Assembly (NCBI GenBank): GCA_963663165.1
Contig: OY760175.1
Location: forward strand, 5,472,001 to 5,536,000
Direction: 5' to 3'
DNA: 64,000 bases
Origin: an uncultured Desulfospira sp.
GTDB lineage: Bacteria > Desulfobacterota > Desulfobacteria > Desulfobacterales > Desulfobacteraceae
Of the stretch, positions 1 to 64,000 are shown piece after piece; position 1 is the stretch's first letter, and each line of letters opens with the position of its first letter. A program made the position numbers and the translations under genes. A model generated the notes under the pieces. That model ran no database searches, was not told the DNA's origin, and worked only from the letters and a program-made list of their open reading frames with translations.

Positions 1-42
1 GTCATGTTGGCGCATTCGAACACGGATTTCTGGACCCGGGTC
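1..42 (-). pseudogene. cas2: Headless second cas2 fragment (TRVQKSVFECANMT...), runs off the left edge of the window
   Basis: 39/42 nt identical to 974-1015 inside the intact cas2, and all 3 differences are synonymous. Upstream the frame reaches a TGA after about 7 codons with no start codon. Confidence 0.8.
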
Positions 43-70
43 TCATCTATGTCAATATGATCTCAAATCT

Positions 71-526
71 TTAACTGCCCCCCGTTTTTTCCCCAAGGTT
101 ATTAATAGCCAGTGTTTGGATTGAAGGGATGTTCGGAAGCCTGATGTCATTGGTTAAAAAATATGTGGCTCCGGACTGAAGGGCCGTACCGATTTGGATA
201 GCATCCGGTGTTCGGATATTGTGGGATGCCCTGAGCGTGGCAGCCTGTTCGGCAATCTCGGAGGATACATCCATGGTGATTAAGCCGGAATTCAGCAGAA
301 TATCACGATATTCTGAAGCTATTTCTGTATTGTTGCTTCGCATTGGATGCACAAGCACTTCCAATAATGTAACGGTAGATGTAACAACCCGAAAGTCGCC
401 TTTATCCATTGCTTCAAAAAACGGCTTTACAATATCAATGTAAACAGGGTGTTCTTCAATAAAATAAATTAAGGGGGCAGTATCAAGACCCACGGTCTTT
501 CCTTGAAGTTTTTCTATCCATTCCAT
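71..526 (-). CDS. vapC: PIN-domain (VapC-like) ribonuclease toxin
   Basis: PIN motifs: LDTAPLIY, TLLEVL, RTPDAIQIGTA, FLTND. Confidence 0.9.
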   Translation of the reverse strand: MEWIEKLQGKTVGLDTAPLIYFIEEHPVYIDIVKPFFEAMDKGDFRVVTSTVTLLEVLVHPMRSNNTEIASEYRDILLNSGLITMDVSSEIAEQAATLRASHNIRTPDAIQIGTALQSGATYFLTNDIRLPNIPSIQTLAINNLGEKTGGS

Positions 527-735
527 GAGGACCTTTCCCGGTCGATGTATGAATTAACGTCTATCCCTTTCCAGATATGCTTGCCTTTGCCCTTAAGTTC
601 CAAAATACTCCGTGATCTGTTTTTGCCGGCATTTTCACGGATCAGTACCACCATGTCTTCCAGGAGACGCAACTGATCTGCCAGATCCAGTGTCTTTATT
701 TCGGATATGACTTGCTGATAATTTGCCTGAGCCAT
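514..735 (-). CDS. Putative antitoxin of the PIN toxin
   Basis: 73 aa, directly upstream of and overlapping the PIN gene; C-terminus LKGKGKHIW...ERSSW is typical of small VapB-type partners; GGAG RBS. Confidence 0.75.
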   Translation of the reverse strand: MAQANYQQVISEIKTLDLADQLRLLEDMVVLIRENAGKNRSRSILELKGKGKHIWKGIDVNSYIDRERSSWNG

Positions 736-813
736 GGTTTATCTCCCTGCTTTTTTAATACATGTTTATTATTTGTACGCCGATTACCCAAAAGAATCAA
801 ATCCTTCATCCTT

Positions 814-1092
814 TCATGACACGGAATAGGCCTTTGTATTGGGCAGATTCCCGGTGCCGGAGAATTCAACATGCCCGACACAATGCCTGCAAAGCGGGTA
901 ATACCGGATGGTATCCTCGCCATGGTCAATGACCTCTTCCAGGTCAGACTGCATCTTCATAAATTTATATTCGGTCATGTTGGCACATTCGAATACAGAT
1001 TTCTGGACCCGGGTCCCGTACCCTTTCAGGATTTTCACTACCCGGTACCGGACCCGGTTGTCAACTATGTCAAAGCAGACCAGGAAAAACAT
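814..1092 (-). CDS. cas2: CRISPR-associated endonuclease Cas2
   Basis: 92 aa; LVCFDI...R...K.LKGYG.RVQKSVFEC motif. Confidence 0.95.
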   Translation of the reverse strand: MFFLVCFDIVDNRVRYRVVKILKGYGTRVQKSVFECANMTEYKFMKMQSDLEEVIDHGEDTIRYYPLCRHCVGHVEFSGTGNLPNTKAYSVS

Positions 1093-1098
1093 GAAAGT

Positions 1099-1488
1099 TT
1101 ATTCCCCGTATTTCCGGAATCGGCAGAACCGGAATTCATGCTCCATCTTAACGGTCCCATCAGGCAGGCGGGTTTCTCTTGCCTTTCTGCCGGTGGTGGC
1201 ATGGATCGGAACAAGGCCAAGCTTAAACGCATAATTGACCATCAGGTAAGCGGCCCCGAAATCCCCCTGAATTAAGACCAGGTCTCCTTTTTTCCCCTCC
1301 CGGCCGACCCATTTGCGAAAGGGTTTGGTCCAGGACAACAGGGACTTTGTTTGAGAAGGGACCTGAGCCCAGGCTTCTTTCAGATCATCGGGCATCACAA
1401 TAAAGCGGCATGGACCAAAATGTTCTTTAGCCCACTCTTTTTGCTCCGGTGCAAGCGTGTGGTTGAATATGAGAAGAAAGTTTTTCAT
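1099..1488 (-). CDS. csx20: CRISPR-associated Csx20-family protein (probable cOA ring nuclease)
   Basis: 129 aa; FNHTL..EQ, W.QVP, LIQGDFG, ATT.R, K.HEF.F.RFR.Y motifs; located in a type III operon. Confidence 0.8.
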   Translation of the reverse strand: MKNFLLIFNHTLAPEQKEWAKEHFGPCRFIVMPDDLKEAWAQVPSQTKSLLSWTKPFRKWVGREGKKGDLVLIQGDFGAAYLMVNYAFKLGLVPIHATTGRKARETRLPDGTVKMEHEFRFCRFRKYGE

Positions 1489-3737
1489 TCGTTTAACTCG
1501 TCAATAATAAGGTCTATTGTATCTTGATCCAGATTTGAACTTTTAACTGCATGGATAAAGTCGTTTTTAGGAGGCCACACTCTGATTTTGCACTGTTTTA
1601 TCCAGTAATCACAGTTGTCTTCTGTAATACCCTCATTCCCAAAAAGGTCTGCCCAGGTATATTTCAAGGGTTCCAGGTAGCGGGGAATACCGTCCGCCGG
1701 AACAACTGAATCATACAGTTTTTTTAGGATAGTATCGAATAACTCCTGAAATGCCGAGTGTGATCTGTCAATATCGTTTCCCATTTTTTTGATACAGGGC
1801 TCGATAATTGGTTTTTTCGGACTGTCCAACCCGTTTATATATTTTGCTGCAATCAATGGATTGGCACAGAATTTTTGATAAAATTCAAGAAAATCGGAAT
1901 TAAAAGCATCTGTTTCAAGAAAAAATTCTAACGCAGAATTAAAATTTTCAATCTCCTTGTTGTTAGTGTAGTAATTTTTAAGGTCATCCGGGCTTTTTTC
2001 CCTGATCTTACATAGGTAATCGTCACGGGACATTGTTGAAAAAATCTGGATACCCTGCAACTTAGAGTATTGAAGCAGGTTCTCCTCATTTTTTGCTTGT
2101 GCAAATTCGGTCAATTCCATGTAGGCAAGCTCAGAATTGCCGGAATTATTCTGTTCTTTTGCCATTGTCAATAATTCAAGAATCTGCTTGGACCCGGCCC
2201 AGTTAAGGTTCAGTTTTGATTCAATGTCTTTGACAAAAGTGCTCATATAAGTCTCTTTGTCGTGTTTCAGGCCTTCGGGAGATACTTCAATTTTTATTTT
2301 ACCAAAACCCAGGGGCTTGCCCATACCGATGGAGTGAAAAAGCTGGTCATTGTTACCGTGGAACGTAAGTGCGGAAAAAAGGGCCCCGATTTCCACCGGC
2401 CGAAGATTATGAAACCGAATTGGGCAATCAAAAACAACACCGGCATCAAGAGGAGTAAATTCTGTGCTTACGTTCTCGGCCCCCGGGTTAAAATTGACCG
2501 GGGGATTCTTGTGAACAGGATATCGTTTCCGGCCGGAAAGCTGCAGGTCCTTGGAGTGATACCCGTCTTTGCCCTTGATATAGGTCGGATAATATGAAGG
2601 TTTCGGAGAGCCAAGAACTGCATTTACCGGCGCCAACGGATTTGCCGTATCAGGCCGGGCAAACGCCGGAGAGAAATATACCCTTCCTTTTAAGAGAATT
2701 TTTTTGGTGCAGACCCCGAACATGGATTCAGCCAGATCAAAAGCTTCGGAGCGGTGATCGCCCCCGAGGTTTTCAACGGCCTGTTCGATGCCGTGCGGAT
2801 AAGGCAATTTATACAGGTACGAAAGACCAAAATGCAAAACTTCTCCATTACTATTTTTTTTAAAAAATACGGGAATTGACTCTCCGGCATGCAATTTTGT
2901 TTTCCAATATTGCCAGTCCGGAGATTCATTTCTCAGGTCTCCATCGTAATATGCATACCTGAAATTGTTGAATACTTTTTCAGATACAGGAAGAGTTTGG
3001 GAATTTTCCTGTTCCTCAAAAATGAATTCCAGATGCTTGCCTTTCCCTTCTTTCTCGTTTCTTTTGCCGGGCTGCCCAGTTACCACTAATTTGCCTTTAA
3101 GATTATTACCATTATCAGAGAATTCGAATCTTTCAGGACCTTCTCCTGCGTTTTTAATGACATTAAAAGAATAAATCGTATGGATATTGAATCCATTATT
3201 TTCCAAATCCTTTATTTTTCTTTCTGCTTTTTTATACTCAGCGTTAAAATTATTACTGAATATTTCAAAGAACTCCGTTCCCCACTTCTCATCAATACTT
3301 CTGTGGCTTATGCGTTTTGGTTCCCCGCACTCTTTTATCTCATATTTTTCAGGATCATCAGGGGACATTTGCAGCCAGCCACAACTAACACCTCTTATGG
3401 CATTCAGATATTTTTGATTTCTAAGATCCCTGAAGGTCGGTGTCCATTTGGTGACATTCCCTATTTTTGCAAAACTCATAATCTCCAGAACTGAGCGAAC
3501 CATGCCTTTGACAGAGGTCCCTGGAATAAAGTACCGGCCGTCAATGTTGGAAAATTCAGTATTGTCTTCCCCGGAAGATCCATTCCGGACAAAAACAGGG
3601 GAATGGGCCGTGAGGGTCACCCGGATTGTTCCGCTTTCACCGTCTGAAAAAGGCACATCATGGGAAATCATATCAGACCAGTCGGGGAAATAGACCTTGT
3701 CATGAATTGGTACAAAATTATACGGTGCTTTAATCAT
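1485..3737 (-). CDS. cas7: Type III-D Cas7 with large insertion (TIGR03986-like RAMP) and a C-terminal extension
   Basis: Starts MIKAPYNFVP; IPGTSVKGMVRS, LGSPKPSYYPTY, GRKRYP and G-rich loop IGMGKPLGFG; start chosen at the ATG overlapping the csx19 stop. Confidence 0.9.
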   Translation of the reverse strand: MIKAPYNFVPIHDKVYFPDWSDMISHDVPFSDGESGTIRVTLTAHSPVFVRNGSSGEDNTEFSNIDGRYFIPGTSVKGMVRSVLEIMSFAKIGNVTKWTPTFRDLRNQKYLNAIRGVSCGWLQMSPDDPEKYEIKECGEPKRISHRSIDEKWGTEFFEIFSNNFNAEYKKAERKIKDLENNGFNIHTIYSFNVIKNAGEGPERFEFSDNGNNLKGKLVVTGQPGKRNEKEGKGKHLEFIFEEQENSQTLPVSEKVFNNFRYAYYDGDLRNESPDWQYWKTKLHAGESIPVFFKKNSNGEVLHFGLSYLYKLPYPHGIEQAVENLGGDHRSEAFDLAESMFGVCTKKILLKGRVYFSPAFARPDTANPLAPVNAVLGSPKPSYYPTYIKGKDGYHSKDLQLSGRKRYPVHKNPPVNFNPGAENVSTEFTPLDAGVVFDCPIRFHNLRPVEIGALFSALTFHGNNDQLFHSIGMGKPLGFGKIKIEVSPEGLKHDKETYMSTFVKDIESKLNLNWAGSKQILELLTMAKEQNNSGNSELAYMELTEFAQAKNEENLLQYSKLQGIQIFSTMSRDDYLCKIREKSPDDLKNYYTNNKEIENFNSALEFFLETDAFNSDFLEFYQKFCANPLIAAKYINGLDSPKKPIIEPCIKKMGNDIDRSHSAFQELFDTILKKLYDSVVPADGIPRYLEPLKYTWADLFGNEGITEDNCDYWIKQCKIRVWPPKNDFIHAVKSSNLDQDTIDLIIDELNE

Positions 3738-4173
3738 TGTCTGTCTCCTTTCCAAATCCGATAAATCCGACAGGTCCAGGGACAAGGACTGCCATGCCCC
3801 CGCAGTTTTCCAGGTTTTGTTCCTGCCAGTATCGCCTGAAGTGCAATGTTCTTATTCCGGATTTTTTAAACAAAGATCCGGCCAGATAAGTGTACGGTTC
3901 CTCTGTGATGACATCTTCCGGTGTATCCGGTAACCAGGACATTCTGTAAATATGGTACTGTCCGTCAATGTGCCGGATGGAGATACTGGCATTATCTTTT
4001 GCCGAAAACAGGTGCCCTTCAATGATAAACGGGTTCAATACCGGTGTGTAAGTTAGAGGTTGATTTTGCAGGATGACCGGATGGTCGGCATCAGACAGCC
4101 AGTAATAGCCTGTGTACGTCCCTGTGGATATCAGATCCGAAAGTTGAATTTTTTCGCAATTAATATTCTGCAT
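3730..4173 (-). CDS. csx19: Type III-D Csx19-like subunit
   Basis: 147 aa between two RAMP genes; YTGYYWLSD, FIIEG.L, F..YW and terminal FIGF motifs. Confidence 0.8.
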   Translation of the reverse strand: MQNINCEKIQLSDLISTGTYTGYYWLSDADHPVILQNQPLTYTPVLNPFIIEGHLFSAKDNASISIRHIDGQYHIYRMSWLPDTPEDVITEEPYTYLAGSLFKKSGIRTLHFRRYWQEQNLENCGGMAVLVPGPVGFIGFGKETDND

Positions 4174-4175
4174 GG

Positions 4176-5561
4176 CTAAACCTCCTCCCAGGTTCCATTA
4201 AAAGCACCATGGCCCCTCATGGAGCCGCCCCCCAGAGGAAGGAATCCCCGGGTTAAGTCATCCAGTGTTTTTTCCAGGGCTGATTTAATCGTCTCGTCTG
4301 AAAGAACCGCTTTTTTCACCAAAATTTTCATGCAGGGAAGAGAAGTGGAACCGGCAATCACCTTTTCATCAAAAAGTGCCCCGTCCCGGCTTCCACCGGT
4401 AAAACGGTCAATGGAGACATGGTTTAAAATTTTTGTGGACGCGTCGTCCATATAAAGGTCCGAAAAAATGACATTTCCTCTTGAAATTAATATGTTCCCC
4501 GGATCAATTAAGTTGTCCTCCTCGGACAGGGTACAGCCGAACAGCTCTCTGACGGCTTTATTGTTCCCGTTGATATGCTTTTGGATGTTGTCTGTCTGAT
4601 CAGCAAACACGCCGGAAAGCCGGTTGTAATGATACGCCACCCTGTGGGCAATGGTCCCTTTTACAGCAGATGCAGGGATCAGTACTTTTCTGGGAGAAAA
4701 AACAGGGATATGGTCCTGCCAGACAACGCACTCCTCGTATACCGGAGTGATGTCTGTCTGATCGTCACCAAATCCGGACCCGAAATACCAAAAATTTTCC
4801 GGAGCCAGTTCAAGGCGGTACTCGACCCATTCTCCACCTCTTCTTGCTTCCGGAGAATAAGGTTCCAGTCCTGCGGAATCATTCAAAGATGAGGTTTTCT
4901 TTAAATATTTGCGCCGTTGCTCCGGGTCTTTCAGATCAAAGACGTTTTCCATCCAGGATATAACGGCAAGATGGCCGAATCCCCGGCGCGTTCCTCCGCC
5001 CACCCTTAATTGCGCGTCCAAAAAAATTTGCCTGATTGTTTCCCACTGCCCGGCGTCGTCACGGTTTCCCACCAGTTCAAATTCACACTTGAACCGGGTC
5101 CCTGCGTACACCACTTGTTCATCGAATTTGCCCCGCGTTTCAGGGTCTGTCCCCCCGGTATGTGAAATTTTGACATGCTGTCGTATGGGCAGGCTTTGAA
5201 ACCTGGCGTAAAAGTCATCTTCCCAGTCAATGGGTACCAGTCCTTCGACCGCCTTCCCGTCTTTGCCCACAAAAACGGCATCACTGAAAATTAACCGGGA
5301 GCCACAACCCTCTTTTTTTTGTTCATCCTGAAATCCAAAAATCTGATTCAGATTTTTTTCATCAAGCCTACCAAAAGCTGCGCGCAGGACACCGGCAAGA
5401 GAAGACCCGGGTATGACGGGCAGGCCGTTGGCATCTTTTAAAATAACGGCGTCTGTCAGAATGTCATTCTCCCCGGAGGAGACTGCCAAGGGAGTCATAG
5501 ATTCAAGTGTAACCTGGGCTGTATATCGCAGAGGATAATCTTCAAATCTTATAGTTTTCAT
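4176..5561 (-). CDS. cas7: Tandem Cas7-Cas7 RAMP fusion
   Basis: Two RAMP domains: IPGSSLAGVLR...VGGGTRRGFG and IPASAVKG..AHR...NHVSIDRFTGG...LGGGSMRGHG. Confidence 0.9.
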   Translation of the reverse strand: MKTIRFEDYPLRYTAQVTLESMTPLAVSSGENDILTDAVILKDANGLPVIPGSSLAGVLRAAFGRLDEKNLNQIFGFQDEQKKEGCGSRLIFSDAVFVGKDGKAVEGLVPIDWEDDFYARFQSLPIRQHVKISHTGGTDPETRGKFDEQVVYAGTRFKCEFELVGNRDDAGQWETIRQIFLDAQLRVGGGTRRGFGHLAVISWMENVFDLKDPEQRRKYLKKTSSLNDSAGLEPYSPEARRGGEWVEYRLELAPENFWYFGSGFGDDQTDITPVYEECVVWQDHIPVFSPRKVLIPASAVKGTIAHRVAYHYNRLSGVFADQTDNIQKHINGNNKAVRELFGCTLSEEDNLIDPGNILISRGNVIFSDLYMDDASTKILNHVSIDRFTGGSRDGALFDEKVIAGSTSLPCMKILVKKAVLSDETIKSALEKTLDDLTRGFLPLGGGSMRGHGAFNGTWEEV

Positions 5562-5562
5562 T

Positions 5563-7023
5563 TTATTTCCCCTTTATTTTCTGGATTTCAGTTGCCGCTT
5601 TAATCAGGAACAGCCGGGCGGATCCCATGGGCAGATCCCGATGAAGTTCCTGCATCTTATCTTCCAGAATATCCCAATGATTTCGCCAGCTTTTTTCGCT
5701 TTTTCCATGGCGTAAAAATCCTGTTTCCGGGGTAAACAAAGAATTCATAAGCCGTTCAAAATCCGGTTCCCGCTGGGCCCTCTCCCGTAAGGCACCCCAC
5801 TGGCTGGAAGTTATCCCCCTAAACCGTGTCCTGTGTTTTTTTAGAAAACTCGACACCTGGTTTATTATCCGGTAGTGATTGTCTATATCTTGTTTTTTGC
5901 TGTTCAGCCATTGGATGGTATTTTCATCAGATCGGTCCTGAGTTTTAACAGATACAGGTTCACGGTCAATCTCACGTTCCAATATTTTAAGGGTGGTATC
6001 TTCCTTTATATTTAAAAACCCGGGATTGATGATAACGGCGCCAAACCCTTCTGTTCTGAACAGACCAATTCCCTGACGGATTTGTTTCGACCAGACATTC
6101 AGGTCCAGATTCTGATCATAATCCCTGATCAGGATCACGCTTCCCTTGTCTATAAACACACGGTCCTGATCCCGCCCCCTTCGCTTGCCGTTCCAGGGGG
6201 CAAAACTGCGGTGGCGGATCTGGGATGCCGTCCAGTCAATTTGGCCTGAACTCAAACCAAAATCTGATACTTCGGGCTGAACCGTCCAGTTTCCCCGTGG
6301 ATCCAGGAAGGCGGCCGGACTCTCAAAATAGAGGATCAGCCGGTTGCCTTTCTCTTTTTCAAACGCGCCTGTCTCTGCTGAAAATGAAGGCATTTCCGTA
6401 ATTTCGACACTGCCGTATTGTGCTGTCTTTGACCTGCCGATATGCCGGTCACCAATAATTACTTGATGAATTTTTTCAAGAAGGCCATGATCCTGGCCTG
6501 ATATAGTAAATATCCACTGACTGCCCCGGTTCAAAGAATCATAGCCAAACATCTGTTCATCTTTTGATTTTCTCATATGCATGTCATAGGCAGACTTGAT
6601 TGAAAATTGATGGGGGCTGGATACTTTGAAAAAACAATCATGATCCTGGATAAAAAAACCGGTTCGGACCTGTTTGAGTTGAGGCCCCTTTTCTCTGAAA
6701 AGCTGCCGCTTTTCAGGTGAGATGGCATGATGAATATAGCATTCATCAAGTCTTTCCGAACCTTTGGGATAGTGCCAGGAATATGGCATTTTCAAGCTTC
6801 TTTTACCGTCCACAGCAAGATGGGCATCCCCGAATCTGATGTTCCCAGAGTGAAAAATTTCATAGGCTGTGTCACTGCCGAATTTGTCATAAGATCCGGC
6901 GGCAATTCCCATGAAATTGCTGCCTGGAATATAGTCCAGGGAAACGGAAGCCCCCTCAGTGGCAGTTTTGGCGCTGATGATTATGTCTGACAGAAGCCGG
7001 CATATATAATGTCTTTCAATCAT
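5563..7023 (-). CDS. csx10: Csx10/Cas5-type RAMP with a C-terminal helical Cas11-like domain
   Basis: DYIPGSNFMG, IGRSKTAQYG, GIGLFRTEGFG motifs; final ~110 aa are helical with ITSSQWGALR, resembling small subunits. Confidence 0.75.
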   Translation of the reverse strand: MIERHYICRLLSDIIISAKTATEGASVSLDYIPGSNFMGIAAGSYDKFGSDTAYEIFHSGNIRFGDAHLAVDGKRSLKMPYSWHYPKGSERLDECYIHHAISPEKRQLFREKGPQLKQVRTGFFIQDHDCFFKVSSPHQFSIKSAYDMHMRKSKDEQMFGYDSLNRGSQWIFTISGQDHGLLEKIHQVIIGDRHIGRSKTAQYGSVEITEMPSFSAETGAFEKEKGNRLILYFESPAAFLDPRGNWTVQPEVSDFGLSSGQIDWTASQIRHRSFAPWNGKRRGRDQDRVFIDKGSVILIRDYDQNLDLNVWSKQIRQGIGLFRTEGFGAVIINPGFLNIKEDTTLKILEREIDREPVSVKTQDRSDENTIQWLNSKKQDIDNHYRIINQVSSFLKKHRTRFRGITSSQWGALRERAQREPDFERLMNSLFTPETGFLRHGKSEKSWRNHWDILEDKMQELHRDLPMGSARLFLIKAATEIQKIKGK

Positions 7024-7571
7024 TTTTCATCTCCTTGAATGGTAAATCTGCATCTGCCAAGGCCCCGGTTCCGGCCAAGCCCCATCCGCCTGGTAAAGGC
7101 AAGACAGTCCCTGATTTTATCCATATGCACATCCTTAACCCCTGAGATGCTGAAAAACAGGGATGCCGGGATAGTGGTTTGAATTTTTCTTAATGTTTTA
7201 TTCATGGCAACACCACTCTCATCAATGGCTGTGGATGATATTTTCCTGTATAAGAGGCTGGACATGTCATTTTCTTTAATGGCCTTTTTCAATTTTATGG
7301 TCATTTCCGCATTGGAAAAATGACAATCCCCCTGTCTTGTACCTTCTATGCCAAAGCAGGCGTCAATGAAATCAGTCCATTCCCGGCTGCCGGAAAACGC
7401 AGCCAGGGTTATGGCGCTGTCTTTGAGCAGTCCTTTCAGTGTCTTGCCTGGGATATAAGGGAAATGGTCCATATCTTTCAGCACAAGTGCGTCAAGATCT
7501 GTTCCCGCAGACATGCCGGATCCCGCATGCCAGTCTGAAAAAAAACTAATTTTGCATGTTATTGTCGTCAT
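7020..7571 (-). CDS. cas7: Csm3/Cas7-group RAMP
   Basis: SDWHAGSG...D...PYIPGKTLKGL...MGLGRNRGLGRC; ATG at 7571 follows a GGAG RBS. Confidence 0.9.
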   Translation of the reverse strand: MTTITCKISFFSDWHAGSGMSAGTDLDALVLKDMDHFPYIPGKTLKGLLKDSAITLAAFSGSREWTDFIDACFGIEGTRQGDCHFSNAEMTIKLKKAIKENDMSSLLYRKISSTAIDESGVAMNKTLRKIQTTIPASLFFSISGVKDVHMDKIRDCLAFTRRMGLGRNRGLGRCRFTIQGDEK

Positions 7572-8997
7572 GATCAATCTCCTCCAGGGAACAAATGGCC
7601 AGAACATCATGAAAAATAGTTCTGCCTTTTTTAAACGGGTTTTCAAGACCAAGCTTCATTACATAATTTTCAGAGGTTATTTCCCTGATCCGGGTCAGCA
7701 GAAAATCTGCGTTCCCGGGGTCGTCGTGAAGGGCGGACAGCCATTTGCGCAGCCCGGATTTGGGGGCACCTGGTTCTTTAATAAGCCTGACCTTGTCTTG
7801 CAGTTCTTTAATTGAAATCAATGTATCCGGTACATGGTCATCAATCCCATAGGGGCCGTACTGAAGGGAGTTATCTCCGGCGGTCAGTTCTCTTTTTGTG
7901 ATGGTGGCGTAATCATCTACAAAACTAGAATGTACTTTATGAAACATAAGGCTGGCTGCAACCTGATCCGAGCCTGATTGCCGGGATTTAAGCTTTGCAA
8001 AGGCGCATAACTGCTCCGCCATATCAACACCATAATGGAAAGGAAAGCTGTCCTTAATATAGGCTATGCCGGCACATGCTGTGATCCGGTTTTCCTTGCC
8101 GAAATGAAAGGCTGTCAGGTCCTGGAAATTTTTCAAAAATGATTGTGTGAAGTCCAATGCCAGGTCCGCCCTGCAGATAACAGTCAGGTCATCACCGCCA
8201 AGCACAACCGGTCGAATTTGATATTCTTCTCTATTGTTATTTTGGAAATCTCTTTCTATTACAGCATCAAATGCGGCCTGGGCAGCGCCTATCGTGGATA
8301 GATCCAGTTTTTCCGAAAATTCACTGAACTGTTTGACATTAAATTCATTCCGGGCACTATTCATTCGCTGGATGGTTCTTCCCAGACTGTTACCGTCGGC
8401 GTGGATCACCGCCACCCAGGAATTAACACCTGAAATGTCTTCCATATTTTTTGAAAAATTTTTCCCGGATTCTTTTGCAAGTTTTTGGACCAAGGTCGTC
8501 TGCTCTTTTTCAAATTTAAGTTTTGCCCTGGTGCTGTTATCAAGAAATTCCCGATCAAAATAGACAGCCGATTTACCGGTCCGGGGAGCCCTTGTTATTG
8601 CCAGTCCGGAAACATCCAACTGCGGAAATGCCCGATTCCTTTCTGATTTCAGTTTATCCTCAAGCACATTGATATGAGTACTGGATATCTGATCCCCGGC
8701 TTCGACCTGGGTAAGCTCCACCACCGCCTGGGATATGGTGATGCCCGGTGCTGTTTCCATAACGGTTTTAGGAAACAGGCGGACAAGCTTTTCCAATCCC
8801 TGCCGTTCCTTGGAAAACAGTTTGATATTTCCGGCAGCTTTTAAGAGGATCTCCACGTCATTATCAATGAATTTTTTAAAAAGCCGTGTGGAAATATATT
8901 CCACGATCTCGCTTGCACCAATGACCTCTCTGAGCCGGTCAGTTTCAAATATAAACCCCTGAATCCCCTGAACTGCCGCTCCGTATAAATATCCCAT
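7546..8997 (-). CDS. cas10: Compact Cas10 with palm domains only (no HD nuclease domain)
   Basis: Begins directly with GIQGFIF..L....GASE; contains AVIHADGNSLG and intact VLGGDDL; 483 aa. Confidence 0.92.
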   Translation of the reverse strand: MGYLYGAAVQGIQGFIFETDRLREVIGASEIVEYISTRLFKKFIDNDVEILLKAAGNIKLFSKERQGLEKLVRLFPKTVMETAPGITISQAVVELTQVEAGDQISSTHINVLEDKLKSERNRAFPQLDVSGLAITRAPRTGKSAVYFDREFLDNSTRAKLKFEKEQTTLVQKLAKESGKNFSKNMEDISGVNSWVAVIHADGNSLGRTIQRMNSARNEFNVKQFSEFSEKLDLSTIGAAQAAFDAVIERDFQNNNREEYQIRPVVLGGDDLTVICRADLALDFTQSFLKNFQDLTAFHFGKENRITACAGIAYIKDSFPFHYGVDMAEQLCAFAKLKSRQSGSDQVAASLMFHKVHSSFVDDYATITKRELTAGDNSLQYGPYGIDDHVPDTLISIKELQDKVRLIKEPGAPKSGLRKWLSALHDDPGNADFLLTRIREITSENYVMKLGLENPFKKGRTIFHDVLAICSLEEIDHDDNNMQN

Positions 8998-9036
8998 GAT
9001 GTGCCCTCCTGTTCGGATTTAAAAATGAAAATTCAT

Positions 9037-10266
9037 TTATTCTTTATCCATTCGTTTGAGCCGTAATGTCTCAAGAAGCGTTTTTATATCAAGTATCTCC
9101 ATTATTTTTTCATTTTCCCTGTCTGCCTGCTCCGCAGATATCATTTTCACCTTGTTTTTCTTACCTTTTTGAATAAAAACCGAATGGGGCTGACCAGTAA
9201 CTGCCAAAAGTTTGCTTTTTAGCTCATTCAATTTAAACGGCTGCAGTCTTGCTTCTTTACCCTTGTCTCCATAAGCGGTCCAGAACGCTTCATCTTCCAG
9301 ATCTTCCTTCATGTATGGAATTATCAACCAGAACTGTCCGTATACACCGGTGGCTCTTTCCAAATTATATAATCGGGCGTCCTCATCCTTTTGTCCAAAT
9401 TGTCCTGTTTTAGCATCCAGAATAATCAATGTTCCAAAGTCAGTCACAAGGACTATGTCCCATTCGGCAATTTCGACTCCCCGGCCGTCCTTAACCCGAA
9501 CATTTGCCCAGGCTTCATTTACATGATGTGCTTCAGGGTTTTCTGCCAGTATCTTTACCACCTCAAACTGTACGACCCGCTCAAAATAGTCAGCAAATCC
9601 TTTTGGATATTTTTCAAGCAATGACGGTTTTTCGCCTTCATGGGTTAGACTCCATTCGATCAGTTTTTTTCTGCAGTTTTGATCCCAAAATTCGTTTACA
9701 TCAGCATACTCAGGAATTTCATGAGAAGGCTGCATCTGTGTAGTTCGTTTCCACAACAGGCAAGGGGTATTATTTTTTTGCTGATCTAAAGCGAATATTT
9801 TTAAGATCATCTCAATATTAACTGCCGTATTAAGGGAGACAGCCCGGCTCAACAAATTTGCTCCGTCACTTGTTATTTTAAAAATTTTTCTACTTTGGGG
9901 ATCTGCATAACAGGCCCAATCAGCCAATCCGCATCCTAACCTTTCATGAAATACCCTGAAAGAAGCCAACTGCTGCATTTTCTGACCACCTCCAATATTC
10001 CAGCAAACTGGACGGTCTGAATCAACAGCCCCCTTGATTTGCGGAAGCATTTCCTCCAGTTCTGTTCCCTCACCTATAGGGCAGACCAATACTTTTTTCC
10101 CCTGATCTTCCACAACCGTACGAATACCTTTCGACCATTCCTCCTTGGCTGCGAAGTTTGTCTCCAATAAAATCAGAAGGTCCATATCAAACTGTAAAAA
10201 CGGCAAAATATTAACTGTATTCTGCCTGGTGGAAATGCACACCATTGCTTTGGGTTCTTGTTCCAT
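9037..10266 (-). CDS. CARF + PD-(D/E)xK nuclease effector (Card1/Can2-like)
   Basis: N-terminal Rossmann-like CARF (CISTRQNTVNILP...WNIGGGQKM); C-terminal FE...EWDIVL...LIILDAKTG restriction-endonuclease motif; lies between cas6 and cas10. Confidence 0.8.
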   Translation of the reverse strand: MEQEPKAMVCISTRQNTVNILPFLQFDMDLLILLETNFAAKEEWSKGIRTVVEDQGKKVLVCPIGEGTELEEMLPQIKGAVDSDRPVCWNIGGGQKMQQLASFRVFHERLGCGLADWACYADPQSRKIFKITSDGANLLSRAVSLNTAVNIEMILKIFALDQQKNNTPCLLWKRTTQMQPSHEIPEYADVNEFWDQNCRKKLIEWSLTHEGEKPSLLEKYPKGFADYFERVVQFEVVKILAENPEAHHVNEAWANVRVKDGRGVEIAEWDIVLVTDFGTLIILDAKTGQFGQKDEDARLYNLERATGVYGQFWLIIPYMKEDLEDEAFWTAYGDKGKEARLQPFKLNELKSKLLAVTGQPHSVFIQKGKKNKVKMISAEQADRENEKIMEILDIKTLLETLRLKRMDKE

Positions 10267-10377
10267 TCATCAGCCCCTATTGTTTCCCTTATTTCATGGG
10301 TTGTTTATACTCAAATATGTAAACCAACTCAGATAGTTTACCCTATAAAATCTATTTAACTTTTTGTTTTCATAGGT

Positions 10378-11313
10378 TTATATTGTCTCATCCACCTCAA
10401 TCATCCCTAGCCCGAAAAACGTATTCTTCCCCGCGTGGACGATCCGGGCCATGTCAAGAAAGGGCATGAAGGGGCCAAGGTTTCCCTGGTAGGAGATCCG
10501 GCCCACCAGGCCGCCCATGGCCATTTTTTTGTCCTGGCGGGCGGAGTAGCGCTGCCAGTCGAACCAGGACAGGCTATTGTCCGTTACCTTGATCTCGCCG
10601 GCTTTTCTGACCAGCTCCGGGTAATCCAGATCGGGCTCTCCATTGCCATAGGTGTTGAACAGGGCCGTACACCGCCGGACCAGGGAGCGAATCAGCAGGT
10701 CAAAGGGCAGGTCGGGGGGATTTGTGGGGTTCCCGTTTACCCTGAAAGGGGTTTTGATGTTAAGGGTGATCCGGTCCGTGTCCCGGTCCGGACAGCCGGA
10801 AAGGGTGAATTCCGGCAGGCAGGACGGCAGGGTGACGCGGCCGTCCTGTCTCGTGTAGACCGGCTCTCCTTCATGGGTGACGGATTCAAGAGTGAAACCG
10901 GCCCGCCGGCCCTGAACCTTTTTGCCCAGGCCGATCTTGCCCATCTGGTCAAAGGCGTAAATAAAATAGGGCAGGTTTTGGTTAAGGGCTCCGAAAAGAA
11001 CCAGGCCGCAGTTAAGAAATTCTCCGGATGCGAAATCGGTTTTCAGGGTTAAGGGCGGCTCTAAGACCATGGGGCAGGGTGGTGCCGATATCCGGCTGTT
11101 TTCAGGGGCCGGCAGGGCATGGGCGGTTTCAAAGACCAGGGCGTAGGTACAGCTGGACCTTAAAATGCACGAGGGGCACGCCTGGTTTTTAAGGGCGCAG
11201 ACGGTTCTCTTGAGTGCATGGCCGAAAAGGCCTCTGAAGGTGGAGCCTTTGTACCGGGGAAGGGACGCATCCCGGTTGAGCTTGATCTGAAAAGTGTAGT
11301 TTCCGTATTCCAT
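10378..11313 (-). CDS. cas6: CRISPR pre-crRNA processing endoribonuclease Cas6
   Basis: GSTFRGLFGHALK, C..C....C.Y, DWQRYS.RQ and G-rich loop HAGKNTFFGLG. Confidence 0.92.
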   Translation of the reverse strand: MEYGNYTFQIKLNRDASLPRYKGSTFRGLFGHALKRTVCALKNQACPSCILRSSCTYALVFETAHALPAPENSRISAPPCPMVLEPPLTLKTDFASGEFLNCGLVLFGALNQNLPYFIYAFDQMGKIGLGKKVQGRRAGFTLESVTHEGEPVYTRQDGRVTLPSCLPEFTLSGCPDRDTDRITLNIKTPFRVNGNPTNPPDLPFDLLIRSLVRRCTALFNTYGNGEPDLDYPELVRKAGEIKVTDNSLSWFDWQRYSARQDKKMAMGGLVGRISYQGNLGPFMPFLDMARIVHAGKNTFFGLGMIEVDETI

Positions 11314-11600
11314 AAGATAAGGTTCCCGTTCAAAAAGGGTTGTTGTCTCTTTTTTACTTATACGGAGTTCGACAGATTGGTTTTAAAAAAAAATTACAAT
11401 CCGGCTTGTACAAAACAAAACTGCTTGAAGCTGATAGGAAATTAAGAACAATTTTGTTTGTTCTGCTTAATCATCTTTTGCTTGGCGTGTCAACAATTTA
11501 TGGAAGCTTCGTAGCATACTTTTGCTATGTGAGAAGGCCTTAAATGAGCGAAGATGGGGCACTGCTGAACAGTTACAATCCGTTTTGATCAGCGTCAGGG

Positions 11601-12071
11601 TTACATATCCGGAACGGTTTTGGTCAGGCAGATCAGGTTGGTGAATGACCAGTTCTGGTCCTGGTAGAATTTAAGGGCAGGGGGGTTGTCTTTATCGGCC
11701 AGAAGCCAGATATGGAAAATTCCTTTTGCCCGGCACCAGGCATAGGCCCCCTGGATCAGCGCTTTGCCTATGCCGTTGCCCCGGCAGGATTCGTCCACCA
11801 CCAGGTCTTCGAGGATGGCACATTGCTTTGCCTTTGCCGTGGAAATCCGGGTCTGGACCGAACACATTCCTTTGACCTGGCCGTTGAGGCAGGCCACCTG
11901 GATGGTCCGGTTGCCGCTGTTTTGTTCAAGCATCATGGCCAGCCCTTTATGCTGGACGTTGGCGTCAAACACAAAATCCTTTTCAATGGAAAACAGCTGT
12001 CTGAGCAAATCGACCAGACAGGGAATATCAGCGGGGACGGCGGATCTTATCTCTATAGCGGCTGGGTTCAT
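11601..12071 (-). CDS. GNAT-family N-acetyltransferase
   Basis: LVVDESCRGNGIGKALI acetyl-CoA motif; N..A..FY. Confidence 0.9.
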   Translation of the reverse strand: MNPAAIEIRSAVPADIPCLVDLLRQLFSIEKDFVFDANVQHKGLAMMLEQNSGNRTIQVACLNGQVKGMCSVQTRISTAKAKQCAILEDLVVDESCRGNGIGKALIQGAYAWCRAKGIFHIWLLADKDNPPALKFYQDQNWSFTNLICLTKTVPDM

Positions 12072-12113
12072 GGGGGGCCTCAACTTGTCAAAAAATGGTT
12101 CAATTCGGTTTAA

Positions 12114-12938
12114 TCAATCCAGGATGCCGTTAAGGATTTCAAACCGGTCAAAGGGGGGCATGACACAGGCCCCGGCAAAGTACTTTCTGGCAAGGGTCAG
12201 CATCTCTTTGGCCTGGGCCGTCCCGGCTGAAAGGGGGTCTTTGGCCTGGGCCATGGTGGCGCGAAGGGCATCAGGCACGGCAATTCCGGCCACCTTGTTG
12301 TGGAGAAATTCAGCATGGCGGGGCGACACAAGGGGCAGGATTCCCATGATCACGGGCAGGTTTAAAAACGCTGCGGCATCATGAATCTTTAAGGCCGTCT
12401 GTTCATCATACACCGGCTGGGTGACGATGAATTGGGCCCCGGCTTCGGCCTTTCGTTGCAAACGCTTTATTTCATTGGCCAGCCCGTCGATTTCAGGCCG
12501 ATAGTCCAGTACGGCCCCGGTGGAAAGACCGGCCTGTCTGGCCATGGTGATCAGTTCAAAGACATTGGCATCCAGCACCGTAACGGCCGGGTGATCGGAT
12601 TTTCGGGCAGACGGGTCTCCGGTAAGACAGATTACCGTGTCAATGCCAAGGGCTCTGGCCCCGTAAATCTCGCTTTGAAGGCCAAGGCGGTTATGGTCCC
12701 GGACGGTCAGGTGGAGGATGGCCGGTTTTCCGGTGGCTTCCCGGACCAGGCGGCAAAATGCCATGGCCGACATCCTGGGTTTGGCCACGGGATTGGAGGC
12801 AATGCTGAACCCATGAAAATCAAGGCCGGACACCGCGTTCATCTTTTCCAGAAGCCCTGACGGATCATGGTCTGCCGGCGGCACCGCCTCAATGGTTATG
12901 GTGAAATTATTTTTATCATCAAAGGGAAAAGGCATCAT
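12114..12938 (-). CDS. metF: Methylenetetrahydrofolate reductase-family flavoprotein
   Basis: HLTVRDHN, LTGDP, KAEAGAQFIVTQPVYD motifs. Confidence 0.8.
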   Translation of the reverse strand: MMPFPFDDKNNFTITIEAVPPADHDPSGLLEKMNAVSGLDFHGFSIASNPVAKPRMSAMAFCRLVREATGKPAILHLTVRDHNRLGLQSEIYGARALGIDTVICLTGDPSARKSDHPAVTVLDANVFELITMARQAGLSTGAVLDYRPEIDGLANEIKRLQRKAEAGAQFIVTQPVYDEQTALKIHDAAAFLNLPVIMGILPLVSPRHAEFLHNKVAGIAVPDALRATMAQAKDPLSAGTAQAKEMLTLARKYFAGACVMPPFDRFEILNGILD

Positions 12939-12953
12939 TAACCTCCTGTTGTT

Positions 12954-13054
12954 TAGACGGTAGATTTTAGACTGTAGACTATAGACTTCAGACTTCAGAC
13001 TTCAGAAAAACGGCCGCAGAGCCGCCCCAAATCCCATATCCCAAGTCTCAAATT
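12954..13054. repeat. Heptamer tandem repeats: (T/C)AGACTN x~7, then ATCCCAT-ATCCCAA-GTCTCAA
   Basis: Read directly: tagacgg tagattt tagactg tagacta tagactt cagactt cagactt. Confidence 0.85.
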
Positions 13055-13762
13055 CTACATCCCCAGATACGCCTTTTTAACGGCCTCGTCAGCCAGAAGG
13101 GCGGCCCCGGAATCGGTCATGGTAATTTTTCCGGTTTCCATGACATAGCCCCGGTCCGCCACCTTAAGGGCCAGGTTGGCGTTTTGTTCCACCAGAAAGA
13201 TGGTGACCTTGTCCTCTTTATTGATTTTCCGAATGATATCAAAAATCTGCTGGACAATGATAGGGGCAAGCCCGAGAGAGGGTTCGTCTAAGAGCAGCAG
13301 TTTGGGGCGGCTCATGATGGCCCGGGAAATGGCCAGCATCTGCTGTTCCCCGCCGCTCAAGGTGCCGCCCTGCTGGCTGCGCCGTTCCGCCAGGATGGGA
13401 AACAGGTCAAACACGTGGTCCAGGTCGGATTTGATCCGGGCCTTGTCCTTTCGCAGAAAGGTGCCCATGTCCAGGTTTTCCATGACCGTGAGATAGGGGA
13501 AGATCCGTCGGCCTTCGGGGACCTGGCTGATGCCCAAAGCCGCAATTTTATTGGGGGGCAGGCCCGTGATATCCCGGCCCTGGAATTCAACTTTTCCCGA
13601 TGTGGGCGGCACAATGCCGCAGATGGTCATGAGGGTGGTGGATTTCCCGGCGCCGTTGGCCCCGATCAGGGTGATAATTTCCCCTTCCTGCACATGGATG
13701 TCGATCTGTTTTAAGGCCTGGATATTCCCGTAAAAGGTCTGAATGTTCGTAAGCTTAAGCAT
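13055..13762 (-). CDS. livF: Branched-chain amino acid ABC transporter ATPase
   Basis: GANGAGKST, QVPEGRRIF, LSGGEQQMLA, LLDEPSLGLAP. Confidence 0.95.
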   Translation of the reverse strand: MLKLTNIQTFYGNIQALKQIDIHVQEGEIITLIGANGAGKSTTLMTICGIVPPTSGKVEFQGRDITGLPPNKIAALGISQVPEGRRIFPYLTVMENLDMGTFLRKDKARIKSDLDHVFDLFPILAERRSQQGGTLSGGEQQMLAISRAIMSRPKLLLLDEPSLGLAPIIVQQIFDIIRKINKEDKVTIFLVEQNANLALKVADRGYVMETGKITMTDSGAALLADEAVKKAYLGM

Positions 13763-14561
13763 CAATCTCTTCTCCCAGGTAAGCTTTGATGACCACCGGA
13801 TTGTTCCGGATGTCCTCGGGGCGGCCTTCTCCGATTTTTTTCCCGTAGTCCACCACAAAAATATTTTCAGACAGGCTCATGACCAGTTTCATGTCATGTT
13901 CGATTAAGAGGATGCTGATGCCTTCCTCGTTCCGGATTTTTAAGATCAGCTCATCGAGCTGCTGGGTTTCTTTGGGGTTCATGCCGGCGGCTGGTTCATC
14001 TAAAAGAAGCAAAAACGGGTCTGTGGCCAGGGCCCTGGCGATTTCAAGACGCCGCTGGGCCCCGTAGGGAAGGTTGAGGGCCAGTTCATCCACATATTGC
14101 TCAAGGCCGATTTTTTCCAGGATCTCGTAGCTTTTATCCACGATGAACTGTTCTTCTTTTCTGGTCCGGCTTCCCCTGAAAAGGGCGCCGAGAATGCCTT
14201 CCCGGGTTACCGGGTGGCAGCCGATCATGACATTTTCCAGCACGGTCATGGACGAGAACAGCCGGATGTTCTGAAAGGTTCTGGCAAGCCCTTTCCGGGT
14301 GACCAGGTTGGGTTTTAACCCGTTGATCCGCTGGACTGAGCCATCGGTGCCGTCGGGCCGGATCACCACGTCTCCTCTGGTGGGGGTGTAAATGCCGGTA
14401 ATGCAGTTGAAAAAGGTGGTTTTGCCGGCACCGTTGGGGCCGATGAGGGCCGCGATTTCCCCTTTGTTGATGGAAAGGTTCAGCTTGTCAATGGCCTTTA
14501 GCCCGCCAAAGCTCATGGTCAGGTTGCTGACTTCTAAAATCGGTTTTATGGGGTTAGTCAT
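13755..14561 (-). CDS. livG: Branched-chain amino acid ABC transporter ATPase
   Basis: GPNGAGKTT, ARTFQNIRLF, LPYGAQRRLEIARALA, IEHDM. Confidence 0.95.
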   Translation of the reverse strand: MTNPIKPILEVSNLTMSFGGLKAIDKLNLSINKGEIAALIGPNGAGKTTFFNCITGIYTPTRGDVVIRPDGTDGSVQRINGLKPNLVTRKGLARTFQNIRLFSSMTVLENVMIGCHPVTREGILGALFRGSRTRKEEQFIVDKSYEILEKIGLEQYVDELALNLPYGAQRRLEIARALATDPFLLLLDEPAAGMNPKETQQLDELILKIRNEEGISILLIEHDMKLVMSLSENIFVVDYGKKIGEGRPEDIRNNPVVIKAYLGEEIDA

Positions 14562-15756
14562 GATTTGCTTTAAATTTATAGGTTTTTCGTACGTTTTCGA
14601 TCATGCCGCCGGGTTTGAACACCATCATCAGGACCAGAATGACCCCGAAACAGATCATTCGGTATTCGGAAACCGCCCTTAAGTACTCGGGCAGCAGGAT
14701 CAGCAAAAAGGCCCCGGAAATCACGCCGGCAATGGAGCCCATGCCGCCCAAGACCACGGTGCACAGGATGATCACCGATTCCCAGATGGTGAAGCTGGCC
14801 GGGTTGACAAAGGCGGTTTTGGCCGCAAACACCACCCCGCCCATACCGGCCCAGGTGGCCCCTAAGGCAAAGGCCCGCAGCTTGGTTTTGGCCTTGTCAA
14901 TGCCCATGGCCTGGCAGGCGATTTCATCATCTTTCAAGGCGATCCAGGCCCGGCCGATCCGGGAGTTTTCCAGGCGGTTGATAAAAAAGATGGTAAAGAT
15001 GACCAGGCAGACAATAATGTAAAAAAGGTAGACCGTGCTCTGTTCAAGAGACAGGTCAAGGCCGAAAAATCCGGGCTTGGGGATATTGGGAATCCCGGAA
15101 GGCCCCTTGGAAAAATCGTTCCAGTTTTCAAGGACCAGCCGGATGATCTCCCCGAACCCCAGGGTGACAATGGCCAGGTAATCGCCCCGGAGGCGGAGGA
15201 CGGGGTACCCCAGGATAATGCCGAAAATGGCGGACAATACCCCGCCAAGGGGCAGGGCGATCCAGAAACTGATGCCGTAATGAAGGTTTAACAGGGCATA
15301 GGAGTAAGCGCCCACGGCAAAAAAGGCCACATATCCCAGGTCAAGGAGCCCGGCAAGGCCGATCACAATATTGAGCCCGAGTCCCAGCATCACATAGATC
15401 AGGGCCGATATCATGATATTGGTCTGGTACATGGAGACCACATGGGGAAAGGCCAGGGCACCAATCCCTAAGAGGATGCAGATGGCGGTCTGCCGCTTTT
15501 TATCAGCAAAAATTTGCTGGACCCACCCCAGTTCGGTTGATTTTGTCTTTTGGGCGTTCAGCTCTTTTTTCTTAAGAAAATACCGCCAGAAAAAGGAGAG
15601 GACGAAAAATCCAAGGCCGATATAGAGCATGTTCCAGAACCGCCACTCAATGGTTTTGGTAACGGTGTTGACCCGGATCACCATGATGGGAAAGGTCAGC
15701 AGGATAAACCAGAGGCCGGTCAGGGTCGATTTCTTGATTTCTTTGGTAATGTTCAT
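14554..15756 (-). CDS. livM: Branched-chain amino acid ABC transporter permease
   Basis: GLAGLLDLGYVAF, LRLRGDYLAIVTLGFGEI. Confidence 0.95.
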   Translation of the reverse strand: MNITKEIKKSTLTGLWFILLTFPIMVIRVNTVTKTIEWRFWNMLYIGLGFFVLSFFWRYFLKKKELNAQKTKSTELGWVQQIFADKKRQTAICILLGIGALAFPHVVSMYQTNIMISALIYVMLGLGLNIVIGLAGLLDLGYVAFFAVGAYSYALLNLHYGISFWIALPLGGVLSAIFGIILGYPVLRLRGDYLAIVTLGFGEIIRLVLENWNDFSKGPSGIPNIPKPGFFGLDLSLEQSTVYLFYIIVCLVIFTIFFINRLENSRIGRAWIALKDDEIACQAMGIDKAKTKLRAFALGATWAGMGGVVFAAKTAFVNPASFTIWESVIILCTVVLGGMGSIAGVISGAFLLILLPEYLRAVSEYRMICFGVILVLMMVFKPGGMIENVRKTYKFKANHD

Positions 15757-15780
15757 AGTCAATTTCTTTTTACGGTCATT

Positions 15781-16689
15781 TTAAACTTTTTGGGTTTCAG
15801 ACCGGCCCAGAATGCCCGAGGGCCTGAAAATCAGGATCAGGACCAGGAATAAAAAGGCAAACACGTCTTCATAGTCACTGGAGATGTACCCGGTAAAAAA
15901 GCTTTCCGTCCACCCCAGGACCAGAGATCCCAACACGGCACCGGGGATGCTGCCGATGCCGCCCAGGACGGCGGCCACAAAGGCCTTGATCCCGGCAATG
16001 AAGCCCATGTAAAAGTTGATCTGCCCGATGTGGGAGGCGATCAGAAGCCCGCCTATGGCAGCCGTGGCCGATCCCACAATAAAGGTGATGGAGATGATCT
16101 TGTCCACGTCGATCCCTAAAAGCGAGGCCATGGTCTGGTCCTGGGAAGTGGCCCGCATGGCCTTGCCCACGGTGGTGAATTTGATCAGAATGGTCAACAG
16201 GATCATGACCGCCACCGTGGTGATCAAAATCACCAGCTCCGGTGAGGTGATGATATGGGAATAGGGTTCCCAGAATTCAAAATCCGGTATCAGGCTGGGA
16301 AAGGGAAGAAAGTCCGAGGTCTGGGCCAGCAGGACATAATTTTGAAGAAACAGGGACATGCCGATGGCACTGATCAGGGCGGAGAGCCGTGGCGCGGTCC
16401 GCAAGGGCTTGTAGGCGATTTTTTCCATGGTGTAGCCGTAGCCGCATGAATAGAGGACGGCGGCGCAGGCCGCAACAATGACCACGGCAAGGGCTGGGAA
16501 CCCCATCATGGTCAATACGCTGGAAACGATCAGGCCGGTAAAGGCGCCGATCATGTAAATTTCACCATGGGCAAAGTTGATCAGCTGGATAATCCCGTAT
16601 ACCATGGTGTAGCCCAGTGCAATGAGCGCGTAAATGCTGCCTCGGGTCAGTCCACCGAGAAAAAGTTCCAGAAAAAAGTCTAACTCCAT
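15781..16689 (-). CDS. livH: Branched-chain amino acid ABC transporter permease
   Basis: GSIYALIALGYTMVYGIIQLINFAHGE; AAVLGGIGS. Confidence 0.95.
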   Translation of the reverse strand: MELDFFLELFLGGLTRGSIYALIALGYTMVYGIIQLINFAHGEIYMIGAFTGLIVSSVLTMMGFPALAVVIVAACAAVLYSCGYGYTMEKIAYKPLRTAPRLSALISAIGMSLFLQNYVLLAQTSDFLPFPSLIPDFEFWEPYSHIITSPELVILITTVAVMILLTILIKFTTVGKAMRATSQDQTMASLLGIDVDKIISITFIVGSATAAIGGLLIASHIGQINFYMGFIAGIKAFVAAVLGGIGSIPGAVLGSLVLGWTESFFTGYISSDYEDVFAFLFLVLILIFRPSGILGRSETQKV

Positions 16690-16711
16690 AAATACCTTTT
16701 TTTATATGGGC

Positions 16712-16786
16712 TATTAGCCGTTAGCTGTGGGGAATGTTGGCCGTCAGCCAACAGCTAATAGCTAAAGGCTAATAGCTAAAAGCTAA
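16712..16786. repeat. Inverted heptamer arrays (TTAGC-- / --GCTAA)
   Basis: ttagccg ttagctg ... cagccaa cagctaa tagctaa aggctaa tagctaa aagctaa. Confidence 0.8.
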
Positions 16787-16825
16787 ATAAAAAGGGCAGG
16801 TCATAGTTCCCTGCCCTTTTTATTT
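16785..16825 (-). terminator. Intrinsic terminator or stabilising hairpin after livK
   Basis: AAATAAAAAGGGCAGG-n9-CCTGCCCTTTTTATTT inverted repeat. Confidence 0.85.
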
Positions 16826-16852
16826 GGTTTATTGCGCATTGAATTAATCGGC

Positions 16853-17968
16853 TTATTTTTGCTCTACAAACTGGCCGCCGTCGACCCTGTAAACTGTGAA
16901 ACCAATACCCGTGGCATCTCCGTTTTCATCAAATCTGATTTTTCCAAGGGGGGTATCCACATATTCGGTTTTCAGTGTCTTTACAATGGCGTCATAGTCG
17001 GTTGACCCGGCTTTTTCAATGGCATTGAGCAGGGCAAGGGTGGCCGCATAGGCGGCGTCAAAAAAGGCACCGGGATCAGATCCGTATTTTTTCTGATGCT
17101 CTTCTTTTGCCAGCTTGGCCAGGGGATTGCTGGAAATATCCATGGGTCCGGTGGCATAAACGCCTTCGGCATATTCTCCGGCAACTTTTATAAAGGTGTC
17201 GTCTTTGACGCCGTCAGCCCCCATGAACAGGGTATCCATTTTCTTTTTTCTCATCAGGGTCACAATCTTTGAGGCTTCGGGATGGTATCCGCCCCAGACC
17301 ACCAGTTCCGGTTTTTTGCGCTTTACTTTGGTCACAATGGCGGAATAGTCGACCGCCCCCGGGGTTACCCCTTCGAACAGGACAATCTCGACGCCCGCTT
17401 CTTTAAAATATTTTTCAGCCAGTTCTGCCTGGCCCTTGCCATAGTCCCCTTTGTCGTGGAGAATGGCTACTTTTTTGACTTTCAGGACTTCGGTGGCGAA
17501 TTTGACCTGGAGCTGGGCCTGTTTGGCGTCATGGGGAATGGTCCTGAAAAAGTTGGGATAATCACCGGACAGGGTCAGGTCCGGATTGGTTGCGGAAGGG
17601 GACATGGCCACGATTTTAGCCTCTTTGTAGAACCCCATGGCCGCTTTGGTGGCGCCGGAGCAGATATGGCCCATGACCACGTTAGCGCCTTCTGAAACCA
17701 GTTTGGTGGCGGTGTTACCGGCCACTTCAGGCTTGCATACGTCATCTTCCACCAAGAGCTCAACCTGTTTGCCGAGAACCCCGCCGGCGGCATTGATTTT
17801 TTCAACCACCAGTTCGGCAGCTTTGACCGAGGGCAGGCCGTAGGAGGCAAGGTCACCGCTGTGGGCACCGGCCACCCCTAATTTAATGGTATCGGCCGCA
17901 AACACCGGCACGGACAAAACCGCCATGGATACGAGTGTAAGAATGAATCCTTTTAACAGCCCTTTCAT
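16853..17968 (-). CDS. livK: Branched-chain amino acid ABC transporter periplasmic binding protein
   Basis: Signal peptide; EDDVCKP, GHICSGAT, HDKGDYGKG; heads the liv operon. Confidence 0.93.
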   Translation of the reverse strand: MKGLLKGFILTLVSMAVLSVPVFAADTIKLGVAGAHSGDLASYGLPSVKAAELVVEKINAAGGVLGKQVELLVEDDVCKPEVAGNTATKLVSEGANVVMGHICSGATKAAMGFYKEAKIVAMSPSATNPDLTLSGDYPNFFRTIPHDAKQAQLQVKFATEVLKVKKVAILHDKGDYGKGQAELAEKYFKEAGVEIVLFEGVTPGAVDYSAIVTKVKRKKPELVVWGGYHPEASKIVTLMRKKKMDTLFMGADGVKDDTFIKVAGEYAEGVYATGPMDISSNPLAKLAKEEHQKKYGSDPGAFFDAAYAATLALLNAIEKAGSTDYDAIVKTLKTEYVDTPLGKIRFDENGDATGIGFTVYRVDGGQFVEQK

Positions 17969-18278
17969 ACATTTTCCTCCCTTTTTAAAGATTCAATTGG
18001 TCCTGCAATAATAATGATGACTTAAGAAATTAAATCATAAACGGGTAAAAATATAGGAATAAGCAGGCCGGGAGTCAAGAAAAAAAGGATTCTCAGGTGT
18101 ATTCATTTCTTGACAAAAGGGGCGTTCCTATCTTAATTTGTCTTAAATCATTCTGATAACTCATTTAACGTTTCTAACCTGACATTTTTTTAGGCCCTGG
18201 CCATGAGCGCGTTCCCGAATGTCCGTTGCCTCGGGGTGAACTTAACGCAAATCCAACCACTTAAGTTAAGGATGAATC

Positions 18279-20783
18279 ATGTTAAAAGACAGTTCTTTTT
18301 TTTCCAACTGGGGAATTTTTGCCAAAGGCATGGATAGCAAGAGCATACAGCTGTCTTTGGGAAACCATCTGGAGTATTCACTTTCAAAAGATCAGTTTAC
18401 GGCCACCATGCGCGACCTTTACCATGCCCTGGCACTGGCGGCCCGGGACCGGATGGTGGAGCGCTGGATTCAGACCCAGCAAACCTACCATTACAAGAAT
18501 TCAAAACGGGTTTACTATCTTTCGGCCGAATACCTGATGGGCCGGATTCTGATTAACAGCCTGATTAACCTGGGGATTTATGATGAGACCATTGATGCGT
18601 TACAAGATCTTGGCCTTGACTTGGAAGAAATTGCCCAGGAAGAGCCTGACATGGGGCTGGGCAACGGGGGGTTAGGACGGTTGGCCGCCTGTTTTCTGGA
18701 TTCGGCGGCATCTTTGGAAATCCCTTGCCAAGGGTACGGGATCCGGTATGAGTTCGGCATATTTGATCAGGCCATCAGAAACCTGGGGCAGGTGGAACTG
18801 CCTGAAGTCTGGCTCAAGTATGGCAACCCCTGGGAGATCGCCCGGCCTGAGTACAATTTTTCGGTTCATTTTTACGGCCATGTGGAACAGGAAACCCTGC
18901 CCGACGGCACCCTGAAAACCGAATGGAAAGACACCAGTGATGTTATCGGCATTGCCTATGATACCCCCATTGACGGCTACGGCAATGAAACGGTAAATAC
19001 CTTACGGCTGTGGTCCGCCAGGGCCTCCAAAGAGTTTGACCTGAATTATTTTCAAGGCGGCGATTACATGGGGGCAGTGGAAGAAAAGAACCTGTCTGAA
19101 AATATTTCCAAAGTGCTCTATCCCAATGATTCGTTTTTTGAGGGCCGGGAACTGCGCCTAAAACAGCAGTACTTTTTTGTTTCCTGTTCCGTGCAGGATA
19201 TTATTCGCCGCTACTTTAAAGATCATGAAAATTTTGATCAATTTCCCGATAAGGTGGTGATTCAGCTCAACGATACCCATCCTTCCCTGGCCATTCTCGA
19301 GCTGATGCGGCTGCTGCTCGATGAGCACTGCCTTTCCTGGGAAAAGGCCTGGGAAATTACCCAGAACACCTGCGCCTACACCAACCATACCCTGTTGTCC
19401 GAGGCCATGGAAAAATGGCCCATGGAGATGTTTGAAACTTTACTGCCCCGCCATTTGCTGATTCTGTTTGAAATTAACCGGCGGTTCATGCGGGACGTGG
19501 CCGTACGGTTTCGGGGAGATGATGCGCGCCAAAGCCGCATGTCCATCATCGAAGAAGGATCGGAAAAAAAGGTTCGCATGGCCAACCTGGCCATTGTGGG
19601 GTCACGGTCCGTCAACGGGGTGGCGGCCCTGCACAGCCAGTTGCTGCGGGAGCGTGAGTTCGCCGACTTTGAACAGATGTATCCGGGCCGGTTTAACAAC
19701 AAAACCAACGGGGTGACTCCGCGCCGCTGGTTGTATACGGCCAATCCGCTGCTGTCCGAGCTGATCATGTCCCGCATCGGAAAGGAGTGGATCAAGGATT
19801 TAACCCATATTAAACAGATAGAGCCCCTGGCCGATGACGAAAGTTTTCAAAGCGCCTGGGCCGAGGTAAAGCAGAACAACAAGATCCAGCTGGCTGAAAT
19901 CACCAAATCCTTAACCGGCGTGAATGTGGATCCCACCTCTATTTTTGATGTGCAGGTCAAACGGATTCATGAATATAAACGCCAGCTGCTCAATATCCTG
20001 AATGTGGTTTACTGCTGGCTCAAGCTCAAAGAAGACCCTTCATTTGACATGCATCCCAGAACCTTCTTTTTTGGGGGCAAAGCGGCCCCCGGATACTGGG
20101 TGGCCAAGAATATCATCCAGCTGATCTGTCATGTGGCTGAAATGATCAACCGCGATACCGCCACCAATGACCGGATCAAGGTGGCCTTTCTGCCCAATTA
20201 CCGGGTCACCCTGGCGGAAAAAATTTTCCCGGCCGCTGAGGTTTCCGAGCAGATTTCCACGGCCGGGTATGAGGCATCCGGCACCTCAAATATGAAATTC
20301 GCCCTTAACGGCAGCCTGACCATCGGCACCCTTGACGGCGCCAATGTGGAAATGCTCGAAGAAATCGGCAAGGACAATATTTTCATCTTCGGCCTGACCA
20401 CCGAGGAAGTGATTGAGCTTCGGTCCCATTATAATGCCAATGAATATTATTATAAAGATCCGTTGTTGAAAGAAACCATTGATATGATCCGCAGCGGCTT
20501 TTTCAGCCCCGAAGACCAGGCGATTTTTCAAAACCTGATGGACCGGCTCATCCACCAGGATGAATACCTGGTGCTGGCCGATTTTCACGCCTACCATGAC
20601 TGCCAGATGCGTATAGACAAATTGTACCGGGACCGGAAGGCGTGGAATCAAAAGTCTGTTATCAATACGGCGCGGATGGCCAAATTTTCCAGTGACCGGA
20701 CCATTTTTGAGTATAACCGGGATATCTGGCATGCCGACCCGGTTCACATTGAAATGGAAAACCGGCCGGTATCCCCGATTTGA
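18279..20783 (+). CDS. glgP: Glycogen/maltodextrin phosphorylase
   Basis: GLGNGGLGRLAACFLDS, QVKRIHEYKRQ, EASGTSNMKF PLP site. Confidence 0.97.
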   Translation: MLKDSSFFSNWGIFAKGMDSKSIQLSLGNHLEYSLSKDQFTATMRDLYHALALAARDRMVERWIQTQQTYHYKNSKRVYYLSAEYLMGRILINSLINLGIYDETIDALQDLGLDLEEIAQEEPDMGLGNGGLGRLAACFLDSAASLEIPCQGYGIRYEFGIFDQAIRNLGQVELPEVWLKYGNPWEIARPEYNFSVHFYGHVEQETLPDGTLKTEWKDTSDVIGIAYDTPIDGYGNETVNTLRLWSARASKEFDLNYFQGGDYMGAVEEKNLSENISKVLYPNDSFFEGRELRLKQQYFFVSCSVQDIIRRYFKDHENFDQFPDKVVIQLNDTHPSLAILELMRLLLDEHCLSWEKAWEITQNTCAYTNHTLLSEAMEKWPMEMFETLLPRHLLILFEINRRFMRDVAVRFRGDDARQSRMSIIEEGSEKKVRMANLAIVGSRSVNGVAALHSQLLREREFADFEQMYPGRFNNKTNGVTPRRWLYTANPLLSELIMSRIGKEWIKDLTHIKQIEPLADDESFQSAWAEVKQNNKIQLAEITKSLTGVNVDPTSIFDVQVKRIHEYKRQLLNILNVVYCWLKLKEDPSFDMHPRTFFFGGKAAPGYWVAKNIIQLICHVAEMINRDTATNDRIKVAFLPNYRVTLAEKIFPAAEVSEQISTAGYEASGTSNMKFALNGSLTIGTLDGANVEMLEEIGKDNIFIFGLTTEEVIELRSHYNANEYYYKDPLLKETIDMIRSGFFSPEDQAIFQNLMDRLIHQDEYLVLADFHAYHDCQMRIDKLYRDRKAWNQKSVINTARMAKFSSDRTIFEYNRDIWHADPVHIEMENRPVSPI

Positions 20784-20800
20784 TAGACCAGGAGACGCCT

Positions 20801-21976
20801 ATGTCATTATGGGAAAAAGCCAAAAACGAATTTATCGATATTGTGGAGTGGACCGATGATTCCACCCATACCATGGTCTACCGGTTTCCCGGCAATGACA
20901 ATGAAATCAAATACGGGGCAAAGCTTGTGGTCCGCCAGGCCCAGGCCGCTGTTTTCGTCAATAAAGGGAAAATTGCCGACATTTTTCCATCGGGCCATTA
21001 CACCCTTGAAACAGACAATTTGCCGGTTCTGACCACCCTTGCCGGATGGAAATATGGGTTTCACAGCCCGTTTAAAGCGGAGGTCTATTTTGTAAATCTG
21101 AAAAATTTTACCAACCTTAAGTGGGGCACCCGGAACCCGGTGATTGTAAAAGATCCGGAATTCGGCCCCTTGCGCCTGCGCGCCTTTGGGACCTACGTCA
21201 TCAAGGTGGCCGACCCCGGCCGGTTTATTGAGGAGATCGTGGGGACGGACGGCCTTTTTACAGTGGAAAAGGTGGCCGATCAGCTCAGAAATCTGATTAT
21301 CTCCCGGTTCTCCGACCTGCTTGGGGAAAAAAAGCTGCCCATCACAGAGCTTACGGCCAATTACAGTGAACTGTCGGATATCTTAACCCGGGTCATTTCT
21401 CCGGAATTCATGGCCTACGGGCTGGAACTGACCAAGTTCCTGGTTGAAAACATCTCGCTTCCCGAAGAGGTGGAAAAGGCCCTGGACAAACGCAGCAGCA
21501 TGCAGGTTATCGGGAATCTGGATGACTATTTTAAATTTCAAAGCGCCAATGCCATGGAAGAGGCGGCCCAAAATCCGGGGGGAGATGCTGCCAGCGGTAT
21601 CGGCATGGGCATGGGGTTTGCCATGGCCGGGCAGATAGGCAAGACCATGGCAGCAGGACAACAGCAGCCGTTCAGCCGCGGCCCGGGTTCCCCTCAGCCG
21701 GACACCGGTGCCGCTGCCCGGCCGGCCGGCGGTCCGCCCCCGCTGCCGGGCTCCCATGGGAATCTTCAATACTTTGTGGCCATTAAAGGGAAACAAATTG
21801 GCCCTCTGGAACTTGAGACGGTTCTTCACAACATCAAAAAAGGCAACATCGGCCGGGATACCCTGGTATGGCATTCCGGGCTTGAAAGCTGGCAAAAAGC
21901 CCATACCATTGCGGCGTTGTCCCATGGGTTTGCCCTGGTGCCCCCGCCCCTTGACCCCAGGGAGACCAACCCATGA
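20801..21976 (+). CDS. SPFH/band-7 domain protein with C-terminal GYF_2-like domain
   Basis: SPFKAEVYF..KWGT, ENISLPEEV; C-terminal QIGP...DTLVW..G...W. Confidence 0.85.
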   Translation: MSLWEKAKNEFIDIVEWTDDSTHTMVYRFPGNDNEIKYGAKLVVRQAQAAVFVNKGKIADIFPSGHYTLETDNLPVLTTLAGWKYGFHSPFKAEVYFVNLKNFTNLKWGTRNPVIVKDPEFGPLRLRAFGTYVIKVADPGRFIEEIVGTDGLFTVEKVADQLRNLIISRFSDLLGEKKLPITELTANYSELSDILTRVISPEFMAYGLELTKFLVENISLPEEVEKALDKRSSMQVIGNLDDYFKFQSANAMEEAAQNPGGDAASGIGMGMGFAMAGQIGKTMAAGQQQPFSRGPGSPQPDTGAAARPAGGPPPLPGSHGNLQYFVAIKGKQIGPLELETVLHNIKKGNIGRDTLVWHSGLESWQKAHTIAALSHGFALVPPPLDPRETNP

Positions 21977-22629
21977 AATGCATGAACTGCTCAGCCCCGC
22001 TTCCGCCCAACGCCGTTGTGTGCGAATACTGCGGCAGTCGAAACGATACAGATTTGATGGGGATTCATACCTATACCACCCATGAACTGGAATCGGGCCG
22101 GATGTGTCCCCATTGCCATGTTGCCCTGGCCACCATTGACCTGAAGATCGGCGGTAAATTTTTTATTGAACGGTGTGAACAGTGCCTGGGGCTTTTTTTC
22201 GATCCCGGAGAATTAGAGGCGTTACTGGAAGATTCGGTCAAACATGTTTATACCGTCAACCTTGAAAAACTGGCCAATATCACCAATGCCATGTCTAAAG
22301 ATGATCAGCCGATAACCTATATCAAATGCCCGGCCTGTTCAAAAATTATGAACCGCGTGAACTTTGGTGCCCGAAGCGGCGTGATTGTTGACGTCTGCAA
22401 GGCCCATGGCATCTGGCTGGACAGCGGTGAACTGCGGCGCCTGCTGGAATGGAAAAAGGCCGGCGGCACCCTGCTTCATGAACAGCGAAAGATTGAAGCG
22501 GCAAAGGCAAAAGAAAAGATGGAAAAACAAAAAATTACCGATGCCGGCATTTTTGCCCAGTTGAATAAACAGCCGGAATGGGAGAGCGATTCCCTGTTTG
22601 ACCAGGTGGTTTCCTGGTTGTTTTTTTAA
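21973..22629 (+). CDS. Multi zinc-ribbon (zf-TFIIB-like) protein
   Basis: Repeated CxxC pairs with GLFFDPGELE and GIWLDSGEL; ATGA overlap with the SPFH gene. Confidence 0.85.
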   Translation: MKCMNCSAPLPPNAVVCEYCGSRNDTDLMGIHTYTTHELESGRMCPHCHVALATIDLKIGGKFFIERCEQCLGLFFDPGELEALLEDSVKHVYTVNLEKLANITNAMSKDDQPITYIKCPACSKIMNRVNFGARSGVIVDVCKAHGIWLDSGELRRLLEWKKAGGTLLHEQRKIEAAKAKEKMEKQKITDAGIFAQLNKQPEWESDSLFDQVVSWLFF

Positions 22630-22653
22630 AAAGGTCTCCGGTCAAGAGCAATC

Positions 22654-22699
22654 TTGACAAAAAATGATTTGAACATATAATTTGACCGTGTAGTCAAAA
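22654..22699 (+). promoter_or_regulatory. Consensus sigma70 promoter with adjacent palindromic operator
   Basis: TTGACA (22654)-16 nt-TATAAT (22676), followed by TTTGAC-cgtgta-GTCAAA. Confidence 0.75.
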
Positions 22700-22725
22700 T
22701 TGTGACTTTTGAGTCAGGCCATACC

Positions 22726-22770
22726 AGAGGTTCCTTTGGGGAAGCATCCAAAGGAACCTCTTAACTTTTT
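22726..22770 (+). terminator. Strong leader hairpin with T-run upstream of the MFS gene (possible attenuator)
   Basis: AGAGGTTCCTTTGG-n8-CCAAAGGAACCTCT followed by taactttttt. Confidence 0.55.
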
Positions 22771-22784
22771 TGCAAGAAGGATAT

Positions 22785-23978
22785 ATGAACCAGAAACAAC
22801 GTTTTTTCGGGGACCGGACAATGCCTGTCATGCTGGCGCTTCTCAGCGCCTTTCCGCCGCTTTCCGTTGACCTTTACCTGCCGGCCCTGCCCCATATGGT
22901 TGAGGCCATGAATACCAATGAAACCTGTATCAACATGACCTTAAGCCTTTTTCTGCTTTTCTTTTCCTTAGGGATACTGGTCTGGGGGCCTGTCAGTGAA
23001 AAGTACGGCCGCAGACCCATTGCCCTGGCCGGCCTTGCCCTGTATGCCCTGGCCAGCTTTGGCTGTGCCCTGTCCGGCAACGTTTATCAGCTCATTGTGT
23101 GGCGGGTGGTTCAGGCCTTTGGCGGCGGCGCCTCCACGGCCGTTTCCACGGCCATGGTCAAGGATATGTACAGCGGACGGCAGCGGGAGTCAGTTCTGGC
23201 CATTGTCATGGCCATTGTGGTGGTGGCGCCGGTGGTGGCACCGGTGATGGGGGCCATGCTGCTTAAGATTGCGTCCTGGCGGGTGATTTTCGGGGCCCTG
23301 GGGGTGATTGGCGCTCTGGTTTTCAGTTTGTCCCTGTTACTGACTGAAACCCTGGAAGAGCGGTACTCCGGTTCTTTAATCCGGTCCATCGGCCGCCTGG
23401 CCGTGGTGTTGAAAAATCCGGGATTTTCCTTTCTGCTGGTGGTGTTTTCCCTGGTTCCCGTCCCTTTGCTGGCCTTTATTGCCGCCTCTTCTTTTATTTA
23501 TATCCGGGATTTTGGCCTCACCGAAACCGTGTACAGCTGTTTTTTCGCCTTTAATGCGTTAGGTGCCCTTGTGGGTCCGCTGCTGTATATCCGGATCTCT
23601 GAGCGGATACCGTCCGGCCATATCATTTCAGGGTGCTTTGGTATTGCGACCGGGGCCGGCATTCTTTTAATGGCCTGGGGAGCGAAGTCCCCGGTGGCCT
23701 TTGCCCTGATCATGGGTGCCGCCACCTGGGCCATGAGCCTGATGCGGCCCCCCACCGCCAACCTGCTGCTGGCCCAGCAGCAGAAGGACACCGGTTCGGC
23801 CGCCTCCCTGATTAACTTTACGGGCATGGCCATGGGCAGTGTCGGCATGTTTATGGTATCCCTGGTGACCGGGGATCTGATTTCCTGGCTGGGAATGATG
23901 CTGCTGTTAATGGGAGTGGTGTGCGGGGCGCTCTGGCTTTGGGTTAAGAACCGGCCGTGTATCCGCCAGTCTGATTAG
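22785..23978 (+). CDS. Bcr/CflA-family MFS efflux transporter
   Basis: DLYLPALP, GPVSEKYGRRP, about 12 TM segments. Confidence 0.92.
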   Translation: MNQKQRFFGDRTMPVMLALLSAFPPLSVDLYLPALPHMVEAMNTNETCINMTLSLFLLFFSLGILVWGPVSEKYGRRPIALAGLALYALASFGCALSGNVYQLIVWRVVQAFGGGASTAVSTAMVKDMYSGRQRESVLAIVMAIVVVAPVVAPVMGAMLLKIASWRVIFGALGVIGALVFSLSLLLTETLEERYSGSLIRSIGRLAVVLKNPGFSFLLVVFSLVPVPLLAFIAASSFIYIRDFGLTETVYSCFFAFNALGALVGPLLYIRISERIPSGHIISGCFGIATGAGILLMAWGAKSPVAFALIMGAATWAMSLMRPPTANLLLAQQQKDTGSAASLINFTGMAMGSVGMFMVSLVTGDLISWLGMMLLLMGVVCGALWLWVKNRPCIRQSD

Positions 23979-23988
23979 CCCCGGGGGG

Positions 23989-25578
23989 TCAGTAAAGCCG
24001 GATCAAGGTCTGTTTTTCTGTCTGGCTCAGGGAGTGGATATAGTGAAGCAGCTTTCTGCGCTCATCCATTTTCATGGTCACGAACTCAACCCCCATCAGA
24101 TACCTTCCGATGGGCCGGGGCCTGACCCGGACCACTTTGGAAAGAACGGAAAGGCATACGGATTTGACATGGATTTCCATGATCACCAGGTTGTCGACCG
24201 GGAAATAATACCCGGTTTCAAACTGCATGCCCCCTTCACTGATATCATCCACCCGGATGCCCAGTTTTTCTCCAAAAACTTCCGGCAGGCCGGACTCTTC
24301 ACACGCTTCAACCGGAGGACGGTTTTCAGGGGCCTGTCCGCCCATTAACTTTCCCCAGTAATTGATCTGATCGTCGTAGGAAAGAAAAACAATTTCAAAT
24401 TTAAGGTTTACAGAGACCCGTTGGAACTGTCGGCGCTCGATATTATAGCACCTTTCTTTAATGAACAGGTCCACCAGCTCTGCGTCGAACTGGGTACCCT
24501 TTCCTTTTTCAAGAACCCCAATGGCCTTGTCAAGGGACATGACCTGTTTATAGGGCCGGTCATAGGCGGTAATGGCATCAAACACATCGGCGATAGAGAT
24601 AATCCGGGCCGGAAGGGGCAGATCTTCCCCGGCCAGTCCATAGGGGTATCCCTTGCCGTCTATCCGTTCATGATGGACCGATGCCAGGAACGGCACCTTT
24701 TTCAACTCCTCTGAGAAATGAACCTGTTCAAGGATCTGGTTTGTATAGGCGGCATGCTCTTTGACCTGTTTGTATTCTTCGCTTGTCAGGGTCCCGGGTT
24801 TGAGCAGAATATTGTCCCTGACGCCCAGTTTTCCGATATCGTGTAAAAAGGAAGCCACCTCCACTTCATTAACGGTCTGGTCGTCCAGATGGCAGGCTCT
24901 GGCCAGGCGGACAGCATACAGGGCCACTCGCTGGGAATGGCCTGCCGTAATCGGGTCCCGGGCGTCAATGGTTTTTGAAAGGGTGTGAATCAGGCTTTTA
25001 AAAAGGCGCTTTTGTTCTTCTGCCAGCAGCGTATTTTCAATGCAGATGGTGGCCTGGAGGGAAAACATGGCCAACAGCTCTTCGTCATAGGCGGAAAAGG
25101 CCCCTTCTTTTTTATTTAATACCTGGGTGACGCCGATCACCTGTCCCTGGCGGGAAATCAGGGGCATACACAAAAGGCTTTGGGTCTGGTACTGGGTCTG
25201 CCGGTCAATATCCGGATTAAACCGGGGGTCCTGGTAGGCATCTTTGATGTTGACGGTCTGTTTTGTCTTAACGACGTCTCCGGCAATCCCTTTGTCTATG
25301 GGAAACCTTATTTCGTTGATATGGGCCTGCTGGATAAACCGGCTGTACAGCTCGTTATGGGTATAGTCGCACAGGAAAATAGAGCTGACATCGGCGTCAA
25401 GGACCCGGCTTGCCCCGTTCATGATCAAGCTGAGCAGATACTCAAGCCGCTTTTCAGCCGCCATGAGATTGGTAATCTCAAGGATTCTTTGTAAATCGTG
25501 AAGTTGTTTTTCGTTGTTCATCTCAGCCAGACACGAATTTAGCGGCTTACCGCTCGTTAATGAGAGTTCATCTCTCAC
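23989..25578 (-). CDS. GAF + HD-GYP phosphodiesterase + PilZ domain protein (start could be 25521)
   Basis: DAYQDPRF/NKK GAF; HSQRVA, LHDIGK, HHERIDGKGYP; RRQFQR...DISEGG PilZ motifs. Confidence 0.88.
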   Translation of the reverse strand: MRDELSLTSGKPLNSCLAEMNNEKQLHDLQRILEITNLMAAEKRLEYLLSLIMNGASRVLDADVSSIFLCDYTHNELYSRFIQQAHINEIRFPIDKGIAGDVVKTKQTVNIKDAYQDPRFNPDIDRQTQYQTQSLLCMPLISRQGQVIGVTQVLNKKEGAFSAYDEELLAMFSLQATICIENTLLAEEQKRLFKSLIHTLSKTIDARDPITAGHSQRVALYAVRLARACHLDDQTVNEVEVASFLHDIGKLGVRDNILLKPGTLTSEEYKQVKEHAAYTNQILEQVHFSEELKKVPFLASVHHERIDGKGYPYGLAGEDLPLPARIISIADVFDAITAYDRPYKQVMSLDKAIGVLEKGKGTQFDAELVDLFIKERCYNIERRQFQRVSVNLKFEIVFLSYDDQINYWGKLMGGQAPENRPPVEACEESGLPEVFGEKLGIRVDDISEGGMQFETGYYFPVDNLVIMEIHVKSVCLSVLSKVVRVRPRPIGRYLMGVEFVTMKMDERRKLLHYIHSLSQTEKQTLIRLY

Positions 25579-25743
25579 ATTGCCGGAATACCATCCCCCG
25601 GAGCCGTTTTAAATGTCAAACAGCTTTGGACTGTTTTTATGAAAGTCTCACCGACATCCTGAGAAGACTTTCATTTTTTGTTGTGGGCGGTTCTTGGTTG
25701 GATAACCAAGGCGGCCCGGTTTTTGCCCTTTAGGGTATGGCCG

Positions 25744-27189
25744 TTATCCGGAAACTGTTCCCCTTAAAAAAGGCGGTAACAGATCAAACACATCTTTGGG
25801 GGCTTTTATGCTTCGTCTGCTGTCAATCAGGAGGGAATCTTCGACATCCGGGGAGTTGATATCAATGGGCTCTGCTTTTTCCCTTAATGTCTGCTCATGG
25901 GAGTCTGTAAACGGAATGACAATCGGCCCTTTGCTTTCAAGGACATAGGCCATCTGGCCGTTTCTTAAATAAACAATACTGCCGGGGGGATAAATGCCGA
26001 TGCTTTTCACAAAAGAGTGGAGAAGGAACTGCAACACGGGATCTTTTTTCGCATATGTTCTGAAAATCGTCGTTACCACGCTGATGGGATTGACCGCTTC
26101 GCCGTAACATCGTTTAGATGTCATGGCATCATAGATATCGGCCAGTTTGCATATCTTGGTATACAGCGGGACTGTACTGTAAGGTCTTCCCGATGGGTAG
26201 CACCGCTCTTCGCCGTCAATCAGGGGGGCATGATGATACTTGACGATATTCTGGATATAGGCATTTTTAATCCGGTTTTTTTCCAGAAGCTGAACCCCGT
26301 ATTCATAGGAGTGGCGCCTGACCTCTTCATACTCTTCTTTGGTGAGCTTCCCCTCTTTATTGAGGATCTCGTCGGCCACCAGCACTTTACCGATATCATG
26401 GAGAAAAAAACCCAGGGCAATGTCTTGAAGATCTTCTTTGTAATAGCAGAAAAAGGACGATTTGGCGCTTAATTTTTCTTTTCCAAAGGGATCATGCACA
26501 TCCTGGGAGTTTCCTTTGATCAAATGGTCCACATAGTTTGAAAAATGGGTATTGAACCGGTTGAGCATGGTGGTGCCGGTGGTCAGTACATTGATGGAGT
26601 GATTGTACAGATAATCGTTAAAGGAAAATATTTCCTGGGCCAGGTAAGAAAACGGGTTTTCGTCGGTCTGTAGAAATTTAACCATGTCGCCCACATGGGA
26701 TTCCACCACATTATAATCAAACTCCCCGCCGGTTTCCTTTATGTCGCCGACAATTTTTTTAACGCATCCTTTAACGTTTTTGTATTTTTCCCGGGCCTGG
26801 GCCTTTATTTCTTCGATTTCAACCAGGCGGGTTTCAATTTCCCCTGTGACGGTATCGGGAAAGGGGCGTTCCGGCATTTTTTCAGGTTCCGTAGCCGGGG
26901 AATCGGCCCGGTCCTGTTCCGCCCCGCCATCGCCGCCGGATTCATCGGCCCCGGAATCGTCACCATCGCTGATGGGGTTATTGTTTTCATCCCACAACCC
27001 CCCTTCCACCACCACGGAATCAATCCCGTTTTCCTTGATGATTTCCAGAATTCTAACTTTTTCTACCAGGACATCCTTGTCTAGAAGAAGGATTCCTTTG
27101 GAGTTGAAGACATCGACCCCTGTTTTTACCTTTCCACCACCGTTTACGATCTTTATCAACTGCTCAATTGAAAATCTCGTCTCCGCCAT
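25744..27189 (-). CDS. HD-GYP-family protein with divergent motifs
   Basis: HSINV, LHDIGK, HHAPL..E.RCYP, ADIYDAMTSKRCY, IGIYPPGS. Confidence 0.85.
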   Translation of the reverse strand: MAETRFSIEQLIKIVNGGGKVKTGVDVFNSKGILLLDKDVLVEKVRILEIIKENGIDSVVVEGGLWDENNNPISDGDDSGADESGGDGGAEQDRADSPATEPEKMPERPFPDTVTGEIETRLVEIEEIKAQAREKYKNVKGCVKKIVGDIKETGGEFDYNVVESHVGDMVKFLQTDENPFSYLAQEIFSFNDYLYNHSINVLTTGTTMLNRFNTHFSNYVDHLIKGNSQDVHDPFGKEKLSAKSSFFCYYKEDLQDIALGFFLHDIGKVLVADEILNKEGKLTKEEYEEVRRHSYEYGVQLLEKNRIKNAYIQNIVKYHHAPLIDGEERCYPSGRPYSTVPLYTKICKLADIYDAMTSKRCYGEAVNPISVVTTIFRTYAKKDPVLQFLLHSFVKSIGIYPPGSIVYLRNGQMAYVLESKGPIVIPFTDSHEQTLREKAEPIDINSPDVEDSLLIDSRRSIKAPKDVFDLLPPFLRGTVSG

Positions 27190-27449
27190 AAATTTCGATC
27201 CCTTTTGACAGGTCTTTTTTTCGGATTAGTAACGTATTTTGTATTTGTTAGAATTTTGATAAGTTATACTAGAAAAAGTGAGTAGTTTTCAACGAAAAAA
27301 TTTTTCTTATGAAAACCGGGGTTGGATTTTAATCCTGCCTCTGGTTATGATAAGCAAGAAATTGTCTTTAAAAGGTGTGAAACTTGGGAAAAAGATTACA
27401 CAAAAACAGTGAAAGTCAATCCATTTAAAAATGTTTTGGATAAAAAAAA

Positions 27450-28475
27450 ATGACGATTCTTACAAAAAAAAGCAGGCCGGCCCGGCCCAGGGTGGTCATC
27501 CTTGCCACCGGGGGAACCATTGCCGGGGCCGCCGGATCTTCAACCCAGGCCGGGTACCGTTCCGGCCGCCTGGACATTGACCGCCTGATCCGGGCAGTTC
27601 CTGAACTCAAACAGGTTGCCCGGATCAGCGGGGAGCAGATCTCCAATGTGGGCTCTCAGGACATGTCCTTTGAAATCATGACAAGGCTTGCCCGGAAAAT
27701 CAATTCGCTGTCAGCCGACAAGGATGTCCACGGGATCGTGGTGACCCATGGGACCGACACCATGGAGGAAACCGCCTATTTTCTTAACTTGACGGTAAAA
27801 AGCCCCAAAACCGTGGTCATGACCGGTGCCATGCGGCCGGCCACGGCCATCAGCGCCGACGGCCCCTTAAATATTTACAACGCCGTTGCCGTGGCCGCTG
27901 ACCCCAAAGCCAGGGACAGGGGAGTTTTGGTGGTCATGAACGACCGGATCCACGGGGCCCATTCCCTGACCAAAAGCAATACCACATCTGTGGAAACCTT
28001 TGTTTCCCCCATCAACGGATTGATCGGCACGGTGATTTACGGCAAGACCACCTATTTCAGGACCCCATCCCGCACCCACACGGTTTCCAGCCGGTTTTCG
28101 CCCCCTGCTATCCTTCCCCTTCCCCGGGTGGACATTGTCTATGCCTGTGCCGACATGCCCCCGGATCTCATTGAATGCTCTGTGGCCAGCGGCGCCCGGG
28201 GGATTGTCATTGCCGGTGATGGAAACGGGAACATGAATGCGGCCGGCATAAAAGCGGCTGCGGCACTGGCAAAAAAGGGCATATGGATTGTCCGAAGTTC
28301 CAGGGTTGCCACGGGAACAGTGGGCCGGAATATGGAGGTGGATGATGATCTCAACGGTTTTATCGCATCCGATGACCTTAACCCGGCCAAGTCCAGAATT
28401 CTTCTCATGCTGATTCTGGCCCTTATCCCGGACCCGGCCCCTGAACAGGTCCAGGCTTGTTTTTATGAGTATTGA
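27450..28475 (+). CDS. ansB: Type II L-asparaginase
   Basis: LATGGTIAG, HGTDTMEETAYFL. Confidence 0.92.
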   Translation: MTILTKKSRPARPRVVILATGGTIAGAAGSSTQAGYRSGRLDIDRLIRAVPELKQVARISGEQISNVGSQDMSFEIMTRLARKINSLSADKDVHGIVVTHGTDTMEETAYFLNLTVKSPKTVVMTGAMRPATAISADGPLNIYNAVAVAADPKARDRGVLVVMNDRIHGAHSLTKSNTTSVETFVSPINGLIGTVIYGKTTYFRTPSRTHTVSSRFSPPAILPLPRVDIVYACADMPPDLIECSVASGARGIVIAGDGNGNMNAAGIKAAAALAKKGIWIVRSSRVATGTVGRNMEVDDDLNGFIASDDLNPAKSRILLMLILALIPDPAPEQVQACFYEY

Positions 28476-28496
28476 GTTTTTTTAAGGAAAGCGGAA

Positions 28497-29297
28497 ATGA
28501 AAATTATTGGCTATCTTCTGCTGGCAACCCTGTTGTTTCTATGTGGCCTGGCCGTATTTTCAAGGCGGCTGCTCTATTTCCCCGCTGCCATGGAAAGGGG
28601 GCGCCTGGAATATATCCAACATCATTTTAACACCGTGGAAGAGGTCACCGTCCCGGCGCAGCAGGGTGTTGTGCTTCACGGCTGGATCATAAAAAAAGAC
28701 ATGGGAAATCTTCCGGTTGTCTTTTATTTCGGGGGAAATGCCGAGGAGGTTTCCCTGAACCTGGAAGCCTATCGCATCAACCTTGATGCCAATGTCATCC
28801 TGATCAATTACCGGGGATATGGAAAAAGCCAGGGCCGCCCGGAAGAAAAGGCCCTTAAAGCCGATGCCCTGGCGGTTTATGAGACCATGGTTTCCAGATA
28901 TAACCTTGACGTTTCAAGGACGGTTGCCTGGGGACGGAGCATTGGGTCCTCCATGGCCTGTTACCTGGCCTCCCAAAAAAAACTTAAAGGGCTTATCCTG
29001 ACCTGTCCTTTTGACAGTATTGAGCAGGTTGCCGCCGCCTATTACCCGGCCTGGCTGGTCCGGCTTGTCTTAAGAGACCGGCACCAGACAACGGATTTTT
29101 CTTCCACCATTACCGCCCCGACCCTGATTCTGGCCGCAGGGCAGGATGAAGTTATCCCAAGGCAAATAACCCTGGGGCTTTATGACAGCCTGACCTGCAC
29201 CAAAGAACTGGTGACCATCGAAACTGCAGGGCACAATACGATTTGCGGGTTTAATGAATACTTCCCCGCGGTAAACCGGTTTTTATCCGGCCTTTAG
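28497..29297 (+). CDS. Alpha/beta hydrolase with N-terminal TM segment
   Basis: YFGGNAE, NYRGYG.S, GRSIGS nucleophile elbow, DEVIP, GHN. Confidence 0.9.
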   Translation: MKIIGYLLLATLLFLCGLAVFSRRLLYFPAAMERGRLEYIQHHFNTVEEVTVPAQQGVVLHGWIIKKDMGNLPVVFYFGGNAEEVSLNLEAYRINLDANVILINYRGYGKSQGRPEEKALKADALAVYETMVSRYNLDVSRTVAWGRSIGSSMACYLASQKKLKGLILTCPFDSIEQVAAAYYPAWLVRLVLRDRHQTTDFSSTITAPTLILAAGQDEVIPRQITLGLYDSLTCTKELVTIETAGHNTICGFNEYFPAVNRFLSGL

Positions 29298-29313
29298 TTT
29301 GGGGGGGGGCTGT

Positions 29314-29722
29314 CAGGGTAACCACTTGTGACATGATCCGACATCTATCGCTCCATTTTGGGTCAATGCAAAGTTGGAGCGGGCATGGCCCGCTCCAACC
29401 CTACCGCTCAAACCAGGGAACTTGACGGTTTTGGTCTCCCGTCTCCTTTTCTCCGGTTTCCTTTTTTTATTAAATTTACCAGCAAGGAACACATCTTTTG
29501 GTTGCGGCTTTGCCGCGCTGTGTTTCTCTGTGCCCCTCTGTGGTTAAATTTAAAGCGTGGGCGAAGCCCACAATTTATAAAACCAGGAGGTTAAAGAAGA
29601 ATAATTCAACCCCTTCGGGATTTCATGTTTTTAAACCACAGAGGACACCGAGGTTTGGCTTTCGCCAAACACCACAGAGAGGCGGGATTTTGAATGTATA
29701 TTTTTTGCATGGGTCAACCCTG
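29314..29722. mobile_element. MITE-like repeat container with degenerate CAGGG... terminal inverted repeats
   Basis: Left CAGGGTAACCACTTGTGA and right (revcomp) CAGGGTTGACCCATGCAA each match the 58097 TIR at 13/18; interior holds a REP, heptamers and an inverted ACCACAGAGG pair. Confidence 0.5.
29345..29400. repeat. Collapsed copy of the REP-like palindrome family
   Basis: CTATCG..CATTTTGGGTCAATGCAA-GTTGGAGCGGGCATGGCCCGCTCCAACC, shared with 58188-58267 and 59828-59905. Confidence 0.85.
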
Positions 29723-29743
29723 GGGTAGATTTGTAAAAATGTC

Positions 29744-29772
29744 TTGACAACTTTACAGATTCTGTTTACCAT
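29744..29772 (+). promoter_or_regulatory. Sigma70 promoter for gntR-trpBA
   Basis: TTGACA-17 nt-TACCAT. Confidence 0.6.
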
Positions 29773-29812
29773 CGGCCTGACACTATTTAAGGACCAAGCC
29801 AAAGGACCGCAT

Positions 29813-30547
29813 ATGCTTAACCCAAAATCCCCTCTTCCCCTTTACCAGCAACTGGCCGATATCCTGGCAGAACGGATTCGGTCCGGGGAGTATGAGCCGG
29901 GCCGGGTGATTCCCTCTGAAACCGGATTGGCCCGGCAGTACGGGATTGGGCGGCCCACGGTCCGCCAGGCCATGGATACCCTGGTCCGCAAGGGGCTGGT
30001 CCATCGAAGAAGAGGTGCCGGGACCTTTGTAAAACGGCCGGAACCCCGGGTGGATCTGTTTTCCCTGGCCGGAACCTCCCGGGCGTTTTCAACCCGGGGG
30101 ATTCAGACCACCAGGAAATTGATGGGTCTGTTGTCCTTGAAGCCGGTTGAAAATCAGCCGGACAATCCGTTCGACCGGAAAAAGGCATTTTTCCTCTCCC
30201 GGCTGACCCTGGCCCAGGGCAGGCCTGTCCTGGCAGAAGATATTTACCTGGACCCGGAACTGTTTCTGGGCCTGGACAAGATCGATCTGGAGAATAAATC
30301 CCTGTCCCAGGTGGTATCGGATCACTATTACCTCAAGCCGGAAAACGGGGTCCAGACCTTTACCGTGGAAACCCCGCCGGCATCAACGGCCCGTATCCTG
30401 GAACTCGGGCCGACAGATCCGGTTCTGGTGGTCAAGCGGGAAATCAATTTTCCGGATGCCCCTGGCGCGGTTTACGCCATCCTGTATTGCCGGACCGATA
30501 CGTTTGCCTTTTCTCAGACCATATCAATTGAGAAGGATGAAGGATGA
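29813..30547 (+). CDS. GntR/HutC-family (UTRA) transcriptional regulator
   Basis: PLYQQL...IPSE..LA..YGI.R.TVRQA...RRGAGTFV. Confidence 0.92.
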   Translation: MLNPKSPLPLYQQLADILAERIRSGEYEPGRVIPSETGLARQYGIGRPTVRQAMDTLVRKGLVHRRRGAGTFVKRPEPRVDLFSLAGTSRAFSTRGIQTTRKLMGLLSLKPVENQPDNPFDRKKAFFLSRLTLAQGRPVLAEDIYLDPELFLGLDKIDLENKSLSQVVSDHYYLKPENGVQTFTVETPPASTARILELGPTDPVLVVKREINFPDAPGAVYAILYCRTDTFAFSQTISIEKDEG

Positions 30548-30602
30548 AGGATGAAAATTCAACATTCCCGGGTGAACCGCCAATGGCTAACAGCTAAAAG
30601 CT
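30532..30602. repeat. Heptamer repeats (GAAGGAT)x3 and GCTAA-type
   Basis: gaaggat gaaggat gaaggat gaaaatt overlapping the gntR stop; tggctaa cagctaa aagct. Confidence 0.75.
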
Positions 30603-30621
30603 TTTTTACGAGGTGCAAAAT

Positions 30622-31843
<1,222 letters not shown>

Positions 31844-31851
<8 letters not shown>

Positions 31852-32608
31852 ATCCTATATTAGAGAAAAACTTGGAACCAAAGACATCCTGCTCATGACC
31901 CACATTGTCATGGGGTATCCGTCCTTTGACGATTCTTTTGCCATTGTAAAGGAAATGGTTGAGGCCGGGGTGGACTTAATGGAACTTCAGATTCCTTTTT
32001 CCGAACCCATGGCCGACGGCCCCGTTATTTTAAAGGCTAACCAGTCCGCCCTTGAAGCCGGCGCCACCGTGGCCCAATGTTTCGACTTTGCCCAACGGGT
32101 GGCCGGCGAGTTTGACATTCCCTTTCTATTTATGTCTTACGCCAACATTGCCTTTCGGCTCGGCTTTGACACCTTTGCTGAAAAGACTGCGGCCATAAAC
32201 CTGAAAGGGGCCATTGTGCCCGACCTTCCCCCGGAAGAGGGACAGGATTATATTGATGCCATGAACCGGCACCACCTGTGCCCCATCCATATTTTTTCTC
32301 CTGAAACCAGTGACCGGAGAATGGCCGAAATTGATGCGGTATCTTCCGGATTTATCTACTGCCTGGCCAGAAAAGGGGTCACGGGCAAAGAAACCGCTTT
32401 TTCCGACGAGCTTGCCGTCTATCTCCACCGGTGCCGGAACGCCACGCGCCTTCCGTTAGCTGTTGGGTTCGGGGTCAAAGACAGGGATGACATCCAATAC
32501 CTCAAGGGCAAAACCGATATTGCCGTGATCGGCTCTCAGACCATCCGGGTTGTGGAAGAGCAGTGCCCCCGGGCCGTGGGGGACTTTATCCGGCATCTGG
32601 TGCGGTGA
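31844..32608 (+). CDS. trpA: Tryptophan synthase alpha subunit
   Basis: ELQIPFSEPMADGPVI, PDLPPEE, GVTG, VGFG. Confidence 0.95.
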
Positions 32609-32776
32609 GGTGTTTCCATATCCCCTGAATATCCTATGGGAACTGGGTTTAAAATAATAAGCTTTATCTCCAATTATGTAGCGTGTTTGATTATGTTGTG
32701 AGTTTTATTCATTTTTATTCAAAAAGATTTTTCAAATCTTTCATTTTATTCGTATAATTCCAAATCATATGCATAG

Positions 32777-32850
32777 AAAAAGCCCGGAGTAGCCCCTCCG
32801 GGCTTTGATTGTGAACTCCCGTCGATAGCCGGAGAAGCCCACACACACAG
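32777..32850 (-). ncRNA. Candidate small divergent RNA in the element's left end
   Basis: Hairpin 32811-32842, then a terminator hairpin AAAGCCCGGAG-n6-CTCCGGGCTTT with a U-tract on the minus strand; possible TTGCAG...TGATATAGA promoter upstream. Confidence 0.35.
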
Positions 32851-32901
32851 TTATATTTCTATATCATTTTCCGGTTATCTGCAATACCGGAAAAATCTAA
32901 A

Positions 32902-33288
32902 ATGCTTTTAATTCCAAATACATGCCGATGGTGCCATTTCGTATTTTTTGTTTGCAGGTTCTGCTGGAGAGGGCAGGCCTATTGTTGCAGGGACTGCCGT
33001 AAGGCCGGAATCCTCAGAAACAAAAGAGAAGCACAGCGACGATACCGCCAGACCGAGAAGGGGAAAAGACGGCATCGGGAAGCCGAGAACCGGCGTCGGC
33101 ATCGAAAAAAAATTCAAGAGACAAAAAACATGGATGATACAGCTTCCACAGTGCTGCCTGCTTGGTGTAGGACAATAATATTGTGGATTTTGTTTCAGAT
33201 TCAGGGCCTTCCAATCAAACCATATTGTCAGTTCTGCGGCTCTTCAGGTCAAGTCGTCACACAATTTCCCCGGCGGGGATATGGATAA
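32902..33288 (+). CDS. Cys-rich, highly basic zinc-finger-like protein
   Basis: CxxC-x6-CxxC-RGQAYC-x3-C followed by an Arg/Lys-rich helix; C-terminal CxxC; 8-nt overlap with the next ORF. Confidence 0.7.
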   Translation: MLLIPNTCRWCHFVFFVCRFCWRGQAYCCRDCRKAGILRNKREAQRRYRQTEKGKRRHREAENRRRHRKKIQETKNMDDTASTVLPAWCRTIILWILFQIQGLPIKPYCQFCGSSGQVVTQFPRRGYG

Positions 33289-33721
33289 ACGTAAAAACTG
33301 GAGGCGCGGCATGGTAAAAAAAGAAATCCTGAACCCTTCAAGGGTGCGTTGTATCAAAGGAGGATTTAGTTTTATCCCCCATCGGTTTCTTACGGGTGGA
33401 TTTTTGCGAGCATTAAGCCGGGACGAGTTGTTATTGTATTTTTTCCTGGTTCTGGCCGGTGACCGCAACGGATTAAGTTTTTACAGTTATGATAAAATAT
33501 GCACCCTGCTAAAAATGCAACTGGACCAGTACATTGAAGCTCGGGATGGATTGATGGAAAATGATCTGATTGCCTTTGACGGCACCATTTACCAGGTGCT
33601 TTCCTTACCGGCCAACCTTATACAATCTGCTGTACAAAAAAAATCTTCCCTGAACAGCCGTCAACCTGAATCAGTTGGAAAAATTTTGAGCAAACTGGTT
33701 ATGGAGGCCGATCATGGTTGA
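33281..33721 (+). CDS. Putative winged-helix/HTH protein (replication-initiator-like N-terminus)
   Basis: ELLLYFFL...GLSFYSYDKICTLL...ARDGL...LI pattern; 8-nt overlaps with both neighbours. Confidence 0.7.
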   Translation: MDKRKNWRRGMVKKEILNPSRVRCIKGGFSFIPHRFLTGGFLRALSRDELLLYFFLVLAGDRNGLSFYSYDKICTLLKMQLDQYIEARDGLMENDLIAFDGTIYQVLSLPANLIQSAVQKKSSLNSRQPESVGKILSKLVMEADHG

Positions 33722-34631
33722 GCAGACACCCAAAAGTCCGCCCGGTTATGATCTGGATCAGATCCGCCGGGATTATCTGGACCATATGCTTAAAATCAAG
33801 GAAAGCTCTCCTTCTCAAACCTGTTGCAGGACCAAAATTATCAAAGCGTTTGACAGTTATCTGCAAACATCGGGAGTCTCACTGGTCAATATAAACATAG
33901 GGCATGTTGATGATTTTCTGGCAAGGTTCAATGCCCCATATGCAAAGAGTACCCAGGGGGTATACCGTTCCTGTTTTCGAGGCTTTTTGCACTACCTGTA
34001 TAATGAACGGCATTTGATCCAACAGAATTTAGCCCCGCTTGTGACCGGTCCGCCAATGTTTGCTCAAGTCAAGCCTCCTAAATTTTTAAGACCCGGTGAA
34101 GTCCGTCAGTTATTTGATCATTTGCCCTGTGCAACATCCAAAGAGCTTCGTGTCTATGCACAGGTTCACCTGGCTTATTATCTTGGATTGCGCCCCATTG
34201 AAATCAGCCGCCTTACTCTGGACGATATCTGTTTTGCCAAAGGACTGCTAAACCTGGAAAACACAAAAAATGCAAAGCCCCTTCAATTGCCCATTCCCGA
34301 TGAAGTTATCAAAGCAATCACCGCTTATATCGTTGGAGGCAGGCCTAAAAGTCAGTCTCGCTCTCTTTTTTTAACCAGCCATTGCCCACCTTACAGAGCT
34401 GTAAGTGCCTGGCTCACCAGGCACGATTTAACAAAGGCGTTGCGGGCTGCCGGTCTTCCCGGTACAGGATATTGGCTGCGCCACACCTTTGCACAAAACA
34501 TGCTGGAAGCAGGTGCCGGCATTTTTGAAATCAAAGAAATGATGGGGCATTCCATCATTGATTCCACAAAAGTATATCTAAGTATCCACAAGGAATTGAT
34601 GCGCCGGGTGTTGTTCGATGAAACCGTTTAA
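33714..34631 (+). CDS. Tyrosine recombinase (RitA-like)
   Basis: LGLRPIEI, YWLRHTFA, MGH...T.VY. Confidence 0.9.
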   Translation: MVEQTPKSPPGYDLDQIRRDYLDHMLKIKESSPSQTCCRTKIIKAFDSYLQTSGVSLVNINIGHVDDFLARFNAPYAKSTQGVYRSCFRGFLHYLYNERHLIQQNLAPLVTGPPMFAQVKPPKFLRPGEVRQLFDHLPCATSKELRVYAQVHLAYYLGLRPIEISRLTLDDICFAKGLLNLENTKNAKPLQLPIPDEVIKAITAYIVGGRPKSQSRSLFLTSHCPPYRAVSAWLTRHDLTKALRAAGLPGTGYWLRHTFAQNMLEAGAGIFEIKEMMGHSIIDSTKVYLSIHKELMRRVLFDETV

Positions 34632-35592
34632 AAGCTTTTTGGCCACAGAGATGGAAAACTTTATTGTTTACCGGCAAGGACTGGGATACAGTTGCCATAT
34701 GCTCCGGTGGGCCTTGCTTACCTTTGACGATTTTTTAATGAGGCAGCCGGATCTCTCAGACATTTGGATGCCCCATTTTTATATCACCTTTAAAAATGAG
34801 ATTGGCCTTGAGCCCTCCGGCGTAGCCAGCATTCTAAATGTAGTTCGAGGCTTTTTTGATTATCTGAAACGGCAGCGGATAAATCTTGATAACCCTTTGA
34901 AAGATGTGACCGCTCCGGCCCGGCGCACCTTCATCCCCTTTATATTCTCACCGGAGCAGGTAGAAATGTTACTGGGGGTGGTATGCGGACGGATCCGGCA
35001 AACCCCTATGCGGTTCCTTAAAGATTACAGTGAATATCTGGTGATCCTTCTGCTTGCCCGCTGTGGGCTGAGGATGAATGAACCCTTGCGCCTGAGATTG
35101 AAAAATTACCGGCCGGATGAAAAGACGATTTACATAGAGAAAACCAAGTTCAAAAAGGACCGTCTTATCCCTATTCCAAAATCAACTGCCATGCAGATTG
35201 ACAACTATCTTTCAACCAGGGCCGCTTTAATTGAAAACGATATGAATCCCTACCTGTTCATGGGGATAGGGGAAAACGGCTTGAACGATAACCGTATTCG
35301 CTCTGTTTTTCACGATGCTGTGCGTCAAATCGGGATCCGCCGCCCAAGGAAAATTATCGGCGACACGACCTTTGGGAAGCCCACTCCGCACTGTTTACGG
35401 CACTCTTTTGCCATTAACACCTTGAAGGCAGCCATTGCCCGGAAACAATCACCCCGGAATGTGCTGCCGGTGCTTGCCGGCTATATGGGTCATGTTGAGT
35501 ATAAATACACCATGGAATATTTGAAAGCAGTTGATGCTGAAAGCCGCGACAGCCTGTTCAAATTTACCACCGGCAGAAGGGATGAATCATGA
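34618..35592 (+). CDS. Tyrosine recombinase (RitB-like)
   Basis: CGLRMNE, TKFKKDR, HCLRHSFA, LAGYMGH...T..YL. Confidence 0.92.
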   Translation: MKPFKSFLATEMENFIVYRQGLGYSCHMLRWALLTFDDFLMRQPDLSDIWMPHFYITFKNEIGLEPSGVASILNVVRGFFDYLKRQRINLDNPLKDVTAPARRTFIPFIFSPEQVEMLLGVVCGRIRQTPMRFLKDYSEYLVILLLARCGLRMNEPLRLRLKNYRPDEKTIYIEKTKFKKDRLIPIPKSTAMQIDNYLSTRAALIENDMNPYLFMGIGENGLNDNRIRSVFHDAVRQIGIRRPRKIIGDTTFGKPTPHCLRHSFAINTLKAAIARKQSPRNVLPVLAGYMGHVEYKYTMEYLKAVDAESRDSLFKFTTGRRDES

Positions 35593-36608
35593 ACCTGACC
35601 CGTTGCGTTGTTCAATTTTTTGACCAATACCTGCCTTATGTCAAAGGGTGCCGCCCCAATACGATCAAAAGTTACCGGGATACCATGCGCTTTTTTTTAC
35701 CGTTTGCTGCCGAATACCACAGCGTAAAGGTCAGTTCGCTCAATCTGGAACATATCACGGTAGAATTAATTTTGCAGTTTCTCAATGAGCTTGAATCCAA
35801 ACGGTCCAACACGGCTAAAACCCGGAACCAGCGCCTGGCCGTTTTAAAGTCTTTTGCCAAAATGATCCGTTTTATTTATCCCGAGCAACAAAAACTGACC
35901 AATGCGATCCTTGATATTCCCCGGAAACGAAGCCAACACAAGTTGATCGGATTTTTGTATCCCCAGGAGATCAATCAAATCCTTAATGCGGTCCAACTTA
36001 AAAGAAAGGACGGGTTCCGAGATTATACCCTTCTGTATCTATTATATGATACCGGTGCCAGGGCAACGGAAATCGCTACCCTTGAGATGGATTATTTTGA
36101 TTATGAAAATCAAACTCTGGCGATTCTTGGGAAGGGTAACCGATATCGACAAGTTCAGTTGCTTGGGAAAACAGTAGAGCTTATGCATCAGTATATTGAA
36201 GAACATCGCAATACGCCAATCCATCCGTTTAAAAAAAGGCTGTTCATCAACCAAAGAGGAACAAGCTTGACCCGCCACGGTATCAACCGGATCTGTAAAA
36301 ACTACCTTGAACAGGCTTTACCGGCAAAGCGGACAGCGACCATGCACCCCGTCCATAGCTTCCGTCATTCGTGTGCCGTTCGAATGCTCTCAGAGGATCG
36401 GCCTTTATCTGAAATTAAGAATCGCTTGGGGCATTCTAATGTCAAATCCACAATGGTTTACTTAAAGCTTGATCTAGGCCAGAAGCGACATTTACAAGAG
36501 AACTTCATCCAGTTCACCAAACAGCACCTGAAATCTGATCCGAAAATTGAGGAGTTGATCCAGTGGGAAAACAAGCAAAACGTTCTTGAGTGGCTGGATA
36601 GTCTATAG
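35589..36608 (+). CDS. Tyrosine recombinase (RitC-like)
   Basis: TGARATE, GKGNR.R, HSFRHSCA, LGH....T.VY; N-terminal NTIKSYRD and TRNQRLA. Confidence 0.93.
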   Translation: MNLTRCVVQFFDQYLPYVKGCRPNTIKSYRDTMRFFLPFAAEYHSVKVSSLNLEHITVELILQFLNELESKRSNTAKTRNQRLAVLKSFAKMIRFIYPEQQKLTNAILDIPRKRSQHKLIGFLYPQEINQILNAVQLKRKDGFRDYTLLYLLYDTGARATEIATLEMDYFDYENQTLAILGKGNRYRQVQLLGKTVELMHQYIEEHRNTPIHPFKKRLFINQRGTSLTRHGINRICKNYLEQALPAKRTATMHPVHSFRHSCAVRMLSEDRPLSEIKNRLGHSNVKSTMVYLKLDLGQKRHLQENFIQFTKQHLKSDPKIEELIQWENKQNVLEWLDSL

Positions 36609-36802
36609 ATCCTTACAGACTTCATCACCAGCACTCCTCAGGGCAAACTGTAGCTGTTTATTATGTTTAGTGATTTGTTGCAAATTTGTCATACCCTTGA
36701 TAACCAACTGTTTATTTGAACGATTTTGACTTACGGCATTACGGCGCCCAAACCACGGTCAATCAAGGCTTCAGGACCGCTCGCAACATAACTCCAAAAA
36801 AT

Positions 36803-36887
36803 TGGACTTGGGACTTGGGATATGGGACTTGGGGATTGCGGCATCCACGGCCTCCCCAAGTCCCATATCCCATATCCCAAGTCTCAA
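36803..36887. repeat. Heptamer hairpin (TGGGAYW)n-loop-(WRTCCCA)n
   Basis: ~28-bp near-perfect stem; a homologous copy with a similar loop is at 42431-42510. Confidence 0.9.
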
Positions 36888-37094
36888 CAATATACATTAA
36901 AGAATTTACAAACAATGTCCAAATGCCATGCCGGATTCTAAATCCGGTTAGCCCTGGTAAATATCCGTGACAGCCTTGACGGGAACTGGCGGTTCTGATA
37001 TACGCACTTTCCTGCGGCTTCCACTGTTTGAAATGTTTCAGGGGAACGCATCACCGCATATTGGATGTAAAATGCCGTTAAATCAGGGGTAGCC

Positions 37095-38456
37095 ATGGTT
37101 CGTCCTTTCAGCGTTCTTCAAAACAGGCCGGTTGGAATGCTGCTGGCCCTGGCCCTGCCCATCTCTGTGCAATACCTTCTGACCTGTTCCATGGGGGTTG
37201 TTGACCTTCTTATGATCGGGCAGTTAAATGATACGGCCATTGCCGCTGTTGGCATTGCCAATCAAATGATCTTTGTCTTTAATGTGATTCAGTTCGGCAT
37301 TCATTCCGGGGTTGCCATTTTTACCGCCCAATACTGGGGCAAAAAAGACTTAAGCCGGATCAGACACCTGTCCGGCATTGGAATCATGTCCGGTCTTTTT
37401 GTGGCCGCCATTTTCAGTTTCACCTGCGTGGTCTTTCCCCAGGCTATCATTGGCTTGTTTTCAAAAGACCCTGAGGTGGTCCTTCTCGGGGCAGGGTATC
37501 TTCAAATTGTGGGTACGGTGTTTGGTTTCAGTGCGGTGATGTTTTCTTTTGTGTCCAATCTCAGGGCCATCGGTCATGTCAAGGCCCCCATGGTCTGTTC
37601 CATGATCGCTGTTTTATTAAATATTTCCCTGAATTATGTTTTAATTTTCGGGAAACTCGGACTGCCTGCCCTGGGGGTTACGGGTGCCGCCATGGGCACC
37701 ACGGTTTCCAAAGTTGTTGAGGCCGTGATCATGGTGGGGATTGTTTATCGGACGCGCTTACCCCTGGCGGCCGGTCTCAAGGAAATGTTCTGCTTTGACA
37801 CGGTTTTCCTTAAACGGGTCTTTGCCACCTGCTGGCCGGTGTTTCTGAACGAATTGTTCTGGGTAACCGGCGTCAGCCTCTATAAGCTGGTCTATGCCCG
37901 GATCAGTACCGAGGCCATTGCCGCAATGAATATCGTTGCCACCATTGAAGAGTTCATGTTCATTCCGTTTTTCGGCATCTTTCATGGCGGCAGTGTGATG
38001 ATCGGCAACAGCATTGGAAACGGAAAGGAACAGACCGCCTATGTCCTGGGCCGTTTTCTCCTGGTTGCCCAGATGGTCATGGCGGCCGGGGCCGGTGCGG
38101 CCGTGATTTTGTCAAGGCCGGTTGTGCTTTCGTTTTATAACATTTCCCCGGCTACCTATGAAAACGCCTATTTTCTGATGTTGGTCGCCGGTCTGGTATT
38201 CTGGGGGAAGACCACGAATTTCACCATCATCGTGTCCGTACTCAGAGGCGGCGGGGATACCCGTTTCGGCTTTTTTCTAGACCTTGCCGGTGTCTGGTGC
38301 GTCGGACTGCCCATGGCCTTTTTTTGCGCCTTTTATCTTAAACTGCCGGTCTACTGGGTGATGGCGTTTATCGCCACAGAGGAGCTTTTTAAACTGGCCA
38401 TTGGGATTCCCCGGTTTTTGTCAGGAAAGTGGATACGAAACCTGGTCAAAGCGTGA
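37095..38456 (+). CDS. MATE-family efflux transporter
   Basis: LALP, D..MIGQL, AQYWG, LRAIG....PM, LRGGGDT; 12 TM segments. Confidence 0.93.
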   Translation: MVRPFSVLQNRPVGMLLALALPISVQYLLTCSMGVVDLLMIGQLNDTAIAAVGIANQMIFVFNVIQFGIHSGVAIFTAQYWGKKDLSRIRHLSGIGIMSGLFVAAIFSFTCVVFPQAIIGLFSKDPEVVLLGAGYLQIVGTVFGFSAVMFSFVSNLRAIGHVKAPMVCSMIAVLLNISLNYVLIFGKLGLPALGVTGAAMGTTVSKVVEAVIMVGIVYRTRLPLAAGLKEMFCFDTVFLKRVFATCWPVFLNELFWVTGVSLYKLVYARISTEAIAAMNIVATIEEFMFIPFFGIFHGGSVMIGNSIGNGKEQTAYVLGRFLLVAQMVMAAGAGAAVILSRPVVLSFYNISPATYENAYFLMLVAGLVFWGKTTNFTIIVSVLRGGGDTRFGFFLDLAGVWCVGLPMAFFCAFYLKLPVYWVMAFIATEELFKLAIGIPRFLSGKWIRNLVKA

Positions 38457-38620
38457 AATCCAATAGACGATTTCTCCTGAATTGGGTCAAAATGCCCGGT
38501 ATCTCAAACTATTGGCCCCGGTAGCTCGGCAAAGGGTGAGATGGCGGCACGGTAAAAAAAACATCGCCGACAAAATAATCCTTAAATTACGAAATATCCC
38601 CTTTAAGGCGAAATGTCCTA

Positions 38621-38650
38621 TTGACAAGCACAAACAAGCTACGTTATGAT
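38621..38650 (+). promoter_or_regulatory. Sigma70 promoter of the ParA-partner pair
   Basis: TTGACA-18 nt-TATGAT. Confidence 0.55.
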
Positions 38651-38697
38651 TCAACCATATTTTCTTCCAAACAAAAAACGTCACAAATGGGTTCATC

Positions 38698-39339
38698 ATG
38701 AAAGTTATTACACTTGCAAACCAGAAGGGCGGTTGTGGAAAAAGCACCATTATTTTAAACCTTGCCATCGAATTTGCATTGCAAAATCACCGGGTGATCA
38801 TATTTGATGTAGACCCCCAGGGCAGCTGCTATGAAACCATTGATGCGCGCAGCGACCAGGATGCGGTGAAGGTTACGGTGGCACCCGTATATGAAAATCT
38901 GTACCAGGCCATTGAGACCTGCGAGTCTGATTATGATTTTGCCCTTGTTGATACTCCTCCCCATGACAATGAAGTGGTCACGGTGGCAACCCTTTGTTCT
39001 GACCTTATCCTCATTCCTGTTCAGGACTCTCCTCTGGATATCCGCAGTACAAAGACAACGGTAGATCTGATAAACGAAGCCAGAACACTCAATCCTGATC
39101 TGATGGCTTATTTTCTGCTCAGCCGGATTCAGGTCAATTCCGTCATGGCCCGTGAGCTTGCAGAAATACTAAAGAAAACCTATAATTTTGATATCTGCAA
39201 TACAAAAATCGCAAACCGGATGGCGTACAAGTATTCGCTGATTTATGGCCAGAGTGTGTCGGAGTTTGCCGAAAAGGACAGTGCGGCAAAGGAAATCCAG
39301 GCCCTGGCCGGGGAAGTCCTGTTACTTCTGGGTCAGTAA
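38698..39339 (+). CDS. Small ParA/MinD-family ATPase (orphan, type Ib/ParF-like)
   Basis: NQKGGCGKST deviant Walker A, DVDPQGS, VDTPP. Confidence 0.9.
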   Translation: MKVITLANQKGGCGKSTIILNLAIEFALQNHRVIIFDVDPQGSCYETIDARSDQDAVKVTVAPVYENLYQAIETCESDYDFALVDTPPHDNEVVTVATLCSDLILIPVQDSPLDIRSTKTTVDLINEARTLNPDLMAYFLLSRIQVNSVMARELAEILKKTYNFDICNTKIANRMAYKYSLIYGQSVSEFAEKDSAAKEIQALAGEVLLLLGQ

Positions 39340-39437
39340 CCGGCAAAAAGGGGATGCCCCCACCGGGTGACCCAATCAATAGATCAACGAATATCAACGT
39401 CCCTGTCCGGGAATGATATGGAAAAGGAGCAAGTGAT

Positions 39438-39998
39438 ATGAAAAAGAAAAGACCTTCATTGCTTGACATTGAAATGTTCGCCAAAGAAAGGGCAGACAGC
39501 CGGCTCGATAAATTAAAGAAAATTGAAGAACAGACCTTCGAAGCAGTTGAGGCAAGCAAACAGCCGTATGAAGAAACGCCCAGGCAGCAGACCGAGGCCG
39601 GTTCGGAAGAATATGTGGATGAGCTTGTTGAATTCGTGACGACCTACAGGACTGAAATCCTCAACATCAAGAATGATCTGTTCAAGGTCAAGGAGCAGCT
39701 GCGCATATACAGTTCAATGGTGAACAGCCAGCAAAAAAAGATTTCCAAGCTTATGGAGGCTTACCAGCAGGAAAGCCAACAACAGGAAGGGCCTGTCTCC
39801 CGAACGGTTCAGGACGATAATTATTACCGGCTGGTATTGCGAAATGTCATTTGGCTCAAAGAAGAAAAGGGATTTACCACCAACGATGTCCTGCGCCTGT
39901 TCCGCGCGGAAGGGTTTGAGGCCCCGGCACCCCATAAAAGCTGGAACGAAGATGTTGTTGAACGGCTCTATGCCGAGGCCAGACGGGTCATCATCTAA
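39438..39998 (+). CDS. Hypothetical ParA-partner protein (basic N-terminus, coiled coil, small C-terminal helical domain)
   Basis: Strong AAGGAG RBS; MKKKRPSL N-terminus; heptad-rich middle. Confidence 0.75.
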   Translation: MKKKRPSLLDIEMFAKERADSRLDKLKKIEEQTFEAVEASKQPYEETPRQQTEAGSEEYVDELVEFVTTYRTEILNIKNDLFKVKEQLRIYSSMVNSQQKKISKLMEAYQQESQQQEGPVSRTVQDDNYYRLVLRNVIWLKEEKGFTTNDVLRLFRAEGFEAPAPHKSWNEDVVERLYAEARRVII

Positions 39999-40053
39999 AA
40001 CCGCCCCTTGGGCGGCCCCGGTATCCGCACAACCCATTCAGACGATTTCCTAT

Positions 40054-40096
40054 CTGAGATACCTGGCCGGTGCAAACCAGCCGGGTATCTCAGACC
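40054..40096. terminator. Hairpin downstream of the ParA partner gene
   Basis: TCTGAGATACCTGGC...GCCGGGTATCTCAGA. Confidence 0.55.
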
Positions 40097-40205
40097 TTTC
40101 CTTTATTCCGTAATTAAAAAATGGTAAAAGCTTGAGTTATGACCACATAGCGGCCGGTATCTTATTTTTATAGCGCTTGATTAACCTTTATGCCCAGGAC
40201 GGACC

Positions 40206-41918
40206 ATGACCGGATTTTCCATATACCGATTTAAAAGCCTGAACACCCGGTTGACGATTTTTTTGCTGATTCCGGTGTTTTTGCTGCTGATGACCGGCGG
40301 CGCCCTGACCTTTGTATTTACCCGTAATCTGCTGCTCGAGCAATGGAGAGAATCCACGGTGTTAAAGCTTTCCCGGGCGGCTCACAGCATTGAGATGCGC
40401 CTGACCGCTCCGTTGAATATTATGGAGGCCCTTTTTACAAATGAATCTGCTTACCGGGGGACGGGTGAAGATATTGCGGCCCTTTTAAAAGGGTTTAACG
40501 GGGTGATGGATGTGGATTTTGCACCGGGCCCGTCGGTGATCCGGCAGGGCGGCGGTGATTCAGCAGAAAGATCTGAAACCGGAAAAGGGTTTCGCAGGTG
40601 CCGGATAAAAAAGATTTCGAATCCCCGGTTTGATACCTCCCTGGAGGGGAAAGTGGTCACCATTGCCATTGAGATTCTGGACCGGCAGGATCGGGCCGCC
40701 GGAACACTGAAAATACAGATGGGTTTTGATTTTCTTATGGCCGAAGTGGCAGGCCAGGAATGGTGGAAAAGTTACAAGGCCTGCCTGGTGACCCGGGACG
40801 GGACTTATCTCGCTGATGCGGATAATTCCACCCCGGGCCGGGCAATGATGGGGGCGTCAGGGGATACCTTTGAAAAAAAAATTATGGCAAGGATCGCCCG
40901 GGAAAGGTCCGGCACGGTGACCAGCGGAGAGTTTCCCCCTAAGGGCGTTGCCGGGTTTTACACCCTGGAGCCGGTCCCCTGGGTCCTGATCCTGTTCGGT
41001 GAAGGAGAAACCGTGCTGGCCCCCCTGATCCTTTACCGGAATTCATTCTTTGGGATCAGTATGGCCATGGTGCTGGTGATTGTCCTGCTGATCCGGAAGC
41101 ATACCCGCCGGGTGGTCGGGGAAATTCAGACCCTTTCCCAGAAAGCCGCTGACGTGGCCAATGGCCGGTACGGAAGCCCGATCCCGGTGGCGGGAAGGGA
41201 CGAAATCAGCCGGCTGGTTCAAAACTATAATAAAATGGTGGACGGGTTAAAGCAGCGGGATTTTATAAGGGATTCCTTTGGCCGGTATGTGGACCCTGAA
41301 TTTGCCAGGCAGCTGATGGAGCGGCCGGAAAAATCCCGGCTGGGGGGCCAGAGGCGGCAGGTGGTGATTTTGATGTCCGATCTTCGGGGGTTTACCCCCA
41401 TGGCCGAATCCCTGGACCCGGAAATCACCATTGATGTGCTGAACCGGTATCTTTCCCGGATGATTCAGATTATTCAGTCCCATCAGGGCATTATTGTTGA
41501 TTTTTTCGGGGACGCCATACTGGTCTTTTTTGATCCCCTGGATACCCCGGTTAACAGGACCGTCCAGAAGGCCCTGGCCTGTGCCTGTGCCATGCAGGAG
41601 AGCATGAATGTGGTGAACCGTGATCTATCCTCAAAGGGGCTGCCACAGCTGGCCATGGGCATCGGAATGCATACCGGGCCGGTGGTGGTGGGCAATATCG
41701 GTTCTGATACCAGGGCCAAATACGGCATCGTGGGATCCGCCGTGAATATCACCAGCCGGATTCAGGCCAGGGCCGGGCAGGGGGAGATCCTGGTCTCTGA
41801 AGACCTGCTGGAACTTCTCCCGGATGTCGGCATCAGCCACAGCTTCACGGCGCAGCTCAAAGGCATCCAGACCCCCATGACCTTGACCGGTGTGGTGCCT
41901 GAGACCCTTGACAGTTAG
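40206..41918 (+). CDS. Membrane-bound class III adenylate/guanylate cyclase (periplasmic sensor + HAMP)
   Basis: Two TM segments, DEISRL..YN.M HAMP, SDLRGFT, FFGDAI, VGNIGS, VN..SR. Confidence 0.92.
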   Translation: MTGFSIYRFKSLNTRLTIFLLIPVFLLLMTGGALTFVFTRNLLLEQWRESTVLKLSRAAHSIEMRLTAPLNIMEALFTNESAYRGTGEDIAALLKGFNGVMDVDFAPGPSVIRQGGGDSAERSETGKGFRRCRIKKISNPRFDTSLEGKVVTIAIEILDRQDRAAGTLKIQMGFDFLMAEVAGQEWWKSYKACLVTRDGTYLADADNSTPGRAMMGASGDTFEKKIMARIARERSGTVTSGEFPPKGVAGFYTLEPVPWVLILFGEGETVLAPLILYRNSFFGISMAMVLVIVLLIRKHTRRVVGEIQTLSQKAADVANGRYGSPIPVAGRDEISRLVQNYNKMVDGLKQRDFIRDSFGRYVDPEFARQLMERPEKSRLGGQRRQVVILMSDLRGFTPMAESLDPEITIDVLNRYLSRMIQIIQSHQGIIVDFFGDAILVFFDPLDTPVNRTVQKALACACAMQESMNVVNRDLSSKGLPQLAMGIGMHTGPVVVGNIGSDTRAKYGIVGSAVNITSRIQARAGQGEILVSEDLLELLPDVGISHSFTAQLKGIQTPMTLTGVVPETLDS

Positions 41919-42355
41919 GCGGTTTGGCTGTTCCCGGCAACCAGAATCTTTCTGGTTATCTCACAAAGATAGTAAAGTTCGGCGGTAGACAGAAAGTTCA
42001 AACTTACTTTTTTCAGGGTCAAATAGGGGTTGCCGTTTATGGTTGTAATGAACAGGTGAGCGTTGTCTGAATCCGGGATATCCCTGAGCATTTTTTCAGG
42101 ATGGGAAAAATCAGGCCTTAAATTGTTTTTGAAATCCGTGATTATTTTGGCGTTTTCATAGGTTATGGTACTCATTTCATCATTGTTAAGGGCCATGCAG
42201 ACCGAAATGGTCCGGTTGCTGAGCCGGGTCATTCTGTCCCGGTCACTAAAGGACATCATCTCTTTGCCAGCCGCCTGTTTTTCCAGCTTTAACACCATAT
42301 CCCGGCCCTTGTACGGACCGGACGCCACATCCGTTACCAAATTTGCAAAGTTCAT
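41915..42355 (-). CDS. Hypothetical protein
   Basis: 146-aa ORF with a GAGG RBS that fills the intergenic space; no recognised motif. Confidence 0.6.
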   Translation of the reverse strand: MNFANLVTDVASGPYKGRDMVLKLEKQAAGKEMMSFSDRDRMTRLSNRTISVCMALNNDEMSTITYENAKIITDFKNNLRPDFSHPEKMLRDIPDSDNAHLFITTINGNPYLTLKKVSLNFLSTAELYYLCEITRKILVAGNSQTA

Positions 42356-42430
42356 TATTATCCCTCTTGCCGCTAATCTAAACGCTTAAATTTATAAAAA
42401 TTATCTTGGAAAACAGTAGGGTTAATAAAA

Positions 42431-42510
42431 TGGACTTGGGATATGGGATATGGGACCTGGGGATTACAGTATCTGTGGCCTCCCCAAGTCTCATATCCCA
42501 AGTCCCAATT
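42431..42510. repeat. Heptamer hairpin, second copy of the 36803 family, directly downstream of the acyl-CoA dehydrogenase gene
   Basis: tggacttgggatatgggatatgggacctgggga...tccccaagtctcatatcccaagtccca. Confidence 0.9.
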
Positions 42511-42517
42511 TTATACA

Positions 42518-43762
42518 CTATTCAAAAATCTTCTCGTCCAATGCCCCGGCCTCATGGGCAATATCCTCCATGTCCCGGATTGCCCCGTCTTTTTTCCTTG
42601 CCCAGTACTCCTTGTACCATTCATTGGCAATGATCATGGACATGACCTCGTTGGTGCCGGTCCAGATGGAGGCCAGGCGAAGGTCCCTGAAAATCCGTTC
42701 CACCGGGTAAATATTGGTGTAGCCGATGCCGCCCATGACCTGCATGGCGTTGTGGGCCGCCTTCTGGCAGGATTCGGTGACAAATTTTTTGGATTCAGAC
42801 ACCATGCGGCGGATCTTTTTTTCATGGATCCTTTCGTCCACTGCCCGGGCCGTGCTGTAAATCATGGCCCGGGCCGCATCCAGCAGGGTAAGGGCTTCAG
42901 CCACCTGAAAGGATACGCCTTGAAATGCGGCCACAGGACGGCCAAAGGCCTTTCGTTTTGAGGTATACCCGGTGGCAATGTCCAGGGCGGGAACCGCCGC
43001 GCCAATGGTCATGGCCGCCGTGCCCAGGCGTTCGGGGATCATCATGGTGTTAAACACCTTGACCCCCTGGTTGAGCCCGCCCACAAGATTCTCCCTGGGC
43101 ACCTTGACCTCCTTGAACACCATCCGGGCCGCGCCCCCGCCCCGGCAGCCCATAAGCCCGTAAAGGTATTCGGTCTTAACCCCTTCTGTCCGGTCCACAA
43201 TAAAACAGGAAATCCCCTCCCGGGGCTGGGCATCGGGATCAGTCCGGGCATAGACCAGAAAATAATCGGCACCCTCACCGCCCACGATGAACCGTTTCTG
43301 GCCGTTAAGGATAAAGTGGTCTCCCTTGTCCTGGGCTGTGGTGGCGGTTCCGAAAAAATCTGACCCGCCCCGGGGTTCGGTCAGGCATTCTGCCGCAAAC
43401 AGTTCCCCTTTGAGCAGCGGTTTGACATATTTTTCTTTTTGTTCGTCACTGCCGTGCAGGATAATGGCGTCACAGACCAGTTCTGCGCCCACCCCAAAGG
43501 TGCAGGCAAAAATATATCCCAATACCCCGATCTCTTCCATGACCATACAGGTGGAGACCCAGTCCATACCCCTGCCGCCCCATTTTTCAGGGTAACGGCA
43601 CCCCATGAGGTTGCGCCGGCCCGCTTCCTGTAAAAATTGCCTGGGAAACTGAATGTTGTCCGCATCCATATCCAGAATCATCTGTCTGGGAATTGATTTT
43701 ACAAAATCCCGGGCTTCCTGTTTCAATTTTTTTTGTTCATCGGTCAGTAGGTAGTCAAACAT
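42518..43762 (-). CDS. Acyl-CoA dehydrogenase
   Basis: LTEPRGGSD, LNGQKRFI, R.AFG.P, QVMGGIGY, IWTGTNE. Confidence 0.95.
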   Translation of the reverse strand: MFDYLLTDEQKKLKQEARDFVKSIPRQMILDMDADNIQFPRQFLQEAGRRNLMGCRYPEKWGGRGMDWVSTCMVMEEIGVLGYIFACTFGVGAELVCDAIILHGSDEQKEKYVKPLLKGELFAAECLTEPRGGSDFFGTATTAQDKGDHFILNGQKRFIVGGEGADYFLVYARTDPDAQPREGISCFIVDRTEGVKTEYLYGLMGCRGGGAARMVFKEVKVPRENLVGGLNQGVKVFNTMMIPERLGTAAMTIGAAVPALDIATGYTSKRKAFGRPVAAFQGVSFQVAEALTLLDAARAMIYSTARAVDERIHEKKIRRMVSESKKFVTESCQKAAHNAMQVMGGIGYTNIYPVERIFRDLRLASIWTGTNEVMSMIIANEWYKEYWARKKDGAIRDMEDIAHEAGALDEKIFE

Positions 43763-43807
43763 GGGTGCTCCTGTGGTTGTTTGTTTAAAAAGCCATTAGC
43801 CATTAGC

Positions 43808-45650
43808 CCCAAAACAAGCGTGAGATAAGTAATAAAAATGAGATAAAATCCTCGAAACGCCTATCAATAAAAGGTATAATAAGTTTACCACAACGAAATA
43901 TACCAAATTGAAAGGACGTTTCGAGTGAATAAAAATATCAACAAAAATTTGGCAAAACGCAAGAAAAAAATAAGCAAAAAGCTCAACAAAAGAGATTGGG
44001 ATGAACAGCCAGCCCCTATGTTTAAAGCATCCAACATTCAATACGAGATTGACGGTCGCCTCCAAGGGGTTGCTCCCGGCGGCATAGGGTTAATTCATAT
44101 GCTTGCCAAAAAGACCGGCCTTCTGAAAGAAATTGATAAGGAGCTCGAACTGCTTAAACGCCATTTGCCCTATCATGAATCAGATCATGTCGCCAACATG
44201 GCATATAATATTCTTGCCGGTGGCACCTGCCTTCAGGATATTGAGCTGCTCAGAAACAATGAAGCCTGGTTGAATGCTCTGGATGCAGAAATTATCCCCG
44301 ATCCCACTACAGCCGGAGACTTTTTGCGCCGGTTTTCCAAGGAAGATATCATAACTCTGCAGGACGTCAAAAATACCATCCGGAAAAAGGTATGGGAAAA
44401 GCAGCCGCAAAACTTCAAGAAAGAAGCCATCATCAATATCGACGGCACTATCAGTGAAACAACCGGCGAGTGCAAACAGGGTATGGACATCTCTTATAAT
44501 GGTAAGTGGGGATATGCCCCTCTGATAGTCTCTCTGGAAAAAACAAGGGAGCCTCTTTATATAATCAATCGATCCGGCAATGCTCCGTCCCACCTCAACT
44601 CTGCGGGTTGGGTGGATAAGTCCCTTGATCTGCTGGAAGGCACTTTTAAAAAATTATACGTTCGGGGTGATACTGATTTCAGCCTTACTTCCAATTTTGA
44701 CAAATGGGATCAACGCTGTACCTTTGTCTTTGGCATGGATGCCAGATCAAACCTGATAAAACTGGCCGGTGGTCTTTCAGATTCCGAATGGGAGATATTT
44801 GAAAAACAGCCGCAAGCCATCAAAACAATCCCCAGAAAACGTCCCGAAAATATCAAACTTCAAGTGGTCAAAAAACGCAATTTCAAACGTCTTGAGACCG
44901 CCTGTGAACATATAGCCGAATTTGAATATAAACCTGGTAAATGTCGGCAACCCTACCGGATGATCGTGCTGCGCAAAACAATAAATGAGTATAAAGGCGA
45001 ACGTCTATTGTTTGACGATATCCGTTACTTTTTTTACATCACAAACGATTGGAAAAAATCAGCCAGGCACCTGGTGGATTTTTACCGGAAACGGGCGGAT
45101 CACGAAAATGACATTGATCAGTTGAAACATGGCGTGCATGCAATGGCTAATCCTTCTGATTCCCTAAATGCCAACTGGGCCTATATGGTTGTTGCATCTT
45201 TGGCATGGGATCTGAAAGCCTGGTATGGAATGATGATGCCGTATCGAGCTTTAGGTCTCTCCATCGTCCGTATGGAATTCAAACGCTTTATCCAGACATT
45301 TATAAATATCCCTTGCTTGATCATACGTTCCAGCAGGGCCATTAAATATCGAATCATTGGTTATAACAACAGGCTCACAAGCGTGTTCAAGTTTTTTAAC
45401 TCTTTGAAGACTGCCTGGGTTACATGATGCCTTTGCTCCGGACAGTTATTGCAAACGGGCTGCAATGGCGAGTCTAAAACCTGTAGATTTCAAAAGGGAA
45501 TTTAAGCAATGAACCACAACACAATCGGCAGTATTCCAAAAAACATCAGGACTCGTGCGTCTGTTTGATGGAAATTGGAGACACAAAATAATAGCTCGGG
45601 TCGACAATTGCTTATGAGAAATTCATTTTTTATAACACGCTTGTTTTGGG
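43808..45650 (+). mobile_element. IS1380-family insertion sequence
   Basis: 15-bp TIRs CCCAAAACAAGCGTG / CACGCTTGTTTTGGG, flanked by ATTAG(C) on both sides. Confidence 0.92.
43925..45427 (+). CDS. IS1380-family DDE transposase
   Basis: IPDPTTAGDFLRRF, IDGT, GYAPL, RSGN, VRGDTDF, R...EN.I.QLK motifs. Confidence 0.92.
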   Translation: MNKNINKNLAKRKKKISKKLNKRDWDEQPAPMFKASNIQYEIDGRLQGVAPGGIGLIHMLAKKTGLLKEIDKELELLKRHLPYHESDHVANMAYNILAGGTCLQDIELLRNNEAWLNALDAEIIPDPTTAGDFLRRFSKEDIITLQDVKNTIRKKVWEKQPQNFKKEAIINIDGTISETTGECKQGMDISYNGKWGYAPLIVSLEKTREPLYIINRSGNAPSHLNSAGWVDKSLDLLEGTFKKLYVRGDTDFSLTSNFDKWDQRCTFVFGMDARSNLIKLAGGLSDSEWEIFEKQPQAIKTIPRKRPENIKLQVVKKRNFKRLETACEHIAEFEYKPGKCRQPYRMIVLRKTINEYKGERLLFDDIRYFFYITNDWKKSARHLVDFYRKRADHENDIDQLKHGVHAMANPSDSLNANWAYMVVASLAWDLKAWYGMMMPYRALGLSIVRMEFKRFIQTFINIPCLIIRSSRAIKYRIIGYNNRLTSVFKFFNSLKTAWVT

Positions 45651-45848
45651 ATTAGCCGTTAGCGGTTAGCGGTTAGCTAAGAGGGAACGCTGTTTGCTTA
45701 CATATAAAAAAGATTATCAAAATCTGCAAGTTTTGCTATAACCGTTCCGGGCGGCCTGGGGTTTAAACCTGTAACCAGGAAAAGGCCACAACCATTAATC
45801 GTTAACAGTTAACAGCTAAAAGCCAACAGCTAATTCGGAGATCTGCCT

Positions 45849-46958
45849 GTGAAAGTGGACGGAAAAGATATGAGGCCCATATGGTTTGACCGGGAAAGTA
45901 AAACAGTCCAGGTCATTGATCAGCGGTTCCTGCCCCATGAACTGAGGATTAAAGACCTCAACACCGTGGATGATGCGATTTACGCCATCAAAGAAATGGT
46001 GGTCCGGGGCGCGCCCCTTATCGGTGCCACCGGTGCCATGGGGGTTTATGTCAGCCTGGTCCAGGAGGGCGCTATGCCTGAAGACGACGGATATGTTGAA
46101 GCCGAGTGCGCCCGCCTGAAAGATGCCCGGCCCACGGCCATGAACCTGTTCTGGGGCGTGGACCGGATCAAATATCTTGTGTTGCGGCATGAGTCGGCCC
46201 GGGACCGGATCAAGGCCGCCTTGAACGGCGGCCTTGAGGTGATTGAAGAAGAAGCGGTCAACTGCCGGAAGATTGGTGAGTACGGATCTGTGGTCATTGA
46301 AGATATATATTCCAGAAAAAAAGGGGCACCTGTTAACATTCTTACCCACTGCAATGCCGGCTGGCTGGCCTGTATTGAGTACGGCACGGCCACGGCCCCC
46401 ATTTATACGGCCTTTGACAAGGGGATTCCCGTCCATGTCTGGGTGGATGAAACCAGGCCCTTAAACCAGGGATCACGGCTTACCGCCTGGGAGCTTGGCA
46501 AACACGGGGTCCCCCACACCATCATCACGGACAATGCCGGCGGCCATATCATGCAGCACGGCATGGTGGACCTGGTCATCGTGGGGACCGACCGGACCAC
46601 CAGGACAGGGGATGTGGCCAACAAGATCGGGACCTACTTAAAGGCCCTGGCTGCCCGGGACAACGACATTCCCTTTTATGTGGCCCTGCCGTCTTCCACC
46701 TTTGACTGGTCCATTACAGACGGGGTAGAGGATATTCCCATTGAAGAACGGAACCCGGACGAGATCCGGTATATCCAGGGCCTTTGCGACGGGAAAATCA
46801 AAGAAGTGCTGGTTCCCCCGGCAGACAGCCCGGCCGCCAACCACGCCTTTGATGTCACCCCGGCCCGCCTGGTCACAGGGTTCATCACCGAACGGGGAAT
46901 CTGCAAGGCGGATGAAGAAGGGATCATGGAATTGTTCCCGGAAAAGAAAATGCCATGA
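45849..46958 (+). CDS. mtnA: S-methyl-5-thioribose-1-phosphate isomerase
   Basis: MVVRGAP, ARPTA.NL, LTHCNAG, DETRP..QG.RLT, NKIGTY, FDVTP. Confidence 0.95.
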   Translation: MKVDGKDMRPIWFDRESKTVQVIDQRFLPHELRIKDLNTVDDAIYAIKEMVVRGAPLIGATGAMGVYVSLVQEGAMPEDDGYVEAECARLKDARPTAMNLFWGVDRIKYLVLRHESARDRIKAALNGGLEVIEEEAVNCRKIGEYGSVVIEDIYSRKKGAPVNILTHCNAGWLACIEYGTATAPIYTAFDKGIPVHVWVDETRPLNQGSRLTAWELGKHGVPHTIITDNAGGHIMQHGMVDLVIVGTDRTTRTGDVANKIGTYLKALAARDNDIPFYVALPSSTFDWSITDGVEDIPIEERNPDEIRYIQGLCDGKIKEVLVPPADSPAANHAFDVTPARLVTGFITERGICKADEEGIMELFPEKKMP

Positions 46959-46980
46959 ACAACAGGATTTAAAATAAATT

Positions 46981-47472
46981 ATGACAGAAACCAACCCCCC
47001 TGAGCTTTCCCTTACGGAAAAGAAAATCATTGCCCTGTTGCAGACCGATATCCCGGTCAGCAAGAGGCCTTACCGGGATATGGCCGAGAAAATCGGCATT
47101 TCAGAAGACCGGTTTATTATGATCCTTGCAAGCCTCAATGACCGGGGCATCATCCGGCGGTTCGGGGCCACCCTCAAACATCAGAAGTCAGGCTTTACAG
47201 CCAATGCCATGGTGGCCTGGCAGGTGGATGAGGACCGGGTGGAAGCCACGGGCTCCATTATGGCCGGATTTGACGAGATCACCCATTGCTACAGAAGAAA
47301 CCCGGCCCCCCACTGGCCGTACAACCTGTATACCATGGTCCATGCGGCAAGCGAGGAGGCGTGTCAGGCCATTGTTCAAAAAATCTCCGATGCTGTTGGG
47401 GAAAAGACCTATACCATGCTCTTTTCCCGCCAGGAGTTGAAAAAAACCTCAATGAAGTATTTTGAAGACTGA
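46981..47472 (+). CDS. ahbB: Siroheme decarboxylase beta subunit (AsnC-like, alternative heme pathway)
   Basis: IRRFGA.L.H...GF.ANAMVAW, ITHCY.R...WPYNLYTMVH, ELKKTSMKYF. Confidence 0.85.
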   Translation: MTETNPPELSLTEKKIIALLQTDIPVSKRPYRDMAEKIGISEDRFIMILASLNDRGIIRRFGATLKHQKSGFTANAMVAWQVDEDRVEATGSIMAGFDEITHCYRRNPAPHWPYNLYTMVHAASEEACQAIVQKISDAVGEKTYTMLFSRQELKKTSMKYFED

Positions 47473-48835
47473 TCCGCCCCATATCCTTTGCGTCAACCCC
47501 TGGATCCACGACTTTGCCGCCTTCGATTTCTGGGCCGCCCCTTTGGGGTTGCTGTCCATTGCCGCCATTTTAAGAAAGGCGGGTGTCCGGGTATCTTATT
47601 TGAACTGTCTGGACCGGTTTCACCCCAATGAACCCCGGCCCGTCAAAACCCTCTGGGACGGCCGGGGCCCCTACCGGAAAACCCCCCTTGATTTTGATTC
47701 GGTCCTGGCCCCATTTGTAGGGGATACCAGCCGACTGCCCCGGGTCAGGCAGGCCTTTTCCCGTTACGGGGTCCTGCCCCAATGGTTTATCCGGGATCTT
47801 GAAACCATGGACCGGCCGGACCTGATATTTGTCACCTCCATCATGGCTTACTGGGCATCGGGGGCGGCGGAAACCATTCAGGCCATCAAATCCGTATACC
47901 CCAATGTCCCGGTTGTTTTAGGCGGCATCTATGCGTCCCTTTGCCATGAGCATGCCCTGGCCCATTCCGGGGCAGACCGGGTTATGGCAGGCCCTGTGGA
48001 AAACGATCTGTCCCACATGATTGAAACCTTTACCGGCTTTAAAATAGACCTGCCCGTTGACCCCGGCTGTCTGGACACCTATCCCTTTGCTGCCCTGGAC
48101 TTACAGTCCCAAATCCCCTTTGCCCCCATTCTCACCTCAAGGGGATGTCCGTTTTCCTGTGAATACTGCGCATCTTCATTCCTTGAGCCTAAAATGAGGC
48201 GAAGATCGCCGGACCATGTTTTCAAAGAGATCATCTACTGGCACCAGACCCGGGGGGTGAAAAATTTTGCCTTTTACGATGATGCCCTGCTGATCAACAG
48301 CAAGGCCTATGCTTATCCCCTGCTGGAAAAAATCATTGATTCCGGGGTTGATCTGATGTTTCACACCCCCAATGCCCTCCACATCCGGGAAATCACCCCC
48401 AAGGCGGCCCGGCTCATGTTTCAGGCCGGGTTTAAAACCATCCGGTTAGGACTGGAAACCACGGATTTCAGTGAAAACCGGACCCATGACGCCAAGGTGA
48501 AAAAAGACGAATTTGCAAGGGCCGTCAAGGCCCTCAGGGAGGCGGGGTTTGAAACCAAACAGATCGGGGCCTATCTGTTATGCGGGCTGCCCGGCCAGCG
48601 GATTTGTGAAATTAAATCCGCTATGGACCTGGTCCGGCAGTCCGGGATCACCCCGGTCCAGGCCTTTTACACCCCCATTCCCCACACCCCCATGTGGGAG
48701 GAAGCGGTGGCCCATGCCCGGTTTGACATCCGGCTTCACCCGGCATTGACCAATAACACCCTGTTCCCCTGTGTGGCATCGGAAGACGATATCAAACGGA
48801 TTTACCAGTTGAAAAATATGAGAAAGCGGTTATGA
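47462..48835 (+). CDS. B12-binding-domain radical SAM protein
   Basis: PLGLL, TSRGCPFSCEYC. Confidence 0.9.
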   Translation: MKTDPPHILCVNPWIHDFAAFDFWAAPLGLLSIAAILRKAGVRVSYLNCLDRFHPNEPRPVKTLWDGRGPYRKTPLDFDSVLAPFVGDTSRLPRVRQAFSRYGVLPQWFIRDLETMDRPDLIFVTSIMAYWASGAAETIQAIKSVYPNVPVVLGGIYASLCHEHALAHSGADRVMAGPVENDLSHMIETFTGFKIDLPVDPGCLDTYPFAALDLQSQIPFAPILTSRGCPFSCEYCASSFLEPKMRRRSPDHVFKEIIYWHQTRGVKNFAFYDDALLINSKAYAYPLLEKIIDSGVDLMFHTPNALHIREITPKAARLMFQAGFKTIRLGLETTDFSENRTHDAKVKKDEFARAVKALREAGFETKQIGAYLLCGLPGQRICEIKSAMDLVRQSGITPVQAFYTPIPHTPMWEEAVAHARFDIRLHPALTNNTLFPCVASEDDIKRIYQLKNMRKRL

Positions 48836-48884
48836 TGAGCTATGAAACAGATGCTTAAACTTGAAATTGCCAGGATAGCCCCCC

Positions 48885-49343
48885 ATGATCGTATTTGATC
48901 TTGAATGCCTTAACGGCCATACCTTTGAAGGCTGGTTTGAGGACAAAAAAGATCTTGAAAACCAGATAGAACAGGGCATGATCCAGTGCCCGGTCTGTGA
49001 AAATACCTCGGTAGTCCAAAAGCTTCACCCCATTGCCATCAGAAAATCGTCTTCTGCCCGGTCTTTTGACCGCAACTGCCCTGGCGAAACCGAACAGGCC
49101 TTGAGGGCCGGCCAGGAAGCCATGGCCGAATTAACGGAAAAAGTGGCCGAGTATGTGGAAAAAAATTTTGAAGATGTGGGATCGTCGTTTACCAAAGAGG
49201 CCCTGAAAATGCATTACGGCACCACGGAACATAAAAATATCCGGGGCACCACCACCAAAGAAGAGGAAAAGCTTCTGTCCAAAGAAGGGGTTCCGGTGTT
49301 TAAGGTGCCGGTTTTAAAAAAAGACAGCGAGGACTTAAATTAA
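48885..49343 (+). CDS. DUF1178-like zinc-ribbon protein
   Basis: MIVFDLEC..GH.FEGWF...CPVC; EDVG..F..EA.KMHYG. Confidence 0.85.
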   Translation: MIVFDLECLNGHTFEGWFEDKKDLENQIEQGMIQCPVCENTSVVQKLHPIAIRKSSSARSFDRNCPGETEQALRAGQEAMAELTEKVAEYVEKNFEDVGSSFTKEALKMHYGTTEHKNIRGTTTKEEEKLLSKEGVPVFKVPVLKKDSEDLN

Positions 49344-50026
49344 TGAGATCAACCCGAAGCCTGCTGCCCTGGTGCCTTTTACCGGCGGCCTGCCTGTTAA
49401 CCCTTATGGCCTGCGCGTCTTCCCACTCTTTTTCCATTCAGTTTTCACAGGTCAACGGCCTGAAAGCCGACGCACCTGTAATCTACAATGACCGAACCAT
49501 CGGCAAAGTCAACGACGTCACCTATACCAGAAATGCCGATTTCCTGGTGCAGGTTGAGCTTGAGCCTGACGTTGCTCATCTGGCCACCCGGAACGCCAGG
49601 TTTTCCATTGTTGATTCCCCGGGGCAGGCGGGAGAAAAAGCCATCCTGGTGGAACAGCCTGAGCCTGGCGGCAGCCCCATTGAATCGGGAGCCGTGGTCA
49701 AAGGATATGAAGGCAAGGGCGATACCCCCTTTGAACAGGACATGGAATCCCTGGCAACAGCCGTGGAAAACACGGTGGCCGCGTTCATTGCCACCTTTCA
49801 GAATATTCAGAAATCTGAAGAGTACCAAAGCTTTAAGGACAAACTGGCCGAGCTTGAAACCCAGCTAAAGAATTCAAGCAAAGAAATGGAACAGACCATT
49901 AAAAAAGATCTTTTGCCCAAGCTTGAGGAAAAACTTCAGGACATCATCAAAAGCCTGGAGGAGCAGGGGCAAAAGGACGAAGCCCGGGAACTGGAAAAAG
50001 AATTCGGAAAGCTCCAGGATATTTAG
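49343..50026 (+). CDS. MlaD/MCE-domain lipoprotein
   Basis: Lipobox LMAC; F..VNGL...APV...IGKV; coiled-coil C-terminus. Confidence 0.8.
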   Translation: MRSTRSLLPWCLLPAACLLTLMACASSHSFSIQFSQVNGLKADAPVIYNDRTIGKVNDVTYTRNADFLVQVELEPDVAHLATRNARFSIVDSPGQAGEKAILVEQPEPGGSPIESGAVVKGYEGKGDTPFEQDMESLATAVENTVAAFIATFQNIQKSEEYQSFKDKLAELETQLKNSSKEMEQTIKKDLLPKLEEKLQDIIKSLEEQGQKDEARELEKEFGKLQDI

Positions 50027-50086
50027 TGTTTGAGCGAGAAGTCACCCATTGTTTACATGGCCTCCCCCCGGACTTTGTTATGAAAA

Positions 50087-50737
50087 TCAATTGCGCCGCC
50101 GGTTCATTCCGGCCAGACTGAGCAGCCCAAACCCCACCATTAATATCGTTCCCGGTTCCGGGATGGTGGACGCTGCCACTGTCCAGACGGCGTAGACGTA
50201 ATTGCTCTCACTCGCCATATTGGTATTCGAGGATGTGTTAGTCGATTGGGTTTCATCATCCCCACTAGCATTATTAATTGCGCTGTAGGTGCTAAGAAGT
50301 GTACCTGTTTCACTAGAAGAATAAACACCGAATGCTGTAAGAACAATCGCATAAGTAGAACCCATACCAATACCGTAGGTTAAATTCGGAGAGCTATCGT
50401 ACTGATCCGTGACACCGGTTTCGCTCAAATCAAGAAAAACTTGATTTAACAAAGCTATAGATGCTGCTGCTGCCATCTCCCCATTTACAATAGAACCAAA
50501 ATCCCATGTATCATTAATCCAAAAAAGACTGTCTCCGCTATTATCAACAAATACAACGTCAAACAGGTATGTTTTTTCGCCTACCACAACCTCAACATCA
50601 TATGCCCCTGTAAGGACACGTCGATTGGTGCTGTCGTAATCAATTTTAAGCGTTACAGCGAACACAGAAGAACAAAATAATCCAACACAGAACAAAGAAA
50701 TGAAGATTAGGCTCGTAAAATATTTAAACCGTAACAT
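50087..50737 (-). CDS. PEP-CTERM surface protein
   Basis: Signal peptide; Ser/Thr-rich body; IPEPGT-hydrophobic-RRRN terminus. Confidence 0.9.
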   Translation of the reverse strand: MLRFKYFTSLIFISLFCVGLFCSSVFAVTLKIDYDSTNRRVLTGAYDVEVVVGEKTYLFDVVFVDNSGDSLFWINDTWDFGSIVNGEMAAAASIALLNQVFLDLSETGVTDQYDSSPNLTYGIGMGSTYAIVLTAFGVYSSSETGTLLSTYSAINNASGDDETQSTNTSSNTNMASESNYVYAVWTVAASTIPEPGTILMVGFGLLSLAGMNRRRN

Positions 50738-50957
50738 AAAAAAATCTCCTTGCTAAACGGATGAACAGTAATAGAAAAAGGTTAGGCCCTATTTGGTTGC
50801 TTTACATAACACTTCATCTTCTTTTATACCAGAAAAAAATTAGCATATGATTGTCTGTTGGTTATAATCGGGTTAACCGGAAGGGCCTTTGGGAGGAGGG
50901 CAACCACGGGTAAAAATGAATTAACCCTCCGATTAAAGGGCCTTTGGCTGTGGGGGG

Positions 50958-52919
50958 TCAGAACCACTGCACGGTTATGCTGTCAGGCTCATCCAGCACT
51001 TTCCGAACCATTCGGGCCATGTCGGCCAGGGGAACCGGTTTCATGAAAAAACCGTTGACCTTCAGGGTCTCCAGCTTTTCTTTGGACACCAGATCGCTGA
51101 AGCCGGTACACAGGATAATGGGAATGGCCGGACGGATTCTTCGCAGTTCAATCACCAGCCGGTCGCCGGTCATCCCCGGCATGGTCATGTCTGTAATAAC
51201 CAGGTCAAACTGACGGGCGTGTCCGGCAAACAACTCTAATGCCTCTGTTGCGTTGCCTGCCGCCTGGACGCGGTAACCGAGTTCTGTGAGCATCTGTTTG
51301 CCCACCGCTAAAATGGCAGGTTCATCATCGACCAGCAGGATGGATTCACTGCCCCCCTGTAACGGAATCCGGGTCAACGGCTGCTCCACGGGTTTTTCCC
51401 GGGTTAACGGCAGGTACACCTCAAAAGTGGTTCCTTTGCCCATCCGGCTGTCAAACAGAATGGCCCCGTTGTGGCTTTTTATAATCCCGTGGACTGCGGC
51501 CAGGCCTAATCCGGTCCCCTTTCCCGTTTCCTTGGTTGTAAAGTAAGGTTCAAATATATGATCCATATGTTCGGGCGCAATACCGGTCCCCGTATCGGAA
51601 ACGGTCAGCTTCCCGTAATCGCCCGGCAAAAGGCCCATGCCAGCGGCTTTTGTAGCTCCTAAAGATTCATTTGACAGGATGATTTTCAATGTCCCGCCGG
51701 TTTCCATCATGGCCTGATAGGCATTGGTGCATAAGTTCATGATGATCTGATGGATCCGTGAGTAATCGCCAATGATCCGGCAAGCAGCCGCCAATTGGGT
51801 GGTGATGTCGATGGTCATGGGAATCGCAGGCCTCAGCAGCCTGAGGGCATCTTCAACAATCTGATTCAGTTCAATGGGCGATCTGGCCTGTTCGTCTTTG
51901 CGGCTGAAGGCCAGAATATGGGAAACAAGGTCCCGGGCCCTCATGCCCGAACTGTGGATGGCCTCCACCTTAGGACGGATGTACGGATCCATCGGCAGTT
52001 CCTCAAGCAGTAATTCCGAATACCCCAGAATGGCCGATAAAATATTATTAAAATCGTGGGCGATCCCTCCGGCCAGTGTTCCAATGGCTTCAAGCTTCTG
52101 GGCCTGCTGGAGCTGGGCTTTGAGTTTATCTCTCTCAATTTCGGCCCGTTTCCGGTCCGTGATATCCATCAAAGACGCCACCCGGGTGGTTTCAATTAAA
52201 CTGACCGTAACCATCACCGTTCTGATCTCACCTGATTTACGCTTAATCCTGAATTCGTATTGAAACGGCGCTGTGGTGTCCTTTCTGGTCCGCAGGGAAT
52301 GATAATTCTGCATCCTTTCCAGGTCTTCTTTGACCACTAAATCCGACCATTTTATTTTATCAATGATGTCGGCTTTGGGATATCCGGTAAGTTCTGGAAA
52401 AACCGTGTTGCATTCCCGGATGAGACCGTCTTGTTTAAAAATGCATATGGCGGTTCCCTTATGGTTAAAGATGCTTTTAAATTTGACTTCACTTTCCTTC
52501 AGCGCTATTTCCGCAAGCTTGCGGTCCGTTATATCCTCACATGTAAAGATGGTATCAAACTTTTTTATGCTGTCCGGTACCCGGGCGCACCGGATAATGA
52601 TATACCGTTTAATCCCCCCTCTTTTTAATCCGGCTGTTTCAATGGTCCCTTCGCCTGTTTCATTTATCTGGCGGTACAGGTCTGCACCTGCCGTTTCATA
52701 GGTGTCCTTATTAAGATAAAGGAATTGCGTCGTTTTCCCCACTATTTCATCAAGGCGGTAGTCGACCAGTTTGCAAAAAGCGTCATTGCACCAGACAATT
52801 TTCCGGTTTTTAATTGTGCAAATTGAGGCCGGCGATGCCTGGATAATGGTGCATAAAAGCCTTTCTCGTTCTTGTAACGCCTGTACAGAATCAGCATTCC
52901 CGAAAATGGATGGCAGCAT
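50958..52919 (-). CDS. PAS-PAS hybrid histidine kinase with receiver domain
   Basis: LAGGIAHDFNN, NLCTNA, GTGLGL, LLVDDE...TDMTMP...KP. Confidence 0.95.
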   Translation of the reverse strand: MLPSIFGNADSVQALQERERLLCTIIQASPASICTIKNRKIVWCNDAFCKLVDYRLDEIVGKTTQFLYLNKDTYETAGADLYRQINETGEGTIETAGLKRGGIKRYIIIRCARVPDSIKKFDTIFTCEDITDRKLAEIALKESEVKFKSIFNHKGTAICIFKQDGLIRECNTVFPELTGYPKADIIDKIKWSDLVVKEDLERMQNYHSLRTRKDTTAPFQYEFRIKRKSGEIRTVMVTVSLIETTRVASLMDITDRKRAEIERDKLKAQLQQAQKLEAIGTLAGGIAHDFNNILSAILGYSELLLEELPMDPYIRPKVEAIHSSGMRARDLVSHILAFSRKDEQARSPIELNQIVEDALRLLRPAIPMTIDITTQLAAACRIIGDYSRIHQIIMNLCTNAYQAMMETGGTLKIILSNESLGATKAAGMGLLPGDYGKLTVSDTGTGIAPEHMDHIFEPYFTTKETGKGTGLGLAAVHGIIKSHNGAILFDSRMGKGTTFEVYLPLTREKPVEQPLTRIPLQGGSESILLVDDEPAILAVGKQMLTELGYRVQAAGNATEALELFAGHARQFDLVITDMTMPGMTGDRLVIELRRIRPAIPIILCTGFSDLVSKEKLETLKVNGFFMKPVPLADMARMVRKVLDEPDSITVQWF

Positions 52920-53060
52920 AGGGTCACTTTTCTTTAATGTTCAAAGGGGCTCCGCAGTCTGTTTTTTCTATACCAAATACGGCTGGTGTGTAAAGGCCTT
53001 ATTCGTTTGGGGCCCGGGTATCCGCATTTGAAATAATATGGCGGACGAACGAAAAAAAAG

Positions 53061-53151
53061 GGAGGCCGGAGAAAAGGAGACGGGAGACCGGAATGTGAAA
53101 CCCCTCAGAATGTGTGATCCGGTCTCCCTTTTTCCGGTCTTCGGTCTCCTT
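53061..53151. repeat. Inverted GGAGACC/GGTCTCC heptamer-like hairpin
   Basis: ggaggccggagaaaaggagacgggagaccgga ... tccggtctcccttttttccggtcttcggtctcc; related runs at 29432-29461 and 59763-59794. Confidence 0.7.
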
Positions 53152-53241
53152 TTATTTGACATCACTGGGGGATTGCCGTAAATAGTTAGATATACAGATT
53201 AAACCATAAGTAAGAATTGAATCCCGGCCCGTTGAGGAAAA

Positions 53242-53835
53242 ATGATGAAACATCAATTGATCACATTTTTCTTAATCGCCCTGTTCGCTATACTTTGCCC
53301 GTCAAAGACAGCGGTTTTTGCCGGTGACGGCAAATGGTTTGCCAGTATCTATGTCGGGCAGGCAACGGACAATCATCTTACCGCTATGGTTACTGAAGGT
53401 ACGGGGTTCATGGATTATTATCTGGTGTCCATTGGTTTGGGAAGAGAAATCTGGCGATACCGGGATTGTATTTCTTTTGAATGGGAGATTCAAATCGCCG
53501 AGCATTATGGCCACCAGAGTTATGAAGAATACAACGCAATGCTGGTGGCCAGGTGGCTTAAATTCCCCTGGGACCGTTATCTGGACACCAGCTTCGGGTT
53601 CGGTGAAGGCCTTTCCTATGCCAGCGAAACACCGGAAGTCGAAATCAAAAACTATGATGACAAGGTGTCCCGGTTTTTAAATTTTTTAAAATTCGAGATT
53701 GCGGTTAATCTTCCGTCAACGCCGGAATGGGTCGGGTTTGTTCAGATTTACCACCGTTCCGGTGTGTTCGGCACTTTCAACGGGGTTACCGGGGCCAGCA
53801 ATTTCATCGGCCTGGGGCTTCGATACCGGTTTTAA
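53242..53835 (+). CDS. Outer-membrane beta-barrel, PagL/acyloxyacyl hydrolase-like
   Basis: Signal peptide, GEGLSYA, HRSG, terminal LRYRF. Confidence 0.65.
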   Translation: MMKHQLITFFLIALFAILCPSKTAVFAGDGKWFASIYVGQATDNHLTAMVTEGTGFMDYYLVSIGLGREIWRYRDCISFEWEIQIAEHYGHQSYEEYNAMLVARWLKFPWDRYLDTSFGFGEGLSYASETPEVEIKNYDDKVSRFLNFLKFEIAVNLPSTPEWVGFVQIYHRSGVFGTFNGVTGASNFIGLGLRYRF

Positions 53836-53843
53836 CTTGCTGC

Positions 53844-54836
53844 CTAACCATTTATCAGTGCCTGAGGGTTAACCACATGGGGAACGGTGCCGGTTTTATA
53901 AAACTCAATGATGTTTTCTGCGGCCAGAAGGGACATACCGTTTCTGGCTTCCTTTGTGGCCGAACCAATATGGGGCAGCACACAGACATTTTCCATGGAC
54001 AGCAGCGGATGGTCTTTGGCCATGGGTTCCGGGTCTGTGACATCCAGGCCGGCCCCCCAGATATCCCTGTCTTTTAGGGCGTTCAAAAGATCACTCTGGT
54101 GGTGGACCGCCCCCCGGGCTGTGTTAATAAAAATAGCCGAGGGCTTCATTCGTTTGAATGCGGCCTTGTCAAACACCCCTTTGGTTTCCGGGGTCAGGGG
54201 ACAATGGGCCGATACCACATCACTTTGGGCCAGCAGGTCTTTAAAGTCCACCCGGCGGGCATCAAGTTCTTTTTCGGCAGCAGGGTAAGGGTTCCGGTTG
54301 CAATAAAGGATATCCATGCCATAGGCCCCTTTGCACCGCCGGGCCATGGCCATCCCGATCCGGCCCATGCCGAAGATGCCAAGGGTTTTGCCGGAAGGCT
54401 CCATCCCCAGGTGGGCCCGGGGCCTGAAAAAGTCCCAGCCTCCGTCCAGGATCAGCTTGTGGTTAAAAAACATTTTACGGGCCGTGGCAATCATCAGGCC
54501 AAAGGCGATATCGGCCGTGGCCTCGGTCATGACATCCGGGGTGTAGCCCACGGGAATTGAACGTGCCGTGGCATAGGCCACATCAATATTGTCATATCCG
54601 ACGGCAAACTGGGAAATGATCTCGAGGCGGGGGCATTGATCTAGAAATTTTTGGTTGACGGCGTCGCTTAAGGTACACATCAGGGCCTGGTGGCCCTGGG
54701 CGTTTTGAGAAAGCTCATCCGGTGTCATGGGCCGCTCCTGATGCCACAGGGTCAGCTCAAATCCGTTTTTTTCCAGCAGTTCCAGGCCGATTACCGGGAA
54801 TTTCCTGGTTACCAGTACTTTTTTTAGCGGATCCAT
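53844..54836 (-). CDS. D-2-hydroxyacid dehydrogenase (glyoxylate/hydroxypyruvate reductase)
   Basis: GMGRIG, INTARG, GLDV...EP, PHIGSAT. Confidence 0.93.
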   Translation of the reverse strand: MDPLKKVLVTRKFPVIGLELLEKNGFELTLWHQERPMTPDELSQNAQGHQALMCTLSDAVNQKFLDQCPRLEIISQFAVGYDNIDVAYATARSIPVGYTPDVMTEATADIAFGLMIATARKMFFNHKLILDGGWDFFRPRAHLGMEPSGKTLGIFGMGRIGMAMARRCKGAYGMDILYCNRNPYPAAEKELDARRVDFKDLLAQSDVVSAHCPLTPETKGVFDKAAFKRMKPSAIFINTARGAVHHQSDLLNALKDRDIWGAGLDVTDPEPMAKDHPLLSMENVCVLPHIGSATKEARNGMSLLAAENIIEFYKTGTVPHVVNPQALING

Positions 54837-54843
54837 TATTTTT

Positions 54844-55287
54844 TTAAAATTTCCTAATCAGTATCACCCCGGCCATCACCAATGCAATCCCGGCCACCCG
54901 CAGCCAGTTCACCGGGTGGGCCGGAATATCGAACAGCCCCAGGTGATCAATGAACAAGGCCATGATCATCTGTCCGGCCACCAGCAGGCTGAAGGTTAGG
55001 GCCGCCCCAAGTTTCGGGGTGAGCATAATGGTGGAGGCCACAAAAAAAGCCCCGAGGCAGCCGGCCCCCCAGTAAACCCAGTGAAGGGAAGATGCCTGGC
55101 GGGCGGCTGAAAAGTCCACCCGGACCACCAGGGAATAGAGAAACAGGGTCAGGGTTCCCACACAAAAGGAAATCAGGGCCGCATAAACCGGATCACCCAG
55201 GCTCTTTCCCATTTTCGTGTTCAGCCCGGCCTGGAGGGTACCCAGCATGCCGGCCACCAGGGCCGTCAAAAGCAAAATGGTTTTCAT
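54844..55287 (-). CDS. DMT/YdcZ-family small membrane transporter
   Basis: Q...N..., GQM..AL.IDH.GLF. Confidence 0.88.
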   Translation of the reverse strand: MKTILLLTALVAGMLGTLQAGLNTKMGKSLGDPVYAALISFCVGTLTLFLYSLVVRVDFSAARQASSLHWVYWGAGCLGAFFVASTIMLTPKLGAALTFSLLVAGQMIMALFIDHLGLFDIPAHPVNWLRVAGIALVMAGVILIRKF

Positions 55288-55299
55288 GGACTGCCCTTT

Positions 55300-55692
55300 T
55301 TACCCTGCTAAAATTTTAACATTGACCTTCCGGTTCCGGGGGCCGTCAAACTCGCAGAAAAAAATACCCTGCCAGGTCCCCAGGACCATGCTGCCGTTTT
55401 CAAGGGGGATCAGTTCCGACGGCCCAAACAGGCTGACCTTGATGTGGGCCGCGGAATTGCCTTCCATGTGTTTGAAATGGTCATCCCAGGGAATGACCTT
55501 ATTTATGGTTTTGAGAATATCCGCCTCCACTGCAGGGTCAGCGTTTTCGTTGATGGTGACGGCCGCTGTGGTGTGCATGGAATACACATGGACCAGGCCG
55601 TCCCTGATACCGGATGCCTGGACCACCTCCCTGACTTTGGCGGTGATGTCGATCATCTGGGTCCTGGCCGCAGTTTTGACGGAAATCATCAT
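55300..55692 (-). CDS. yjbQ: YjbQ/UPF0047 family protein
   Basis: HTTAAVTINENADP.V, H.EGNSAAHIK, LGTWQGIFFCEFDGPR. Confidence 0.93.
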   Translation of the reverse strand: MMISVKTAARTQMIDITAKVREVVQASGIRDGLVHVYSMHTTAAVTINENADPAVEADILKTINKVIPWDDHFKHMEGNSAAHIKVSLFGPSELIPLENGSMVLGTWQGIFFCEFDGPRNRKVNVKILAG

Positions 55693-57698
55693 GGCTTTAC
55701 CATTTCAAGGGCTTTCTTAACAATATTATCTGCTGAAAAACCAAATTCTTTTAATACCCTGCCGCCGGGGGCGGATGCGCCGAACCGGTCAATGCCGATG
55801 ATCTGTCCCTCATCTTTGACATATTTTTCCCAGCCCATGGAGATTCCGGCTTCAACGGCCAGCCGTTTTTTTACGGTATCCGGCAGCATTCTTTTTTTAT
55901 ACGCTTTGGGGGCCGCCTCAAACCATTCCCAGGACGGCATGGAAAGCACGGTGGCCTTGACCTTGTGTTCTTTTTCCAGAATATTTGCCGCTTCAAGGCT
56001 GACATGGACTTCAGCCCCGGTGGCAATGATGATCATGTCGGCATCCGTGCCGGCATCTTTGACCGGGTATGCCCCGAAGTTAAAATCAATATTATCTTTT
56101 GAAGCTTCCAGGACCGGCAGTTTCTGGCGGCTTAGGATCAGGGCCGTGGGAGAACTCATGTGGCTTAAGGCCTGTTTCCAGGCCAGGGCCGTCTCGTTGG
56201 CATCGGCCGGCCGGACCACTTTTAAGCCGGGGATGGCCCGAAGGGAGGCGATATGCTCCACGGGCTGATGGGTGGGGCCGTCTTCGCCCACGGCCACGCT
56301 GTCGTGGGTGAACACGTAAATCAGGGGCAGGTTCATGAGGCTGGCCACCCGGATGGCCGGTCTTAAGTAATCGGCAAATACCAGAAAGGTGCCGCCATAG
56401 GGCCGGACCCCTGAATGCAGGTACATGCCGGTCATGATGGCGCCCATGGCATGTTCCCGGACCCCGAACCGGATGTTTCTGTTCTCCCGGGCGGCGGCCT
56501 GAAATTCGGCGGAACAGTCCATATAGGTTTTATTGGACGGGGCCAGATCGGCGGAGCCGCCCATGAGGGTGGGCAGGTTCGGGGCAATGGCATTGAGCAC
56601 CTTGCCGGATGCGGCCCGGGTGGCAATGGGGCCGTCTTCTGGATTCAGCCACTTGATATCCTTGTCCCATCCCAGGGTCAGAAATCCACTGACGGCATCG
56701 GCAAACAGGGCCGTATCTTCCGGGTAATCCACCCGGTATACATCAAATACGGCCTGCCAGGTGGCCTCAAATCCCTGGCCGTAAGCAACGGCTTTCCGGG
56801 TATTTTCCAGAACCTCCTGGGGCACGTAAAAATCTTTGTCCGCCGGAACCTGGTAGAATTCCTTGACCTTTTTGATTTCTTCTTCACCCAAAGGAGAACC
56901 ATGGGCGTCGGGGCTGTCCTGCTTGGCCGGGCTGCCATAGGCAATGTGGGTGGACAGCTTGATCAGGGTCGGCCTTCCCACAGCGTCCTGTCCGGCCTGG
57001 ATGGCTTTCTGGATACCGTTAAGGTCGTTGCCGTCGCCCACTTCAACCACATGCCAGTTCATGCTTTCAAATTTGGCTTTGACGTTTTCCGTAAAGGTGA
57101 TATCGGTTTTGCCTTCAATGGTGATGGCATTGTCGTCATAAATCATGATCAGCTTGCCAAGACCTAAGTGGCCGGCCAGGGAAACCGCTTCCATGGCCAC
57201 CCCTTCCATAAGGTCCCCGTCGCCGCAGATCACATAAGTATAGTGGTTGATCAGTTCTTTATCATCTTTGTTAAACCGGGCGGCCAGATGGGTTTCGGCA
57301 ATGGCCATGCCCACGGCATTGGCCACGCCCTGGCCCAAGGGACCGGTGGTGGTCTCAACCCCGGGGGTATGCCCGTACTCCGGATGGCCCGGGGTTTTAG
57401 AGCCCCACTGCCTGAAATCCTTAAGGTCATCCAGTTCCAGCCCGTATCCAAAAAGGTAAAGCAGACTGTAAAGCAGGGAAGAACAATGGCCCCCGGACAG
57501 GACAAACCGGTCCCGGTTAATCCAGGCCGGATTCTTGGGGTTGTGCTTTAAAAACCGTTTGAACAGCACATATGCGGCCGGCGCAAGTCCCATAGGCGCA
57601 CCGGGATGGCCTGAGTTTGCCTTCTGGACGGCGTCAATGCAAAGGGTACGGATGGTGTTAATGGTCAGTTGGTCTAGTGTTTCAGCGGCATCAGCCAT
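55689..57698 (-). CDS. tkt: Transketolase
   Basis: SGHPGAPMG, TPGHPE, GDGDLMEG, GEDGPTHQP. Confidence 0.97.
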   Translation of the reverse strand: MADAAETLDQLTINTIRTLCIDAVQKANSGHPGAPMGLAPAAYVLFKRFLKHNPKNPAWINRDRFVLSGGHCSSLLYSLLYLFGYGLELDDLKDFRQWGSKTPGHPEYGHTPGVETTTGPLGQGVANAVGMAIAETHLAARFNKDDKELINHYTYVICGDGDLMEGVAMEAVSLAGHLGLGKLIMIYDDNAITIEGKTDITFTENVKAKFESMNWHVVEVGDGNDLNGIQKAIQAGQDAVGRPTLIKLSTHIAYGSPAKQDSPDAHGSPLGEEEIKKVKEFYQVPADKDFYVPQEVLENTRKAVAYGQGFEATWQAVFDVYRVDYPEDTALFADAVSGFLTLGWDKDIKWLNPEDGPIATRAASGKVLNAIAPNLPTLMGGSADLAPSNKTYMDCSAEFQAAARENRNIRFGVREHAMGAIMTGMYLHSGVRPYGGTFLVFADYLRPAIRVASLMNLPLIYVFTHDSVAVGEDGPTHQPVEHIASLRAIPGLKVVRPADANETALAWKQALSHMSSPTALILSRQKLPVLEASKDNIDFNFGAYPVKDAGTDADMIIIATGAEVHVSLEAANILEKEHKVKATVLSMPSWEWFEAAPKAYKKRMLPDTVKKRLAVEAGISMGWEKYVKDEGQIIGIDRFGASAPGGRVLKEFGFSADNIVKKALEMVKP

Positions 57699-57800
57699 GG
57701 TAGTTCTCCCTTCAAGAAACTGGAAATTCGATACAGGAAACAAGGCCTTGAACGCGCCTTGGCCGGTGTATCCTGCCTGCTTATGGTTAGTTTTTTATGA

Positions 57801-57882
57801 AAGCGGTTAGCTATAAGCAGTTAGCGGTTAGCGGACTGGGGTAATCTAAAAGCTAACGGCTAATTGCTAAAAGCTAATGGCT
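57801..57882. repeat. Inverted TTAGC/GCTAA heptamer arrays
   Basis: ggttagc tataagc agttagc ggttagc ... aagctaa cggctaa ttgctaa aagctaa. Confidence 0.85.
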
Positions 57883-58096
57883 TTCAGCCTTTATTTCGGA
57901 CAACACTGGCTCCAACACCCAGGCCGCCCATGACAGTTCTCTTAACGGCCTCTTGCGGCCATCCCCAATTATGAATCCTTAAAATGGTTTTCTGAAGGCC
58001 CTAAAAAACCGTGTAGTCCATGTCCGGCCCTCAAAAAGTAAACCCTTATTTTTATCAGGTATAATTTTAAAACTCAACAAGTTGTTTGGGTTCTGA

Positions 58097-58354
58097 CAGG
58101 GTGATCGCATGTAACTTGCCGGCTGGGTAGTCGAAATCGAAATCGTTATCGAAATCGAGCGAATCTTGAAACCAATTTCAATTTTTGGGTTGGAGCGGGC
58201 CATGCCCGCGATTCGATCGCGGGCATGGCCCGCTCCAACCTTGCATTGACCCAAAATGTAACGATAGCTGCAGGACGCCGGGTTTCCTTGGAGGAGCGCA
58301 TTCCGGTCTCCATTTAATTATTATGGATTGCTTTTTTTACATGCGATTGCCCTG
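58097..58354. mobile_element. MITE-like element with 18-bp TIRs enclosing hexamer repeats and a REP palindrome
   Basis: CAGGGTGATCGCATGTAA / TTACATGCGATTGCCCTG (16/18); no clear target-site duplication. Confidence 0.65.
58188..58240. repeat. REP/REPIN-like perfect palindrome
   Basis: GGTTGGAGCGGGCCATGCCCGCGA-ttcga-TCGCGGGCATGGCCCGCTCCAACC. Confidence 0.92.
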
Positions 58355-58446
58355 CCGGTTTTGAACATCCGCTTGACAGTGGCCTGCGGGTCCTTTAAAA
58401 AGGAAGATATCCATAATTTAAAGTCATCTTGGGGTCTGATAATAGC

Positions 58447-59757
58447 ATGATCAAATCAATCATTAAGCTTTTTGTTTTTTTGGTTTTTGTTCTGGTGGTG
58501 GTCTGCCCGATTGCGCTTTTGGTCACCGCCATTGAAAAGACGCCTGCGGTAGGGGAAAGCCCTGAATTGTCATTCGACAATGTCAAACGGGTGGAGCAGC
58601 TTATCCGCCAGTACAAACCCAGGTATATGCGGTTTAAGCAGGTCCGGCGGATCAGTGTCCTTGAAGATGACTTAAATCTGATGGTCAATTACGGGGTCTC
58701 TCAGCTCACCAGCAGGAATTTTATTTATCCTCAGATCTTTTTGTCCGACCCCATGGTCTATGTCCGTGCCACCGTAAAGATTCCCCCAACCCCTTTAGGG
58801 GAATATGTTAACCCGGAACTGGCGCTGAAGTTTACCCATGACAGACCCGATATCGCTTACCTGGGCCTGGGAAAAGTTAACATCCCCGGCTGGATTATCA
58901 AGCCCCTGGCCTCATTTTTAGGGACCCGTTTTTTGAGCCCGGAAATTTATGACCAGCTCATCAAAAATCTGGATGCCATACGCTCTGTTTCAATCCGGCA
59001 AAAGCGCTTGAGTCTGATCTACGAGTGGGACCCGGAATCTTTGGCCAAACTTCATGAAAGCGGCAAGACCCTTCTGGTCTCACCGGAACACCAGGCCGGG
59101 CTGATCCTGTACACTAACGAACTGAGCAGCATTGCCGCCATCGTAAAGGAACATCAGGTTAAGCCCATTTCCCTTTCCCGGGTGATCCGGTCCCTGTTTC
59201 AGCTGGCTGCCGACCAAAGCCGGATTTCAGCGGACCCGGTCATGGAAAACCGGGCACTGCTCCAGGCCCTGACCATTTATTGCCTGGGTGAATCCCTTGA
59301 GCATCTGGTCAATGAAGACCGGCTCAAAGAGGTTAAGCCCCGTGTGGACATGACCTTGAGCCTTAACGGCAGAGATGACCTGGCCAAACATTTTCTGGTT
59401 TCCGCAGGCCTGGCGGTTTCAGCCGGCAGCAAGCTCAGCCAGTTTGTGGGACTTGCCAAGGAGGTGGATGATTCAGCCGGGGGAAGCGGATTCAGCTTTG
59501 CTGACCTGGCCGCAGACAGGGCCGGGGTGAGGCTGGGAGAACTGGCCGTTGATTCCCCGGAACAGGCATCCCGGATCCAGCAGAAAATGGCTGCCGTAAA
59601 AAAGGAAAGCGAATTCATGCCTAAAATCGACCACCTGCCCGAAGGCATCATGGAATTGCAGTTCAAAAAACAGTATACCGATCTGGACTCTGCCGCCTAT
59701 CTCCTGATTGAGGATGAAATCAGCCGCCGTATTGAAAACTGCACGGCTTACCAGTGA
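58447..59757 (+). CDS. Hypothetical membrane-anchored protein
   Basis: N-terminal TM segment; C-terminal DLAKHFLVSA...KEVDD...GSGFSFADLAAD.AG motif. Confidence 0.8.
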   Translation: MIKSIIKLFVFLVFVLVVVCPIALLVTAIEKTPAVGESPELSFDNVKRVEQLIRQYKPRYMRFKQVRRISVLEDDLNLMVNYGVSQLTSRNFIYPQIFLSDPMVYVRATVKIPPTPLGEYVNPELALKFTHDRPDIAYLGLGKVNIPGWIIKPLASFLGTRFLSPEIYDQLIKNLDAIRSVSIRQKRLSLIYEWDPESLAKLHESGKTLLVSPEHQAGLILYTNELSSIAAIVKEHQVKPISLSRVIRSLFQLAADQSRISADPVMENRALLQALTIYCLGESLEHLVNEDRLKEVKPRVDMTLSLNGRDDLAKHFLVSAGLAVSAGSKLSQFVGLAKEVDDSAGGSGFSFADLAADRAGVRLGELAVDSPEQASRIQQKMAAVKKESEFMPKIDHLPEGIMELQFKKQYTDLDSAAYLLIEDEISRRIENCTAYQ

Positions 59758-59784
59758 TAAGAAGGAATCCGGGAACCGGAGGCG

Positions 59785-59905
59785 GGAGACCGGATGCGTT
59801 CCTCTAAGGGAACCCCGCATCCGGCGTCTATCGTTACATTTTGGGTCAATGCAAGGGAGGAGCGGGCCATGCCCGCGATCGAATCGCGGGCATGGCCCGC
59901 TACCC
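59785..59905. repeat. ~120-bp repeat containing the REP palindrome, inverted relative to 58188-58311
   Basis: GGAGACCGGATGCG..CTATCGTTACATTTTGGGTCAATGCAAGG..GAGCGGGCCATGCCCGCGATCGAATCGCGGGCATGGCCCGCT. Confidence 0.88.
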
Positions 59906-59926
59906 TAATGAATCACAGGAGGGCTT

Positions 59927-62900
59927 ATGTGTGTGCGGTTTTTGTCCCGGGGTCTGGCCGCCCCCTTATGGGTGAAGACGGCCCTGCCCATCGTTGTTTC
60001 CATCTTACTTTTTTCAATCGCCATTTTCGGCGTACACCTGCCCAATGTTTACAATACCCCGCTTGAAGAGAGGAAACACGCCCTTAAAAACATGACCCAG
60101 ATTGTCCTGGACATGGTTCAGCACTACCATTCTTTAGCATCCAAAGGCGGCATGACACAGGAAAAAGCCCGGGCGCTGGCCCTGGATGCCATTTCTTCCC
60201 TTCGTTATGGAGCACATAAAAAGGATTATTTCTGGGTGAATGATTTATATCCCCGAATGGTGATGCATTCGGCCATACCGGCATTGAACGGCCAGGATTT
60301 GAGCAGTTATCATGACCCTGACGGCAAGCAGATGTTCAAAGAAATGCTCCTGAAAAGCGAAAAGACCGGGGAGGCCTTTGTTTCTTACCGCTGGCAGTTA
60401 GAAGGCCCGGGCAGCCCCATTGTCCCCAAGATTTCCTATGTTAAGCGCTTTGAACCATGGGGCTGGATGATCGGCACCGGGGTCTATCTTCAAGATATTA
60501 AGGCTGCGGCACAAAAGGAGGCCAGGGACTTTTTACTGATCAGCATGGCGGTCCTCCTGGTGGCGGGGTTTCTCACCTTTGTCTCCATCCGGCAGGGGAT
60601 TCTGGCGTCCCGGGATATTCGCCGCCGGGACGCCACACTTCAAGGCATTTTTGATCAGTCCCGGGAGCTTATGGGGGTTCTCGAGCTGGACGGCCGGGTG
60701 AGCCGGATCAACCGAACGGCCATGGAATTCGCGGGTATCTCCTCGGAGGATGTCGTGGGGAGGCCCTTCTGGGATACGGTCTGGTGGCAGGGGCAACCCG
60801 AAGCCCAGGAAGCGGTTCGCAAAGCTGTGGACAGGGCGCGAAACGGGAAGCCCACCGTGTTCGACGCAAGGCATGTTTCCCGGGAGGGCAGGCCGCTTGA
60901 TGTTGAAGTTGCCATCCAGCCCATCCTGGATGAAAAGGGCGCTCCCATGTTTCTTCTGGCCGACGGTATGGACGTTACCCAACGCAAAGAGTCCGAACAG
61001 CGGCTGACCCGGGAAAAGGCAAGGCTGAACGGTATTTTCAAGACGTCCCCTGTGGGGATCGGTATCGTGAAAGACGGGGTGTTAACCCATACCAACGATG
61101 AATTTGAAAAAATTATCGGCTACACCGGAGAGGAGCTTTCAGGCAAGAGCCCCCGGGACCTTTATCACAGTGACGAAATCTTCAATGCGGTGGGCAAAGA
61201 ATATCTTATGCAGGTTAAAGAAAAGGGGAAAGCATCCATTGAGACGGTTTTCCAGGATAAGGACGGGGTCAACAAAGACATCCTTTTTAACGCTGCCCCG
61301 CTGGTTCCGGAAGATTTTTCCCAGGGCTTTTCCTTTACCATCATGGATATTACGGAACGCAAACAATACCAGCAGTCCCTGGAAGAGCTGGTGGAAGAAC
61401 GGACCAAGCAGCTCAAGACCGCCATGAAGGAAGCCGAGGCGGCCAACAAAGCCAAGAGCGGTTTTCTGGCCAACATGAGCCATGAAATCCGGACGCCCAT
61501 GAACGCCGTTCTCGGCATGACCCATCTGGTTCTCAAAACCGACCTCAACGCCAAACAGGCGGATTATATATACAAGATCGACAGTTCAGCCAAAGCCCTT
61601 TTGGGGCTGATCAATGATATTTTAGATTTTTCCAAAATCGAAGCCGGACAGCTGGATATTGAAAATATTAATTTCACAATGGGCCAGGTCTTTGACAACC
61701 TCTCGGTTGTGATTTACCAGAAAGCCCAGGAAAAAGAGCTGGAATTCATCATCGACCAGGATATGGATATCCCCGAAGAACTGGTGGGCGACCCCTTCCG
61801 GTTAGGTCAGATCCTGTTGAATTTTGCAAGCAATGCCGTCAAGTTTACCGACCAGGGGGAAATTATTGTCAAATCAACCATACTGGAGCGGTCTGACAAT
61901 GATCTGCTGGTCAAGTTCAGTGTCAAGGACTCGGGGATCGGCCTGACCAAAGAGCAGCGTGACAAGCTTTTCGCGCCCTTTACCCAGGCCGACACATCCA
62001 CAACCCGAAAGTACGGGGGCACGGGGCTTGGGCTGTCCATCTGCAAAAGGCTTGTGGAGCTTATGGGCGGTGAGATCGGCCTGGAAAGCGAGTATGGGCA
62101 GGGAAGTACCTTCTGGTTTACCTGCCGTTTCAAGATTCCGGAGGCCAGCATCACCACACCAAGGCAGGATTATGGCGTTCTGGCAGGGGACCTGAAAGGG
62201 CAGCCCGTGCTGGTGGTAGACGACAGTGAATCCTCCCAGCTTATTTTAAAATCATTGCTGGAAACCCTTGAAATGAAGCCTGTAACCGCAAGTTCCGGAG
62301 CCCGGGCCTTGAGCATTCTTGAGAATACCCCTGATGACGAGCTGTTTTCTCTGGTCCTCATGGACTACAAAATGCCGGGGATGAGCGGGGCGGATGCAAC
62401 CCGGAAAATCAAGGACGATCCAAGGCTCAAGGACACTGTCTCAGTGATCATTGTTTCGGCCTTTGGCCGGGAGGATGTGATGAAGCATTCCATAGAAGCC
62501 GGCGCTGATGCCTTTCTGGTAAAGCCGGTCAATATCTCCACGCTTCTGGATACGATTCTTGATGTCAGGGGGGTCAAACCGGGCACGCTCCCCAAAAGAG
62601 AAGTGGTGGAGGATGAATCAGTGGCGGGTATCGAGGCATTGAAGGGGCGGCGGGTGCTGCTGGCAGAAGACAACGAAATAAACCAGCAGATCGCTGTGGA
62701 ACTGCTGGAAGGTGTCGGGCTGGTGGTGGATGTGGCGGATAACGGCCTTCAGGCGGTGGCGGCGCTGTCCCATGGCAAGGACAAGGATTACGATCTGGTT
62801 CTCATGGATATCCAGATGCCGGAAATGGACGGGCTCACCGCAGCAAAGGCCATCCGGGACCAGGGCATATCAAGCCTGCCCATTGTGGCCATGACGGCCC

Positions 62901-63061
62901 ACGCCATGAGCAGTGACCGGGACAAAAGCCTGGATGCCGGCATGAATGACCATATTACAAAGCCCATTGACCCGGCCCAGCTGGACAGGACCCTGGTCAA
63001 ATGGATCAAGCCCGGCCGGTGCCATGTCCCTGATGACCGGGGGATGCCGGCAAAGCCATAA
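59927..63061 (+). CDS. Cache-PAS-PAS hybrid histidine kinase with two receiver domains
   Basis: DYFW..D...MVMH Cache; FLANMSHEIRTPMN; TRKYGGTGLGL; two REC domains. Confidence 0.95.
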   Translation: MCVRFLSRGLAAPLWVKTALPIVVSILLFSIAIFGVHLPNVYNTPLEERKHALKNMTQIVLDMVQHYHSLASKGGMTQEKARALALDAISSLRYGAHKKDYFWVNDLYPRMVMHSAIPALNGQDLSSYHDPDGKQMFKEMLLKSEKTGEAFVSYRWQLEGPGSPIVPKISYVKRFEPWGWMIGTGVYLQDIKAAAQKEARDFLLISMAVLLVAGFLTFVSIRQGILASRDIRRRDATLQGIFDQSRELMGVLELDGRVSRINRTAMEFAGISSEDVVGRPFWDTVWWQGQPEAQEAVRKAVDRARNGKPTVFDARHVSREGRPLDVEVAIQPILDEKGAPMFLLADGMDVTQRKESEQRLTREKARLNGIFKTSPVGIGIVKDGVLTHTNDEFEKIIGYTGEELSGKSPRDLYHSDEIFNAVGKEYLMQVKEKGKASIETVFQDKDGVNKDILFNAAPLVPEDFSQGFSFTIMDITERKQYQQSLEELVEERTKQLKTAMKEAEAANKAKSGFLANMSHEIRTPMNAVLGMTHLVLKTDLNAKQADYIYKIDSSAKALLGLINDILDFSKIEAGQLDIENINFTMGQVFDNLSVVIYQKAQEKELEFIIDQDMDIPEELVGDPFRLGQILLNFASNAVKFTDQGEIIVKSTILERSDNDLLVKFSVKDSGIGLTKEQRDKLFAPFTQADTSTTRKYGGTGLGLSICKRLVELMGGEIGLESEYGQGSTFWFTCRFKIPEASITTPRQDYGVLAGDLKGQPVLVVDDSESSQLILKSLLETLEMKPVTASSGARALSILENTPDDELFSLVLMDYKMPGMSGADATRKIKDDPRLKDTVSVIIVSAFGREDVMKHSIEAGADAFLVKPVNISTLLDTILDVRGVKPGTLPKREVVEDESVAGIEALKGRRVLLAEDNEINQQIAVELLEGVGLVVDVADNGLQAVAALSHGKDKDYDLVLMDIQMPEMDGLTAAKAIRDQGISSLPIVAMTAHAMSSDRDKSLDAGMNDHITKPIDPAQLDRTLVKWIKPGRCHVPDDRGMPAKP

Positions 63062-63307
63062 AACAGGTTAAAACGCGCCCGGCGGCTGATGAGTGCCCAT
63101 ATGGTCCGCTGGCGAGGAACATCCGGCCACAGGCCGGTGACACAATATGTGAAGGATGTAGAAGGGTGTGCACTTATCAAAGGGGTATCGTGCGGCCTTT
63201 GTAAAACAAGTCTTTTTCAGGTCCGATCCGGGCTGTATGAAAAATTATCAAATCGAAAATTTTCCTGACACCGATCCCTGATCTTCTGTTGGGTGAGCGT
63301 GTATTTA

Positions 63308-63373
63308 AATCAAATTATTTTAATGTGTTGTGCATTTTTTGGGGGTGCTGTCGCAACGGCATACAAGTTGCTT
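63308..63373 (+). promoter_or_regulatory. Sigma54 (-24/-12) promoter with upstream IHF-like site
   Basis: cGGCATacaagTTGCt (GG-N10-GC at 63358-63371); AATCAAattaTTt at 63308. Confidence 0.6.
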
Positions 63374-63583
63374 CGATTCCATCATCCCGAATCTTTGCAG
63401 CCTGAAGATGGCGGGGGTATCCGGCAATCTAACAACGGAGGAGACACACCCCAAAGAAAGTGAACACCCAAGAGCATAAACAAATCCGACAACGCCATAC
63501 CCTGAAAGGCAGAAACCGGGCCGATACGATATTTATTCGTGGCCGGTCCACAACGATTGAACATGTTTTGAGGAGAATTAAAC

Positions 63584-64000
63584 ATGATCCAAAAAATAAA
63601 AGTGATGGTGGTTGACGATGAAGATCGATTTCGAAAAACCACATCAATGCTCTTAACCAAAAAAGGATTTGACACTACCATTGCGGGGTCCGGGGAGGAG
63701 GCCATCCAAATCCTTGGGACAACACCCCATGACGTGGTCGTACTGGATGTCCAGATGGGGGGCATGGATGGACAGACGGCCCTTTCGGAAATCAAGAGGA
63801 TTTCCCCCCAAACCCAGGTCATCATGCTCACCGGGTACGGGTCCCCGGATTCGGCCGAAAGCTCCCGAAAGCTGGCCGCGTTTGATTATCTGACCAAGCC
63901 CTGCGACATTGACATCATTGCTGCAAAAATCAATGAGGCTTATGCGGTCGTGCATACCGATGCGGCCCGGACGGAAAAAAAGGTCAAGGATATCATGACC
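63584..64000 (+). CDS. Response regulator (receiver domain, probably followed by a CBS domain); truncated by the window edge and absent from the ORF track
   Basis: AGGAG RBS; MIQKIKVMVVDDE...LDVQM...LTGYG...KP...KVKDIMT, open to the window end. Confidence 0.9.
   Translation, partial: MIQKIKVMVVDDEDRFRKTTSMLLTKKGFDTTIAGSGEEAIQILGTTPHDVVVLDVQMGGMDGQTALSEIKRISPQTQVIMLTGYGSPDSAESSRKLAAFDYLTKPCDIDIIAAKINEAYAVVHTDAARTEKKVKDIMT

Follow-up and report, generated by a model that had tools for sequence, protein, structure and literature searches.

A candidate RIT-type transposon of an uncultured Desulfospira sp. and the six base pairs that flank its copies

Five consecutive genes, three of them encoding tyrosine recombinases, lie between two copies of CTCCAA in a 64,000-nt stretch of DNA from an uncultured Desulfospira sp. 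(contig OY760175.1; hereafter the window, to which all positions refer). What kind of element do these genes form, how does it move, and where do the six flanking bases come from? The element is informative about mechanism; comparison of its copies yields the ends, a landing preference and the six bases carried along.

Element limits and genomic copies

The element measures 4118 bp (32674–36791), runs TTATGTAGCG...CGCAACATAA and is flanked by CTCCAA on both sides; in the window copy, the left CTCCAA (32668–32673) borders TTATGTAGCG (32674–32683), and CGCAACATAA (36782–36791) borders the right one (36792–36797). Copy comparison revealed eight copies genome-wide, each exactly 4118 bp long, with zero to six differences and in a different context. 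Their similarity stops exactly at bases 32674 and 36791, and outside the 6-mer or a repeat their flanks are unrelated. Eight copies of one exact length, with identity ending at the same bases, are far beyond chance. The exact boundaries called in the original prediction were thereby confirmed: all eight copies give the same ends, and a 4130-bp contig from the runs of a second study has the same limits, spanning exactly 32668–36797. Matches in two other genera (G011 and G020) also start at base 32674. The assembled contigs contained neither a circle junction nor an excised site of the element. As to the 6-bp flanks, a CTCCAA pair encloses six of the eight copies, whereas copies c5 and c8 have unequal 6-mers.

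Recombinases, accessory genes and leader

Three adjacent plus-strand genes encode proteins that all match the Pfam family Phage_integrase (E 1e-17 to 7.5e-30), namely Y1 (33714–34631; 305 aa), Y2 (34618–35592; 324 aa) and Y3 (35589–36608; 339 aa). Compared with two reference RIT (recombinase-in-trio) sets, those of pHG1 and a Rhizobium plasmid, Y1 best matched RitA (E 1e-30), Y2 RitB (7e-20) and Y3 RitC (8e-58, a full-length match) in both trios, with identities of 25–33% and with cross-matches to the non-counterpart Rit proteins weaker by at least nine orders of magnitude. An insertion before LPVLAxYMGH is common to Y2 and RitB. A 45-aa stretch follows the catalytic domain of Y3 and can be aligned to pHG1 RitC at ...LEWLxSL; the C-terminal helix is of the type described as an extra conserved feature of RitC (PMC8138268). 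For RitA, the same source describes two successive N-terminal core-binding domains; Y1 aligns with RitA residues 99–392, has one SAM-like domain and lacks the extra N-terminal one, and a 402-aa cousin of the same family exists (L080). The catalytic residues R/K/R/H/Y are present in all three proteins. In Y2 and Y3, the R...HxxR...H/W...Y set is complete, and in Y1 a Tyr replaces the first His of HxxR, a change also found in the 402-aa cousin. Because of this substitution and the absence of the RitA-defining N-terminal domain, Y1 may be impaired or specialised. The best matches bear out the predicted RIT-type trio, enclosed with two extra genes.

The first of the extra genes, ORF1 (32902–33288, plus strand; 128 aa), encodes a predicted Cys-rich Zn-ribbon protein with a basic helical hairpin and a C-terminal CxxC...FPRRGYG; its alignment (A2) has 38 invariant columns, seven Cys among them. 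None of its 169 database relatives carries a name, and Pfam, NCBIfam and fold comparison returned no match. The second, ORF2 (33311–33721, plus strand; 136 aa; 7342 relatives), encodes a putative winged-helix DNA-binding protein, as judged from a weak Pfam HTH_36 match and an AF2 core that forms a winged helix. Its alternative ATG is at 33281; 33311 is the most likely start, given a GGAGG 6 nt before it and the 136-aa length of most homologues, and ORF1 and ORF2 are therefore 22 nt apart. With overlaps of 8 nt (ORF2/Y1), 14 nt (Y1/Y2) and 4 nt (Y2/Y3), the claim that all five ORFs overlap holds at three of the four junctions and fails at ORF1/ORF2.

At 60 of 80 loci, the gene after ORF2 encodes a RitA homologue, and an ORF1 HMM match lies immediately upstream of ORF2 in 23 of the 80, in agreement with the expected co-occurrence of the accessory genes with the trio. 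That ORF2 is specific to the trio was rejected, as it stands in front of IS21 IstA/IstB at 17 of the 80 loci; IS21-family elements with the same accessory genes are present in five copies in this genome and at 17 loci elsewhere. Since the same genes serve these DDE-type elements, a role as regulators or as architectural DNA binders is more likely for ORF1 and ORF2 than participation in the chemistry of strand exchange.

Upstream of ORF1, a sigma-70-like promoter (TTCAAA-16 nt-TATAAT; 32731–32758, plus strand) was recognised only by consensus match (10/12); relatives retain the TATAAT together with the sequence around it. The leader (plus strand) contains hairpin 1 (32779–32806), whose 11-bp stem is terminator-like on both strands and includes one covarying pair (C-G in four sequences, U-A in four), and hairpin 3 (32865–32896) just upstream of the ORF1 start, with nine pairs, one of them changed on both sides, and with the GGAGG ribosome-binding site paired in relatives. 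The structured leader seen in the original prediction is thus conserved in relatives; it probably keeps expression low.

Ends, target sites and the flanking six bases

Copy identity starts with the left arm L1, TTATGTAGCGTG (32674–32685, plus strand), and ends with its inverted copy, the right arm R1, CTCGCAACATAA (36780–36791, minus strand). The arms are complementary at 9/10 positions, or at 10/12 when TTATGTAGCGTG is set against the complement of CTCGCAACATAA, and at the window copy they stand, as predicted, inside a perfect 6-bp direct repeat. The additional TTATGT motifs that had been pointed out were likewise found, at 32691 and 36661, in direct arm-like copies of repeat family D2: L2, TTATGTTGTGAG (32691–32702, plus strand), 17 nt in from the left end, and R2, TTATGTTTAGTG (36661–36672, plus strand), ~130 nt inside the right end. 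In relatives, L1 is conserved, as is L2 at unchanged spacing, and TTATGTTG stands at the position of R2; of 36 complete loci screened, 20 have CRCAACATAA at 176–182 nt past the RitC stop.

The arms are conserved and the 6-mer changes by lineage (three lineages in this genome plus 13 loci elsewhere). In this genome, the 6-mers are CTCCAA (at the left of seven of the eight copies and at the right of seven), GTCTAT (type B, on both sides of all four copies) and TGGTAT (type C); elsewhere they are GATAAT, TGCAAG, GGCAAG, GGTATG, GTCAAG, CGATAT, GAGCTC and GGGACR, with left and right 6-mers identical at 10 of the 13 distinct loci and differing by 1 nt at three. Conserved arms around a centre that varies by lineage, as in Xer/dif cores, support the predicted arm-6 bp-arm junction and suggest that the 6-bp flank behaves as a crossover region between the inverted arms. 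The proposed dif likeness also held: the dif sites of E. coli, B. subtilis and Frankia, in the form given by PMC3025954, have the same inner arm bases, ATAA-N6-TTATGT.

This match would suit a scheme in which the joined ends serve host XerC/XerD as a pseudo-dif, in the manner of IMEX elements, with the encoded recombinases accessory or decayed. NCBIfam scans, in which GmtY (E 0.002–0.006) was the sole Tn554/SE/GInt-related match, point the same way in that the recombinases are Xer-like, yet they fall far below the XerC/XerD cut-offs. However, their catalytic residues are kept across lineages at 42–76% identity, and the many insertion sites are in no case tied to chromosomal dif; a genome scan for NATAA-N6-TTATG gave 41 matches, with no dif identified among them. 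IMEX elements are not known to encode any recombinase, whereas three are encoded here, and we hold the involvement of host XerC/XerD to be very improbable.

To the right of the window copy lies a palindromic interspersed repeat of family I1 (36798–36899), the 31-nt arms of which (36805–36835 and 36853–36883) are 94% complementary and which is found at ~123 loci genome-wide. CTCCAA or CTTCAA stands at the insertion edge of 41 repeat copies, six of which are occupied by the element; unoccupied (solo) copies have one CTCCAA each. Against a background of 1946 CTCCAA in the genome, six of the eight element copies share repeat edge and orientation. By eye, over eight sites, the preferred target appears to be CTCCAA followed by WAWAAT, a short motif, at one edge of the hairpin-forming repeat and in a single orientation. 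The earlier view of a simply AT-rich target did not survive this finding, nor was an empty trpA-MATE site with one CTCCAA recovered: the orthologous site of a congener has neither CTCCAA nor the repeat, so that the window copy has no true before/after pair. Copy c7 lies inside an attC-like repeat; 14 paralogues of this repeat are empty and have one CTCCGA-like 6-mer.

With seven of eight copies at or in hairpin-forming repeats (six at the palindromic repeat, one in the attC-like one), the repeats might be recognised as hairpins and the element might move as folded single-stranded or hairpin DNA, either integron-like (attC x attI) or through RIT hairpin intermediates. The latter were suggested in PMC5737581, which describes raised mobilome coverage of RITs and no detectable circles. 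We nevertheless find this route quite unlikely, as c8 sits in ordinary coding sequence with no palindrome, the stem of the main repeat does not include the insertion point, the element ends give a dif-like inverted pair only once joined, and a stable hairpin at the ends would need terminal repeats longer than the 10–12 nt present. Since c7 and c8 are away from the main repeat, its hairpin is not required for insertion.

The origin of the 6-mer is best followed in c8, which interrupts a PIN gene. A 1539-bp IS that made a 4-bp duplication lies at its tip; allowing for this IS, the left 6-mer is CTAATA and the right one CTCCAA, two sequences that have three of six bases in common and are both kept unmixed. 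As 28 residues precede LDKLE in all ten PIN homologues examined, the target had room for CTAATA only, and because the split gene never held CTCCAA, this 6-mer was brought by the element. The window copy and c7, from each of which c8 differs by 1 nt, both have CTCCAA at the left. As far as sequence can show it, this single reconstructed case demonstrates that the 6 bp do not come from target duplication and that one copy travels with the element, ending on the RitC side (in the window, 36792–36797), while the target's own 6 bp stay on the ORF1 side (32668–32673). PMC10214605 describes the same for Tn554 and for SEs (strand-biased circularizing integrative elements), where a new insertion has, on its right, 6 bp taken from the left flank of the donor, with no target duplication.

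Two other copies are compatible with a 6-bp carry-over, if ambiguous. Copy c5 has CTCCAA at the left and CTTCAA at the right, beside a type of repeat that occurs with CTTCAA, and a heteroduplex model or later mutation fits its odd 6-mer as well; one type-C copy has TGGCAT/TACTAT, and its siblings have TGGTAT. An always-repeated flank is rejected by c8, c5 and this type-C copy, and the usual likeness to a direct repeat arises only because element and preferred target share a 6-mer.

A 6-bp target duplication from staggered cuts, or segmental duplication of the copies, would account for the perfect direct repeat at six of eight copies. But the same 6-mer recurs throughout a lineage, whereas an IS21-type element of the same genome, used as a control, has 7-bp duplications that are different at every copy; c8 has none, and flanks unrelated past the 6-mer or repeat speak against segmental duplication. 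We regard either origin as barely credible. Conservative site-specific integration and excision of the lambda or Xer kind, which needs the same 6-bp overlap in element and target, with the CTCCAA pair as shared core and c8 as a rare secondary-site accident, is in keeping with the identical flanking 6-mers of 13/16 copies here and of most loci elsewhere, and with empty paralogous targets that have the same or a near-identical 6-mer. It is nonetheless an unlikely account, given the entry of c8 into CTAATA, the unequal 6-mers of the type-C copy, the GTCTAT on both sides of four type-B copies in four unrelated contexts, which is easier to explain if one is carried, and the persistence of eight copies, as opposed to simple cut-and-paste between att sites.

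We consider it probable, instead, that the element, a transposon of the RIT kind, is still active or was so very recently and that it moves, by copy-out or cut-out, via a joined-end site. One operon, expressed behind the conserved promoter and structured leader, would supply the RitA-, RitB- and RitC-like recombinases together with the Zn-ribbon and winged-helix proteins. The ends would be joined as right arm-6 bp-left arm (...CTCGCAACATAA-CTCCAA-TTATGTAGCG...), giving a dif/Xer-core-like site with a 6-bp exchange region between two inverted binding arms and with the extra arm-like motifs L2 and R2 further inside. This junction, putatively on a circle, would recombine with a chromosomal site, preferably CTCCAA-WAWAAT at a repeat edge and always in one orientation.

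Relation to known systems

With XerC/XerD-dif and the pseudo-dif sites of plasmids and phages, the predicted junction shares the 11-6-11 layout and identical inner arms, and the recombinases are 'simple', Xer-like ones in the terms of PMC8138268. In contrast to dif, the site exists only with the ends joined, its outer arm bases differ, its central 6 bp vary by lineage and three dedicated recombinases are encoded with it. Membership among the IMEX elements, which insert themselves into the dif of their host, was rejected in view of the three own recombinases and of eight insertions at repeats or in genes. IS21-family elements have ORF2 (here ORF1 and ORF2) immediately upstream of the transposition genes, but those genes encode the DDE transposase IstA and the ATPase IstB, the inverted ends are long and the 7-bp duplications are of arbitrary sequence.

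Tn554 (TnpA, TnpB, TnpC), SEs and GInts likewise combine several tyrosine recombinases with a small protein, and in Tn554 and SEs the lack of target duplication and the transfer of 6 bp out of the former site (PMC10214605) have their counterpart in c8. These elements differ in recombinase subfamilies and gene order and have their small genes downstream rather than upstream; SEs and GInts are cargo islands, whereas the present element has no cargo. Pfam and NCBIfam scans found none of the gene sets TnpA-TnpB-TnpC, IntA-Tfp-IntB-Srap and GinA-D in the element.

RIT elements, known from Cupriavidus and further Proteobacteria, are described as three adjacent same-strand tyrosine-recombinase genes with overlaps of 4–8 bp (PMC3414803) and with terminal inverted repeats of ~34–51 bp (PMC10214605; PMC5737581). 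The element resembles them in its three adjacent same-strand genes (overlaps of 14 and 4 nt), in their A-B-C order, each best matching its counterpart in two reference trios, in the RitC helix of Y3, in its several near-identical copies per genome and in the TTATGT motifs of its ends, a motif also present inside the 35-nt inverted repeat (83%) of the pHG1 RIT. It differs in a RitA of 305 rather than 402–420 aa, in its far shorter terminal repeats and in the genes upstream of the trio, where pHG1 and the Rhizobium plasmid have none. As RIT elements are a described kind, the suggestion of an undescribed system was not upheld: from its sequence, we assign the element to the known RIT kind as a variant, distinguished by a RitA without the first of the two N-terminal domains, inverted ends of 10–12 nt and two conserved upstream genes.

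Element boundaries and genomic copies

Sequence reading placed the left 6-mer CTCCAA at 32668–32673, the left arm TTATGTAGCG at 32674–32683, the right arm CGCAACATAA at 36782–36791 and the right 6-mer, again CTCCAA, at 36792–36797, exactly as the ends had been given in the original prediction. The arms are complementary at nine of ten positions (10/12 on extension), and TTATGT recurs at 32691 and at 36661 (repeat family D2). The precise boundaries that had been proposed were borne out by eight full copies in the element's own genome (6.74 Mb, one contig), all exactly 4118 bp long, counted from TTATGT through CATAA, with 0–6 differences among them; by a 4130-bp piece in Logan contigs from runs of a second study, which corresponds exactly to 32668–36797 with 4–5 differences; and by left-end matches, also beginning at base 32674, in two further genera of the family (92% in G011, 81% in G020). 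Inter-copy similarity starts at TTATGT in all eight copies and either stops past the right 6-mer or continues into a repeat that also has solo copies. The stretch was contained in six public runs, always as assembled contigs, which are uninformative about circles. No back-joint was among the entries listed for them, and the single skip was a congener-like trpA–MATE allele in which 68 other letters separate the two sides.

Three copies (the window's, c7 and c8) lie in the same orientation inside 88 kb (G000:C1:5504500–5592516, coordinates of the own genome) and are 0–1 nt apart, which suggests local hopping. Two further RIT lineages are present with four copies each, type B (G000:C1:8863–11721, 2334462–2337320, 2618607–2621465 and 4929472–4932330) and type C (G000:C1:2323339–2326606, 2717921–2721188, 5974139–5977406 and 6731986–6735253). 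Their proteins are 42–54% identical to those of the window element; the arm motifs are shared, and each lineage has its own 6-mer: GTCTAT on both sides of all four type B copies, in four unrelated contexts, and TGGTAT/TGGTAT in three type C copies, the fourth reading TGGCAT/TACTAT.

A predicted dif-like junction and the fate of the 6-mer

In relatives from other genera, the arms are kept (TTATGYAGCGGGTTTGATTATGTTGTGAG … CTCGCAACATAA) around the 6-mers GATAAT, TGCAAG, GGCAAG, GGTATG, GTCAAG, CGATAT, GAGCTC and GGGACR. Left and right 6-mers were identical in 10 of the 13 distinct loci with both sides readable (L036 and L037 counted as one site) and differed by one base in the other three (L030, L088, L093). 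Xer core sites have this layout of conserved inverted arms with a free 6-bp centre between them, and the inner ATAA-N6-TTATGT of dif in E. coli, B. subtilis and Frankia (PMC3025954) is that of the element. Because the arms are conserved around a free, lineage-specific 6-mer and the inner bases equal those of dif, the arm–6 bp–arm junction proposed from the window is well supported as a site, the circle itself being predicted. A genome scan for NATAA-N6-TTATG returned 41 matches. One of them lies at a type B copy (~G000:C1:2337500), where ...CTCGCAACATAA-GTCTAT is directly followed by the left-arm-like TTATGTTGTGTG, i.e. a chromosomal right arm–6 bp–left arm arrangement.

Comparison of the 6-bp flanks across copies retrieved the same repeat in most, but the perfect direct repeat seen in the window is not universal (CTAATA/CTCCAA in c8, CTCCAA/CTTCAA in c5). 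At first sight, the left 6-mer of c8 read GTAGGG; a 1539-bp IS sits in the first TTAT of this copy, and the apparent flank is its terminus. The IS has seven copies (G000:C1:5567002–5568540 and six other places); its inverted ends begin with CCCTACAACGTGACTTA, and its insertions show 4-bp duplications (TTAA, CTAT, TTAT). Once it is removed, c8 is flanked by CTAATA on the left and CTCCAA on the right, and splits a minus-strand PIN-domain gene such that the right flank holds 27 residues plus 1 nt and the left flank 2 nt followed by LDKLEY…. Exactly 28 residues precede LDKLE in 10/10 PIN homologues of other genomes (L114–L123; L124, with an internal stop, and weaker matches without a fetched locus were left out), so the unbroken gene, as reconstructed from these homologues, held CTAATA only, and the insertion added 4118 + 6 bp. 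No PIN paralogues were found in the own genome. A search of two congeners retrieved no empty c7 or c8 site, the c7 flanks matching paralogous repeats only and the c8 flanks giving no match close to the insertion.

One base separates c8 from the window copy and from c7, and in these two the left 6-mer is CTCCAA. Read at the level of flanking sequence, this one insertion shows the 6-mer carried along by the element, with the target not duplicated. The c5 flanks and the odd type C copy (TGGCAT/TACTAT) are compatible with such carry-over but ambiguous, as a Tn916-like heteroduplex model would also fit both. The carry-over read from c8 follows the pattern of SEs and Tn554, for which the available part of PMC10214605 describes six bases of the donor's left flank reappearing to the right of the new site. 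In contrast, the 7-bp duplications at the five copies of an IS21-type element in the same genome all differ from one another.

Insertion at palindromic repeats

Six of the eight copies, the window's included, adjoin a palindromic repeat, always at one particular edge and in one orientation; in the window this repeat spans 36798–36899 (GGGACTTGGGATATGGGACTTGGGG...CCCCAAGTCCC; 31-nt arms, 94% complementary). The repeat occupies ~123 loci in the genome and falls into several subfamilies with longer common flanks. At the insertion edge, 35 repeat copies begin with CTCCAA and six with CTTCAA, and 6/41 are occupied; CTCCAA occurs 1946 times in the whole genome. c7 lies at the middle of a ~125-bp attC-like imperfect palindrome, of which 14 empty paralogues each contain a single CTCCGA-like 6-mer. 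Arrays of attC-like sequences adjoin an integron integrase gene (L126, G000:C1:4194663–4195604; 456 bits, above the TIGR02249 cut-off). Such arrays were noted near 4.18–4.19, 5.57–5.61 and 1.86–1.92 Mb of the genome, together with a partial second integrase-like match (G000:C1:5540264–5540770); copy c6 lies 1.9 kb from the integron integrase gene.

The congener G001 possesses the repeats, with CTCCAA, and lacks an element of the window's lineage. An empty trpA–MATE site with one CTCCAA had been anticipated in a relative, but the spacer in G001 measures a few dozen bases and lacks both the repeat and CTCCAA. Empty sites thus exist as a class, in the form of solo repeats, but do not represent the ancestral state of the window locus. 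Beyond the RIT element and the repeat, the trpA–MatE interval is ~240 nt longer than in G001 (window 32599–32667 and 36900–37068), and this additional sequence is bounded by an inverted pair (32601–32617/37042–37058; 82% complementary). It may represent a larger MITE-like insertion that brought the palindromic repeat.

Gene content and relationship to RIT elements

Between trpA (31784–32608) and the MatE transporter gene (37095–38456), the interval is occupied by five forward ORFs, the last three of which (Y1, Y2 and Y3) match Pfam Phage_integrase (E = 1.4e-23, 1e-17 and 7.5e-30). The most likely start of ORF2 is 33311, as it is preceded by GGAGG at a distance of 6 nt and the resulting length of 136 aa is that of most homologues among the 120 matches listed; ORF1 and ORF2 are therefore separated by 22 nt. 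All five ORFs had been thought to overlap, which holds for the other three junctions (8, 14 and 4 nt). Upstream lie a promoter-like site (TTCAAA-16-TATAAT, 32731–32758) and, after it, three hairpins kept in eight related elements, with two base pairs changed on both sides; in relatives the third hairpin pairs the GGAGG 5′ of ORF1. The structured leader of the original prediction is hence upheld, with modest covariation. In an Rfam scan of 32500–37100, all seven matches scored far under their gathering scores.

ORF2 has 7342 relatives at E ≤ 0.001, and an alignment of 30 sequences contains 38 invariant columns. In its AF2 model the core is a winged helix (pLDDT 78–90 in this part, 63 overall), for which Foldseek returned generic winged-helix neighbours only (best E = 0.04; Crp/Fnr, RepA_N). 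Derivation of ORF2 from a detached RitA N-terminal domain was rejected (BLAST E = 0.9–1.5). Judged from its alignment, ORF1 (128 aa) is a real gene, with 17 aligned homologues at 49–70% identity and 38 invariant columns that include seven cysteines, a basic helix and a C-terminal FPRRGYG. None of its 169 relatives in the protein database is named, and its model (pLDDT 78.6) gave no fold match (best E = 6.5) and unnamed Atlas clusters only.

Co-occurrence of these accessory ORFs with the recombinase trio, as expected, was observed among the best 80 of 213 confirmed ORF2 relatives, whose loci were fetched with the ORF2 alignment. A RitA homologue lies directly 3′ of ORF2 in 60/80 loci; ORF2-RitA-RitB-RitC is complete and in order in 45 of these 60, the remaining 15 being interrupted by contig ends. 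ORF1 directly precedes ORF2 in 23/80 loci (HMM), and loci without it have a different Cys-rich ORF of 140–146 aa at its position. Eighteen loci lack RitA despite at least 1.5 kb of downstream sequence, 17 of them encoding IS21-family IstA and IstB (10 from one MAG), and two of the 80 were not assignable. The own genome likewise has a second ORF1+ORF2 pair (42–46% identity) at the head of a 4.5-kb IS21-family element. This element occurs in five copies (one at L125, G000:C1:5260386–5266681) and encodes IstA (rve + Mu-transpos_C_2), IstB and a 278-aa ORF without a Pfam match. That ORF1 and ORF2 are not specific to the trio argues for a putative regulatory or architectural role, and their sharing with IS21 elements points to a control or architecture function independent of transposition chemistry. 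A role as target selectors for the palindromic repeat was rejected, as the IS21-type element with both genes inserts at unrelated 7-mers.

RIT elements are widespread, and the ORF2 family alone exceeds 7000 sequence clusters; to our knowledge, RIT movement has so far been neither reproduced nor explained. The genome studied here is a natural experiment, with 16 young copies from three lineages whose ends are known to the base pair, and supplies a junction sequence that can be tested, dozens of empty targets and one insertion showing no target duplication. A wider reading, which we hold tentatively and would place a little short of even, is that RIT elements are ‘footprint-carrying’ transposons: joined to each other, their ends would make up a dif-like site of their own; its 6-bp centre would be inherited from the previous insertion site without a homology check, each copy recording its donor flank; hairpin-forming repeats, integron attC-like sites included, would direct insertion to their base; and the upstream Zn-ribbon/winged-helix gene pair would be a portable control module of tyrosine-recombinase and DDE (IS21) transposons alike.

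With Y3 as query, full-length matches of ~32% identity were obtained on Cupriavidus, Burkholderia and Rhizobium plasmids, in annotated contexts of overlapping recombinase trios (402–420, 325–327 and 336–343 aa); one such plasmid, pHG1 of C. necator H16, is described as rich in RIT trios in the available part of PMC3414803. All-against-all BLAST with reference trios gave colinear best matches: Y1 to RitA (E = 1e-30; Y1 3–299 on RitA 99–392), Y2 to RitB (7e-20) and Y3 to RitC (8e-58, full length). The element is hence of a known kind, and not the undescribed system first supposed. Alignment revealed in Y3 the RitC-specific C-terminal helix (…LEWLxSL) and in Y2 the RitB insertion preceding LPVLAxYMGH, and the catalytic Arg, Lys, Arg, His and Tyr are present in all three recombinases, the first His of HxxR being Tyr in Y1. 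The extra C-terminal helix of RitC and a ~100-residue additional N-terminal domain of RitA are named as hallmarks in the accessible portion of PMC8138268. Y1 lacks the latter domain, and in remoter members of the element's own family it measures 402 aa (L080). The parts available of PMC10214605, PMC8138268, PMC5737581 and PMC3414803 mention neither accessory genes nor a 6-bp centre nor a preferred target for RITs; earlier RIT papers or supplements may hold end or target data. Natural copies here give unusually clear evidence on where the element ends, where it inserts and what becomes of its central 6 bp. New with respect to these four papers are the element's short dif-like ends, the truncated RitA and the two conserved accessory genes. 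Its inverted ends share TTATGT with the pHG1 RIT inverted repeat, but extend over 10–12 nt, compared with 35 nt in pHG1 and the 34 bp or 47–51 bp cited for RITs in PMC10214605 and PMC5737581. Given these short ends and the missing RitA N-terminal domain, the element is a RIT relative, though not a typical one.
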